From positions 16,058,001 through 16,122,000 of the forward strand of contig CM106586.1 in the NCBI GenBank assembly GCA_048013815.1: 64,000 nucleotides of DNA. The letters are read 5' to 3'. A program made the translations under genes and the position numbers. Below the pieces are notes generated by a model that was given only the letters and a program-made list of their open reading frames with translations, searched no databases and was not told where the DNA came from. Within the stretch, counting starts at the first letter, position 1, and the number at the start of each line of letters is the position of its first letter. The DNA comes from Setoptus koraiensis (lineage: Eukaryota; Animalia; Arthropoda). Shown here one piece after another: positions 1 through 64,000 of the stretch.

Positions 1-1
1 A

Positions 2-1897
2 CGCTCATCGACAGCCAACGAAACATCATCTAACAATAATTTTACACAACGTTCGAATAACGTTACACCCGAATTATCTGTTAGCGAGGACTTTGTTTTG
101 GCCTCTGGCCACAATTTAGCCACAGGTAATGACGACGCCGTTGGCCAAGCTTCTAAACCGTTGAGGGGTCCATTATTGGATCGACTTGTCATACCTGGAC
201 AGCAGCAGGTGCTACAACATCACTTATTGCATGCAAACAGCATGAATAATCTCATGTACAACACAACAGAATCCATCAGTCAACCCTCTACGCCCGGAAT
301 ATTTCTCACACCTGTAACACCACTGACGCCGTTATCTCAATTGTCACCGATGACGCCCGACAGCGCCATGACCTATGCTAGCACAGGAAGTGGCCTAGAG
401 CGGGCATCTGCCACCAGGAAACCGGTGAAAAAGAAGAAACGTGAAAGGAAGCGTAACATTAGGCCAGTTAGAACACAATTTCAAGCGCCCGATGAAGCTG
501 CCCTAAATGATGACGATGATTTTGATGATGGCACCGCTGCCAATGACGGCGGCGTTCATAGATCATCAGCAACAGGGGCCGACAACGGCGATAAACAACA
601 ACGTCAGATATCCGGCGTAAATGAACGTATTATATATCAGTTTCACTATCACAGTTGGGCAAGTCACACCTGTCCATCTATAGATTCTTTGTTGCATTTT
701 AGACGCAGAGTACGTATTTGTATGGAGGAAATGTCTAAATCCGGCAAGACAGGACCAACAATAGTGCATTGTAATGACGGTTGCGGTAGAACAGGAACCT
801 ATTTGTGTATAGACGCAAATTTGGAATTGGCCGAGGAGGATGGCGTATATGATGTATTTAATTATACAATGAAAATGAGACAGTCTAGGAAATTCTTAAT
901 TGACAATATTAAACAATATAAATTTGTTTATGACACCATAGAGGAATCAATGCTTTGCGGTAAGACATGGTTTCCGGTAAGCGAATTGTCGCAGAGGTTG
1001 AAACATAAATCATTGCGCAATCCAATAACAAAAAAGAACGAATATCAGCGGGAATACGAGAAGATAACAAGCAGAATGACCAGCAAATTTAGCATTGGCG
1101 ATTGCGCTGGCGGTCATCGGGTCGACAACAGAGAGAAAAATCGTGACGTTTCCACTGTGCCGCCGGACAATTTCAGGCCATATCTTACATCATTCCAATC
1201 TAATGACAACACAGATTATATAAATGCCGTCTTTGTTGATGGTTATACACGTAGCAAGGAATATATTGTAACAGAGTGGCCAATGCAGAGAACAATATCC
1301 GACTTTTGGTCGCTAATATATGACCACGATTGTAATAGTGTCATTCTATTGGCTAATCCAATTGATTCGTCAACTTATCCATCATTCTTATTGGGCGAAA
1401 AGGAGCGCCAGAGAAAATTTGGGTCCGTATTTACGGCGGACAAGGTTCAATCAAACGAATATCAGAACATAAGATCATGGATCTACACTATCAACAAGAA
1501 AATAATGGCTCTGTCAGAGGTAATGGCAGGCATGAAACCCGAACCTAAAACTACGCAAATTTTTCAGATCACGTGCTGGCCTCAGGGACATAGAGTTCCA
1601 ACATCAACAAATACCCTGGTGGAATTGATGAATATGGTGGAGAGGTGGCGCCAAAGAACTACCTACGGACCAGTTTGTGTAGTGTCGTTGGACGGCAAAT
1701 CTCGAGCTGGTGTGTATTGTGCCGCAAATGTTGCCATCGAACAGGTTGTACAACATGGAGAGGTAGACGTCTTCCAGGCAGTTAAGACAGTCAGAAGACA
1801 TAGGCCCCAATTGATAGAGAACATGACAGAGTACAAGTACTGCTATGACCTCATTCTTCATTATGTGTTACATTACTTAAATCAAAATACTACTTGA
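2..1897 (+). CDS. Dual-domain receptor-type protein tyrosine phosphatase-like protein (Ptp36E-like), 5' partial
   Basis: Frame is open from nt 2, so the gene starts before the window. D1 P-loop HCNDGCGRTG; D2 VVSLDGKSRAGVYC; conserved NREKNRD and DYINAVFVDGY motifs. Confidence 0.9.
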   Translation, partial: RSSTANETSSNNNFTQRSNNVTPELSVSEDFVLASGHNLATGNDDAVGQASKPLRGPLLDRLVIPGQQQVLQHHLLHANSMNNLMYNTTESISQPSTPGIFLTPVTPLTPLSQLSPMTPDSAMTYASTGSGLERASATRKPVKKKKRERKRNIRPVRTQFQAPDEAALNDDDDFDDGTAANDGGVHRSSATGADNGDKQQRQISGVNERIIYQFHYHSWASHTCPSIDSLLHFRRRVRICMEEMSKSGKTGPTIVHCNDGCGRTGTYLCIDANLELAEEDGVYDVFNYTMKMRQSRKFLIDNIKQYKFVYDTIEESMLCGKTWFPVSELSQRLKHKSLRNPITKKNEYQREYEKITSRMTSKFSIGDCAGGHRVDNREKNRDVSTVPPDNFRPYLTSFQSNDNTDYINAVFVDGYTRSKEYIVTEWPMQRTISDFWSLIYDHDCNSVILLANPIDSSTYPSFLLGEKERQRKFGSVFTADKVQSNEYQNIRSWIYTINKKIMALSEVMAGMKPEPKTTQIFQITCWPQGHRVPTSTNTLVELMNMVERWRQRTTYGPVCVVSLDGKSRAGVYCAANVAIEQVVQHGEVDVFQAVKTVRRHRPQLIENMTEYKYCYDLILHYVLHYLNQNTT

Positions 1898-2871
1898 GAT
1901 TTGATACTTATAGAACTGAATCATCATCTAAAAGCAACTTATAGTCGAAAGTATATATAGGTAGTCGTTCAGTTCTCTCCGGTAGCTAGTTGATGATCAA
2001 TTCGCTACCCAATGAAATCATCAGCTCGATCAATGAAAACAATTCTGTCTGTCAACATGAGACCTGGGGCCACTGTAGTTTATCCAATTGTCTTAAACGA
2101 ACAAGTTTGTACTATTGATCATAGTGTATTTAGAGCAGAAACAACAACAATACAAAAGAACAAGTTTAATATACATGAACATATAATGAATGTGGTTGAT
2201 TTTCGCCCTGTATCACGGAACTGTCTGAACTATCCAATAAGACATGTATGACACAAGAATGCGACGCCATTGCCTAATCAATTAGTTACGATGATAATTA
2301 ATTAATCAAGTCAAGGTCTTTGTTGATTGTTCAGATCCATCTTTTTGTGCTATATGTGCATTGTCTCGTAGGATGAATAACAGACAACGCACAACTCATG
2401 AACTCATTTTACATCGCCGCCCTCCATGAGGAGTTCTCGTTGGTCAATATCAACTCTGGTTGGTATCATGACGTATGATTAAGCCGATCGTCATACGATA
2501 ATGAAATGACGCTGAAGACTTGATAGTGGGTGATACACCTCGAACAATCAACAAGTCCACCGAGTATAGACCCCGTGTATTGGTAGTATTCCATAATATA
2601 GCTTGCATGCTCACGTACGATTATTGCTCGAAATGTCTGTATATGTTGACCTCATGAATAAAACATCAGCGTATTAGTTACGCCGTTGATATACATTTTC
2701 GCTCTATGGAAGATATAAATAGAGAATGGCTCCACTGTTCAATCCGATCTAAATAGAACATAACTATGTCGACCATTGAATGAATCAAAGCCAATCCTAG
2801 AGAATACCTCCGATATCATAGTACTGTCAGGCCATCACAACATAATCTATTATTATTGATAACAAAAAAAG

Positions 2872-3492
2872 ATGTCTTTTCCAAGAATGTCGCCCCAAGC
2901 GAAATTAACTTTCGCTAGTGTGCTACTGTTTGCTTCAGGTTAGTTGAGGCTCCGGTGTTTCTAAGGCACTACCCCCATCACGCATCAAACAACAACCTGC
3001 TCTCAATCGTTGATGATAATCGATTTGTATCACTTGTCGTCCGAATACCTATTCCCCTCGCCCCCCTGAACATTAGTTAGCCAAAGCTTGGCTCAAGGCG
3101 GCCTGGCCGACGCAGTGACAAGCTTCACAACCGGATTAACTGATGGCATAACTCGAAGTTTGACACAAGGTTTGGCCCAAGGACTGCAAGGCATGAACAA
3201 TCCTGCATTTGCCAATGGTCAGTTACCTTATCAAGGAGCTTTGAATGGTATGCAGATGCCGATGCAAATGCCTGGACAATACCCAAATCAAATGATGATA
3301 CCAGCCAATGGTTATCAGCAACAGATGATGCCAAACGGACAGTATAATTTAGGGGCCTACGGTGGCGTGCCAGGCATCAACGGTGCGTACGGTGGTTCGC
3401 CCATGATGCCTCAGTATATGGGCAGTCAAGCTGGAGCGGCGGGTCTTTTGGGCCGTTTCTTGGGTGGACTAGGCGGCGGCATGATCGTGTGA
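2872..3492 (+). CDS. Secreted Gly/Gln/Met/Pro-rich small protein (160 aa), two exons 2872-2938 and 3077-3492
   Basis: ATG 2872, donor G|GTTAGT at 2939, acceptor CATTAG| at 3076. Splicing restores the frame and gives a signal peptide MSFPRMSPQAKLTFASVLLFASVSQSLA followed by QGGLADAV. Confidence 0.75.
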
Positions 3493-5234
3493 GAACGCGT
3501 CCTGACAATGATCCCGGCCAAAATTCCGTTAGATACCCCGGGATGCTGTAATGGTTGGCAGTCAGCTCATAATTTTTGTCATGCAACTTTGCGGATGAAT
3601 AGTTTCGAAAGTCAAATTATCCTCACAATAGGAACATTAGGATGGGCCGGGTATCGTGAGGACTCGGGACAAGATCATCAAGGGATTAAATACATAAATA
3701 GAGGGACCCCAATATCTGTGCAGCCTGGGCACGATTTGCGACAAGTTTGGTTCGGTTTCATTTTGTGAACCGCACCATCACACACCTTGGCCAGTAGCGT
3801 GGCGCACTCAAGTCTAGCAATTGTACAAATCGAAAACGCACGCACATTTACGCATGCACCATGAACGAACGAACGAACGAATGAAATGGCTGAAAAAGCA
3901 AGCAAAGTAAAAGTACAAAAGAGCGCATTTTTTACACAAGCACTCGCTAAAATTTCTACACAAACACAAGTCTCTATCTCACAGTGTGTGCGTCCCTCTC
4001 TCACTAAAATACTGGGTGTAATCGAACTTTTGTAGGCAGCATTTCTGTGCTGAGATACACACACAAATTTGAATTTCAACTCTGTGTGTGTATGCGTTTA
4101 ATTTTGGTGCAAGTTGCTCGCAACGCAAACTGTACATGTTGTGCCAAGTCTAGACTCTAGATTGTTCCATGCAGACACTGTGTGTAGAGAGAATGCTGCT
4201 TGACTGTGTCACTCTAAAGCTGTTGCCCGCAGTGCGAAGCAAATCCGTGAGAGGCGCCTCTGGCGGGCGCGGTTCAGCCGAGCCGACTGGATGAGTCGGT
4301 CTATTTCTTGTCTAGCTAACATTTATACGCAGTTGTTGCAGTTGGCCAGACAATAAACAAGACTTGCCGAGCCTACCACATTGTACACTGTACTGTGTAT
4401 AGGCCTGTATGTATAGTCATGTATAGCATGTGTGTGTCACGGCGTGAATGGCCCGCGTGAATCAGTGCTTTATAGCAAGGTAAAAGAAAGCGGTGCAGCG
4501 CCGCCCTCGCGGATATCTTGAAAACTTGAAGAACCATTCTAGGAAAAAAACATGTACACACATACTCACACAAACACACACAGCGTACAGTATATATTGC
4601 ACACGCACAAAAATGCTCCAGTGTGTGCGTGTGTGAGCAGAGTTGCTGCCTTCGAAAGTCCGAATACACCCTGTACATATATTTTGTATATATAGAGGCA
4701 AAGTGTGATCCTTCGTTAGCTTAATAGAGTAGGACGGGGAGAGATACTTGCACAGAGAGAGGCGAGTGTAATTATTATTGTTATATATTGTCATTATTAT
4801 TATTATTATATTATTATTATATTATATTATTATAACTATCACTATCACCAACAACTATTAATATTATTGATACCATTGAAACAAAATTATTATTAATATT
4901 TACATATTATTATCATCACTACTATTATTACATATTGCAACCATCAATCAATCACAACCCAACCAATCCATCTGAAACAAGTATATATGATTGTATTTAT
5001 ATCTCAAGTTATTATATATATATTATTACAAATACAAAAACAAATACAACACCAATCACAACAACAACCTCAACCACAACCACAACCACGATCACAACCA
5101 CAACTAAAAAACGAAAACGAAAATACAATCGCTACTACTACAACTTCATATTAATTATCATCATAAATAACAAATTTTGAACAAACCAAAATCTACAACA
5201 AGAGCAACCAAGAAAGAAAGAAATCTCATCAACT

Positions 5235-7594
5235 ATGCCTCGAGATTCAAGTCCATCTGCCAACCCGTCCTTAACCAACGCATCGTCCGGATATAGAGAG
5301 GCTGGTATAGTTGAGAAACTACTTACCTCTTATGGATTTATACAATGTTGTGAGAGGCAGGCAAGACTATTTTTCCATTACAGTCAATATAATGGCAAAG
5401 TCGAACATCTCAGATTGGGTGATCCAGTCGAATTTGAGATGACACATGATAGAAAAACTGGAAAGCCAATAGCAAGCAGTGTTAATAAGATCAGTTCGGG
5501 GGCTATGTTCGATGAGCAACTAAGCCAGGAGCGTGTCTCTGGATTTATAACACTTGAAGTCTCAAAGGATACAGAAGGCCGAGTGGCATACGAGAATCGG
5601 GGCGAGTGTTTCTTTCTACCTTTTTCAGAACTAGACGTTGAAGGCGACATTAAATTAGAAGCCAAAGATCAAGTAACATTTCACATAGCAACAGACAAAT
5701 CGGGCAACTTAAGAGCTAAATGTTTGAAACTTGAGATGCCAGCTCCTGCGCCATATCGAGGCATAGTCTGTACCTTAAAAGATCGCTTTGGTTTCATCAA
5801 GCGCGCTGACTGCATTAAAGAAACATTCTTTCACTCATCCGGTTGTAATAACAAAATCTTCAACGAGCTCAGCACTAATGATAGTGTTGAGTTTGATATT
5901 CAAATAAGAAATTGTAAAGAAGTTGCCGTCGATGTAACTCGTCTGCCGCCGGGATCCGTCGTCATCGAAGATATCTCTCCGATAGTACGAAGAGGCATAC
6001 TAACTCGAACGATTGATAAATCATGCAACAATAATGGTAACAATGGTAACAATAGTAACAATAGCACTAATAGCTTAATATCGTCATATCAGCAGCTAAG
6101 CAATTCAAGCACATCATTTTTCTCATCATTTTTCTCACCATCACTGTCATCACCGCCACAATCAGCATGTTCATTATTAACTACAACTAAGTCGCAATTA
6201 CCATCGTTATTATCTAATTCTTCCTCCCCATCGTCTTCTTCTGCAACGCAAGCTGGTCAACCACTATCACAACTACTACAACAATCTTTAGATTTGACTC
6301 ACACGCAACTATATCTCGGTCGAATAAGCTACACAACTGATTCGGGAATAGAAGCTGAAATTTCATATAGTGATCGCGACGTTAAAGGAGAATATACTCT
6401 TCACCTAAGTGATATTATTGAATTCAATATTGCAACAGATAGACGTGATAACAGTCAACACGCAACTAATATTAGGCTACATAAAGATACATTTAGAAAT
6501 TCATCGGAAAGACGTGAGCAAGGTTATATAGCAGCCATTAATGATTCATTCGGATTCATTAAGTGCTTGAATCGTGATGGAACACGTGTTTATTTTCGCC
6601 CTTATGAACTGATTGATTCAAATATTCCATTAAGACTAAACGACGAAGTTGAATTTACAGCCGTCTCAGACACGCCACATAATAGAATGCAAGCCATTCG
6701 TATCATGCCATTACCTAATGGGACGGTATTTAAAAATTTATTTCCATTTAGAAGTAGTAGTAACCATAATAATAGTAATAGCATCAATAATAGTAATAAT
6801 AATGCGACATCAACGGCCACAACACTATCATCAATAGCATCAACAATGTCGCGACAAATCAGTAGCAACAATATCCTAGGCAACAACATAGAAAATATTG
6901 TACAGAATCATGTCCTTGGGGACAAGGACAATCTTCATTATAATTCTAATGCAAGTCATAACAATCATTTACACAACCATCACTTTGGTCATAACAACAA
7001 CTATCACAACACATCGACATCATATTTCACTGGAACTAATGGCTTCGGGACTGCGCCTTTTGAAACATTCTCCATTGGCAACCAATCAGAAGTGGTCGAT
7101 AATGATTATCCTTTAATTGATCTTAATACTGATGTTAGTAGTGTATCTAACACTGCTATATCAGGTGATTCAACTCGCTTCGGACAAAGCTCTCAAAATA
7201 GATCATTCAGCAATATCAACGGAAATAACCAGCGACCAGGAATTAAAAGCGATTCTTGGTCTGAAATCTTGACTCAATTGCCTCTCGATTTAAATCCACA
7301 TAACAATTGCGAGACCTTGGACGGTCAAACTAATAGCTCACTTTACAGACCCGAAAAGGTTATTTCATCCAAACTAAAAACTAATCAATCCGAAGAATTC
7401 AGAGGTCCAAAGATTATACTGATCCGTCAACCTAGAGTAAGTACTATATAGAGAGATTAGTAATAACACACATCCTCTACTGGCAGTAAATACGTGTAAC
7501 TACTAATACATTCGCGCACTTTTCTTTTTCTCCAATCTCCAAGGGTCCCGAGCCAGGCAAAGGATTTGATCGTAATCAAGAATACACTGAGTAA
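5235..7594 (+). CDS. CSDE1: Cold shock domain-containing protein E1 (Unr), exons 5235-7436 and 7544-7594, 750 aa
   Basis: CSD motifs GIVEKLLTSYGFIQCCERQARLFFHYSQ, GFIKRAD and GFIKC. A phase-0 intron (GTAAGT...AAG) restores the SUZ-C motif IRQPR|GPEPGKGF. Confidence 0.93.
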
Positions 7595-8010
7595 CTAAAT
7601 GAGTAAACTAAGAGAAAAATGGTTAAGCTATCAACTGACTGTACACAATTAAGCAAATTTTGATGCTTTCGCGTCATATTCTGCTACTATCATATTTGTA
7701 GATTGCTATCAGCTTATAGGACTTAGATAACTTTAGTCGTTCTGGGCCATCGATACACTCAGCCGGCAAATGGTATCAATCCAATGGAACATTGCAAGAA
7801 ATTTTCTGTATCAGTATGTTTGACAAGATCATCCTAGAATCACCACTTCTCAAAGCTTAAAAGATAAAATTGATATAACAATTGTAGACTAGAAACTGAT
7901 TAAATTAAAGTAAGACAACAAGAGTAACCCAGCTAAATTATCCGCTAGACTGTAAATCTATTGATAGCTAAAATTTTCAGCTTCACGGATAAAAGTTAGA
8001 GAATATACGT

Positions 8011-9824
8011 TTATTGATCAACATAAGTAAAATCAAAGCATTGCGACAAATCCATATCGATGGGAAATTGACTACAAGGGTTGAATAATTCATGGCATTG
8101 TTTGTTATATAACTTTAAGGCGCTGACTAATTTGTTCAACTGGGAGGACAAATGTTGAACATGTTTCTGATCAAGAAGCTCAATTTTCGCCATTACATCG
8201 GACCTTAGACGTGAGAAGCGCACTCTAGCGTCTTGGCGGCATCTTAGTATTAAGCGATACTCATAGTTACCTGTTTCAACTCTATACAATGGTTCGTGCA
8301 TGGAATAATAATCCTTTTCTTCATCGTCCAACTCTTTGACTTTCAAACAATATGATAAATATTCGAATTTTATATCGGCGTACTTTTTAATAGTTAATCT
8401 CGTGTCCGGAATGGCCTTTTCTATATATGTATCTAAGTCTCCAAGTATAAACTTGACTTTTGTCAACATATCTAGACCGAACTTCTCAAACATTCGATGA
8501 GACTCACCAAATTTCCTTAGAGCCTCACCAACTTCCGGTTGTTTTTCTTTGCATCCAATCTCGGTGAAAACGTCTCCGAATGCTTTGTAAATGCGACCTA
8601 GATCATATAATGAGCGAAAAGTATTCTTGATTCGTTCTCTAATGCCAGAATAAATAGCTTCGTTCCGTTGCAATTCTTGCATCCGTTTGACGAGGTTATC
8701 ATTGCAAAGTATCGCACGACTCAATCCAAATGTATCGGCAGTAGTGGCGCTCATATTCTCAACAATCCTGTGTTTCATCTTCTTCAAGATTATATCAAGG
8801 GATTTCCCTTGTTTCGGATCGGCGTGCAATTTGTTATAATTGATGACCACTTTATCAGAACTGGACTGAATAGCTTTGGCTACCTCATTTTTTGTCTTGC
8901 CTTTGACACTGACTCCGTTGATACTAATAATTTCGTCTCCCGACTGAAGCGTGCCTTCGTTGGCGGTTGGTGTGTTATCGAATACCTGGACTATGTAAAC
9001 ACATGGACAATTTGGAGCTCCCCCACCTATGCTTATGCCGATCAAGTTCGTACTGTCCTTAGATATGGTTACCTGTCCTGACGTAACAGTCATACCACTG
9101 AAAGCATAGATTCATTAGATTAGGGAAGAGATAAGTCAAATTAAAATACAGTTACAGTAGAAGATAGTGAGTTATGGAATAAACTATTTGATAGGTGAAG
9201 ATAACATTACAGCCTATCTTCTATGTAACACATATTATCAGGCCAATAGTCTGGCGAATTTGGATCCCACTCTCTTGTGTATAAAGGCATATAAGGATAG
9301 GTTATTACTGAACGATGCATTATTATAAACTGATTGATGCGATAATAAAATTGATTTGAATCCGATGTATGTGAATTGATTAACTCTATCAAATTTGTTT
9401 AGATGGATATCTAAACACTCGTTCAATATAAACAAAATAGTTGAATATCCAGATGGTAATTTTCCCATCAAGTTTTATTGTTGTTACATCGTTCATGACA
9501 CTATATCAGGTGGTCGTAACGTATATGATTCTGAATAGAGTTGCATATGGCACAAAACAACAATCGATTCTAAACATAAAATAGTTAAGATAGCCTTTGA
9601 ATTAAACATTCGATTCAACATGGTAGAATAACAATGATCGTAACTGTCATAGCCTGATGAAAGGCACGCAGGTGATGAGGGGCATCATAAACATCAAGAG
9701 TGCAGCTATGACATGAGAGTCGTTCAAATATAAACCCACATAATACTCACAGTTTATCCTCGCCATAAATATCCAACCCAAAAGCTGGATCTGACAAATC
9801 TCTGTACATGTAGTCTAGGTCCAT
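8011..9824 (-). CDS. PICK1: PICK1 (PDZ + BAR/arfaptin domain); main exon 8011-9097, first exon 9751-9824 or 9211-9320
   Basis: PDZ KDSTNLIGISIGGG; BAR IKKYADIKFEYLSYCLKVKE. Acceptor TTTCAG at 9098. Two upstream exons end in EDKL and EDRL with phase-2 donors. Confidence 0.95.
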
Positions 9825-10126
9825 CGCCCCCAAAACGGTATCGGATATCATGGGATATATCCGTTGTATTCTGTATTAGATATGAAGCTTTACTATCGTC
9901 TGTTCTACTGTGAAACATTGATTTACAGATTTTTTAGCAATTTCAATTCAGTCTGGAACCAGCTGGTTCAGTTGAGTGGTTTATTAAAATAAAGTAAGTT
10001 ACATAACAATAAAGGGTATATAGAAGAATTCACCGCTTTTATTCTACGACTGCGCGGGTACCAAATCTTTCGACATTAGTTTGTCTCGTACACATTTGGT
10101 ACCACGCAATATTGGTTTAAATATGA

Positions 10127-10537
10127 TCAAGCTACAGATTCATCAAGGGGGTTTAATATGGCAACGAGCATATATTCCTTGTCGGGCACAACTAAGAACT
10201 CCCATTTTTTTGTTCGCATCTTCAAGAATGTGAGTTCATCATTCTCTTTGAAGGCAAGCTTGCACCTGTCGATAACCTGAGTAATATGTGACATATACTG
10301 AGGAACAATTTGGGCATTATTCGGATTAGATACCGTTGATCTGATGATGTGACTATCTTTGTTTACAACTACGACATCTACCACGTTCTTACTGGCCTTT
10401 TGGACCCTCATTATGGCATCCTCTATCTCAATCTGAGTAATACGACACACATAGAACGAAAAAGAGAGCCCCGTTAGAAAATCTGTAAGTGGTGTTATTA
10501 TAGCTATTTTAATAGTTTTGTCTAAAACACTTACCAT
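10127..10537 (-). CDS. Roadblock-type dynein light chain, divergent; ATG-only first exon plus exon 10127-10432 (102 aa)
   Basis: ATG|GTAAGT at 10534, acceptor TTACTCAG at 10433; NDELTFLKMRTKKWEFLVVPDKEYMLVAI matches the roadblock/LC7 C-terminus. Confidence 0.85.
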   Translation of the reverse strand: MVSVLDKTIKIAIITPLTDFLTGLSFSFYVCRITQIEIEDAIMRVQKASKNVVDVVVVNKDSHIIRSTVSNPNNAQIVPQYMSHITQVIDRCKLAFKENDELTFLKMRTKKWEFLVVPDKEYMLVAILNPLDESVA

Positions 10538-10721
10538 ATTTACAATCTCTTGTTGTAATCTTAGGAGTCGGGCTTGTCAATAGAACCGTGTGGCTTGTTA
10601 TCTGTCGATATGTAATTTACGGTCTACGATCTAACGGATCATGATTATCTTGGAGAAAAAGAATGGTACTCTGGAACTATTATTGTAAAGGTTTTCGACC
10701 TAATATCACTGCATCTCTGTT

Positions 10722-10736
10722 CGAAGCTTCGAGAAA
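10722..10736. promoter_or_regulatory. Heat shock element (3 units)
   Basis: cGAAgcTTCgaGAAa matches nGAAnnTTCnnGAAn, 250 bp upstream of Aha1. Confidence 0.7.
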
Positions 10737-10858
10737 AGGCGCGACTGTTTAAAAGCCTGTACTGTTGTTGAATGTGCATTTCCTTCTCCGTATTGCAACT
10801 TGCAAGTCTCGAATGTGACTATCGTCGGATAGTAATATCATTCAAACACTCGCGCTCT

Positions 10859-10873
10859 TTTCTCGAAGCTTCA
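10859..10873. promoter_or_regulatory. Heat shock element (3 units)
   Basis: tTTCtcGAAgcTTCa, perfect HSE about 110 bp upstream of the Aha1 ATG. Confidence 0.7.
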
Positions 10874-10985
10874 CCTGACGACTGTTTTCAGCTATATTCT
10901 TTTTCAAGAAAAAGACACCTCAAATCTTCTTCTATAATCAAAGCTAATACGTCTTATTAATCCAATACCTGGAATTATCGAATCA

Positions 10986-11558
10986 ATGGCTCTGTGGGGA
11001 CAAGGAGATCCAAGATGGATAGTAGAGGAGAGGCCAGATGCGGTGAACGTAAATAATTGGCACTGGACAGAGAAAGAGGCTACCCCATGGTCCAAAGAGA
11101 CCATCACAAATTTGTTCAAGAATATGATTATAGAAGACGTCAAGATAGGTAAGGTGACCATTGAATCCGTGGACCAAATCAAAGGTGAAGCATGTATTAA
11201 TAATCGCAAAGCCAAACTCATATACATATACGATTTTGATGTGGAACTAAAATGGTCTGGTAAAGTAAATGGGAACGATAAATCCATAACAGGTCTCATC
11301 AGCCTACCCAATTTTAGTGATGAGAATGATATAGAAGAAGTAGATGTAAATGTCACAGTTACGGCAGATGACTATAAAGCTGATCCAGAAATATCGCAAA
11401 AACTCAAGGATATGATTAGGAAGATAGGCACCAAACCATTGAGGGACAAGTGTAAAAAATATGTTGATATGTTAAAAACGGAATTCAGTGGCGGTGTTAT
11501 ATTACCAACTAAAGAAACTACAACAGCAAACCCTTCTACGGGACTAGATAAAAAGTGA
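10986..11558 (+). CDS. AHSA1: Hsp90 ATPase activator Aha1, N-terminal domain only (190 aa)
   Basis: MALWGQGDPRWIVEERPD..NVNNWHWTEK, INNRKAKLIYIYD and LPNFSDEND are Aha1-N hallmarks. Confidence 0.93.
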   Translation: MALWGQGDPRWIVEERPDAVNVNNWHWTEKEATPWSKETITNLFKNMIIEDVKIGKVTIESVDQIKGEACINNRKAKLIYIYDFDVELKWSGKVNGNDKSITGLISLPNFSDENDIEEVDVNVTVTADDYKADPEISQKLKDMIRKIGTKPLRDKCKKYVDMLKTEFSGGVILPTKETTTANPSTGLDKK

Positions 11559-11628
11559 ATAATACAATTTTGTGGCACTAAATTGTGCATCTAAACTTGT
11601 CCATGAGCTGTATTACACTCAATATAAT

Positions 11629-12525
11629 TTATCTCTTTTTTCTTCTCTCCGGTGTGTGTCCGTAGACGGCAAAGTTTAACTTTGGCTTAGTCGCTAGTCT
11701 TTCCGATCTCCTCGGCGTCCCCAGAGACATTTGTTCCAATCGATCTAATAGCTGGTTGACCTTAAGTTCTGACTTAGGTTCTGATTCAGGCATGGATCCA
11801 GGCTCGGCTTCAAATTCGGTTTCTGATTCGGCTTCAGGTTCGGTTTCTGATTCTGCTTCAGGTTCGGCTTCGGGTTCGACTTCGAGTTCAGAGTCGGACT
11901 CGGCTTCAGGTTCGGTTTCTGATTCGGCTTCTGGTTCGGCTTCTGGTTCGGCTTCTGGTTCGGCTTCTGGTTCGGCTTCTGGTTCGGCTTCTGGTTCGGC
12001 TTCTGGTTCGGCTTCGGGTTCGACTTCGAGTTCAGAGTCGGACTCGGCTTCAGGTTCGGTTTCTGATTCGGCTTCAGGTTCGGCTTCTGGTTCGGCTTCT
12101 GGTTCGGCTTCAGGTTCGGCCTCTGGTTCGGCTTCAAATTCGGGGTCTGACTCGGTTTTTGGTTGTTCCAATCGATCTAATAGTTGGTTGACCTTAAGTT
12201 CTGACTTAGGTTCTGATTCAGGCATGGATCCAGGCTTGGCTTCGAATTCGGTTTCTGCTTCTGCTTCAGGTTCGGCTTCGAGTTTGGCTTTTGGTTCGGC
12301 TTCTGGTTCGGCTTCTTCTTCTGCTTCAGCTTCAGCTTCTGCTTCGGCTTCTGCTTCGGGTTCCGCTTCAGGTTCAAAGTCGGACTCGGCTTTGAGTTCG
12401 GCTTCCGGTTCGGTCTCGGGCTCGACTTCGGGTTCGGCTTCAAGTTCAGAGTCGAACTCGGCTTCTGATTTGGCTTCGGCCTCATAGTCTAACTCAAGAT
12501 CTGAAAGAGATGATATGTCAGACAT
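11629..12525 (-). CDS. Highly acidic EPEA-repeat protein with a basic C-terminal tail (orphan, 298 aa)
   Basis: ATG-started ORF with non-repetitive N- and C-termini in frame with 12-bp tandem repeats; AT-rich TATA-like divergent promoter near 12640-12660. Confidence 0.65.
11790..12480. repeat. 12-bp tandem repeat (TTCGGCTTCTGG and variants) with higher-order duplications
   Basis: Direct reading; a ~95-bp block at 11731 recurs at 12163 with 3 mismatches. Confidence 0.95.
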
Positions 12526-12829
12526 TGTTTACGCTTATCGGATAGGTAACTGATAAGATATGTGATTCTTTGAGAGGTAATATTAAATTGAACATCGATG
12601 AGAAATGAGACTAACTAAAAATTACGTGCATGCGCATAATCTATATAAATATATATTTATGTGCCGCTCAAATTGTTGCATGAAAGTTGGATATTACACG
12701 CAACATTCGCAAACTCAATAACTTGGACAAAAACTATAGCACTTGAGAAAATCTCATTCCAGAAAATATATATACGCATATCAATATAAAAATACCATTG
12801 AATTTCAAGACCAAAATCCATGAAATAAA

Positions 12830-13651
12830 ATGTCTGAAGAAGATCCAAGAAGTATTATTTTAGACATGTCCGAGAAATGTCAAGCTCTGGAGATAAAACT
12901 TTGCAAATTGATAAGCTCCACCAATGCTAAGCGCGTACATTTATCAAATTTTCATGATGAGTACCAGCAATTGACAGAACAATTTGAAAAATTCCTGGGC
13001 GATCACGAGTCAGTAAAGAGAGACGAGCTTGTGAGAGCAAAGAGAGAAAATGAGGACCTGGAAAAAAAGTTGACAAACATTACACGGCTCAATTCACAAC
13101 TATCGCAACAAGTTCAATCAAGGCGCCTCGGAACCTTTGATCAAAGAGAGGACGAAACGGGCAAGTCAGTCGAGGATCTGGAAGATGTATATAGCATATC
13201 GAAGAATTACGGACATGTCGAAGAGTGTTCCAGTAATCTTGTTCATCGGTGCGAGGAAGCCCAACAGGAACTGGATAAGATCAAATTAGAAACGGAAAAG
13301 CTTGTATCAGAGATGCAATCATTGAATCAGGTCCTGTCTAAGAATGATGCCATAATTCAGGTATCACAAATGCAAAATAAACTAGCGGAACAGCAATTGG
13401 ATACGATGGCTCTGCACTTGCCATATGAACCAATAGAGGAGTCCGTTTTGAGTGCGTTAAAAAATTCGGATAATGCTGATATAAGGGCCACAGCAGGCAC
13501 TATTGCACAATACAAAATTAAGATTGCTGAGCTCAAGGTGTGCTTGGAGAACCAGGCAAAAGATAAATTAGCAATCCTAGATGAGCTAGTTTGTCATGTA
13601 AATATGTTTGCTAGGCGTAGAGAGGAGGCTCTTACAGTGGAGCAGCAATGA
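12830..13651 (+). CDS. Coiled-coil protein of unknown family (273 aa)
   Basis: Long ATG ORF with good context, rich in E/K/L/Q heptads; no recognised motif. Confidence 0.75.
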   Translation: MSEEDPRSIILDMSEKCQALEIKLCKLISSTNAKRVHLSNFHDEYQQLTEQFEKFLGDHESVKRDELVRAKRENEDLEKKLTNITRLNSQLSQQVQSRRLGTFDQREDETGKSVEDLEDVYSISKNYGHVEECSSNLVHRCEEAQQELDKIKLETEKLVSEMQSLNQVLSKNDAIIQVSQMQNKLAEQQLDTMALHLPYEPIEESVLSALKNSDNADIRATAGTIAQYKIKIAELKVCLENQAKDKLAILDELVCHVNMFARRREEALTVEQQ

Positions 13652-13736
13652 TTTATTTGATCAAGCGTTTCGGGCGCACGAACTGATTATTTGTTTTTTT
13701 TTCCAATAATAAATTGAAATTTGAAGAGTTTGTCGA

Positions 13737-14192
<456 letters not shown>

Positions 14193-14444
14193 TTATATGT
14201 ATATTTTTTTGTTTGTGTCTAATAATAATAATAATAATAATGTTTATGCGAATGACGTATCCGATTTGAGTAGATAGTTTGGATTGATCTGTGTGTATTA
14301 TTATTATTATTAATGCTGTAATAGCCTTGATGGTGTGATAGTAATAATAATATTAATATATAATAATAATATTAATATATAATAATAATAATATTGGTCG
14401 TTTAGATCTTTCGCTCCTGCTCTCTCACTTCTCCTTTCTTTTTT

Positions 14445-14481
<37 letters not shown>

Positions 14482-15301
14482 ACTCTCGGTCTCCCTGTAT
14501 TTTTATGTTAGAGGTTATATCATATTAGTAAACATACTGTTTTAGGGAAAGGCGATGCTGATTGGGTTGTATACCCATTGAATATAAGTGAAGGAGATAG
14601 AAGGAGCGAGAGAGTGCGAACATAACTCATACACAGGAGCAATTGTGTGCGTGAATCATCCAGCGTCGCACTAGTGAGCTGTACTTCGTCGGCGCGCATG
14701 CGTCAAGGGTCTAAAAAAGGCGCCAAGTTCGAAGGAATCGCAAACTTTGCTAAAGGCATCGGCCACACGGAGATTTATTGTCTTTTGAAATGAGCGCTAC
14801 TTCCAATTGCGCATGATCTACAGTTACAAGTAGTAGTAAAACAAGATTTGGATGTAGCCATGCTATGCACCAATGTCGCTGTGACCGCACGAAACACACT
14901 AAATCCCAAAGTGCGGCACAAACTGCGATGCTTGTGCCGTATTTGTGCGCAGTGTGCGACTTTTTTTTCTGCCGCTAGGGGCCACTTTTTGGCATCTGCT
15001 TCTGCCCAATGCGATTTGACCGTACAGTGAACATGCCTCACTGGTTGCGCCCAACTTATGAACTACTTTCGAGGCCATGGTCATACTGAGCATGCGCTAA
15101 TAATAGAAAGCGACGCCTGACGACGGAAAAGGCAAACACGGCGCACGAGGAGCACAGAAGGTTGTGCCGCAATGTGTGCGCCCGGAGATCTTGTGCGCAT
15201 TGTTCGGACCTAGCCACACCACTTTTTTAGCCTCTCCATGTTGCTTTTTTCCGGGTATATATAGATGTCCAAGTAGCACCTCACCACCCTTAATACATTT
15301 C

Positions 15302-15316
15302 AGATTTTTCCAGAAT
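15302..15316. promoter_or_regulatory. HSE-like element upstream of Hsp10
   Basis: aGATttTTCcaGAAt, one mismatch to a 3-unit HSE, about 75 bp before the ATG. Confidence 0.45.
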
Positions 15317-15391
15317 AACAAGTGCATCTCGCTCACATTTCTCTTACTTAATTGATATCTTGACAAGACTCAACATCTGAAAATTAAAATT

Positions 15392-15757
15392 ATGGCTTCA
15401 CAACTACTGCGACTTTTTTCGTCCAGCTCCATGTTAGCGATTCCAAGGAGACTAAATCATCAGGGATCAAAGCTAGCTCCTCTCTTTGACCGGGTTCTTG
15501 TCAAGAGACATGAATCAGAGACACAAACGAAGGGTGGAATAATGCTACCAGAGACAGCTCAATCCAAAACTCAAACTGGTACAGTTGTCGCCGTCGGCGA
15601 AGGAGCACGAATTAAGGAGGGAGGCTTTTTAAAACCAATCGTTCAGGTAGGCGACAAAGTTTTGTTGCCCGAATATGGTGGAAACAAGATTGAAATAAAC
15701 GGTGAAGCACATCATATCTATAGAGAAAGCGACATCATTGGAAGATGGACCTCATAG
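15392..15757 (+). CDS. HSPE1: Mitochondrial 10 kDa chaperonin Hsp10 with N-terminal extension
   Basis: PLFDRVLVKR, TKGGIMLPE and VGDKVLLPEYGG motifs. Confidence 0.97.
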   Translation: MASQLLRLFSSSSMLAIPRRLNHQGSKLAPLFDRVLVKRHESETQTKGGIMLPETAQSKTQTGTVVAVGEGARIKEGGFLKPIVQVGDKVLLPEYGGNKIEINGEAHHIYRESDIIGRWTS

Positions 15758-15835
15758 CAAGTATAAGAATGAGAATAATTGAGATGTCTATTTTGTCGTA
15801 GTTGTATAGTTTACACGTTTATTACCAGGCTTGTT

Positions 15836-18315
15836 TCACTTCCAAGCATTATTCAACGCCTTCTGTTGCGCCAGTCTCTTACTTACTACAGAGGCGATTA
15901 CTAAAAATGACAGTACTGCCGATATGAGTAAATGATCAAAGTCGTCCTTTAGGATGTCAAATGTTTTGGATGGTGTAACTCTTGTGAAAAACAAGTCTAA
16001 AGGGTATTAATAGAATCAAATATCACAAAATAAAAAGTTAGTTAGTATAAGTTTTGTTCATATCTCTCTTTGCACATTGCAACTTGGCCTGATTTCCTTA
16101 CCTAAACCATACACGAAGACCAGACAAGTTGATTCTAAATTGGCGCCTGCTGTCTGTATACCTCTGATACCAAAAACAGATTGGTTGTAGTTGATAGTGC
16201 TTTCAGAGAGTATTGGAATCTCGGGCATATATGGTATCAATCCCTCTTCCCTGTGCTCTGGCAAAATATTAATTGGACGTCTTGGATCTAGGAACATTTT
16301 GGGTAGCTCAAGAAGAGCGCCAGTGTGTAGCGCCATGATAATATTTTTGTTGGTCATACCCCTTTGAGTTGTCGTGTCCTTCATGGCGTTTATTCCACCT
16401 GGAAATATAAAGCTCTTATGCTCTATTAGTTTTGGCCTGATCGATGAGCGAGTGAGTGATGAAAAGTGAGTTCCGTTGGCCTGAGAAGATCCTTCGAAAA
16501 GTTCAACAGATGAGACTTCCATTCTTCGAACTTTACTGTTGAAATAGGAATAGACTAACCAATTTTCTGAATGAACTATTCTAGTTGGACCTTTGGTCTT
16601 TGGATGATTTACAGAATAAACTAGTGATCCAGTAACTCCATCTAAAAGATATATACTTGTGCTTGATTCCGGGTTACATGAATCATCACCCACTCCTTTG
16701 CTGACAATAGCTACTAAATTGGGATTTACATATTTGTATAAAATGCTTCTATCGCCAAGCACACGAGCAGGAGAATGGATTACTTCTTGTCTCCTCTTAA
16801 AAGCTATTTCTTCGATTTTTTCACCATTGACCATTGGAAAAACCCAGGTTACCTTTGATAGTATCTTTTGGCTAGATGGACCCGACAACTCAAACTTGTA
16901 CCCAACAAGCTGTGAGCGATCTTTCTCAACAACCGTCATAAAATAGTTTTGGTGTCTCACTTGGAATTTCTTCTCATATGACTTAGGAAATATATGCACT
17001 TTATCATGTTCATCCAATAAAATGATTCCTCTAGCCTCTTCAACCGAATCTGGTTCGAAAATGGAAATCTGCTTGATTCTAGGAAATTTGAGCTTCTCAA
17101 TACTGAGTCCTAGAATGGTGTTGAATGTCATTAGATGGCCCTCCGGATGAATTATCACTGCTTGTCCATGATTCGAGTGACGGGCCTCTCTCATGACAAT
17201 CAGAGTCGATTTTGTGTCATTTCCAACTGTGGAAAAGTCTTCATCATAAAGATGCCATACTATATTTCCAGTCAGACTATCTATTCCGAAGAGCTTTCCG
17301 TTAGTTGATACAGTTACAATGAGTTTGCGTAAGCCAAAGACATCCTTGCTTAAGTTTGTCTTATCAAGCATTACTGATGTAGCATCTTTTAGAGCGAATT
17401 TTTGAGCTTTAGTAGAGGCCCTAGCAACAATATCAATTAAGGCTTGAGGTCCTCTGGTGAAAAGAGATTTGACTTGGCCGACTTGAGTTGATATCCTCTT
17501 GATGAATTGATCTACAAAACTCATCTTAGTTTTGAATCCTAATTCGATTTCTGAGTCTTCTTTGGATAGAGGAAGTTCCACGAATTCAGCAGAGACTACA
17601 GATGCCAAAGACTCTTGCCTGGACCATAACTGCTGGCCAAAAGAATCCCATAGACTAAGCTCATCGTCTCTGAGATTTAAGAGCACTTGGCTAGGCTTAT
17701 CTTTTGTGTCTGTGTCCTCATATGCGACTGCAAACGCTTTGTAAACTAAGTCACTCTTAGGCAAGGTGTTTGGACGAATCTGAGTTTTCCAAACTATATC
17801 TAACAGATTGCCCGAATCTGCCGGAGAAGATTTTTTTCCTTTGACATTCTGATTCTGAGCGATAAGACCATTGTAAGGATTCCAGATAAATTCATCCCCA
17901 TTGGCGCAAGTCGTTTTTACATAACTGTCATCTGTTTTTGGGGATTCAATGACAGACATAGAGCTCAGAGTGCAACCATTTGGCAAAACCTGACGCCAAA
18001 TGATGGACCCATCTCGCATCCGGATATTAGCTATGACATTACTTTCTGTTGCCACCACTAAAGTGCCCGATTTGATTCGTGGATGAACAAACGCAACTCT
18101 ACCAACGTACTGTTGACGCCTGAAGGAGATGAAGGTAATTATTATTAGGGTCAGTTGCAATCGATAGATCTTCGTTTTACATCAATTGTCAATTATACAT
18201 ACCAGTCGAATTTGCCCGTCTGGTCTTCATAGAGGCAATGATATGTTTTAAATAGAGAACCTAAAAGCAATATAATGGATATAAACACGTTGGAATAATG
18301 AGTTGATATGGTCAT
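15836..18315 (-). CDS. EMC1: ER membrane protein complex subunit 1; exons 18203-18315, 16102-18119, 15836-15996 (763 aa)
   Basis: Signal peptide then [11 protein letters not shown]|RQQYVG; WSRQESLA; DUF1620 region ENWLVYSY; last exon [26 protein letters not shown]; both introns GT-AG and phase-compatible. Confidence 0.95.
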
Positions 18316-19471
18316 TCTGAATTGAATGAATATTGTTATCCTAAGTGACTACACAACAGACTAGTGCTACTATTGTGATTCAAAAGGTCCGTCGAAGGCA
18401 AAAGATCTAATTATATGAATAGGTTAATTAATAGTGAGTCTCACGGGGAATTCAGATTGACAAAAGAGACATGTGTTAAATGTTTTTTTTCCAGGTAGCA
18501 TAATAAACGAGCCGCGACTGCGCGACGATGAGAACAACTGTCATGCGAGATTCAATAGATTTCAGTAGAACGCTTGCTAGACTGAAAAGATAATTTTCGT
18601 CTACTTAAACAAGTCCTAGTTTAACACGTTACAATAGAGCATAAAAGTGGCAGAATGATGATAATATATGTTCTGGTGTAACCTAGATATGAATGAATTA
18701 GGTTACCAAGGTTATCTGTCGTTTGGAGGTATGTGTCAACTTTGGGTCCGTTATCTTCTTAATTGTGGCCGTGGAAAGGCTATGCTTGTACTGTGTGATC
18801 GCTTTCTGAAGCCCAAAACATCGATACAGACAAATTCCGCGAGGGCTGCGCTGCCGTAATATCTTCATGCACTGTAAATGTAGTGTTATGATGTAATGAT
18901 AACCTGCAGCATAACGAACGTAACAACAGGCGATCCCTACTCGACTCGCCTATCGACGCTAATCTGCTCCGAACTTGCAATCAAAAAGAAAACACTTTCA
19001 ACGGAACACTTCGGCATCCCGTGTGCATTTAAGAGCGTCGCAAGCGCGCCCAGCGGACTCTATCCACATCAATGCCCAGGGCACCAAATATCTATCACAT
19101 GGTGCCGTCTGCATGCACAATGTCAATGGGAGAACAATGCATGCTGATATACTACAAAACCAGAATACAATGCTATCGCGAATTGGCGGTTTGTTGATTT
19201 GAATTACGCGCTCACAGTCTGCCAAAATTGTTGTGTAGATGGTTAGTACTGCCATTGATCGCGAACCCATTCCTTTATTCGTTGCTTGGATCTTTTATTA
19301 GTCATGTACAATTATTATAATTACTACTATTATTGATACTATTATTATCACCAACCGAATCATCATTTATGACTAAACCAACTAAATAGAAACAACTACT
19401 AAAACAACAACAATCTCATTTTATCTTAAATTTATTATCTCTATTTATCGAGTATTAATTAACTAATAACA

Positions 19472-19741
19472 ATGGCGGAACGAAAGGCTGTCATAAAGAA
19501 TGCAGACATGATAGAATCGATGCAGGATGAAGCCGTTCAGACGGCCATCTCAGCCTTGGATAAATATAACATTGAGAAGGATATAGCTGCTTATATCAAA
19601 AAGGAATTCGACAAGAAATTCACGCCTACATGGCATTGTATAGTTGGAAGGAATTTTGGGTCTTATGTCACTCACGAGACGAAGCATTTCATATACTTTT
19701 ATCTTGGCCAAGTAGCCATTCTATTATTCAAATCAGGTTGA
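19472..19741 (+). CDS. DYNLL: Dynein light chain LC8 (cut up), intronless
   Basis: 89 aa; KAVIKNADM and [38 protein letters not shown]. Confidence 0.99.
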
Positions 19742-19786
19742 TAAATAAACATTATTAGCACGGCTGCATACATTCAGACAGTTTGT

Positions 19787-20437
19787 CTATAGGCACCCGC
19801 AACTTGTCACGGTCATGTCCTTATAACTCTCGATTTGAAAACTATTGTTATCATCTGTATACACTAACAAATTTAATGGATGTAATTCTATTGGCGAACA
19901 ACAAGCAGGAGGAAATCTTTTGATTCCATTGGATAAAGACTGAATAATTGCATGATTTGTGGCATTTTGATGAGAGTTTAGCGGAAAGGAGCAATCTCCT
20001 TCGCAATAATTAAACGGAAGAGCCTTAGGTGCCAATATCCAATCCCATCCTAGCTCCTCTACATCAATAGTATATTGGTGAAGCTTGCATCTCTCTTTTA
20101 CTCTACTTTGTTGCACTCTCCTCTTTGGTCTAGATAACTTCGCTTTGTCATTCTTTTCTACATCTTCAAGTTGAGTAGTGTCGTCCAGCGAGCCTAGGTG
20201 TGTCGTCTGATCGAATATTTTAAATGGTCGCTCTAGTTCTCTTGCAGATTTTTTCAACAATTGTTTCATGCGATGGATGTTGTTTTTGAGTGAATGTGAA
20301 TCATTGTTAGTATTATTATTGATCCGCCCAATTTGCTTAGGTGCGAATTCGATGTTCATGGTATAAGCAACGATGATGAAAATGTTCAGTATAATTGATA
20401 GTATTGCCAAAAATTGTGATATTACTGGAGGATTCAT
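19787..20437 (-). CDS. TGF-beta/BMP family ligand (gbb/BMP5-8-like mature domain) with a very short prodomain, 216 aa
   Basis: Hydrophobic N-terminus, furin site RPKR, 7-Cys knot (C..YCEGDC..CC..CGC), FPLNSHQNATNHAIIQSL. ATG at 20437; the ORF track start is GTG. Confidence 0.93.
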   Translation of the reverse strand: MNPPVISQFLAILSIILNIFIIVAYTMNIEFAPKQIGRINNNTNNDSHSLKNNIHRMKQLLKKSARELERPFKIFDQTTHLGSLDDTTQLEDVEKNDKAKLSRPKRRVQQSRVKERCKLHQYTIDVEELGWDWILAPKALPFNYCEGDCSFPLNSHQNATNHAIIQSLSNGIKRFPPACCSPIELHPLNLLVYTDDNNSFQIESYKDMTVTSCGCL

Positions 20438-21970
20438 TATTGATGTCAGCACTTTACTACTTTACAATCTCACTTCAATAATCAAAGATTGCCTGTTCAT
20501 TATCTAATAATTAGCAAATAATCTACACTCACTACTCGCAACTAGATGAAAGTGATTTGTCTGTTCTCATTTACTAACTCAGGCATCCATGATGAGAAAC
20601 AAATCAACCGGTCAACTGAATCGAACTCGGGGTTCTATTGGGGCAGTATCTTTTCATATGGAATCTGATTCGATAGTTTCAGTCGATCGTAAACGTCCTT
20701 TAGATGTAACATGAACCCAATGTTTATTTAATAGATGCTTACGACCGACTTGTCCAATAAAGAATTCTATCTTCATTAGAAGAGAATCACCAACAAGTGA
20801 CAGCCAATGAAAACTCATTCAAGTTTACTTCATCATGACGACGGAATCAAAGTATTCGTAAACACGTCAATACAGATTCGACCACGATCTAACACCAAGT
20901 CAATAAATCTGTCGAGCAAATGTGCGATCAATTCCAGTCAACGCCTATAGACGAGTCTAGAGCAAGAAAATGTATTTATATTTCATCGATGTAGTCGATT
21001 GTTTTGCTAAGGATCCAAGGTCATCAACCGAGCTTCACACATAAACGCGGTTAAGAAACTGATGGCATAGTTTCTCTCTCGAATCGTCATCAAAACAAAT
21101 CATCATTGATCAGCCAAAAGCGATGTTCACCAGCAAGAATCTCTGCATGCTTATCAGGAATTTCATTTCATAATCTCTGTTTTTTGGCAGATAGAGCTTT
21201 CGCAATCTAAAATCGATTACGTTAAGTCGCTAGATGATCGTAAGCATTGAAGATGGATATTTGAGTGAAACTTTTCGACCGCGACGACCATCATGTAGGT
21301 GAATTGTGGATACTCTCACTAACTGCAATTGCAGTTACATCAAGTTAATCTGCGGTTCTTTGAACTGCCTCTTCAACTGCGCACACATTTGTTTGGAACT
21401 GTCATTTCGGCAGCAATTGAATCCCTTTATCCCGTTTTCCTATCCGTTTTTTGTCACTCTATATTCTTTTTATCTCTTGAAACGAATTTGCTGATCATGC
21501 TAAAACAAACCGGCAATCATATCTCGAATACTATTATTCTGTTACAATCAATATTAACATAATAACTTCAGCAATCAACATAGGGCTCACTTGGTTGAAT
21601 ATATTATTATTTCGAAGGAAAATTTGTTACCGATGCATTTGGGTTTAATCATCCAAATATTCAAATCAAATTAGCATCTATACAAGCCTAGATTGATAAT
21701 TGCGAAGCCAATCAAAATTATTCCAAAAACAAACATGATTGTACGATAAATACAACCGTATGATAAGCCAACGTTAGGCCTCTGTTTGTTTGTTTATGAT
21801 AGTATATCACAGCATTTATTTATCACAGATAATCTATCGATATTTATTATCACCATCATTATAATAATTGTATTTATTGTTGTGGTTCTTCTGAAAAACG
21901 CACGACCACCCGTTTTGGCACTAAGATCGATGTTACCTGTTATCATCGTCTATGAAAATATTATTAATTA

Positions 21971-23116
21971 ATGGACGTTATCAATAGGAAATTGCACAGG
22001 AGAAAACTGGGCTCGGATGAGGATGACCTCGATGAAAGACAGGCATTGATTATCGACGAATTCGATTCTAGTCATGCGAGCGACATAGATTTATTTGACA
22101 CAAGAGAAAACTCCAGCAAGCTAAGACCGAGACAGATTAAATTAGACAATTCTTCCAAAGATCAGCATGAACTTCAAAGTCTGAACAAGACCCGTGATTT
22201 AATTTCAGAGCCATTCACAGAGTTTATTTTTTACGATATTAAACCCGAGGATTCTCTGCACAATCTCTCTCTTCGCTACGCCTGTCCTGTTGCGAGTATC
22301 AAGAGGCTCAATGGTTTGATAGGTGATAGTGAATTTCATGCTCTAAAAAGGATTAAACTACCTTTGGGAAAATTTGGGATCCTCAACGATGTGATACTGC
22401 AACAACAACAACAGCTGAATAGTGAAATTAAAATAGGTGAGACGACCAACGAGCTTCAGCGACAGAACCACTATTCTATCAATTCTCCGGGCTCTGCCTT
22501 GTCTATACTACCAAGAAGTAGTAGTTACTCGCCACTGATAAAATACACCGGCTCTTCAGAAAGACTAGATGAGGCGAACACGAATCAAGACTACCACAAT
22601 AAGTGCCTTAACGATCAAGAAAACTCCGCTGGAAATTTCTTTCGTAGTAACGATATAAACATAAACATCATACAAGACGCTGACATTGGTGATTATGAAA
22701 TAGTCTCGGGGGATAATGGCGATAATCTAGATTCAGATGTACAAACAAATAATTCAATAAAGAATTATGTTGAGAGTGTTTTCGAGAATCTAGACCAACA
22801 TGTAGTCAAGGCCAAAGCAGCTATAGAGACTTCTGAACATAGGACCAATGACATCATCAAAAAGTTAGCCTCTGATCCATCTAGCGTATCAGACAATCCT
22901 ACATATATGAATCATTCAAGTCAAGACATAACGTCAAAGTTCCTCTCTTGTAATGACGGTGATTTTGGTCTTAGTATCAAATGTTTGTTAGTTTTTATAT
23001 TTGTAGTTTGTTTAATAGGTCCATTAATATATTTTATATACGTTGAAGACACACATGAACAACATGTAAAGCCCGCAGACAATATATCAGATCATTCAAA
23101 ATATACTAATAAGTAA
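21971..23116 (+). CDS. LYSMD3: LysM and transmembrane domain protein (LYSMD3/4-like)
   Basis: LysM YDIKPEDSLHNLSLRYACPVASIKRLNGL..IKLP and a single C-terminal TM helix. Confidence 0.88.
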   Translation: MDVINRKLHRRKLGSDEDDLDERQALIIDEFDSSHASDIDLFDTRENSSKLRPRQIKLDNSSKDQHELQSLNKTRDLISEPFTEFIFYDIKPEDSLHNLSLRYACPVASIKRLNGLIGDSEFHALKRIKLPLGKFGILNDVILQQQQQLNSEIKIGETTNELQRQNHYSINSPGSALSILPRSSSYSPLIKYTGSSERLDEANTNQDYHNKCLNDQENSAGNFFRSNDININIIQDADIGDYEIVSGDNGDNLDSDVQTNNSIKNYVESVFENLDQHVVKAKAAIETSEHRTNDIIKKLASDPSSVSDNPTYMNHSSQDITSKFLSCNDGDFGLSIKCLLVFIFVVCLIGPLIYFIYVEDTHEQHVKPADNISDHSKYTNK

Positions 23117-23376
23117 CAATAAAACCATACCAACTCAGAGATAACCAGAATTAAATTTTCAACAACAACAAAATCTTTACAACTCAACTCTTATCTCACA
23201 TGTATACAAAAGCAAGAACATTGCGAAACCACTAACGTCAACAGGTGTCGTTCATAGAATTCCGAGTGAAGTTTTCTCTGCAAATATTTCGAGTTTATCT
23301 TGAGAGACAAGAAATTAGGTTCATTTCAATATTGGCCTAGCAAATCATTAGTCAGATCAAATTGCTAAATAAACAG

Positions 23377-23514
23377 TCCAATTGCTAATACCAGCATCTA
23401 GAAAGCCCTTCAGTGTGGTGGGAGCACCTTTTTGCAAAGGATCTTCGACACCCGTCAGAAACAAAAGCTCCGTATGAATCCAAAGTTGCGATGACTTCAC
23501 TCATTCTCGCTTGT
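23377..23514 (-). pseudogene. Decayed inverted fragment of the ATP9 gene (source 57769-57908)
   Basis: 33 bp identical (ACAAGCGAGAATGAGTGAAGTCATCGCAACTTT), then ~85% identity with a 2-nt deletion; translates TGVEDPLQKGAPTTLKGFLDAGISNW versus [26 protein letters not shown]. Confidence 0.9.
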
Positions 23515-23742
23515 ATGTTTCGTTCAGCCCGCTGAATCTTCTCTTTTGACTGTATCAGCAGTGTTGTTGTTTTGAAACTGGCGCATCGAAGAAAATGCAA
23601 ATCATGAAAATAGGAAAAAATCCATGCGTTGTGGCGCTTGGGGGCCTATTACTGTATTTTCAGCTTGTTATAAACAATTCCGATCCCTTTGGATTCCATA
23701 TTGATCAGTAGGAGATTAGAATAAAATTGTCACATCACTGCC

Positions 23743-24078
23743 ATGTCGGAAGATAAGAATAATGGCTTCAACAGCTCCAGTTCTGGATATTCCACAAATC
23801 AGCAAGGCACCAATTCAACAATGTGCTCGTTGGATAGGGACAATCTGATGGACAACACCGGTAGCGTGCATTCAAACGAGCGTGGAAATTCTGCCAATGA
23901 CAAAATCAAAGCCTATGTAGACTTTAGTCCATTTTACAAGAACGCCGCAATTTACAAGGCAAAATTGGGTCCTCTTAACAATCCCGATACACCTGGCTCA
24001 TTGCTTTCGTCGCCTCAATCGTCAGGGTCAACTGCAACTACGCCAACTTTGGACTCGCCCATGGATCACAACAGATAG
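23743..24078 (+). CDS. Small Ser/Asn-rich hypothetical protein (111 aa)
   Basis: ATG in GCCATG context, protein-like composition; no recognised family. Confidence 0.5.
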   Translation: MSEDKNNGFNSSSSGYSTNQQGTNSTMCSLDRDNLMDNTGSVHSNERGNSANDKIKAYVDFSPFYKNAAIYKAKLGPLNNPDTPGSLLSSPQSSGSTATTPTLDSPMDHNR

Positions 24079-27000
24079 TGTCTCAAAAAATAAGGACACT
24101 TATTCATTTCGTATTACTCGGGGTGTCTGGTTATCCTACCAGAATACCTTTATGGATGTTCCCCCTGCGGCTGGAAATACTTACATGATGAAGCCGTCCG
24201 ATCGTTTTGCGAGAACTACCCTTGATACACATGGATCTTCTCAGAAGATGTGGCTGTGTACCTGGTATAATGAGCGTTACTCAGGGGCAACATTAAGCTG
24301 TGAATTTCATCTTCGATCTCTCACGCTGCCTGGTGTGTGTGTGTGTGTGTGAGCCTCACTGCTAAAATCAAATACCTCGATCGTTATGTTATGTTGCGAA
24401 GATGCGAAGTTTATGCAAATTTCCAAGTAAACGCCCTAAAATAGGCCAATAATGACGACGGTAGAGTGATCGATGGCCGTCATTGTCATATTGTCATCAC
24501 GTTTGATTGTGTAAATTGATTGCCTATTTAGTGATAGTAGCAGTGTCGTTTCTCGCTTGCTCTTCTTTTTTCCTTCTCTGTGTTGTTGTCCTCGACTATT
24601 TGTTTGTCGTTATCAGAAGTTTACTCGTGTTCACATGGCTCCCCAACTGGACTGCCAAAATAACAATAGCATCAGTGTATGTGCCCTTGTGCTGTTGTAT
24701 TGGCCCCTTCAAAAGTCAAACATCTAAAACAAATCGGTGTTTGCAGCAACAGTATCCAACAATGTCGCAGCCTCGAAATACTTCTTCTTCTTCGGATCGG
24801 TGTATAATGCTGGAGGTCACCAATAAAAATGTCACCATCATTGGGTCCTATCAACCCAAAAGAACAGCAACATGGACACTATGGTGTTTGTCGCTCCTCA
24901 AGTTATCTTCTCTAATCAACTTCAAGACGAGCTTCACCATGTCTCTGTTGGTGTAATAAATAATGATCACACCCATTGCATCGCTCACTCTACCTACCGT
25001 TTGAAGGCCACAGAATGCCACGGGCACTATAGATACGAGCACGCTATAGACGGTGTGATATACCGTTGTGGGCTATCGCATCACGCCAGCGATGACACAC
25101 CAAATGGGATGGTATTGTGTCGATGATGATGATTCATTAGAGTACTATTTATCATTACTTGGGGTCACCACGAGCAACCACACACACCATTCTGCGCAAT
25201 ATTGGGCACGTGACAACAATGAACACTTGGTTTCCATCTCAGTCAATGGGGCCCGTTTGGGTGTTTGAATGCTCTCGATGCAAGATTGCGAGTTTAGCCC
25301 CGGTTGTTAGTGGGCCTCAGGGCGTTGAAAAGAGAGAAATCTGTTTGTGTCAGCTGAATTGAGCAAGGCAAACAAATGGCTCACCCATCTATTGAACATG
25401 ACTCGTTTCGAGATGCCAGATTCACAGTATTCTCCTCTGAGATTTGCCTATTCTCGCATTGTATTGTAGTGGCGAAGCAAGAATGTCCTCTCAGGCCCGT
25501 CTCGTAATTTGTTGGCGCTGAGGTGAGTGCCAGAACAACAACGACAACAACATACCTTGTTACTGTGTCGTTTGTATATGTGTTTACCCTGTCGCAGCGA
25601 ACATCAAAAGACAAACAACGTGAGCAAAAGAATTTCAGAGTTTCACTGGTTTAGGTGGCTTGACCATTGTTGCCCAAGACTGATTGATTATTCAGCTAAT
25701 TTTATTTTTGTTGAGCTAATAATGAGACGTTGCTACTAGTGGTGGTGCTGGTGGTGCTTTCTTTTCACTGGCCACAGTAGAGAGCATTCTCGACTCAGAG
25801 TAATGATCGATCAACAACAGCAGCAGCTACGACAAATAATAACTCGGAGGCCCCACTTACTACAGCGGGGCTTACTACAAATGAGCAGCGAGCCTTACCG
25901 GCAACGACAAAATGTGTGAAATGTCAGGCCTCCAACTGTGGTATACTTAAGTGAATAATGGGCAAGCCAAAAAGAATGGAAACACACAATGGCCCATTCA
26001 CTTTTACCCGAAGTGTTACCCGATTGAATATGATATCAGCAGCAGCAACAGCAATGGAGGTGGCTGCTTCTATTAGAATAACGAGGACACACACAAATAA
26101 TAAGCAACTGTCAACAACAATTGTCTCTTTTCTTGTCAGTAAAACTAATATGGCCTAATAGAACAAATTCGATCATTTTCCTCTCAGCTGGAGCTCCAAC
26201 TCACCATCTAAACTTAAGTTGTGTTATTATATATGGGCCTGAAAGTTTGCTTTGTATGCTCCATCTGATAGGCATAATAGGTACAAAGGATAATATAATA
26301 ATAGGTGGTCTCTGGAAGTATTTGGTGCAATAGTAACAACAATCTAGTTGCGATGGATCTAGTTGATCCAACGATAGATCCAACGAGTAGGCTTGATCTG
26401 TGAATGAATCTTATTTCTAATACCATGTATTGCAAGTGTTTCCACAAACACAGTCGTAGTAGGTGTAGTGTTGCCACTAGTGACGCTGACGACGGCCATG
26501 GCTAGTAACAGAAGTTGTATTCGGAAATGCGATATGCGAAATCAAATAAAATCACAGAACAATTGTTTGGGTTGCAAAAAGCAACAGCCAAAGTCACAGA
26601 TAGTGAAAGAGATTGATTGCAATCCATAGGTGCTCTAACAACAACAAAACAATTGGCAATTTCCAATATTGCCAGCACCCACAGCTCCCTATTCTGCCCT
26701 GATAACAATTCGCAACTAGCATCTATGGCATAGCATATCATGACCAGCAGGGCTTATGGCACTGTATTACTGGCCGGTCGGCCGGCCGGCCGGAACCATC
26801 TATCACCACCTATATGCGCAACAACCAACAATCGCAATAACATTAATGCTGCCTACCGTTCTAACATTAACATTATTGTTGCTGTTCGTTCACTGGCTAA
26901 TATGGTGCCCCATCTATATATCAAGTCTCATTAGTACAATGACTATTGTTCAATTACAGTTGGCTACATATTAAATAGTGCCCTGTCCTATATAATTCAC

Positions 27001-27339
27001 ACTTTATATCACGTTAATATGCCAGCATGCTGCTGATGTATAACGGATGGAACAGTTGTCGACAACTCTACTCAACGGGGCCAACAGCAGCGGCACCAAC
27101 AATAATAACAATAACAATAACGACAACAGCAACAGCGCTAACAACGATGGCAACGATAACAAAATGGAGCTCCATCAAGTAGTCGCAGCGGCAAAAGTCA
27201 TATGCAGACGAACGCCAGTGGATAAGTTATATTCACACTGTGCCAACGGACCACTTAGATTGGGAGTAGGCTGGCCGGCTCGGGCAACACAATATGCTGC
27301 GGGAGAATGGGGCCTTTCTTGAAGAGATAATTCTCCCTG

Positions 27340-27341
<2 letters not shown>

Positions 27342-27383
<42 letters not shown>
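27342..27383. repeat. (CT)n microsatellite
   Basis: Direct reading. Confidence 0.95.
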
Positions 27384-27388
<5 letters not shown>

Positions 27389-30300
27389 TAAGTCTTCCTT
27401 TGAGCATGTCAGCGGGCTCCTGTCAGAGACTTTTGTACTGCTAGTATTACGCAAATCGTTTGGATTACGTAATGTATCAACATCATGGTGCCGGTGCGTA
27501 TAAACTGCGCCATACATCACATAACCGTGATGCATCACACACGTATAACAACGGCCGGGCCCCCACACAAACATCCTATATGTTGTTGTTGTTGTTGCTC
27601 CAAGTGCCCACTCTACCGCTCTTCGGCTATAGGTGTGCACGACGGTGGTGATGATTTTAGCTAACATGACGACTGATTTAAAAGCAACAAACAGGAGAAG
27701 AAACAGTTTGTTTGTAGGCTCGAAGCATGTTAACAACAACACATTGGACATTAGTCAACAGGCAGAACAGATTAGAAATCAATAGTGTAAGTTGGCGCAA
27801 TATTAATATAGTCTACCAACACTACCAGCAATGCATGCGACGACCACCACCACCACCACGACCGCTGCCACTGCCACTGCCACTGGAGAGTACATGTATA
27901 TGAACTGTGATAAACTTGATACAGATTACATTTAATGGGCACGCTGTTCCGTGGTGACTTAATCCAGCATTACATCATTTATACAACAATGAATGTAACA
28001 ACACCACCAACAACAACAACAACGCGGATTAACCGGTTTGCTTGTTGGAGCCGCTGGCCACACTGTGTCGCGAACATGGTGTTCGTCTGGCAATTGTCCA
28101 ATTATGTCCATTGGACAATTGGCAAAGTTTCAGCCAGCAACAATCTGGCTTCGCTCGATCGTTTGATGTTGGATGGCTCGACCAGGACACCATCAGATCA
28201 ATCAATATGGTGCCCATGATAAATATGCACCTTTGTCACCAAAAGCGATGCGACATATGAACGGGCGACCTAATGGAGCCGCACAATCGAGAAACAATCG
28301 ACCTATAGGCACCATATCAAACATCAGTGATTGTTCATGGTCGATCAATTGTCACCAACACTGTCTTAAATAAACCGTTCAATCTTGCTCGCTTGCACGC
28401 ATTCTTTTCGCTTGTTTGCAACTGTTGCCACTGAACCAACCAGACCATTTAACAGCAGAGGTGCGATTGACCAGGTAATCAACCAGGTATTGGCTTGCGG
28501 GTGTGCATATGCTAATTTACTGGCAATGATTCGAGCCATTGGCGAAAATTTTGTCTTCACGAGCGTGAAATGATTCTGTTGTCCAGTTAGTTAATTTGCA
28601 CACATTCATGCTAGTGCTACATATATGTATAAATACATGGAGATTTAGTAAATATGTGGGCTCGCTTGTTTGCTCTGGTGCGCGTCATTGAACAACAACA
28701 TGGGACGCATCAATGTTTCGTGTCCATTTTCATGTTGTTGTCCCGGACTCATGCAAATGAGATGGATACCCAATGATAATTGACCCATAATAATTGTGAC
28801 TACTGTTATTATTAAATTTAATCAAATAGGCGCACAAACACGGATTTGGCCAGAACAAACATATGAACGCTGGTAACTAGCGAATTCCCTCTTTTTCTCT
28901 CGTGCGTGTATATTTCGGGTGTGTGTATGTGTATGCCCATTGTAACGGATAATTGACATGGAAAGAACCTACACCTAAACAACAAAAGAGATACCGATAG
29001 TTTACCTTTTAAATGATTTAATCCATGCATTGTTGCACACATACACACATGCCATCTCCAACTATTGCCGGCCGACAATGGCGATATTTTCAGGGGTGTG
29101 AGAGATGTCCAGTGTAGAAGTACCAATATCACCGGTGTCAGGTCGGTATGGGCACACGGGGGCACATATACACAATCAATGAAGCCTGTGTAATTGATGA
29201 TTATCATCACAGTAACCATATTAGCCATAGGTAGTATTAGTAATCGATACGTGTGCTGTTGTCACCAATTTCGCATATAGAACCAACACTAAACAATAAA
29301 TTGTTGGTGTCAGTCTCAGAGGTGTGAGCATGTGTGTGTGATGACGGCAATCATTAACTATTCATAAACTATATTATAGTATTTATCACTTATACATTAT
29401 TAGATTTTCACATTAGCATTGCACACTGGCAATGATATATATCCATGGGTATCCTGCCTTGCAAGTGTGGTGATCGATTGCTGGCCATGATCGCCAATGA
29501 TGGGCCATGTAAGTATTCGCGGCTCCTCATTTTGTTCAATTCGGTTTCAACGAACAACGAGTGGCCCTCTCTCTCTCTCTATCGATATCGATAGAATCCT
29601 TCGTGCTTGTAAGTAGGGATTTGGGCTACCACTATATCGGCATTGCTACTGCAAACACAACTTCTCTCGTTGCCAGTTTCAAGTCCAGTTCTCGAGTTGG
29701 ATTCAATTCAACTCGATGGTCCTCTCCTCTGAGTACACACCGTTCGCCCTGCATGCAGATTGGCTCTTCTTTATTGGATATCTGTCAACTACTCGTAGCA
29801 GCTAGTGCCGATGATGGCAAAAGTTTCATGGTGACGATTAAACACAAATAGCTCACTCTTGATATCATACCGTGCGCACATGCAGCCAGCTCAATGGGGG
29901 CACTCAGGCCCGTGTAGTTTATGGATATAATGTTTGGTGTGCATTGTGAAATACTCAGCAGGATGATGATCATGCCCTCAAATTAATACCAAATCTCTTG
30001 TTGCTGTCGTGTCCGTTTTCTCAATTTGTCCGTTACCAAAGCGATTTGGTTTGCGCGTTCAATTCAAGCTTATATGATACGAGTCGTATACGTGTGATGC
30101 ATGGAGCCCACATTATGAAGTCCATACCATGCGAAAATGAGACATTGTGAGGCGTGCCACCGCCGCCGCTATAGGCCGGTGATGATTATCCTGTGTTTAT
30201 TAATGTCTATTAACGGACAGATGTGTGCTGCTCGCAAACCAGAGTCGACAAGAGGAAAAAAGCAAGCAGCAAAGAAACGATAATAAGATGCTTCTTTGCT

Positions 30301-32053
30301 CTAGGTGTTGAAGTGGGCATTCTACCGGCGTTTTGCTCGAGCAACTTTTAAGCTTTGAGGAAATACATTGTACATTTTGTGTTTTGCTGATGCCACTAGT
30401 GCCACCGGTGCTACTGGCGCTACTGACAGTAGTTCATTTGATCAAACAGTTGACAACACAACACAACAACAACAACAATAACAATGGTCACAGTTTTAAT
30501 ACTATAATGTCACAACAATGGCCCCCACTGATTGTAATGATCCGGCTGTTGTTGTTGTCCATGATTATAATGGTAATAATATTAATGATCCATAATGATC
30601 CATCCAATGCACGCCAGACCATTTGTCGCCTCGTTGTCACCCATTCAGTGGCGCGACTGGTCGTTCGGTCAATCGGTTGGTCGGTCAGTGTCCCCGTGCG
30701 CGTTGGCTAATAAATTGAGATTGATTTACATTGATAATAATAATAATAATAGAATTAAACTGAATTAAATCATTAGGTTACATGGTCGTCATGTTGCGGC
30801 ACCGAGCAACTTTTGTGCACAATGACATGATCAACAATGGTCACGCTTGTCCGGGCGCGCACCCATTTCACGCCTCTAACCGGTTGTAAAATCACCTCCA
30901 CCGGTGTAGAGAAAATGCACGACAAGAATACAAGAAATTGTCTAAAATAAGTTGGGCACTTAGTTTTAGAAAAATAGTTTTTTTTTCAGCAAAATTAACA
31001 AAATTAACACTGGCCACTTCCACTCGGAACGACGCCTGCCACGACAAAATGGGGTCCGTTGTTTAGAGCCACTGCCGCCGGCGGCACTCGTGTATCGAGT
31101 CTCACAAAACAATGGCGGCCTCCGTCGTACTTGTTGCGATGCTGCCTCACTACTTTTGGCAAATACTTTCAGGCGAAGACCGCGAGAGGCGCTGCAAGGC
31201 ACGAGAAATGACTGAATGTCGCGTTATGCTGCGTCGCGATCAACGCAGACGATTGAATGTAGCCAACGCATCTCTGGCCACCTTGATTGGGGCGCAAACA
31301 TACACTTCACAGTCAGTATGTAGAGTGGACTGGACATGGTCAGTTGCTGGCTGAACAGATTGTGACTCGCGGTCAGTGCCAATACAAATTGTATTATACA
31401 ATGCGATTTATGTGGGACGCAAATGACGCTCTACGACAGATTACGCGTACTACAAAAAGATGGTCCAATTGCGCCAGTGGCTTTGCTGTGCGCGCGACAT
31501 TATCGTGCAGCAGTTCGTCGTCTGCACACACAATGCTGCACTGCTGCGCGCTACTAGGCCAGTGCAGCATAACGTAGCATTGTTTACTAGGTCAAGACCG
31601 CTGCAGTTCGCGAAGCGCACACCGCTCAAAAGTAGGCCACGCACGCTGCTGTATCTAGCGGCTGTCGTGTGCTGCACTGTGTGTTAGCGTGCGAGGGGCG
31701 CCTCTTTGCTGACTTTGTGAGGCACGCTGACTGTGTGTCTGTGTGTGTGTGCGTGTGCCTTGCTAGCCCAATACTGGGGGTGAGCACAGCCAGCCAGCGC
31801 GACAATATACCTTTGCCCGCCCCCTAGATTTGCAGCGACCCCGTTACCGTTCGAATAACACAAGTGCAATCACATGTTTTAATTATCAGTATCACTATTA
31901 TTAATATTAATTGATCTTATTAATATTAACAAAACCTCTGTAACATTTGTAAAACATACCGTCTGAAGCACAAATATCAGACACATGAATACAATATTCC
32001 ACCGACGCAACGATTATCAGCGACATTAATCAACAAAAACCATCAGTGTCAAA

Positions 32054-33886
32054 ATGTCCTTCTACAGAGCAGGCTTTGTGCTGGTGGGTGCCTACGCTTT
32101 GAAGCTCAATAGTCAATACCAGCAACTAGACAGTGACAATCTTCTACAGTCCACCGACGCCAGTTTAAGACCGTTGCGTAAAGCAACTTTCAAAGCATTA
32201 CCAAGCAGAGAATCTCAAATAAATGCGCTCAAAACTAAACAATTAGACGTGCTAGTAATAGGTGGTGGCGCTACAGGATGCGGTATAGCCCTGGATGCTG
32301 CCACCAGAGGACTTCAAACGGGTCTAGTTGACTTGGACGATTTTGCCAGTGGAGCGTCAAGTAAATCAACCAAGCTCATACATGGCGGTGTCAGATATCT
32401 ACAGAAGGCAATATTCAATTTAGACTACGAACAATTTCATATGGTTCGCGAAGCACTACGCGAACGAGCCAATTTACTCGAGATAGCGCCACATTTGTCC
32501 GCACCATTGCCTATTATGCTGCCAGTTTACAAATGGTACCTTGTACCTTGGTATTGGGCCGGCTTGAAGGCCTATGATCTAGTTGCCGGAAGAAGGAATC
32601 TCAAATCCAGTTACTATCTTGGCCCTAAGAGGGCTCTTGAATTGTTTCCTATGCTCAAGAAAGAAAATCTCTGCGGAGCCATCGTTTATTATGACGGTGC
32701 TCATAACGACTCTAGAATGTGCCTATCGATTGGAATCACAGCGGCAAGATACGGTGCACATGTCGCAAATCATGTTGCTGTCACATCACTAGTTAAAGAT
32801 CCAAAAACTCAAAAGCTTGTAGGCGCTAAGGTGCGCGATCAACTTAGCGGCCAAGAATGGACAATCAAAGCCAAATGTATAGTTAATGCCACGGGACCCC
32901 ATACTGATTCTATAAGACAGATGGATGATCCAAAAGTTCAGAAGATTTGCGAGCCCAGTAGTGGTACACATATTGTACTGCCTGGTTATTATAGCCCAGA
33001 ATCTATGGGTCTTTTAGATCCGATGGCTAAAGACGGCCGTGTAATATTCTTTTTGCCATGGCAAAAGTATACAATAGCGGGAACAACCGACGATTCGTGC
33101 GAGCCATCATTTAATCCTTCGCCCACTGAACACGATATTCAGTTCATTTTACAAGAAGTGAGAAATTATTTAGCGCCTGAAATAGAGGTTCGGCGTAGTG
33201 ATGTTTTAGCCGCTTGGACAGGCATAAGGCCTCTGGTAAGGGATCCATCAAAGCCAAATACCGAGTCTTTATCGCGGAATCACGTTGTACACGTTAGTGA
33301 GAGTGGTCTCGTGACAGTGGCTGGCGGCAAGTGGACCACTTATAGGCAAATGGCAGAGGACGCTGTCGACACTATCATCACTACTCATGATGTTCAACCA
33401 GAACGCGGTTGTCAGACTATAGGATTGGTTTTAGAGGGTGGAGAGCAATGGACACCTACTTTGTATATTGAACTAGTGCAAGATTTCGGCTTCGAACCAG
33501 AGGTTGCACGAAACTTGGCCGAAAGTTATGGCGATAGGGCTTTTGCCGTTGCCAAACTCGCCAAGCCTACCGGTAAGAAGTGGCCTCAAACTGGTGTGAG
33601 AATTCATTCTGAGTTACCGTACATTGAAGCAGAAGTTAGATTTGCAGTTAGAGAATATGCTGCTACAGCGACAGATGTGATAGCGAGGCGATTGCGTCTG
33701 TCATTTTTAAATGCTCGTGCCGCCGAGGAAGCTTTACAGACCATAGTGGACATAATGGCCACTGAATTAAACTGGAGCAAACAAGAAAAAAAGAAGCAAT
33801 TGCAGAATGCTATGACTTTCCTAGAAACGGAGATGGGCTTACATAAAAATATCTACGATGAACATAGTAAAAGGCATCAACACTGA
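32054..33886 (+). CDS. GPD2: Mitochondrial FAD-dependent glycerol-3-phosphate dehydrogenase, intronless, lacking the EF-hand tail
   Basis: VIGGGATG FAD motif, STKLIHGGVRYL, GGKWTTYR and DVIARRLRL. Confidence 0.97.
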   Translation: MSFYRAGFVLVGAYALKLNSQYQQLDSDNLLQSTDASLRPLRKATFKALPSRESQINALKTKQLDVLVIGGGATGCGIALDAATRGLQTGLVDLDDFASGASSKSTKLIHGGVRYLQKAIFNLDYEQFHMVREALRERANLLEIAPHLSAPLPIMLPVYKWYLVPWYWAGLKAYDLVAGRRNLKSSYYLGPKRALELFPMLKKENLCGAIVYYDGAHNDSRMCLSIGITAARYGAHVANHVAVTSLVKDPKTQKLVGAKVRDQLSGQEWTIKAKCIVNATGPHTDSIRQMDDPKVQKICEPSSGTHIVLPGYYSPESMGLLDPMAKDGRVIFFLPWQKYTIAGTTDDSCEPSFNPSPTEHDIQFILQEVRNYLAPEIEVRRSDVLAAWTGIRPLVRDPSKPNTESLSRNHVVHVSESGLVTVAGGKWTTYRQMAEDAVDTIITTHDVQPERGCQTIGLVLEGGEQWTPTLYIELVQDFGFEPEVARNLAESYGDRAFAVAKLAKPTGKKWPQTGVRIHSELPYIEAEVRFAVREYAATATDVIARRLRLSFLNARAAEEALQTIVDIMATELNWSKQEKKKQLQNAMTFLETEMGLHKNIYDEHSKRHQH

Positions 33887-34285
33887 GATCAATCATCACA
33901 CTCCACAGATGCTGCCTGTTGTGTATAATGCAAATTTCTAATCTAATGCAATCATGATGACATTTTGTTAATTACAATAAAAGAATTCTATATATTCTGA
34001 CCGACACATTCTTAAGATCATTATGAGAAGCTTAAGTTCAATTAGTATTTTTTTCTATGATTTTCAGCATCGAGTTAATAAATGCTGATAGGTGGTGGCT
34101 TTTTGTTCTTATATACACATCTTCCTTGCTTCATTCAGTAAATCCGACTCGCGATGATAGTAACGACCATACTCGACCACTTTCAGTGATTGCTCTGATC
34201 AGGATTATGCACGTATATTTGACTTGAATTTCACTGGTATTTGTTGCTTCTTCGTCAATATTTACTCGATTTCGGACAAGAATCA

Positions 34286-37200
34286 TCACTGCCACCATTG
34301 CACCTGGGGGTGCATCAAAGGGTGGGCATAAGCCATGCTAGGCATCATGTGATTGAAGGGCCCAGGCATGCCGGCCCCGTTTGCCACTGAGGTTATGGCA
34401 GCTATTTCAGCCTCTGTAAATTGTTGGGTACCCATGTTGCCTGCAACGTTCTTGAGAGCACTCGCAATGTCGACTTGTTGACGCTGAGCTTGCATTATAT
34501 TTTGTTGTTGAAGGTGCTGTTGTTGTTGTTGCTGTTGTTGCACAATTGCTGTTGCAGCCGACATTGAGTTAGTTTGAGTATTTGCAGTGATGTCAGTGTT
34601 CGAAGTCTGTGATACCGCCGCTGCTAATTGTGTTAATTGATGGCCAGCACCATTAGACACCATTCCAGTGGGCCCGGATTGCTGATGGCCGTTACTGTTG
34701 GTCTGTAGAGAGCTCACCTGATTTGTAGTGTTGGGGATTGTGGCAAAAGAGAGAGCGGCTCGTCGCTTCTGGTCAGCCAACGCTTGATGCATACCATGAG
34801 CATTGACATGGTCATGAGGATGATGGGAACCCAGATGATGGTGTGACGTGTGATGAGTCGAATGTGGATGCATGTGATGGTGATGGGGTAACGAGTGTAA
34901 CAAACTAGATACGGTGGGGCTCCTCTTTTCGTGTCCGGCCCGTTTGGTTTTATAGCGGTGATTTTGGAACCTGACAAAGTTGGAACAGCAAGAATTGTTT
35001 GATTGAGATTAGTTGAACGAAGGATGCGATTGGTGTGGATAAATAACAATAATATAGCACAACAGCTTACTAACACGCCGTAAATCGGAACTGGACACCA
35101 CACTTGGTCGAATGGTTTTGCTCAATCATAAGCGTTACTGTTTGTTTTGCTACTAGCTTTGTTAGAACTCTATGATTTTTGGTTTTGCTCAGATTGGCCT
35201 CAATCACTCATGCGTATGGCATCAAATCAATTATATGAGGATATGAATATATAATGCCAATAACTAATATCGATCGGCTACGACCAACGTGTGATAGTGA
35301 TGTTGCCGACACTTTGTATTTACACAATGACAGTTGTTGAGGATGAGATGGTATTCAAATCGTTCTCAGCAAACATCCACTCCAATGGAGCTGTGCAAAT
35401 GAACTAGTCTGACCATATCAACAGTCACAACTTTGTCAATTGGTCAACTAATGAAACTTAGTCTCCAAACAATAATCTGACCAAACCAAACAAACAGTGC
35501 TTTACTTGTTTGTTTTAAACTACACACATACACACAAAACTGAGAGCTCGAAGCTATGATAATGTCCCCATCAACAACAATACGGCACTCTCTTTTCCCT
35601 CTCTCGCTTACTCTTCCCAGCCCTTTTCAACTTACCATATCTTTACTTGTGTTGCTGTTAACTGGATGCGATTTGCCAATTGCTCACGTTCTGGGGCCGA
35701 CAGGTAGCGCTGTTGATCGAAGCGTCTCTCCAATTCCGTAGTTTGTGACTTGGAAAATAAGACACGCCTCTTCCTTTTTTTACCACCACCACCCTGATGA
35801 TGGTGACTATGATGATGATGGTGTCCTCCGTTGACATTGGAGCCGTTTCCATTTGAGCCCCCGCTCAATGGTGCTCCAATACCGTGGACGTGGCCAGAGG
35901 CTGCGGCAGCAGCAACGGCAGCGGCCGACACAGCGTGCGCTAAATGGTGTTGATTATTATGCTGATGTGTTAGGTGATTTCTGTGGTGATTATGATGACC
36001 GTAGGGACTGTAGTTATTGTTTGTCTGATTGATATTATTTAGATCATTTAAATCACCAGCCGTTGATGATGATATAGATTCGTCAATCGATGATCCACCT
36101 ACTGATGATATTGGTGATGATGATGCCGATTTGTGATGCAATTGACTTGGCAACAATTGCGATGGATGATGTTGTGGTTGATGATGCATAGCAAGATTTT
36201 GATAATTGTTTTGTAGGAGATGCTGCTGCTGTTGTTGATTGACGGCCGCTTGATTTGTCAATTGATGTTGCATCATTGTATTCATCTGATGATGTTGATT
36301 GTGGTGCTGGTGTTGCTGATGATGCGAATTTGCTGCGGGTATTGTGGTGCCTGTTGTGTTGTTAATCAGTGTCGCTTGTTGAATCTGTTGTTGATGATGA
36401 TTGTTCATCATTTGCTGGTGTGATTGTTGCAAAGAAAGCGTCGTGTTCCCCGTTGTGGCTTGCTGATGCATCTGTCCTAATAGGTGATGATGGTTAGCGG
36501 CTGCTATTGGTGAGGCTAGGCCAGAATTGTTTCCATTATTGTTATTAGTACTATTGTTACTATTACTGGTGTTTGAGCCAGTAGCGGAAACAGTTGCGCT
36601 GTTACCAGTGGTTAAATTACTGCTAGTTGAGGCACTTTTTTGGATGGATTTGTGATGTGTTGTTGAGTTGTTGGTGGTTGTTGTGGTTTTCAATGATAAC
36701 GGGTGATTGTGAGATAATAGATTAGTATTGATTTTAAGATTATGATCGCGACGCAATTTGTTGCAATGTTTGTTTCTTTGATAGTTTTGGTTATGTTGGC
36801 TTTGGTGTTGCTGTTGCGATCTGTGCGCTTGCTGGTGACAAGATAATATACTTCTGCTTTTATCTGCCGACCTTTGCTTAACAAGATTATGATGAGAAGA
36901 GGGCGATCTAACGCGATGCTGTTGATCTGGTCGCCGTTGCTGATTACTAGTGGGCCCGGCAGACGAAACGCTATTTTGATTGTTGTTTCTATTATTATTG
37001 TTACTATCATTGTTATTGTTGTTGTGCGATTTAGATTTAGACGTGGACAAATTCAATATATTGTAGACGCTAAACTTAAGCTGCTGTTCTGCTTTAGAAT
37101 CTCCTAGTGTTTTTAAAGTGTTTCTCTCTACAGGGTTGCCCTGTTGGGCATTGTGGTTATCGTGGTGGTGGTGGTCGTCGTCGTCATCTATATTGAGATA

Positions 37201-37458
37201 ATCGCTGTCGGCAGCCTGATCATCGGCGCCACGCAAACGTTGGTTGCGCCTAGCGGCCGTTACTGACACTGAAGATTCTATCGAGGAACAAATTGATGAG
37301 GCTCGCGAGCTTGATCTAGACGACATTGGCGACGATTGGTCGGCATGTCTGTTGCTGGTGCTATTGTTGTTGTTGTCGTCGATTGACAGCAACATTTCGT
37401 CTTGGTCGTCGTCGTCGTCGTTAGACATGGGCGAGGGTGAACGCGCTGCCGGGCTCAT
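34286..37458 (-). CDS. vnd: NK2.2/vnd-class homeodomain transcription factor; exons 35636-37458 and 34286-34970 (835 aa)
   Basis: Homeodomain [10 protein letters not shown]...TQVKIW|[10 protein letters not shown] with Tyr54, split by a phase-2 GTAAG...TTGTCAG intron; eh1/TN-like FSVYNILNL; C-terminal HPL..QWW like Nkx2.2. Confidence 0.93.
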
Positions 37459-39856
37459 TGTTGCCGAAATAGTATTTATGTTAGTTGCCTAATAATTATA
37501 ATTGATAATATAGGCTCTATTGTGTTATATATAGGCTAACTGAATTGATTGACTAACTGTTGATTGGAGTAATTAATTAACTAATTGTGTGCTTAATGCT
37601 CATATCTGTTGTTATGTGTGATTTAGATTATATATTAAATTTAAAACTTGATCTCGTCTGATGCAAATGAGAATTGGTGCACCAGTGACCGCTGCGATTG
37701 TTCTATTGGGCCAACAATTCTACGAGTGTGTGCGCGAACTTTGGTTCGATGAGTGACTGCCGCAACGTGCTTTAGTGTTCGCTGGCTTTCATTAGCTAAT
37801 AATTGTGGCGCATCGCTTGTTATTTGTTCGACAATTGAGAGAGCGACTTGTTAGTGGCTCAAGTAAGTGCCGGGCACACAGGGCCCAGCCGAACCGACGA
37901 CCCAGCGAACCTATTGTAGCTCGTATTGGAGCGCGGCGCATGCGCACCGCAACAGTTCGATCAAATTGATCTTGCATTGGTTCTATTATCGCTGATTCTA
38001 TTAGCCTTCTGGTAGCCGCTACCGTTGGCGGCCGGCAGCCATTCTATTAGCGGTATGTGTGCTGGCAGCGCTGCTAACACTTGCGCATGTCATCATGTTC
38101 GCCATTGCGCTGCCTCGCAGCACACACACACACACACTATTGAGTGGAACTCTCCAGTCACAAGTTCGCAGCACAAGTTGGCCCCTCAAGTTTAGTTGTA
38201 CTGCTCTTGTGCGACAAGAGCTACTACCAGTTCTTTATTTGCGGGAGGCGTGCCTTACTAGACCTTACTAGAGTTCGATCCGGTTGCACCGACGAGATGC
38301 GTGCGAGATGCGTACGAGATGGTGCACCGGTGCGCGTCGCGCACCCGATCTATGCGTGCCCAAGCACGCATAGATGCGCCCGGTATGCGTGTGCTGGCCA
38401 CGCCGTGTTGGTGTGTGTGTGCGTGTCGCATGCGCCACTTTGGTGTGTGCTGCATGCGCCATGCTGGGGTGCACACCTATAATGGGCGCACAGGGTTCGG
38501 CGCCCGCTTGTCTGAGCGCGCGCGGTGTCGCGCGAATGGTCCCCGTCCAAATTCTTGGCGCACATTTCTCAGTTTGTGGCACAGTGACAGTGGCCGGCAC
38601 ACAAACACCAGCATGGCACAGTGGCGGGCTCGTCGGGCGCAGTGAAGCGCAAGCGAGCAAGCGGCCCGGCCAACGAGCATGAACGAGCAAACAAAACTAT
38701 CAATTTTCCCTGTCGCTAAACAGCGATTCTTGTTGTTGGAATATTCAACTTTAAACCCACTTTCTACTCTAATGAACGAGCTGCCTCTCGGCCCATTCAA
38801 TGGTGGCCCGCAACTTGTTCAGTTCTCACCAACTAAACAGCCTCAGCGGCCGAACCAACGGGCCGCTGAGGTGCCCAAAAGTCAACGACTGACCGTCTTG
38901 TGGTGTCGCCTGCGCACACACTGCCCATCGTCCTGTCTGTTTGTTTACACGGCTCGCTGGCGTTTTTTATTTTAAGTTTAGTCCGGTCCGGTGAGATGGA
39001 TTGTGTTGCCATGGCAAACAAATCCAAACAGCCTCTGACTGGCCGGCCAACACGCACCGTCTATCTGTCACGGCTGCTTATTAGCCAAATGAGAGCAAAC
39101 AAGTTGAGCAACGCGCAAACATGTCGATGATATTGATACGGCTACTCGTGTTGTTTGCTCGCCGTGTGCTCGCCCTCACCCCAGATACCTGAGATATGCG
39201 AGCCGAGACACACACACACCTTTGCAGTGGCAGCCACTTTGGCACTGGCCCAGTTTAAAGTGCGCCACGACCAGCAACAACGACAACAACATTGCAAACA
39301 ACAAACCACGATAACGGCTCTCTCTCTCTCGGCCGATAACGGCCATCGCGAGAGCAAACACGCCGCTAACGACCAGCGGACACATGTTGATCTCCACCTA
39401 GTGGCCGGCGTCTAACTGCCAATGTGCCCCGAGTTGCAAATCGACGGCCGGGCCGGGCCGGGCAAAAGTTAAAAGTTAAATCTTTCATCAGCTATCACTT
39501 ACTTGTCATCGATACACCCACTTGCGCTCGTTGAGTGGTCAAACTTGTGGTCTCTTGTCGCTGTTTGCTGTAGGCACACCAAATGGCGAGCCCGGTCGCA
39601 AGCAACAGCATGCTCCACATTGCACTCAACTGTTTGCCATCTCGATGACACAGGGGTCTATTTGTGTTTGTCGGCGGGAAAGAATTTGCGATTATTGCTT
39701 TTTAGCCTGGTGCCGAGAGAAAGCAAGCAAAAAAGAATTGATTGTGTGTGTGATGGCGCATATTTGATTATGCTAATGATGCTATGGCAAACATTACATT
39801 CCCCTCTCACCGTCAGCTGCGTTGGCGTCGCTGTGGCTCGCCCATAGGCCACGCAC

Positions 39857-39910
<54 letters not shown>

Positions 39911-40444
39911 CCTACAAAACCCACAAAACCCATAAAGCCTCTCGCAGAGCCCATAGAGCACACACACCGAAGAGCTTCTTCGGGGCATCGTCAGCTCGGG
40001 TTCAAGTTCAAGAGTTGTTCACTTTTGACTCGCTCGTTTGACCATCATAATCGTAGCGCGCATACTTTTGCCCACTATGTCAAATTTGCATATCGTTTCG
40101 CTAATCGATCATCAGTGCTGTTAGCTCACCGCTGTTATAGGTATAGTTATACCTCCACAGCCAGCGACAGGGGCCAGTGAGACGCATGCCAGCATTCCAC
40201 AGAGGCCACTTTGGGACGCCTCAGTACCTGTGCGCCGAGAGCCTATAGGTACTGAGGAATGCCAATGGTCAGATGGACAAATGGTCAAATGGTCAAATGG
40301 TCAAATGGGCAGACGGGCACATCCACTAGCGAGCCTCACCGATGCACAAAACTATTGTAACCACGGGCAATAAATCTCGCTGTCATTGTCTGGCTTGAAT
40401 TTTGATTTAAAATGTGCATCAATGCAGAAATGTGTGCAACTCAC

Positions 40445-41137
40445 CTGTAGTAGTAGTGGTCTGTTGCGATGTGAGTGGGCATTAGGGTGGCTAATTGGTG
40501 TGGATTTGTTGTGCAAACATTGAGTGTGTGAACGTGCGGATGTGCAATAGATTGCAGCGGCGCCAATTGTTGTTCGCTGTGAAGATGTTGTTGCTGTTGC
40601 AAGTGATGATGTTGGTGCTGTTGATGGAGGCGCTGATGATGATCGAGTTCCTGTCTGGCTTGCGGTTGTTGTTGCTGCTGCTGTTGTTGTTGTTGTTGTT
40701 GCTGCGGGTCTACAATAGGCTGCTGCTGTTGGCTCAATTGAATTATGTCGGAATCTTGTTGATTTATGTAGTCAGTGGCTGTTGTTGTTGTTGTTGTTGT
40801 CGTGGGCGCAGACGTCAGCGTCACTGGCGCAGCTGTCAATGTTGTAACGTTGCCATTTTGTTGCCCAATCATTGTAACAGGTGGTGCTGCTGCTGTTGGT
40901 GGTTGTGACACTAGCCGAAGAGTATCCACTGCCACTGTTTGATCGTGTTGTTGTTGTTGCTGCTGACCCATCAATATATGATGATGCATTACGTCATTGG
41001 CGGAGGTGGCGGCCTGATTGATTGTAGAGGCTCTCCAAAATGGCTGCTGCTGCTCATTGCTTGAGGCCAATTGCTGTTGTTGTTGCTGTTGCATATGTTG
41101 TTGTTGTTGTTGTTGTTGCTGCTGCTGTTGTTGTTGT

Positions 41138-41172
<35 letters not shown>

Positions 41173-41526
41173 TTGATGGTGAATGGTCAGAGACAGCTGA
41201 CCGTTCTCGTTGGTGGTATACTGAGGCTCGCACAGGTACTCCTGGTCGCTTGCTGAGTAGCTCGATTGATCCCGTTGCTGTTGTTGTTGTTGTTGTTGAT
41301 GATGCTGGATCTGGTTTGCTGACGGAACTATGTCTTGCTGTTGATTGGTGTCACACTGGTTGACCGGAAGTGCTTGCTGCCTGGACTGTGTTGATTGTGT
41401 CGACGAATCTATTTGTTGTTGCTGGTTGGCTGCTGCTGAATTTGTTAGACAAGAAGAGGAAGAAGACGACATAACGATGGACGCGGTCGTTCTGTTTGCT
41501 TGTTGTTGTTGTTGACTCATTTGCAT
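40445..41526 (-). CDS. Poly-Q/His coding exon, probable alternative 5' exon of vnd
   Basis: 361-codon ATG ORF whose last codon and stop overlap a consensus donor AG|GTGAGT; same strand as vnd and 3 kb upstream of it. Confidence 0.55.
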
Positions 41527-41579
41527 TTGTCGCTCTTCTCTCTAACGGTACCTGTTTACCTTTATTTCTTGTTTGTGTT

Positions 41580-41613
<34 letters not shown>

Positions 41614-42214
41614 TGTGTGTATGTGTGTGTGAGTGTGAGAGTGTGTGTGTGTATGTTCTAATAGATTTTACCAAAATAAATAAATAATTAAAAATACTGA
41701 ATATAATAGTAATAATAATAATAATAATAATGATGAAAAATGTGTGATTGATTAATTAGTAAAAAGGGCGCCTACACGCACTCCCGCACACACGCACACA
41801 CACACACACCCGCACGACGCACAACACACACTCACACATACTCACACGCACACCGTCACACATACATAATGTCGGAGACTGGTACGGTCCATAGGAGTAC
41901 ATATAGAGACACATGCTTCATGGCAGTCAATAATAATTACAGTATTGGATTTGTAGTGATGGTAATAATATTAATGAGATAAATTAGATAGAATTATCGT
42001 TAGCTATTTTCAATTATCACTAGTTGGTTGCTTGGCTGATTGATTGGTTATCATAATCAATCGTCGCTTCTAGGGCACATTTATGCGTCGACGGCAACGA
42101 CGGCGACGACGACGTTACATGGCGATTGAAAGAAGAGAGCGAGCGAGAGAAAACTTTGTCAAGCCCACTTTGCCAAGACGACACATACATAAACGTGTCC
42201 CTGTCTTATTGTCT

Positions 42215-42219
<5 letters not shown>

Positions 42220-42288
<69 letters not shown>
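42220..42288. repeat. (CA)n microsatellite, ~34 units
   Basis: Direct reading; similar tracts occur near 39860-39908 and 41580-41650. Confidence 0.95.
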
Positions 42289-42291
<3 letters not shown>

Positions 42292-43278
42292 GGCGGGTGC
42301 TGGCGCTAGCTATTCGCTAACATTATCATCGCCATTATTATTATTATTACTATTGCCATCGTTGGATGGTTGGCTGGCTCGACGACGACAGCGGCAGCAC
42401 CAGCAGCCGTCGCCAGCCATACGATGTGCCTTGAGATGCTCGATGATTTGCATTTGCACCAAATTAATATTTTATTGCTAACTAGCGAGCGATAAACTAT
42501 GAAAACAACTGCCTGTGTCTATCTCGGCAATTGTGTTGTGATATGGTTGCTGTCTGGTGACAACAATGGAGATAAACAGCACCGAGCGAAACAAGTGACG
42601 CTCGCTCGACACAGCTCACCACAGTGCACACCGAGTAGCCATATATGACATATATGAGACATACGAAACATATGAAACATACGAAACATATGAAACATAT
42701 GAGCAATAGCAACACAATCTAGCAGAAGCATGGACGCGCATACAGAGATTGACAGAGTGAGAGACAGTTGGCTAGACGATTTGGCGAAGCGATCTGCAAG
42801 ACATAGGGCACAGGCAAGACGCAAGAGATATTGTTTGTCGTTGTGTGTGTTTACAATAACAATATATCAATCAATACACACACACACACACACACTGTGA
42901 TATAGCAATAGTGATAGTTATACAAATGGCGATATTGGTTATATCAGCAGTGGTGAGAGAGCATCGGTGGCTCCAACAAACAATGTTAATTTGTTGTTTG
43001 AGCTAAGCTGGCGGTTGCAGCTCGACAGCGACGCGAAACGCGACGACCAAGATACGAAACGAAACGAAACGAAAAGAAACGCAATACACGAATAATAAAT
43101 AAACGACGACGACGACCAATTGTGTTGAGCCAAATCAGATCAAATGGCGAGATGCAAAGGCGCGATTAGATGATAGATGATTGCGTCCTATGGCGCATAC
43201 AGCCCAAAGTCACCTAATAGTGGCACCAGTATAGCACAACAAACAAGTGTCACACAGTATGTACAATGCATCGTGTCA

Positions 43279-43338
43279 CCACTAATATCATAGCCACTAA
43301 TATCATAGCCACTAATATCATAGCCACTAATATCATGG
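43279..43338. repeat. 15-bp tandem repeat CCACTAATATCATAG x4
   Basis: Three exact units plus one ending in TGG, no spacers. Confidence 0.95.
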
Positions 43339-46300
43339 GCTCGACTAATAAACAACAGCGCACACAATCATGGATATTGTAGTATCATTGGCATTATTAT
43401 TAACATTACACTGCGGCGACGATATCCCGGCATGTCGCTGTTGGCGCACCAGCCAGCGAGCTGCCCTTGTTATCTCGCTATCTAGATCGGCTGAACCATT
43501 GTGTCACAATTGTGTGTATCACAGTTCCGAGCGCCACACACGCAAACATCGCCATGGTGAGGCCCTACAAGCAAGAACAAGTCAGCGCCATCAAAACTGA
43601 AACTTTATTTACTTGTCACACGGAGGGATATTTCCCATTTGGTGACACACACACACACACGCACGACAAAAACTAAACCAATCTAATCGCGCTCGCGAGC
43701 TACCCCAACACACACACACACACACTCAATTTTCCATCCTGAAGCCTTTGCTGCGGCTCGCCATCGCTGTCACGACGGGCGTCGTGTCGACGGTGGCGCC
43801 CAGACGCCGACCGCAGCGGCGGCGGGCGCCGCCGGACCGACCGGCCCGGCCGGTCGGCGCTGCACAAATGTCACACAAACAGGCAAATTAAACCAAAAAC
43901 CGGCCGAGATTGTCGCTGTTGTGTTTCAATATCGTCGATGATCTTCTGCGATCTGCATGCAGCAGCATCGCTTGCCCGTCAACCGGCCCGCGGCTAGCCA
44001 CGGGCCAATCGAGTTGCCGGCCGCGACGGGCCGACTTGATTATTTATTGAGACGATGATCTAATCGCGCACTAATGCATTATGCCAATTGAATTCACCAG
44101 TGGCCACACAAACGACCATGACAAAAGCGCTTGTTGTGGTCCCTAGGCGACATGTTGGCGTGCTAAATTGTGCTCCGTCGTAAATTGTGTCCGAATGCGA
44201 TGCGCCAAAAGCAAGCCGGCAGCTCAATGTCACCATAAATAAACTGCGACAGCCGGTTTGTGTGGCTGTCATCACTTGACCACGGGGCCAGATTTGCGGC
44301 GGACTTTTGCGGGTGGCTGTTGAACTCTTTGGACGGTCGCTTTTGACAAGTGACTCGTCGTTCGGTTACAACTAACAAATAGAGTCACAACCGAATGCGA
44401 AGACGTGCTCGCATATATACGAGACGAACGGAAGACACACACACACACACACATCATGTAATGATGACGATGTTATCTGTGCCATTAACACAACACAATC
44501 GCAACGCTCATGTCATATCTGTTCTTTTTGGGTCGGCTCGCAATACCACAATATATCACCGAATGAGATCAGACATGACGGCAATGGCCAACAATGGTGC
44601 CATCATCAAGATAATCGAGTCGCCGCAATCTAGCGCTCGCGATCTCTCTCCGTTTGGCCGACTGACCGCACGCTCGCTCCGGTCGCTCCGGTCGCCCGTC
44701 CACCAGTCATCTGACCGTTTGCTGCATACGGCGGCGACTATATGGCGGCGACTATGTGGCGGCGACTATGTGGCGGCGGCGACGACGACGATATAACAAT
44801 GATGACGCAACGTTAGTGTGTCAGCGGTGGGCGCTGAGAGATTGGCAGAGATTGCCGAGATTGGCCACTGCTCGACTCGCACTGCGAACTGCGGTTATGA
44901 CACAGCTCGGACATACGGCGACTCACATACAACACTGATACAGCACGACACTGACGCAACGTAACGCTGATGCAACATACGCCACGGCCAGCCAGCCCGA
45001 TGGGGCCAGAGGGGCCGTGGGGCCGGTGGCACAGAGTGCAGCAATTAGCATAATTGAAATCACATCAGTAGCCATCAGTGGTGCGGTAACACGCGGAAGC
45101 CGCGTGCAAGATACGGCGCCGGCCAGCGATTTCGGCCACCAGTGCTGCCCGTTGCGTAATGTGCGCGATCGCATTACACTAATGCGACATGAACATTAGA
45201 GAGACTATTCACAATTGTCAGCAATTCATTTGCTTGTGTGTCACACATTAACAAGTAAGTGTTATGTAAGCGCAGTGAGCGCTCATTGAGTTGCACAAAC
45301 ACGGCTCACGGTTTCATAATTGTTTCAACTTGTTGTTGTTGTTGTTGTTGAGCCGGCGCTCACATAACATGGTGCCTCCCCCCCCGCACGCTGTTTATAG
45401 GCTCGGCTCGCTTGGCGCACTCACAAACGAATTGTGCTCAAACGATGGTCAGTCAACAGGGTCTGGCTAACAATTGTTGGTCAGCCAGACACAATTGGTC
45501 ACTCGATTGTCGATCGTGCCGACCGTTCAGTCGATTACTGTTACATCACAATTGCCACACATCTATTATATGTAACTGTCAATTATTGTGTGACACACAC
45601 ACACACACACACACATGACTCGACAGTGCAATTCGACCGCCATCTGACATCTTGTGAGCTCAACCGTGACAGGTTGTTGTCGGGCGGCGCACCCCAAACT
45701 TGTTGTTGGCGTCGTGGTCGTTGGTGTGGTTGTTGCCTCGTGGTCGTTGGCGTGGTTGTTGCCTCATGGTTGTTGCGTCATCGTTAGGCACCCCAGTCAC
45801 GTTTGGCGCGCAACTTGCGCCCGGGGCAAACACTCGCCGACTCGCCGACTCGCCGATTCGCCAACTCGTCGACTTGCCAACTGACCAACAGGCCGACTTG
45901 TCGACTCGGCTCTCGTGCCGGCCGACCGGCCCACTGGCACTTGGCGGGGCCTCATGCTAATTCGAACAACAATGAATTGATCGATACCGTTGCCGGGCTC
46001 AAATTACCGCACGCTCTTGCCGCCAGTCGTCGTGCTCGTGTTACACACAGTGGCCAGTTGCGTTCGGCGCCAGTTTGGCCGGTCAACCACAATCGCAACC
46101 GGCCGAAACTGGCCACATGTGGGCGGCAAGTGTCGCACGTATCGCAAGTGCAGTTGTCACCTTTGCGCCATTGCGCAAACACTGACACAACAGCACATTT
46201 GTGCCATTGTGTGCCTAATTGTGTCACACAATGGCGAGTTATGTAACTCGCTGCAGAACTCTCACAACTACTATGTAAGTAACTGGCGCTCGTAGTTCGT

Positions 46301-49300
46301 GGCGACACAGGTAGACAGACAGACAGACGGACAGAGTCGCTGTCACAGAGAGAGAGAGACGCGCACTGATTACGTAACGAGTGACCGGCAACGCACGGTG
46401 TGACCCGTGCAATCGACAAAGACAGACTGTCTTTGTCGTAACATACAGCTCGATTTTGCTGGCCCGTGTTTGCCGCGGTGCCGCTGTGTCAATTGGCGCT
46501 CCGTGCGCCCGTCAAATGGCGCCCGTTAAATAAGCGCCACTAACAAACTGTAACAAACTGTAACTAAACATTGCGGCCCGCGCTGGCCGTCGCTGGCGGC
46601 ACCACCGAGTTGCGGTTGATTTGCGGCGGCCCGACGGGCCCACGATGGGCACCGCCCGCGATGCCGCTACACGCCGAGCTGCACGCTTGAACGCGCTCAA
46701 AATCGCGATTTGGCGCGCGCGCGCGATACCATCATGCACAGATTTTCTCGCTGCCGCCGAACCGCCGACTTGCTGGCTGCGTCGCTTGTGTGTCCGCTGT
46801 GCGCCGCCAATTGCGCTCACTGGGCGCTCACGGCGGCTCGCCGCCGTCCGCGGGCCCCAATTCAATTGGCAAACCAAATTGGTTGCTGGTTTCGCACGCG
46901 CTGGCGCTGCGTGATTGGGCGCGTGCCCAGAATTCGCCAGTCGTTCCGGCGCCGCCAACGAGCCAACACGAAAGCGACCAAGTTCGGCCCTGAACTCTCG
47001 GGGCCCCTCGGCCCCCGAGTGCCAGCCAACAATGTTTGCTCGCTAATGCTGGCTTGAGATCCGCCAAGATCCTCGCCGGCTCCATGCTCACCTACGGCCT
47101 ATAAATGTATAACTGTGTGCGTGGCCGATACGCGGCGCATACATGTAGCGCCACGTACATGAACTGGACGCGACCAGTCGCCTTTGCAGCAAATTGGCAG
47201 TCGCGTCACGGCCACAACAATCAATAAAAGCGATGATTGGGCCCGTGTTTGCGTTGCATTGGGCGCCCTCGCATGACCGGCAACATTTATCACTGGCCGC
47301 GCGGCTGAAAGCGAAGCCCCGAGCGCTGGCCGCTGTTTGAAAATTTCAACTTTAGTGGTGTCATTAGAGGACGATTAGCGGATTGGCGCTGTTGTTGTTG
47401 GCGCTGTTGCCGTTGTTGTTGTTGCCGCTGTTGTTGTTGCCGGTGCGGTGGTTGTTGATGTTGCAGTTGTCGGTGTTGCGGCACGAGTGGCGACATTAAC
47501 GACGACGCCGCTATTAGGCCCGAAATGGGACCGCTATCAGTTACGCTGTCCGCGGTGAAGAGATTTGCTCGCCAGCCATTCGTTGTTGTTGTTGTTGTTG
47601 TTTGCCAGTCAATTGTTGGGCACAATTGTTGCCACACACCGACAGCCCAGCGAACCGGCCGACAGCGCCGCTGCAAGGCCACCCGGTGGCGAGCATCCGT
47701 CGCGTAGCGGCAGCCGGACAAAACGGAAGCGTCAAACGAAATAAACAATGCTAATCCATTGATTGATACTTATCACGCCAGTGTGCGCGTCTGTGTGCGT
47801 GTGATTCCTCTAGGGCGACACGGACGACAACAAGCGACTAATGGTTGCAATAATGCGCCCCGTTATAGTGGTCATAACAAGCGTTGAGCGTGCGTATCGC
47901 GTATCAACGACAACGACAACAGCGACAATAGCGACACCGACACTGACGACAACGAAAACAACAACAGCGACGACAACAGCGACGACAACGACAATATCGT
48001 GCTATACTTGTGCGACCACTTGAGAGGCATTTATACATTTATTTGTAGATGCGTTTGTGCTCGCACAAGGTGATATTTGTGCGCGGTCTTTGCGGTTTGT
48101 GCTCGCTACAAAACTGTGCAACTCCGCAACAAAACTGTTGCAGTGAACCGGGCACGCCGACCGCGTTCGACGAGCCAGCTCTGGGCGCCACCGGCGCCCG
48201 GGTCAACGAACCTGCCCGCCCGCGCTGATTAACGCTGCCGGCCACTGATTAACGGGCCGCCGACACACAAGTTCGGGCCGGACAAATTGTGTCGAATTGC
48301 GCCTTTCATGGCCGCAAACAATCTCGCGTCGCTGTTGCGGTCACACTTGCGATCACAACAACGACAGCGACGACGCCAACATCGACGACAGCGACAACAG
48401 CGACGAGCTCTCAACCTTTTGACCACTCGTCACGGCCGGCCGACAGGTAAGCGGCGCGGTTGTTGGCAGCCGCAAGTGGCCGACAAGCGTGCCCGCAACC
48501 GCTCAGCCAACCAGCGCCAAAAGAATCGCGGCGCCGAGATGGCCGACGCGGCCGGTTGGCCGGCGAACAACCGGCCACTAGAGGGGCGAAAGGGTGCAGA
48601 CGACCCGACGCCAGCCACACACCGAGCCGGCGAAGGGCGCACAAATATCGCGTCGTATCGCACACATTTAATCGCATGCATTATCCATGGGCGTCCACGA
48701 TGGTTGTCGTGCGGTAGCTCGCGCCTAGCGCCACAATAATGCTCAGCGGTTGCTCGGCGCACCACTGATTCACAAAAGAATAGGCTGCCGGGCCATCGGG
48801 CTACCGGGCTGCCGGGCTGCCGGGCAGCATTCCAGCTTTGTGATGCACCGCGAGGGGGGCACTAGGCCACTCACATGCACACACACACACACACAATGGC
48901 CACAATTAGCCGACGATACACCCACGCACTTGCACAGCGCGCGCGCGCTGCATACCTGAGCTGTGCGCGCTGCATACCTGTGTTCATCCTGTGCCGCTAT
49001 GCTCGCCGGGTACCGCTATACTCGCCGGGCACCGCTATGCTGGCATGTCCGTGCAATTCTTGCCATGGCCTCATACCTGGCACGGACGGTATGCATCATG
49101 CGTTGCACGCTGCGCGACCCGTTATTGTTTGCGACGGTGTTCGTGTTTACACGGCCGACAGGCATTTAACTCAATGTTTATGTCGCTGTGCGCCGGTGCG
49201 TGGGCGTCATTAGTGGGGCGTTAGTGCTAATTGGAGCAACGGTGCTGGCTACTGTTGCCGCCATTGTGTGCGCGCCGCACGTCCCGTTGGGTGCTGGCCG

Positions 49301-52300
49301 GCGCTGGCCGGTGCGGGCTGGTGCAAGATGATGCGGGCTGGTGCGAGCTGATGCGGGCCGACGGGCGACACGCAGCAACAGTGTCGACACATGACGACAA
49401 CAATAGGTAGAGGGCCCGTTGGGGGATGGACGCGTTTAATTTAATCATTGATCAACCGGTGCCAATGGCTGGCGACACCATGTCTATGGCCGAGCGCCGC
49501 CAGTGGCCACTAGAGGAGCAACAGCGACAACAAAGAAATCCCTCATTTTAAACACTGTTGTCATTGGTGTTGACAAATTTCGCCACTTCTTTTGTTGTGC
49601 TGCATTGTTCGGCGGCGGCGGCGGCCAACGAGTTCGATTCGAGCCGATGCCGGCCAACGGGACGGCCAATAGAGCGGCCAGCGGCCGGCGAAACAGCCGA
49701 GCAACAGGAATGCCGTGCCGACCAACGCGGTCTCTCAGGTGGCTGCTGGCTCGAATAGCTTTCGAATACCTTTGGCGCTGCAATGCCACGGCCACTAAGA
49801 CTGTTTATCGGCGGCCATTATTCATTGGGCAGCACAGATCAATTCTGGGCCAAAATAGAAATTCTGGCCGAATCAGTTGCTGGCCCTATGTGGTTGTTGT
49901 GGCCGCTGTTTGCTCTTCTCTGTTGTTTACCGCTTGTTGTCCGCCATTTAGAACATTACAACAACAACAACAACAACAACAACACCACTGCAGCCAATCA
50001 CAGCACAGGTAAGTGTGTACCAGTTATACTGCTGATGCATACTGATACTGTAATCTGCCCATAATCTTGCGAGACTCGCCGTAGACACAAATGGAGCAGG
50101 CGATTCGAGCGGCCCTTTCGGCAACCAACAGAATTAGCAGCTAGTATCTTAGGAGGATGAGAAAGGTGTAAATTAGCGCCTAATGGAGCGCCAATAGATT
50201 CACGATTGGCAATTCGCGATCCGCGACCCGCAATTCGCGACCAACAAACCATCGCACCATCGGACCAAATAGACACTGGTCGCTGCTTTGATGCCGGCCG
50301 TTGCTGGACGCTCAAATGAGTAGGATAATGGCGCGCCGTGGATTATATTTAGGTGACAATTGTTGTTGCTGTTGTGGTGATAGACACTATTCTGGTGCAA
50401 ATGTTTACTCACTATTGGTCGGCTGGGTTGAGAGCCGAACAGCGCCAGAGAATAGTGTGAGTAAGTAAACAAATACTCACAAATATCATCATTGGCCATC
50501 ATTCAAAGCAGCAACACTGCACACTGCACAATGGGGCCAGTTGCATTGCACTTGGAATGTATTTATTCTGTCCAAAGAATATCGATCGATTTCGCTCATT
50601 TCGACCCAATAGCCCCCGTCTTACAATTGGCCGTTGACAAATTCTAAGTAGTGCTGTTCTCTAAATGAACGCATCCACACACACACAACTACACAAATTA
50701 ATCTCATCAGAGAGAAAAACCCGACCGCTCTCATTCAATGATCAAGTGGCAATTGTGCTGTTACACAAGTGGCCACCATTTGCAACCCAACGATGCACCA
50801 ACTGTCCCGTTTGCTGCCAATCAATTTCAATGAATCTGAATCAATCGTTTCGATGCAAAATAGAAAAAGCTAATAAGTGATGAACGCCTCCTGTTGTATG
50901 TATGAATAATAATAATGATGATAATCTTGTACCAACTGATATTGCCACTAATACGGCGAGCCTCTGTATATTCCTTTGCAGGGTACATATGGTACCAGGC
51001 TGGCGCAATAGCAGCATGTAGGGTACCTTACGGTGATTCTGGCTCCCACTCTCTCGCTTATTATTCTTTGCTTTTATCTCTTTATTTGCTTGTAATACCA
51101 ATAAATCCGTATCAACAGTGCACAGTGAGAACAGTGGCGCTTGCAAAAAGATTGATCGCCGCTGTCATTATAACTTATAGGCGAATAAAAAACGATTGAT
51201 CGATATGCGAGCGATTTTTTATAGTGGCAACACCATTGGAATGTGTCTGGAATGCCATCAAAAAGAAGAAACCCAATAGTCACCTAATTCTCTGGGCCCG
51301 GCCCGGCCCATTCCAACCTATACAAGATAGACGCCAGACTAATTACAGTCGATTAGTGAACGAATGGTCGCCCTCATCCTCGTTTTACCTGTTGTAATGC
51401 GTGTGACATTTATGTAGAATGTTCTACCATCGTTGTTGTTCTTCGTTCCAAGAATTTTAGTCTGACAGAAGTCTTCGTCTCGTTGATATATGCTCAACAC
51501 TACAGCGGTTGAGTATGTAGTTGAGATAAATCAAGTAAGTGGTGCCATCCAGTCTGGATACGACAACGTCCAGCGTCGACACGATATATAGGCTCGGTGT
51601 GCCGTTCGACCACAATACTGGCATAACAAACAGTGTAGTCTGAGTGAAATTACAAGCGCTGCCAGCAGTGTCGCGTGATGCAAATCATTAAGGGCGCCAA
51701 ATAGAGGCCAAATAGAGGCGCCCCAGAAGCAATAAATAGGCGCTGACGAATTCATATATTCATGTCTATACGTGTGTGTGTGTGTGTGGCGCGAGATCAT
51801 TAGGGGCCAGTCTGTTAGTGACGCTGGTAGCATCGGATTATCTCACCGCATCACATCGTGGCTGGCGAGAATGATCATGTATCATTTACTAAATTCAATG
51901 CAGTTGTTTGTTTATACCCCTGTAGCCAACTACACAGAGACAATATAGCTGGCACAGTAAATGGCGGCCAGAGTGTTGGTGTTATTTGGCGTCGACGAGT
52001 CACTTAAATTTTGCAACTTGGACCTCACGAACCAAGTAAGCAACTTTCATTTGTTGTTGTCATTGTTGTAACTGTCGCATTGACCATATAGAGTATATAA
52101 GCGAGACACGTGACCTAGTGGCTAGTTAGTGAGATAAAAGCAAACAGAGAGAAAGAGAAGAACAGATTTTAGGTAGTTGATACGTGCCAAAATGGTCATG
52201 CCATACACGACATCATTAGCAGGCGGCAAAGCCTGTGGTCACGATTACACAACAACAACAACAACGACAACTAAACAAGTAATTGTTGTTGCTCGCTATT

Positions 52301-55300
52301 GTTGTCATTGTTGTCCCTACTACATCTGGCGCTGTCTTACTGGTGCCGCTGCTGCGGTCGACTGCTGGAAAAACGCCGGGTGCTGTTGTTGATCTTACTA
52401 ACCAACATGGAGCCTTTGCGCATTCGATATAACAAGAGGACCGTTATCTCTTTCGACGACCTGATGTTCACAGTCTCACTGTTTGTCGCCAACTGTGTGG
52501 CATGAAAACACTGTGTTGTGGTTGTTATTGTTGTGTAGCACTTTTTGTGGTGTTTCTGGTAGGCACAAACAGGGCGCCACAACAACGTCTATAAAGGTTT
52601 GCAAACATAAACCACGATGGCCACATCTTGTTGACTTACAAAGGCGAGCATGATTGAGTTAGAGCACGCACTTACGCAATCAAGTTGCCAACTTTAGATA
52701 TCTCACAATGCTGCTTGGCCGCTGCTTCTGTTTGCCCTTTAACCCAATATGGCGCCAACACATACACAACGCACACAACAATCACTGAACCAACAACCAC
52801 AAATGACAATTCATCTGACTTAAACAACGACAACATCTAACAATCTGGTTAGGCCTCTGGATGACAGTCAGCCATCCGGCAGATCTAGATCGCACACTAG
52901 ATCGTGTGCGCGATGCTAATGATGATATATATGCTTTATAGAGACCCATTGTGTGTTATAGGCTAGATGATGATCTCTGTAAGTGAATAACCATTTCCTC
53001 CATGGGCCCATGGTTGTGGTCGCTTCGATTTGTACTTTCTACCATTGGGCTTGACTAAGTGAAACATAATCTATCTACTATTTTGTTTTGCGTTTAGCGG
53101 ACGATGGCCGCCATCACCAGAAGCAAGTAAAACTGGCGACGATCAACCATAAACCAGCACACAACAAATATGATGACTTGTGGGCCCGATCACGTGCCAG
53201 CCACGTTTTACTTCTTTCTTTCTTTCTGCGTCTGTCTCTTTCTCTCTAATATTTCATTTGTTATTGTATTCATTCTTTTTGCCAGAACCAGAAACATACA
53301 CACTAGAGCCATTTACCATCAAAAGCACAACAACAATGGCTCGCATGATAAAAGAGAGTTTACTCGAGTGATCCATCTATTTTCATCCATAGGGCACCTC
53401 CATCCATATGATGATGACGTAATTCAATTTCACACACGCACGCACGCTTTCGGTAAAGATGATGACGACAACGACGAAATCATTATCATGGCAGCTTGGA
53501 TTTTGATTTTAAATGATCCTTGCTTCATACTAATGGCTGATACAAATATTTGATTACTTTTTCTTGCCCTTGTAAGTAGACACACATGCACAAATAGGCA
53601 ATATGTAGAAATATGTGCGCGTGTGAGAGCCATAGAAGTGCCTTAAAACTCGACATCCACTGATTTGATTGAGCGATAATGTCGATGATTGATTGTCTTC
53701 GTAGCAAAATAATAACCACCAATATAAAAGGGTCTCGCGAATTTTGAATAGCCCCTGGTTCTGTTTGTCCTCTATTGCTTGCCCACCACTTTATATACTT
53801 GTTGTGTAACAATAACAAATGACATCCAGAAAGTCATTTGTTCCAGACAGTAACACGTTTTTGAGCCTTCACGTTCAGATAAAAATCAACAACAGCGTCG
53901 TGATTTCAATAGAACAGAAATGTAACATAGAAATTCAACAATATTTTTCATATGTTCTTTTCAATTTTTTTTTTCTTTTTTCATTCAGCTTCGCTTTTCC
54001 TATAGTTAAGCTCGTCAAGCCCTCCTAGTAGACTGAATGGCGTCTCATGTTTGAGGCCTTTACTAACCCAACGTGTTAGTTCTGTGAGTCTATTGTGGGG
54101 GCCCGCCAGCTGTATATACGTCATTGAGTGGAGCTGTGTAGAGTAGGCGTCGCGTGTGCTTAATAATGACTTCAGACAAACTAAATTGAAAAACGTTCAA
54201 AACAGTTTTCACAGCGATGCCAGACTTTCGAGATTCCTATCATCGGAAATGTCTTTTTTGGCCTCATTGTGAGTTTGGTACTTGTCTAGTTGGCGGGCTT
54301 CGGCAGATCATCAGCGAGTTCTCACTAAATTCAACCAGCTTATAATCATATATCCCGCAATGACCCAGTGTCAGTAGATTGAAAATGAATCGTGGATGAA
54401 TTGGTCGGTATAATATTTGTCGCCTCACTTTGTGAGTCCCCATTGGCTGGCCGTCAGCGTCAGTGATGAGATAACTGACACACTGTGAGCAAATACATTC
54501 TTGCCGGGTGTAATGCGTGGTTGTATAAAGTAAAAGTCCGCGATAATAATAAGTGATAATAAGTAATTTTACATACCGGTATTATTATATAATAAGTAAC
54601 GGTAGGTATTACGTTGTGAAAACAGCACGTTTTTACAACGTCGGTGCTGCCGCTCTGTGCCATTTTTTGTAGACACAATTTGTGCCTGGCGGGCTCAGTG
54701 CGCTTTTGAACGAGGCTTTTTACAGCTTTTCATGGCTGTGGCCTTGCGGGAGTGCTGACAACGGGCTTTGCACAAGTGATAAACAAAAGTGAGTCACTTG
54801 TGCCATCGTGCATTCATACAATAGCACACGCAATTGTAGTTTTGCACATTGGCCACGAGGGGCGCTCACTCATGCGGCAGTTACACACAATAAACACAGC
54901 GTTTTGTGCCATGTTTCTGACAAAATTTTCCGCACTCTAGCGCGCACAGACGAATATGTAAACAGATGCTGCAACCGAGAGTCAGCAGCTTGAATAAACA
55001 GAATCATATCCGCACGCACAGACAAACAAACACGAACAAAGAGCCTAGGAATGGAACACACGGACACGCACACATACTCACACATATTCAGAGCAATGAT
55101 GTTACCACACTTACCATACTACATAATACATAACAGCCAGAAACGCATACCGCACTTGTGTGTATTTTACATGCATCTGATGCTATTACTACATCGGAAT
55201 AATAATAACAAAAGCTTATATTACCAAGACAAACAAAAGAGAGACAGCAATAATTTAATGATGATGATAATAGTGGCTCATTACTATTATTATGATTATT

Positions 55301-55340
55301 AATTCAACAACATAGGAAACATTTTACGTTTTGTAATAAC

Positions 55341-55517
55341 ATGGATAGCATAGCCCCCGATTGTAAAAAGCTGAAATTAGATTATGATAGTTGCTTCAAT
55401 TCTTGGTTTTCGCAAAAATTTCTTAAGGGACACACAGAAAACGAGTGTGATTTATTATTTAAAAGCTATCAGGCCTGCATCAAGAAAGCTCTAAAGGACC
55501 ACAAGATAGAAATTTAA
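55341..55517 (+). CDS. TRIAP1: TRIAP1/Mdm35 twin CX9C mitochondrial lipid-transfer partner (58 aa; below the ORF-track cutoff)
   Basis: [58 protein letters not shown]; C8-x9-C18 and C36-x9-C46; YDxCFNxWFxxKFLKG signature; strong Kozak aacATGg. Confidence 0.93.
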
Positions 55518-58500
55518 TGAGTCGAATCAGTTATCAACAAATTATTAATTTAGACGAAGCAGAATCTAATCAAACGTCAAACAGGAGGAGACACAGAGCC
55601 CGCCGCAATACGCCATCATTTGTCTGTGGGTTTTGGCTTCATTTATTGCGCTCAGTCACTTGCTTTATATTATATGTACCAAACAAAATGGGCCAAATAT
55701 TTTCTAGAAGAAGGAGACAATTAAAATCGCGCATAATACACATTGGCGACAATGGTAAACATCATCATGATAAGAATTCTACCAAATTGACAGCAGTCTC
55801 CTCCACTATATCCACGTCCTCTTCAACATCATCCTCGTCCTCATCAACTTCAACAAGCCAACATCGGCAACTCAACTACTACAACAGCCGATGCAATCAT
55901 CATCATGGGGGCTCCTCATGTAGCAAAAATGATCGCTATCCCCCTAATATCATTCGCAATCAAAAATACAATATTATATCATTCTTACCAATAGTGTTGT
56001 TCAATCAATTTAAATTCTTCCTTAATTTGTACACATTATTAATGGCCTGTTCACAATTTATACCTGAACTATTGATTGGATATTTCTACACTTATTGGGC
56101 ACCATTAAGTTTCGTATTAGCTGTGTCAGTTATAAGAGAGGCTGTTGACGATTTGCTCCGATACAATCGTGACAAGGCAGTCAATTCTCAATTGTACCAG
56201 AAGCTCACCTCAAATGGACCAACTGTCATACCGAGCTCCAAAATTCAAGTTTCCGACCTTATTATGGTCGAAAAAGACCAACGTGTGCCTGCAGACATGA
56301 TACTTCTTAGGACAACAGAAAAGAATGGATCTTGTTTTGTTCGCACAGATCAGCTTGATGGTGAAACAGATTGGAAGCTTAGACTAGCCATATCAACAAC
56401 ACAACAGGTCGAGTCTTGTGACGAATTTTTCAATCTAGATGCCACAATCTATGCCGAGGAACCTCAAAGGGATATCCATAGCTTTACTGGAAAATTTGTT
56501 TCTGGCAAGACAAACTCTGAAGTTGCACTCTCCATTGAAAATGCACTTTGGGCCAACACGGTTATAGCTTCTGGCCAAGCTGTTGGAGTAGTTATCTATA
56601 CTGGTAGTGAAACAAGAAGTGTCATGAACAATCTCGAGGCTAGAAGCAAAGTGGGCTCATTGGATCTTGAAGTCAACGACATCACAAAGATATTGTTCGC
56701 AGCAGTCGTTGTGTTAGCCTTTGCTATGGTCTTCTTACAAGACTTTCACGGAGCATGGTATCGTTATTGGTTTAGATTTGTATTATTATTCTCATACATT
56801 ATCCCGATAAGCCTTAGAGTTAATTTAGAAATGAGTCGAGTTGTTTACTCATATATGATCCAACGTGATATGGAAATTCCCGGTACTGTAGTGAGGACCA
56901 CAACTATTCATGAAGATCTTGGTAGAGTCGCGTACGTCTTGACAGATAAGACAGGAACTCTTACACGTAACGAAATGGTATTCAAAAGAATACATTTTGG
57001 CAAAGTCTCATACACACCAGAGTATTTCGACGAGGTCGCCGCTATCCTCAGAACAGCATTCGCTCCCCCTTCATCCAAAGCAGGCACATCAAATAATGTT
57101 GGTCACAAAAGAGATGGGAGCACTGCCAGTGTAGCCAGTTTCATGGAAAGACGTCAGTTTCAACCGAGACATTTGCGAATTGACTCCTATGAAATCGATC
57201 GAGATACGATCTATAGACTACACTCTGCCGTCCTAGCTTTAGCCTTATGCCACAATGTCACTCCATCCTATGAAAATGAGTTTGACAACATTAGTAATTC
57301 ACAAAACGGCAACAATGAAAACGCCCCAGATGGTCAAGCAATCCCACTAAAACCAAGAGGAATGACTTATCAAGCCGCAAGTCCGGATGAAGTCGCTCTT
57401 GTTCAATGGACCGAACGAGTTGGCGTAGCTTTAATTGATCGCGACATAAGTCATATGAAACTAAGGAACCCTCACGGTCAGAATATCAAGTTTGACATCT
57501 TACAAGTGTTTCCTTTCTCATCCGAGACAAAAAGGATGGGTATCATCGTCAAGGATACACAAACAAATGATATTTTGTTCTTGTTGAAAGGTGCTGATGC
57601 TGTAATGTCTCATATAATTCAGTACAGTGATTGGCTGCAAGAGCAATGTGATAACATGGCTAGATCAGGATTGAGAACTCTTGTGGTTGCTCGTAAGGTT
57701 CTATCTCATGATCAATACAATGATTTTGAATCAAGATATACTCAAGCTAAACTCAACTTAACCAACAGACAAGCGAGAATGAGTGAAGTCATCGCAACTT
57801 TAGAAAAAGATATGGAACTTTTGTGTCTGACAGGCGTCGAAGATCGTTTGCAAGAAGGTGTTCCTACTACACTGAAGGGACTTCAAGATGCTGGTATTCG
57901 CATTTGGATGTTGACTGGAGATAAGATGGAAACTGCAATCAATGTGGCTAAGTCTTCGCAACTTGTGAAAAAGATGCAAGAAGTATATCAATTCAAACCC
58001 ATCAAGAATCGTGTCGAAGCTCATTTAGAACTCAATAACTTTCACCGTAAGAGCGACTGCCCTCTAATTATAGCCGGCGAGGATCTCGAACTATGTCTGA
58101 AGTTTTATCCATGTGAATTCATGGAACTTGCGTGCCAGTGCTCTGCTGTAGTGTGCTGCAGGTGTACGCCAACTCAAAAAGCTGAAGTTGTGAAGCTTAT
58201 TCAGAACAGATCAGGCAAAAGGACTTTGGCTATCGGAGACGGAGGTAACGATGTTTCTATGATACAAACAGCCGATGTTGGGGTAGGAATATGGGGCAAA
58301 GAAGGCCAGCAAGCATCTCTTGCAGCGGACTTTTCTATAATGCAGTTCAGCTATATCTACCGATTGATCCTATTGCACGGTCGTTATAGCTACAAACGGT
58401 CAGCAGCCTTAAGTCAGTTCATTATACACCGTGGTCTCATTATCTCAACAATGCAAGCTATCTTCTCATCAGTTTTCAATTTTGCATCAGTGTCATTGTA

Positions 58501-59023
58501 TCCGGGATTTTTGATGATTGGATACACAACAATCTACACGATGTTTCCTGTCTTTTCAATCGTTTTGGATAAGGATGTTTCACCTCTATGCGTGATGCGA
58601 TACCCTGAACTATACAAGTTGATGAAAGGAAGATCCTTGTCACTCAAAACATTTTTCATATGGGTATTGATAAGTATATATCAAGGCGGTGTTATCATGT
58701 ATGGAGCTATGCTACTATTCCACGACGAATTTATTCATGTTGTAGCAATCACCTATACAGCATTGATTCTGACTGAACTACTTATGCTAGCCTTGACAGT
58801 AAGAACATGGCATTGGATGATGGTAGTTGCTGAGCTTATTAGTTTATCTTCCTACCTCCTGACGTTGATCTTGTTTCCTCAATCCTTTGATGCCCAATTC
58901 ATACAAACGAAGGACTTCTTATGGAAGGTCACATTATTGACTATCGTTAGTTGTCTACCCTTATATGTTTTGAAATTCTTGCATCACAAAATAGCTCCAG
59001 CTTCACATTACAAGTTGACGTGA
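55517..59023 (+). CDS. ATP9B: Class II P4-ATPase phospholipid flippase ATP9A/B (Neo1-like), intronless, 1168 aa
   Basis: [11 protein letters not shown] (phospho-Asp), TGDK, GDGGND and IPISLRVNL; N-terminal FVCGFW...RRRRQLKSR resembles ATP9B. Confidence 0.96.
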
Positions 59024-59254
59024 ATTATAAGAATATGTGAGAATAAAAAAAAATCAAGTTAAGATGGCAAATTACATTCAAGATAGTTCTTATCATTCTT
59101 TAGAATGGCTGATTGCGTTTTATTGGTTGACGTACGAGGGCACACATGAAGCTCTAAGTTACAGTCTACAACGTAGTGTACCTGAATAAATATTATTTAG
59201 TTTCTCTATCGCCTCTCAGGCCACTGTTTTGCGAATTTCCATCGTTAGTCAGCA

Positions 59255-59445
59255 TGTGAGTCCTCTAAACGCCTTCCTCGACCCCAATTGTGACTACTGG
59301 TTGATGAGGCGGTCCTGTTTACACCAGGTGCGGTGAATGGTACTGTTCTTGGTGGCTGAGGCCCAGCTGCTACATCATTATTATTATTATTGGGAAAGTA
59401 TGAGTGCGATATTTGTGCAGTTTCTACCAAAGTAATTCCTTGGTG
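59255..59445 (-). pseudogene. Derlin-1 C-terminal tail fragment (SHP box)
   Basis: TLVETAQISHSYFP...HNWGRGRRLE resembles the Derlin-1 tail ending HNWGxGxRLG; no Derlin TM-coding sequence upstream. Confidence 0.65.
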
Positions 59446-59469
59446 ATTCCTGGAAGGATTCATCATCAT

Positions 59470-59779
59470 TCTGTTGCCTGCCGTTATAGTTGACACCAGC
59501 AGGCTTCTTTCCTGAGCGACTCCTTGTTTGAATTTAAAAGCATACCTAGATGTGGTATGGCGTTATAATCGACGATTATTTGTTTTTGATGACCATCTCC
59601 AGTTACAATGGGAGAAGATCATCAAAAACAAGTCATCGGCGGCTTATACGACTTGTTGTGATTGCATTGTGATGCATTAGTAGGTCCACTAAGCGTCGAC
59701 AGATGCCAGCGTTGATGACGGCTTGTATCTTTTCATTGGGTCCATCGCATAGGTATGATAAAGCCTGGCATGTGTAGAA
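59470..59779 (-). pseudogene. Importin-alpha (KPNA1/5/6 class) ARM-repeat fragment with frameshifts and fold-back insertions
   Basis: [34 protein letters not shown] / [38 protein letters not shown] / VSTITAGNR in three frames. Confidence 0.9.
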
Positions 59780-59918
59780 CATACCTATGCGATGGCCCGA
59801 ATGAAAAGATACAGAGTACTTCAAAATCGTCGTGATTCAAGAAAAGCAGAAGGCATTTTGATCAAGTTAAAGATATCGCCAATACTGGTATGCGATATCT
59901 TTAATTCGATCAAAATGC
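59561..59918. ncRNA. Cluster of three long hairpins (candidate miRNA/hpRNA precursors)
   Basis: Inverted arms 59561-59600/59611-59650, 59724-59757/59780-59813 (32/34 match) and 59853-59879/59892-59918 (25/27 match). The structure is certain; expression is not. Confidence 0.5.
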
Positions 59919-59980
59919 AGGTCGGTGATAAGTGATGAAGCAGTTGCCACTGATCTATTATCGTTGACTTGTGTTAACAT
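59880..59980 (-). pseudogene. ATG-started fragment resembling the Aquarius (AQR) N-terminus
   Basis: MLTQVNDNRSVATASSLITDLHFDRIKDIAYQYW; DRIxxIAxQYW recalls the AQR N-terminal motif, but the match is short. Confidence 0.35.
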
Positions 59981-61297
59981 TGTTTGTATGCTTTTTTGTA
60001 TGTAAATGATGACATGTATGTATAAAGTCTGACCTCATCTTGGTGTCATCTGGGATGTTTCGTTTCAATAATTAAAAATATATTTGTTTAATAAAAGTCC
60101 ATCTTTGACATCTTTGTGAGAAGACAAGTAAGGCAGGCACAATAGAAGAGTGAATTTTCAATAACGATTAATAACGATTTTTCAATCGACAATTGGTTCA
60201 ATTGTCGCCTCGAGGACCGTGGGCTCACAAAAGTTGTCAGAAGTTTGTGAGTGAGCCATCGTTTTCGTCTTGTAAATGTTAGCTGGTCGTCTGTGAGTTG
60301 AACAGAGCGACCTCTGGTGCTGGATGATGACACGGAAACAATTTTTCTCGGTTTGGCCAATAGGGCCTATTGGCAATAGGTATTGGTTGCACCACATGAT
60401 TGTGCATGTACCTTGTATCTTTCAAAATACTGTACCATGTACTAAACATGTAGCCTGATTGCTGGCACAGCGTACTCTAGTGGCAGAAAACAAACACTTT
60501 TGTGCAGCACAGCAGCAGCAGCAGAATGAGCGGCAGCAGTAGGGCAAACATGAAGCATAGAAGGGCCAACACAGTACAGGGTGTTGCAATCAAGTCTGCC
60601 GGCCATAGAGCACGGTGTGCCGCACACGAGCACAGAGCGTAGATTTGTGTTCGCGTGTGCCGTTGCCGTGTTGTTGGCCTGGTGAATGGTAAGCGGCACA
60701 TGACTAGTACAGTATGCACTGTGCGTTGTGTGTTGGAGCACGAACTGTGCCTTGGCTGTGATGCGTGTGCATTGGCGAAAATGCACCGTCTAGGGCAGCG
60801 CAACATAAACAGTAAGAAACGGGAGAATCGATCGAAGCACCTTGTAGCTTCTACAATAGAGCGCATATAGTGTGCACCAACCAAAAATAATTACTGGCTT
60901 ACCCAATAGTTGCAGATTCCACGCTATAACACCCTGCACTGCCAGCGCTAATATAGTAAACAGTATTTATATGTTAGTGTGTAGACGAAAACAATACTGT
61001 CTGTACGCCAGTCTGTCTGTAACTGATTGATATTACACCTGATATTATTACTATTATTATTACTACCGTCATCGTCATTATTATCCCCATCATTATTACT
61101 ATTATTATTACTATTGCTACCACCATCGCTACCACCATTGCTACCAATACATTGTCAACGCCATCATCACCACTATTATCCTGACTTATTATTATATATA
61201 TATAAATATTAACGCTACCATCGCCCGGATCGTAATAATATATTATCAGACATTGTAAGACCGCACCAGCACCGCTTCTACTACTACTACTTCAAAT

Positions 61298-62515
61298 ATG
61301 AAGGCAAAAAATCAAACTATTTCTAGCGATGTCGAGGCTAGAGACAAATTGATTATCTACGTATACGAATATTTGCTTCACAGTGGCTCTAGGAAAGCGG
61401 CACAACTATTCTTGGAAGAAATTAACTATGAGAAAAACATACAAGCCTCCGAATCGCCTGGCTTCCTTGTCAATTGGTGGTGCGTCTTCTGGGATCTATA
61501 TTGTGCGGCCCCAGACAAACGAACAAATCAAGCAGAACCCTCTCAGGAAGCCAGAATGTTTCATGAATTCACCTCACATACACACAGGACAGGCTTATCG
61601 CCACAACCATCACCACATAATCATCAAATGATGCACCAGCAACCACCACCACCGCCATCATCATACATGCGATATGGCGGACAACCGCAGCCACCGCCGC
61701 CACATTCCGGTCAAATGAGAGGAGGCCCCGGCCCCATTATTAGAAATATGCACGGCCCATTAGGGCCAGCCGGACCTCATCCACAAATGGATCAGTTTGG
61801 ACACGGACCGGGAGGCCCACCGCCGCCGCACGCCAGCGGACCCTCACTAGGGGGACCGCCGCCGCCTAACATGGACGGATTAGGTCGATCGGGACCCATG
61901 TGCCCCGGTGGCTCTCATAGAGGGCCCATAAATGCGCCCCGTGCTCAACACCCTAATGCTTATGCTCCTATGGGCCCGCAAAGAGGCGGACCAATGGGCG
62001 GAGGAGTTGGCGGTTGGCAAGGTAATTCGAATGTAAACTACAATGTCAATTCTCAATCACCTGCCGGGCAACCCATCTACGGACCTCCGCAACCAGTTAC
62101 AGGAGGCGGACCAGGAACGCCTGGCATAATGCCAAGCCCACAGGGTTCTGGTCCATATTCACCAGCAACAACTGCACCTGTCAGAGACACTACACCCAGT
62201 AGCCAAGATGGCGGACAAGGAATCTATATGATGAAAAATGTACCTAGTGGAAATCCCATGGGCCAACCTAATTTTGGTCCCATGAGCGGACCCAGCGGTA
62301 TGGGCTCGATGATGATGCCGGAAAACATGATGGAACCGGTGAAAAGTTCTCCAGCTTCGCCTAGACCTGATGATTATGCTATCCCTAGTTATGACCAAGA
62401 GAATGATCAACAGAGTGAATCCGCTGAGGTCTTAAAATTAAAACAGAATTTACAGGAGGAAGCCAAAAAGCTTACGTACGATAAAGAACAGACAAACGAG
62501 TACGACACGTACTGA
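61298..62515 (+). CDS. Ssdp: Single-stranded DNA-binding protein Ssdp (SSBP2/3/4 family), intronless
   Basis: LUFS/LisH domain ARDKLIIYVYEYLLH..GFLVNWWCVFWDLYCAAPDKR, Pro/Gly/Met-rich middle, acidic C-terminal end. Confidence 0.96.
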   Translation: MKAKNQTISSDVEARDKLIIYVYEYLLHSGSRKAAQLFLEEINYEKNIQASESPGFLVNWWCVFWDLYCAAPDKRTNQAEPSQEARMFHEFTSHTHRTGLSPQPSPHNHQMMHQQPPPPPSSYMRYGGQPQPPPPHSGQMRGGPGPIIRNMHGPLGPAGPHPQMDQFGHGPGGPPPPHASGPSLGGPPPPNMDGLGRSGPMCPGGSHRGPINAPRAQHPNAYAPMGPQRGGPMGGGVGGWQGNSNVNYNVNSQSPAGQPIYGPPQPVTGGGPGTPGIMPSPQGSGPYSPATTAPVRDTTPSSQDGGQGIYMMKNVPSGNPMGQPNFGPMSGPSGMGSMMMPENMMEPVKSSPASPRPDDYAIPSYDQENDQQSESAEVLKLKQNLQEEAKKLTYDKEQTNEYDTY

Positions 62516-62923
62516 CAAAACAATTAAACAAAAAAAAAGACGAAGCAAAATTAAATACGGCATCTTGAAAGTGCGAAAAATGTGATCATTTTGCGCACCG
62601 TTTAGACCGTTTTACTGTAGATGGATTCGATAAATTCTATTTATCAGGTGGCAAAATCAATAATAAGAAATATTCTCTATAATAATAAAAAAAAATGTAT
62701 ATCAATCTAGCTTAATGATCTCATCTCTTTTTTATTCGTTTGTCGGATGCTTGACATAGAACTGCCATATTGTTGACAACTTAGCCTTATTTAACACATT
62801 CACCTGATTAATTGTCCGTTGAGGTACTGTGAATTGGGTTTCAATTCAAGACAAAAGTATGCTGCACTAGCAGATAATGAATTCCCTCAGATTTAAACCG
62901 AACGCGACGTCGTGATCATCAAC

Positions 62924-63481
62924 TCATCTTCCATGATGTATGGTGTGATGGACTTTTGCCGCCATGTTGTGGACTGTTTTGTGGACAGTTTTGTGGATCA
63001 ACTTTCGTAACTTTTTCTTTTTCTTGTCCTTCTTTTTCATTGCTTTCTTGTTTGCCTTGGTTATGGCATCTAAGAATCTAGGCCTAGATTCGCCATAACT
63101 ACTCGAATTGAGGGGAAACTCTATCATGCTTCCGATGACACTGTTTTCTAGTTGGGTCGTGTTGTTCGAGTTGACTCGTTCAAGATCCATGACATTCCTC
63201 GTATGCCCGATTTCTTTTTGTTCTTTTGTCTCAAATTTCACCATTGGTAGTTGATCGACAGTTTGCGTTTTGTAGCCACTTTTTTGTTCACCGGTGTTGT
63301 TTTCCAAATGTTTGCTGTCGACCTCACCATGAGAGGCCCATCTCGCTAGCAACAATTTCTTTCCATCTGATACAGACTCCTCTTGATTGGTTGGCGAAAG
63401 AAGAGTACTGAGGTAAAGAGATGTGAGCATAAATCTCAGTAAAAATGTGCAATTTCGATGGGAGTTTTTTGGACCGAACAT
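62924..63481 (-). CDS. Putative secreted orphan protein with a Lys/His-rich C-terminus (185 aa)
   Basis: Hydrophobic N-terminal FLLRFMLTSLYLSTLLSP; tail KKAMKKKDKKKKKLRKLIHKTVHK..HHTIHHGR. Confidence 0.65.
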   Translation of the reverse strand: MFGPKNSHRNCTFLLRFMLTSLYLSTLLSPTNQEESVSDGKKLLLARWASHGEVDSKHLENNTGEQKSGYKTQTVDQLPMVKFETKEQKEIGHTRNVMDLERVNSNNTTQLENSVIGSMIEFPLNSSSYGESRPRFLDAITKANKKAMKKKDKKKKKLRKLIHKTVHKTVHNMAAKVHHTIHHGR

Positions 63482-64000
63482 CTTTGTTGAGTGCTGATTT
63501 CATCAAGAAACAGTTTCCTCGTCTCATCCGGGAAGCTGAATCTCGCAGGAATAAGTTTATGCATTTTGGTTGTCAGTATCTGTAGATTTACATAGAGACA
63601 TAGATGTGAAATAGTATTTATAATAGTTATATAATATTGCCAACTTAAGCGGTCTACCGGTCTGTCATCGCGCGGGCTGCAACACTGAACACACATTCAC
63701 GTATCTACTAATTAGCGCTAATTACTAAAACAAACATTCGCTCAACTTTTTCATAAAAAGAGAACTCGCAACAACAAAAACAAAACTGTCAAGATTCATT
63801 CGAGGTGGGTTCTAAATCAAATCACATCGACCGAGCTTGATGGCTATGACACGAAATGCAACCAGCAATAATTACTGATAATATATTATTATTAACTCAT
63901 TCACAAAGTTCCGAGACTAGAGAATGTATTCATCTCACTTTAATATCAGGAAGATTCTTATTATTATTTGATTTTTATTGATATGAAGTTGTACCTTAAC

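Follow-up and report, generated by a model that had tools for sequence, protein, structure and literature searches.

The window, that is the whole stretch of 64,000 nucleotides analysed here, contains three tandem hairpins within a spacer of 2.3 kb, which raises the question whether these hairpins form a young small-RNA locus or are traces of the process that created them. The spacer extends from an ATP9-like P4-ATPase ORF (55517-59023, plus strand, intronless) to an Ssdp-like ORF (61298-62515, plus strand). All three hairpins sit on the minus strand within a mosaic pseudogene of about 1 kb (59069-60084), so called here on the evidence of its parts, which are described below after the hairpins themselves.

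The hairpins and their rarity in the window

A first-pass annotation had placed three tandem hairpins in this spacer and read each of them as a fold-back duplication of a captured coding fragment, with importin-alpha and a splicing factor resembling Aquarius (AQR) as the source genes and presumed targets. Their positions were confirmed by a repeat search, in which all three inverted repeats were found:

59561-59650, no strand assigned: hairpin 1 (hp1), with template arm 59561-59600, loop 59601-59610 and inverted copy 59611-59650 (40 nt)
59570-59600 (left arm) and 59611-59641 (right arm): core of hp1, 31 nt with 5 mismatches, 84% complementary, loop of 10 nt
59724-59813, no strand assigned: hairpin 2 (hp2), with template arm 59724-59757, loop 59758-59779 (22 nt) and inverted copy 59780-59813; 34 nt, 2 mismatches
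59853-59918, no strand assigned: hairpin 3 (hp3), with left arm 59853-59879, loop 59880-59891 (12 nt) and right arm 59892-59918; 27 nt, 2 mismatches

In a gapped alignment hp1 could be stretched to about 59559-59652, with arms of about 42 nt of which about 10 of 42 positions differ. The stems measured about 40 bp (imperfect) in hp1, about 37 bp in hp2 and 27-28 bp in hp3. The canonical shape of a pri-miRNA, a stem of about 35 bp with a loop of at least 10 nt (PMC10710096) between single-stranded flanks, was found in hp1 and hp2, while hp3 is short. The predicted folding was reproduced on both strands, with z-scores against shuffled sequence of -5.8 for hp1, -10.0 for hp2 and -8.5 for hp3 that were about equal between the strands, and each hairpin folded separately within one context of 421 nt.

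When the 64-kb window was scanned for hairpins (score of at least 16, loop of up to 60 nt, low-complexity sequence excluded), three hits were returned, which were hp1, hp2 and hp3. No equivalent hairpin was found in 30 first-order Markov simulations of 64 kb, so neither the hairpin structure nor the clustering can be ascribed to chance. In addition, a (GT)n tract was observed at 41570-41866 opposite an (AC)n-rich tract about 130-190 nt away, a low-complexity inverted repeat which dominates generic inverted-repeat searches of the window.

No Rfam family matched at its gathering score in the whole window, and when matches in the region 57-62 kb were ranked by E-value the best reached 20-24 bits against gathering scores of 56-80. 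A 24-mer across the hp2 junction gave 0 hits in a metagenome scan.

A derlin shell with an importin-alpha core

The pseudogene is composed of a shell the size of a derlin gene and a mosaic core of importin-alpha pieces. Its parts, all on the minus strand, are as follows:

59069-60084: chimeric pseudogene as a whole, derlin gene-sized shell with importin-alpha mosaic core
59069-59244: copy of the derlin 3'UTR, with a minus-strand AATAAA at 59124-59119
59245-59460: derlin C-terminal coding remnant (QGITLVET...HNWGRGRRLED), SHP-box-like, with the stop codon at 59245-59247
59461-59468: filler of 8 nt at the importin-derlin junction; the importin parent departs at 59469 and derlin similarity begins from about 59460
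59469-59609: importin-alpha ARM piece ending in STITAGNR, with a 4-nt deletion at 59495 (PDB importin-alpha, E about 1e-20; Pfam Arm, E 2.7e-9)
59651-59779: importin-alpha ARM piece of 43 aa (PDB importin-alpha, E about 1e-19 to 1e-20; Pfam Arm match)
59814-59861: importin-alpha ARM piece of 16 aa, from its translation, from the loose end LNHHDAEVLG of the parent and from comparison with P0153 and P0071
59922-59974: piece that is most likely the importin-alpha N-terminal linker (TQVNDNRSVATASSLIT), with 2 differences from the parent contig
59975-60035: filler of 61 nt, with an ATG at 60015-60013 that is possibly the derlin start codon
60036-60084: copy of the derlin 5'UTR, with stops in all three frames; the parent contig has 2 differences and places it 589 nt upstream of the QGITLV codons

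The derlin remnant ORF (83 aa) had a single relative in the database, P0151, which belongs to the Pfam DER1 family (PF04511), at 76% identity over 73% of the ORF. Its conserved tail, ...HNWGRGRRLED, is taken by us to be the SHP box. Parents of the pieces were sought in the Logan contigs of four runs, all of which behave like genomic DNA, by alignment to positions 58000-61300. A derlin parent contig was present in all four runs, matching 59098-59444 at about 89% (38 differences, 4 indels) and again 60036-60084 at 96%, and its flanks diverged from the window outside about 59069 and 60084. The reading frame of the derlin parent, once reconstructed, is open. Between the shared anchors the core measures 589 nt in this parent versus 591 nt in the window, and 589 nt corresponds to a leader of about 20 nt plus about 190 codons, the length of a derlin up to QGITLV as counted on a relative (contig L001). 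The coding core that was exchanged amounts to about 550 nt. We know of no repair model that predicts such a near-equal core length.

The derlin copy retains its 5'UTR, C-terminus, stop codon and poly(A) signal, and probably also the start codon as the ATG at 60015-60013, upstream of which the copy extends for about 68 nt. At 59444-59469 and 59952-60084 the junctions of the mosaic are spanned by contigs that carry exactly the window version, which excludes an assembly chimera as its source.

The ATP9-like gene, whose stop codon ends at 59023 and which is followed by AATAAA at 59042-59047, stands tail to tail with the derlin-derived unit (end at about 59069), with almost no spacer between them. 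Convergent transcripts of the two could overlap. Just upstream of the derlin-derived 5'UTR in the minus sense, a perfect tandem duplication, AATAACGATT AATAACGATT, was observed at 60161-60180. Further away, a GC-rich block at 44000-50000 (GC 0.53-0.585 vs about 0.40 elsewhere) contained only short GC-rich tandem repeats, and neither an ORF of at least 250 aa nor an Rfam match.

Contig L001, which holds the derlin hit P0151, was tried as the derlin parent and dropped, since just 7 of 36 variant sites were shared; it is a more distant relative and not a parent from the same genome. The flanks of the derlin parent, matched against it, gave nothing. The derlin of this related mite has an intron (L001, 2136-3046, two ORFs with about 100 nt between them), whereas the derlin parent described here appears to be intronless, with its 589 nt between the anchors, and this is consistent with a lineage-specific intron loss. 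Massive intron loss has been reported for eriophyoid mites (PMC7738191), with which the long intronless ORFs of the window agree.

The contigs with the nearest ATP9 orthologues showed 92% identity at the amino acid level and about 75% at the nucleotide level. When L002 (5544-7146) was compared with window positions 59024-61297, ATP9 was found to have an intron there, and the genes downstream of it code for a WD40 protein and a V-ATPase proteolipid instead of Ssdp. In these nearest-relative contigs (about 75% nucleotide identity) no comparable locus was found downstream of ATP9, a different gene being present there; synteny 3' of ATP9 is not conserved in the nearest relatives. An exact look-up of the ATP9 protein of the window returned no record.

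As for the importin-alpha core, its two long ARM pieces are collinear with residues 277-314 and 326-363 of yeast SRP1. In the first of them the importin frame runs from 59609 to 59495 (38 aa), is then shifted, and ends with STITAGNR. The parent contig over 59469-59545 has 2 differences and an extra CAGT, and it continues as AGNRTQIQ, which is canonical importin; the frameshift near 59495 thus results from the lack of this CAGT in the window. Over 59673-59775 the parent contig has 7 differences and continues to the code for LNHHDAEVLG without the right arm of hp2. The pieces for which a parent contig was available (59469-59545, 59673-59775 and 59922-59974) were 93-97% identical to it, a range that takes in the template arm of hp2 and leaves out the arms of hp1 and hp3.

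The coding content ascribed to the arms was reproduced by translation, with importin in hp1 and hp2 and HFDRIKDI in hp3. The AQR-like identity given to the last of these (ORF 59867-59980) was dropped, as the ORF had no PDB match at E<=10 and no Pfam family and as the flanks of its parent are importin-like. The PDB includes human Aquarius. The parent contig of this piece translates as ADEMSDDVID, TQVNDNRSVATASSLIT and EEMVAAIQQD in succession, and R[NS]VATA followed by ITxxM[IV] is found, likewise in this order, where the IBB domain ends in KPNA1/5/6-type importins (with weak E-values), which are also the nearest to the ARM piece of the window. Judged from these similarities, the piece most likely derives from the same importin-alpha parent, as its N-terminal linker, and the splicing factor would then fall away as a second target. 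Read in this way, all three hairpins come from one gene.

A protein search with the 43-aa piece for the importin parent returned distant importins only (at most 82% local identity), and a homologue search with a 63-aa ORF returned three importin fragments, all from other organisms. Self-BLAST found no source copy of the locus within the window. In two runs the importin parent contigs on 59673-59775 were about twofold deeper than unique sequence nearby (218 vs about 90-145 in one of the runs), and from this depth two near-identical importin-alpha copies could be present in the genome.

Anatomy and decay of the inverted copies

The anatomy is clearest in hp2, whose right arm is a 34-nt insertion. 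The EVL code of the importin runs to 59814 and the importin codons resume at 59779; deletion of 59780-59813 brings back the reading frame. This inverted copy is missing from the parent contig, which passes from 59775 straight into the EVL code. Beside the insertion five consecutive bases differ (CACCA in the parent vs AGAA..G in the window), and no microhomology is evident at the switch point, where the parent sequence is limited to loose ends of 30 nt.

For hp1, 41 nt (59610-59650, made up of the inverted copy and the loop base before it) occupy a place where about 24 nt are expected. Importin alignments agree with the earlier observation that the inverted copy stands here in place of about 8 codons (PALRxVGN), and they suggest that the copy is absent from the parent. 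The third hairpin is situated where the ARM piece meets the N-terminal piece, two pieces between which the mosaic lacks about 150 codons of the parent, and its copy would be absent from the parent as well. Importin-like codons (SKC, possibly ISLT-SKC) overlap the left arm of hp3, and going by this weak protein similarity the left arm is probably the original and the right arm the copy.

In hp1 and hp2 the arm with the lower coordinates is the one collinear with importin, and the copy follows 10-22 nt after it; hp3 probably has the same polarity. A common polarity of this kind is the signature of one nascent plus strand that grows from low to high coordinates and snaps back. Each inverted copy coincides with a mosaic lesion, either an indel or a junction, and within about 600 nt there are at least 4 further junctions, the fillers of 8 nt and 61 nt and the 5-nt mismatch cluster at the hp2 insertion. 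The proposal of fold-back duplication of adjacent captured coding fragments is thereby upheld, the parent contig being demonstrably without the hp2 copy. Snap-back templated insertion, which the same annotation had mentioned as its neutral alternative, fits this anatomy better, with the copies at indels or junctions and all of the same polarity (in hp3 probably).

The decay of the arms was then compared with that of the pieces around them. Arm against arm, the pooled core arms of hp1-hp3 differ at 9 of 92 positions (9.8%), while the importin pieces differ from their parent at 11 of 233 (4.7%) and the derlin part at 38 of 347 (11%), and any dating rests on about 30 substitutions. Neutral arms are expected to show about twice the pseudogene's own share of the divergence from a constrained parent, which is about 7-8%; the observed value is compatible with this, and the arms show no excess of complementarity over the neutral expectation. 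The differences in hp1 are spread across both arms, each of which keeps importin-like residues (GDG..II vs GED..VI). Arm mismatches are mostly transversions, and wobble pairs favour neither strand. In these small counts there was no sign of selection for arm pairing. Divergence is higher in hp1 (5 of 31 in its core) than in hp2 and hp3, and the locus possibly records more than one event.

Explanations of the locus and their meaning

The account that we favour, at slightly better than an even chance, is that the hairpins are not genes but scars of serial template switching with snap-back synthesis, by which a chimeric pseudogene was formed that is now decaying. It builds on what was observed directly, namely the mosaic, its parents, a parent contig in which the hp2 copy is missing, and the common polarity. 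According to this account, a derlin copy of about 1 kb would have landed tail to tail behind the ATP9-like flippase gene, and its coding core would have been replaced from an importin-alpha template by a repeatedly switching polymerase (MMBIR, polymerase-theta or TSM-type). The growing strand would be the plus strand of the window, extended from low to high coordinates. Three times it would have run 10-22 nt past a fresh stretch, snapped back and copied the reverse complement of that stretch (40, 34 and 27 nt), after which synthesis would have returned to the importin template, further along by 5 nt at hp2, by about 24 nt at hp1 and by about 150 codons at hp3. A frame-broken mosaic pseudogene would have resulted, followed by neutral decay. 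Presumably this took place in a single event, through a polymerase of one of these kinds, and the product presumably has no function.

Template switching explains the clustering of three hairpins without selection. Several points stand against it: the hp2 switch point shows no microhomology; typical polymerase-theta inserts are shorter than 34-40 nt, and copies of that length lie at the upper end for its snap-back insertions; the higher divergence of hp1 would allow for more than one event; the near-equal length of the exchanged core (589 vs 591 nt) is left without a model; and with the 5'UTR, the stop codon and the poly(A) signal of derlin all kept, transcription is possible. An origin from a TE or MITE was rejected, as the arms consist of importin coding sequence, terminal repeats are lacking in the flanks and the flanking contigs have a depth like that of neighbouring unique sequence.

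The closest known mechanisms are template-switch mutations (TSMs), polymerase-theta snap-back insertions and MMBIR (PMC10710096, PMC4912351, PMC5068794). As in TSMs (four-point model of Loytynoja & Goldman; PMC10710096; bioRxiv 10.1101/2021.04.15.439925), a stretch 10-22 nt away was copied in inverted form in one step, and a hairpin of pri-miRNA size arose from unstructured sequence. Each copy is the reverse complement of nearby sequence, as template switching implies, at 10, 22 and 12 nt from its template in hp1, hp2 and hp3, respectively. Unlike the TSMs, the locus combines three copies with inter-gene template jumps in a mosaic of about 600 nt. With polymerase-theta snap-back (in cis) insertions (PMC4912351, PMC5068794) it shares deletion-insertion scars, an insert that is the reverse complement of its flank, fillers of a few nucleotides and clustered junction mismatches. 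It differs from these in showing no clear priming microhomology and in having also used a distant template, namely another gene, which is nearer to MMBIR/FoSTeS.

Co-oriented fragments of unrelated genes, short fillers and broken frames are likewise shared with mosaic pseudogenes, from which the near-equal length of the foreign core (591 vs 589 nt) and the three fold-backs set the locus apart. Such chimeric or mosaic pseudogenes are known to result from serial template switching (MMBIR/FoSTeS, and the chimeric retrocopies of the L1 type).

A reverse-transcriptase version of template switching is a live rival, although an unlikely one. Reverse transcription would have begun on derlin mRNA, moved over to importin-alpha mRNA and then returned, and the first-strand cDNA would have primed itself three times, giving a chimeric retrocopy. 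Self-primed hairpins are a classic behaviour of reverse transcriptases. All the pieces are co-oriented, the plus strand has the polarity of a first-strand cDNA (3'UTR at low and 5'UTR at high coordinates, with the copies 3' of their templates), and the limits of the derlin copy at 59069-60084 resemble the ends of an mRNA, from the 5'UTR to just past the AATAAA. However, neither a poly(A) remnant nor a target-site duplication was found at 59069 or 60084, and the return to the same mRNA at a matching offset would be unexplained. The usual test by introns is impossible here, as the derlin parent is apparently intronless (589 nt for about 190 codons).

Quite unlikely is also the function proposed by the first-pass annotation, that of a young polycistronic hairpin-RNA locus (proto-miRNA or short hpRNA). 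Its transcript, made from the minus strand between the derlin 5'UTR and the derlin poly(A) signal or by read-through on the plus strand, would fold into three hairpins of Drosha/Dicer size, each with one arm antisense to importin-alpha mRNA. For hp1 and hp2 both stem and loop agree with the rule of about 35 bp and at least 10 nt, and the hairpins fold independently. The three parent-matched importin pieces, hp2 template arm included, are 93-97% identical to the parent, and the derlin 5'UTR, ATG (probably), stop codon and AATAAA were retained. The eriophyoid A. lycopersici has Drosha, Pasha, Dicer-1, Loquacious and an expanded AGO/PIWI set, and is without Exportin-5 (PMC7738191), and events of the TSM type are documented as a source of new miRNAs (PMC10710096).

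Yet the arms decayed at a neutral rate, with mostly transversions and with wobble pairs favouring neither strand; hp3, with 27-28 bp, is short for Drosha; and with about 68 nt before the derlin ATG a promoter is not assured. No Rfam family matched, and the sole run listed in the RNA search, which covered a limited set of runs, is of unspecified kind and has contigs like those of genomic DNA. The base rate is low as well, with 18 stringent miRNAs from more than 6,000 suitable primate TSM hairpins (PMC10710096).

The arms come from a protein-coding gene and the compared pieces of the locus are 93-97% identical to their parent, in likeness to hpRNAs and young plant miRNAs. Both of these reportedly arose by inverted duplication of the target gene, as is said to have been described for Drosophila hpRNAs by Okamura (2008), Czech (2008) and Wen (2015) and for young plant miRNAs by Allen (2004). 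Drosophila hpRNAs have stems of hundreds of bp, which yield Dicer-2 siRNAs. Unlike these, the locus has stems of 27-40 bp, too short to count as long inverted repeats. A small-RNA function of the locus is unlikely on the whole, and it is more doubtful still that one template-switch burst was the one-step birth of a polycistronic miRNA cluster within the derlin shell, with arms antisense to the importin-alpha parent.

It is improbable, too, that three separate template-switch mutations gathered over time in an unconstrained pseudogene. In its favour, hp1 has arms of greater divergence than hp2 and hp3, and TSMs are frequent in other genomes (PMC10710096), but three of them would have fallen within 360 nt while the remaining 63.6 kb, non-coding DNA included, received none, and they would show one polarity throughout, each at a mosaic lesion or junction.

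No window-version short-read contig was found over 59665-59951 in the four runs, where hp2 and hp3 are supported by the assembly only; with the tool used, a hole of this kind proves nothing, and we suspect that the assembler removed a minor path, by graph simplification, next to a parent path of twofold greater depth. An artefact of assembly or amplification, e.g. fold-back chimeras from whole-genome amplification or long-read errors, which could draw on this hole, is very improbable, since the arms contain 2-5 mismatches where a fresh artefact would be perfect, and exact contigs span the mosaic junctions.

If the hairpins are only scars, as serial template switching implies, the locus is a well-preserved natural fossil of that process, in which 600 nt record three snap-backs, several jumps between genes, fillers and a cluster of mismatches. 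Since the same genome allows each of the two parent genes to be identified, it would be useful for inferring the repair or replication pathway that operates in the extremely streamlined genomes of these mites. If the locus is expressed, one mutational event could make a whole miRNA-like cluster against a parent gene, and the model that leads from TSMs to miRNAs would be extended from single hairpins to clusters.
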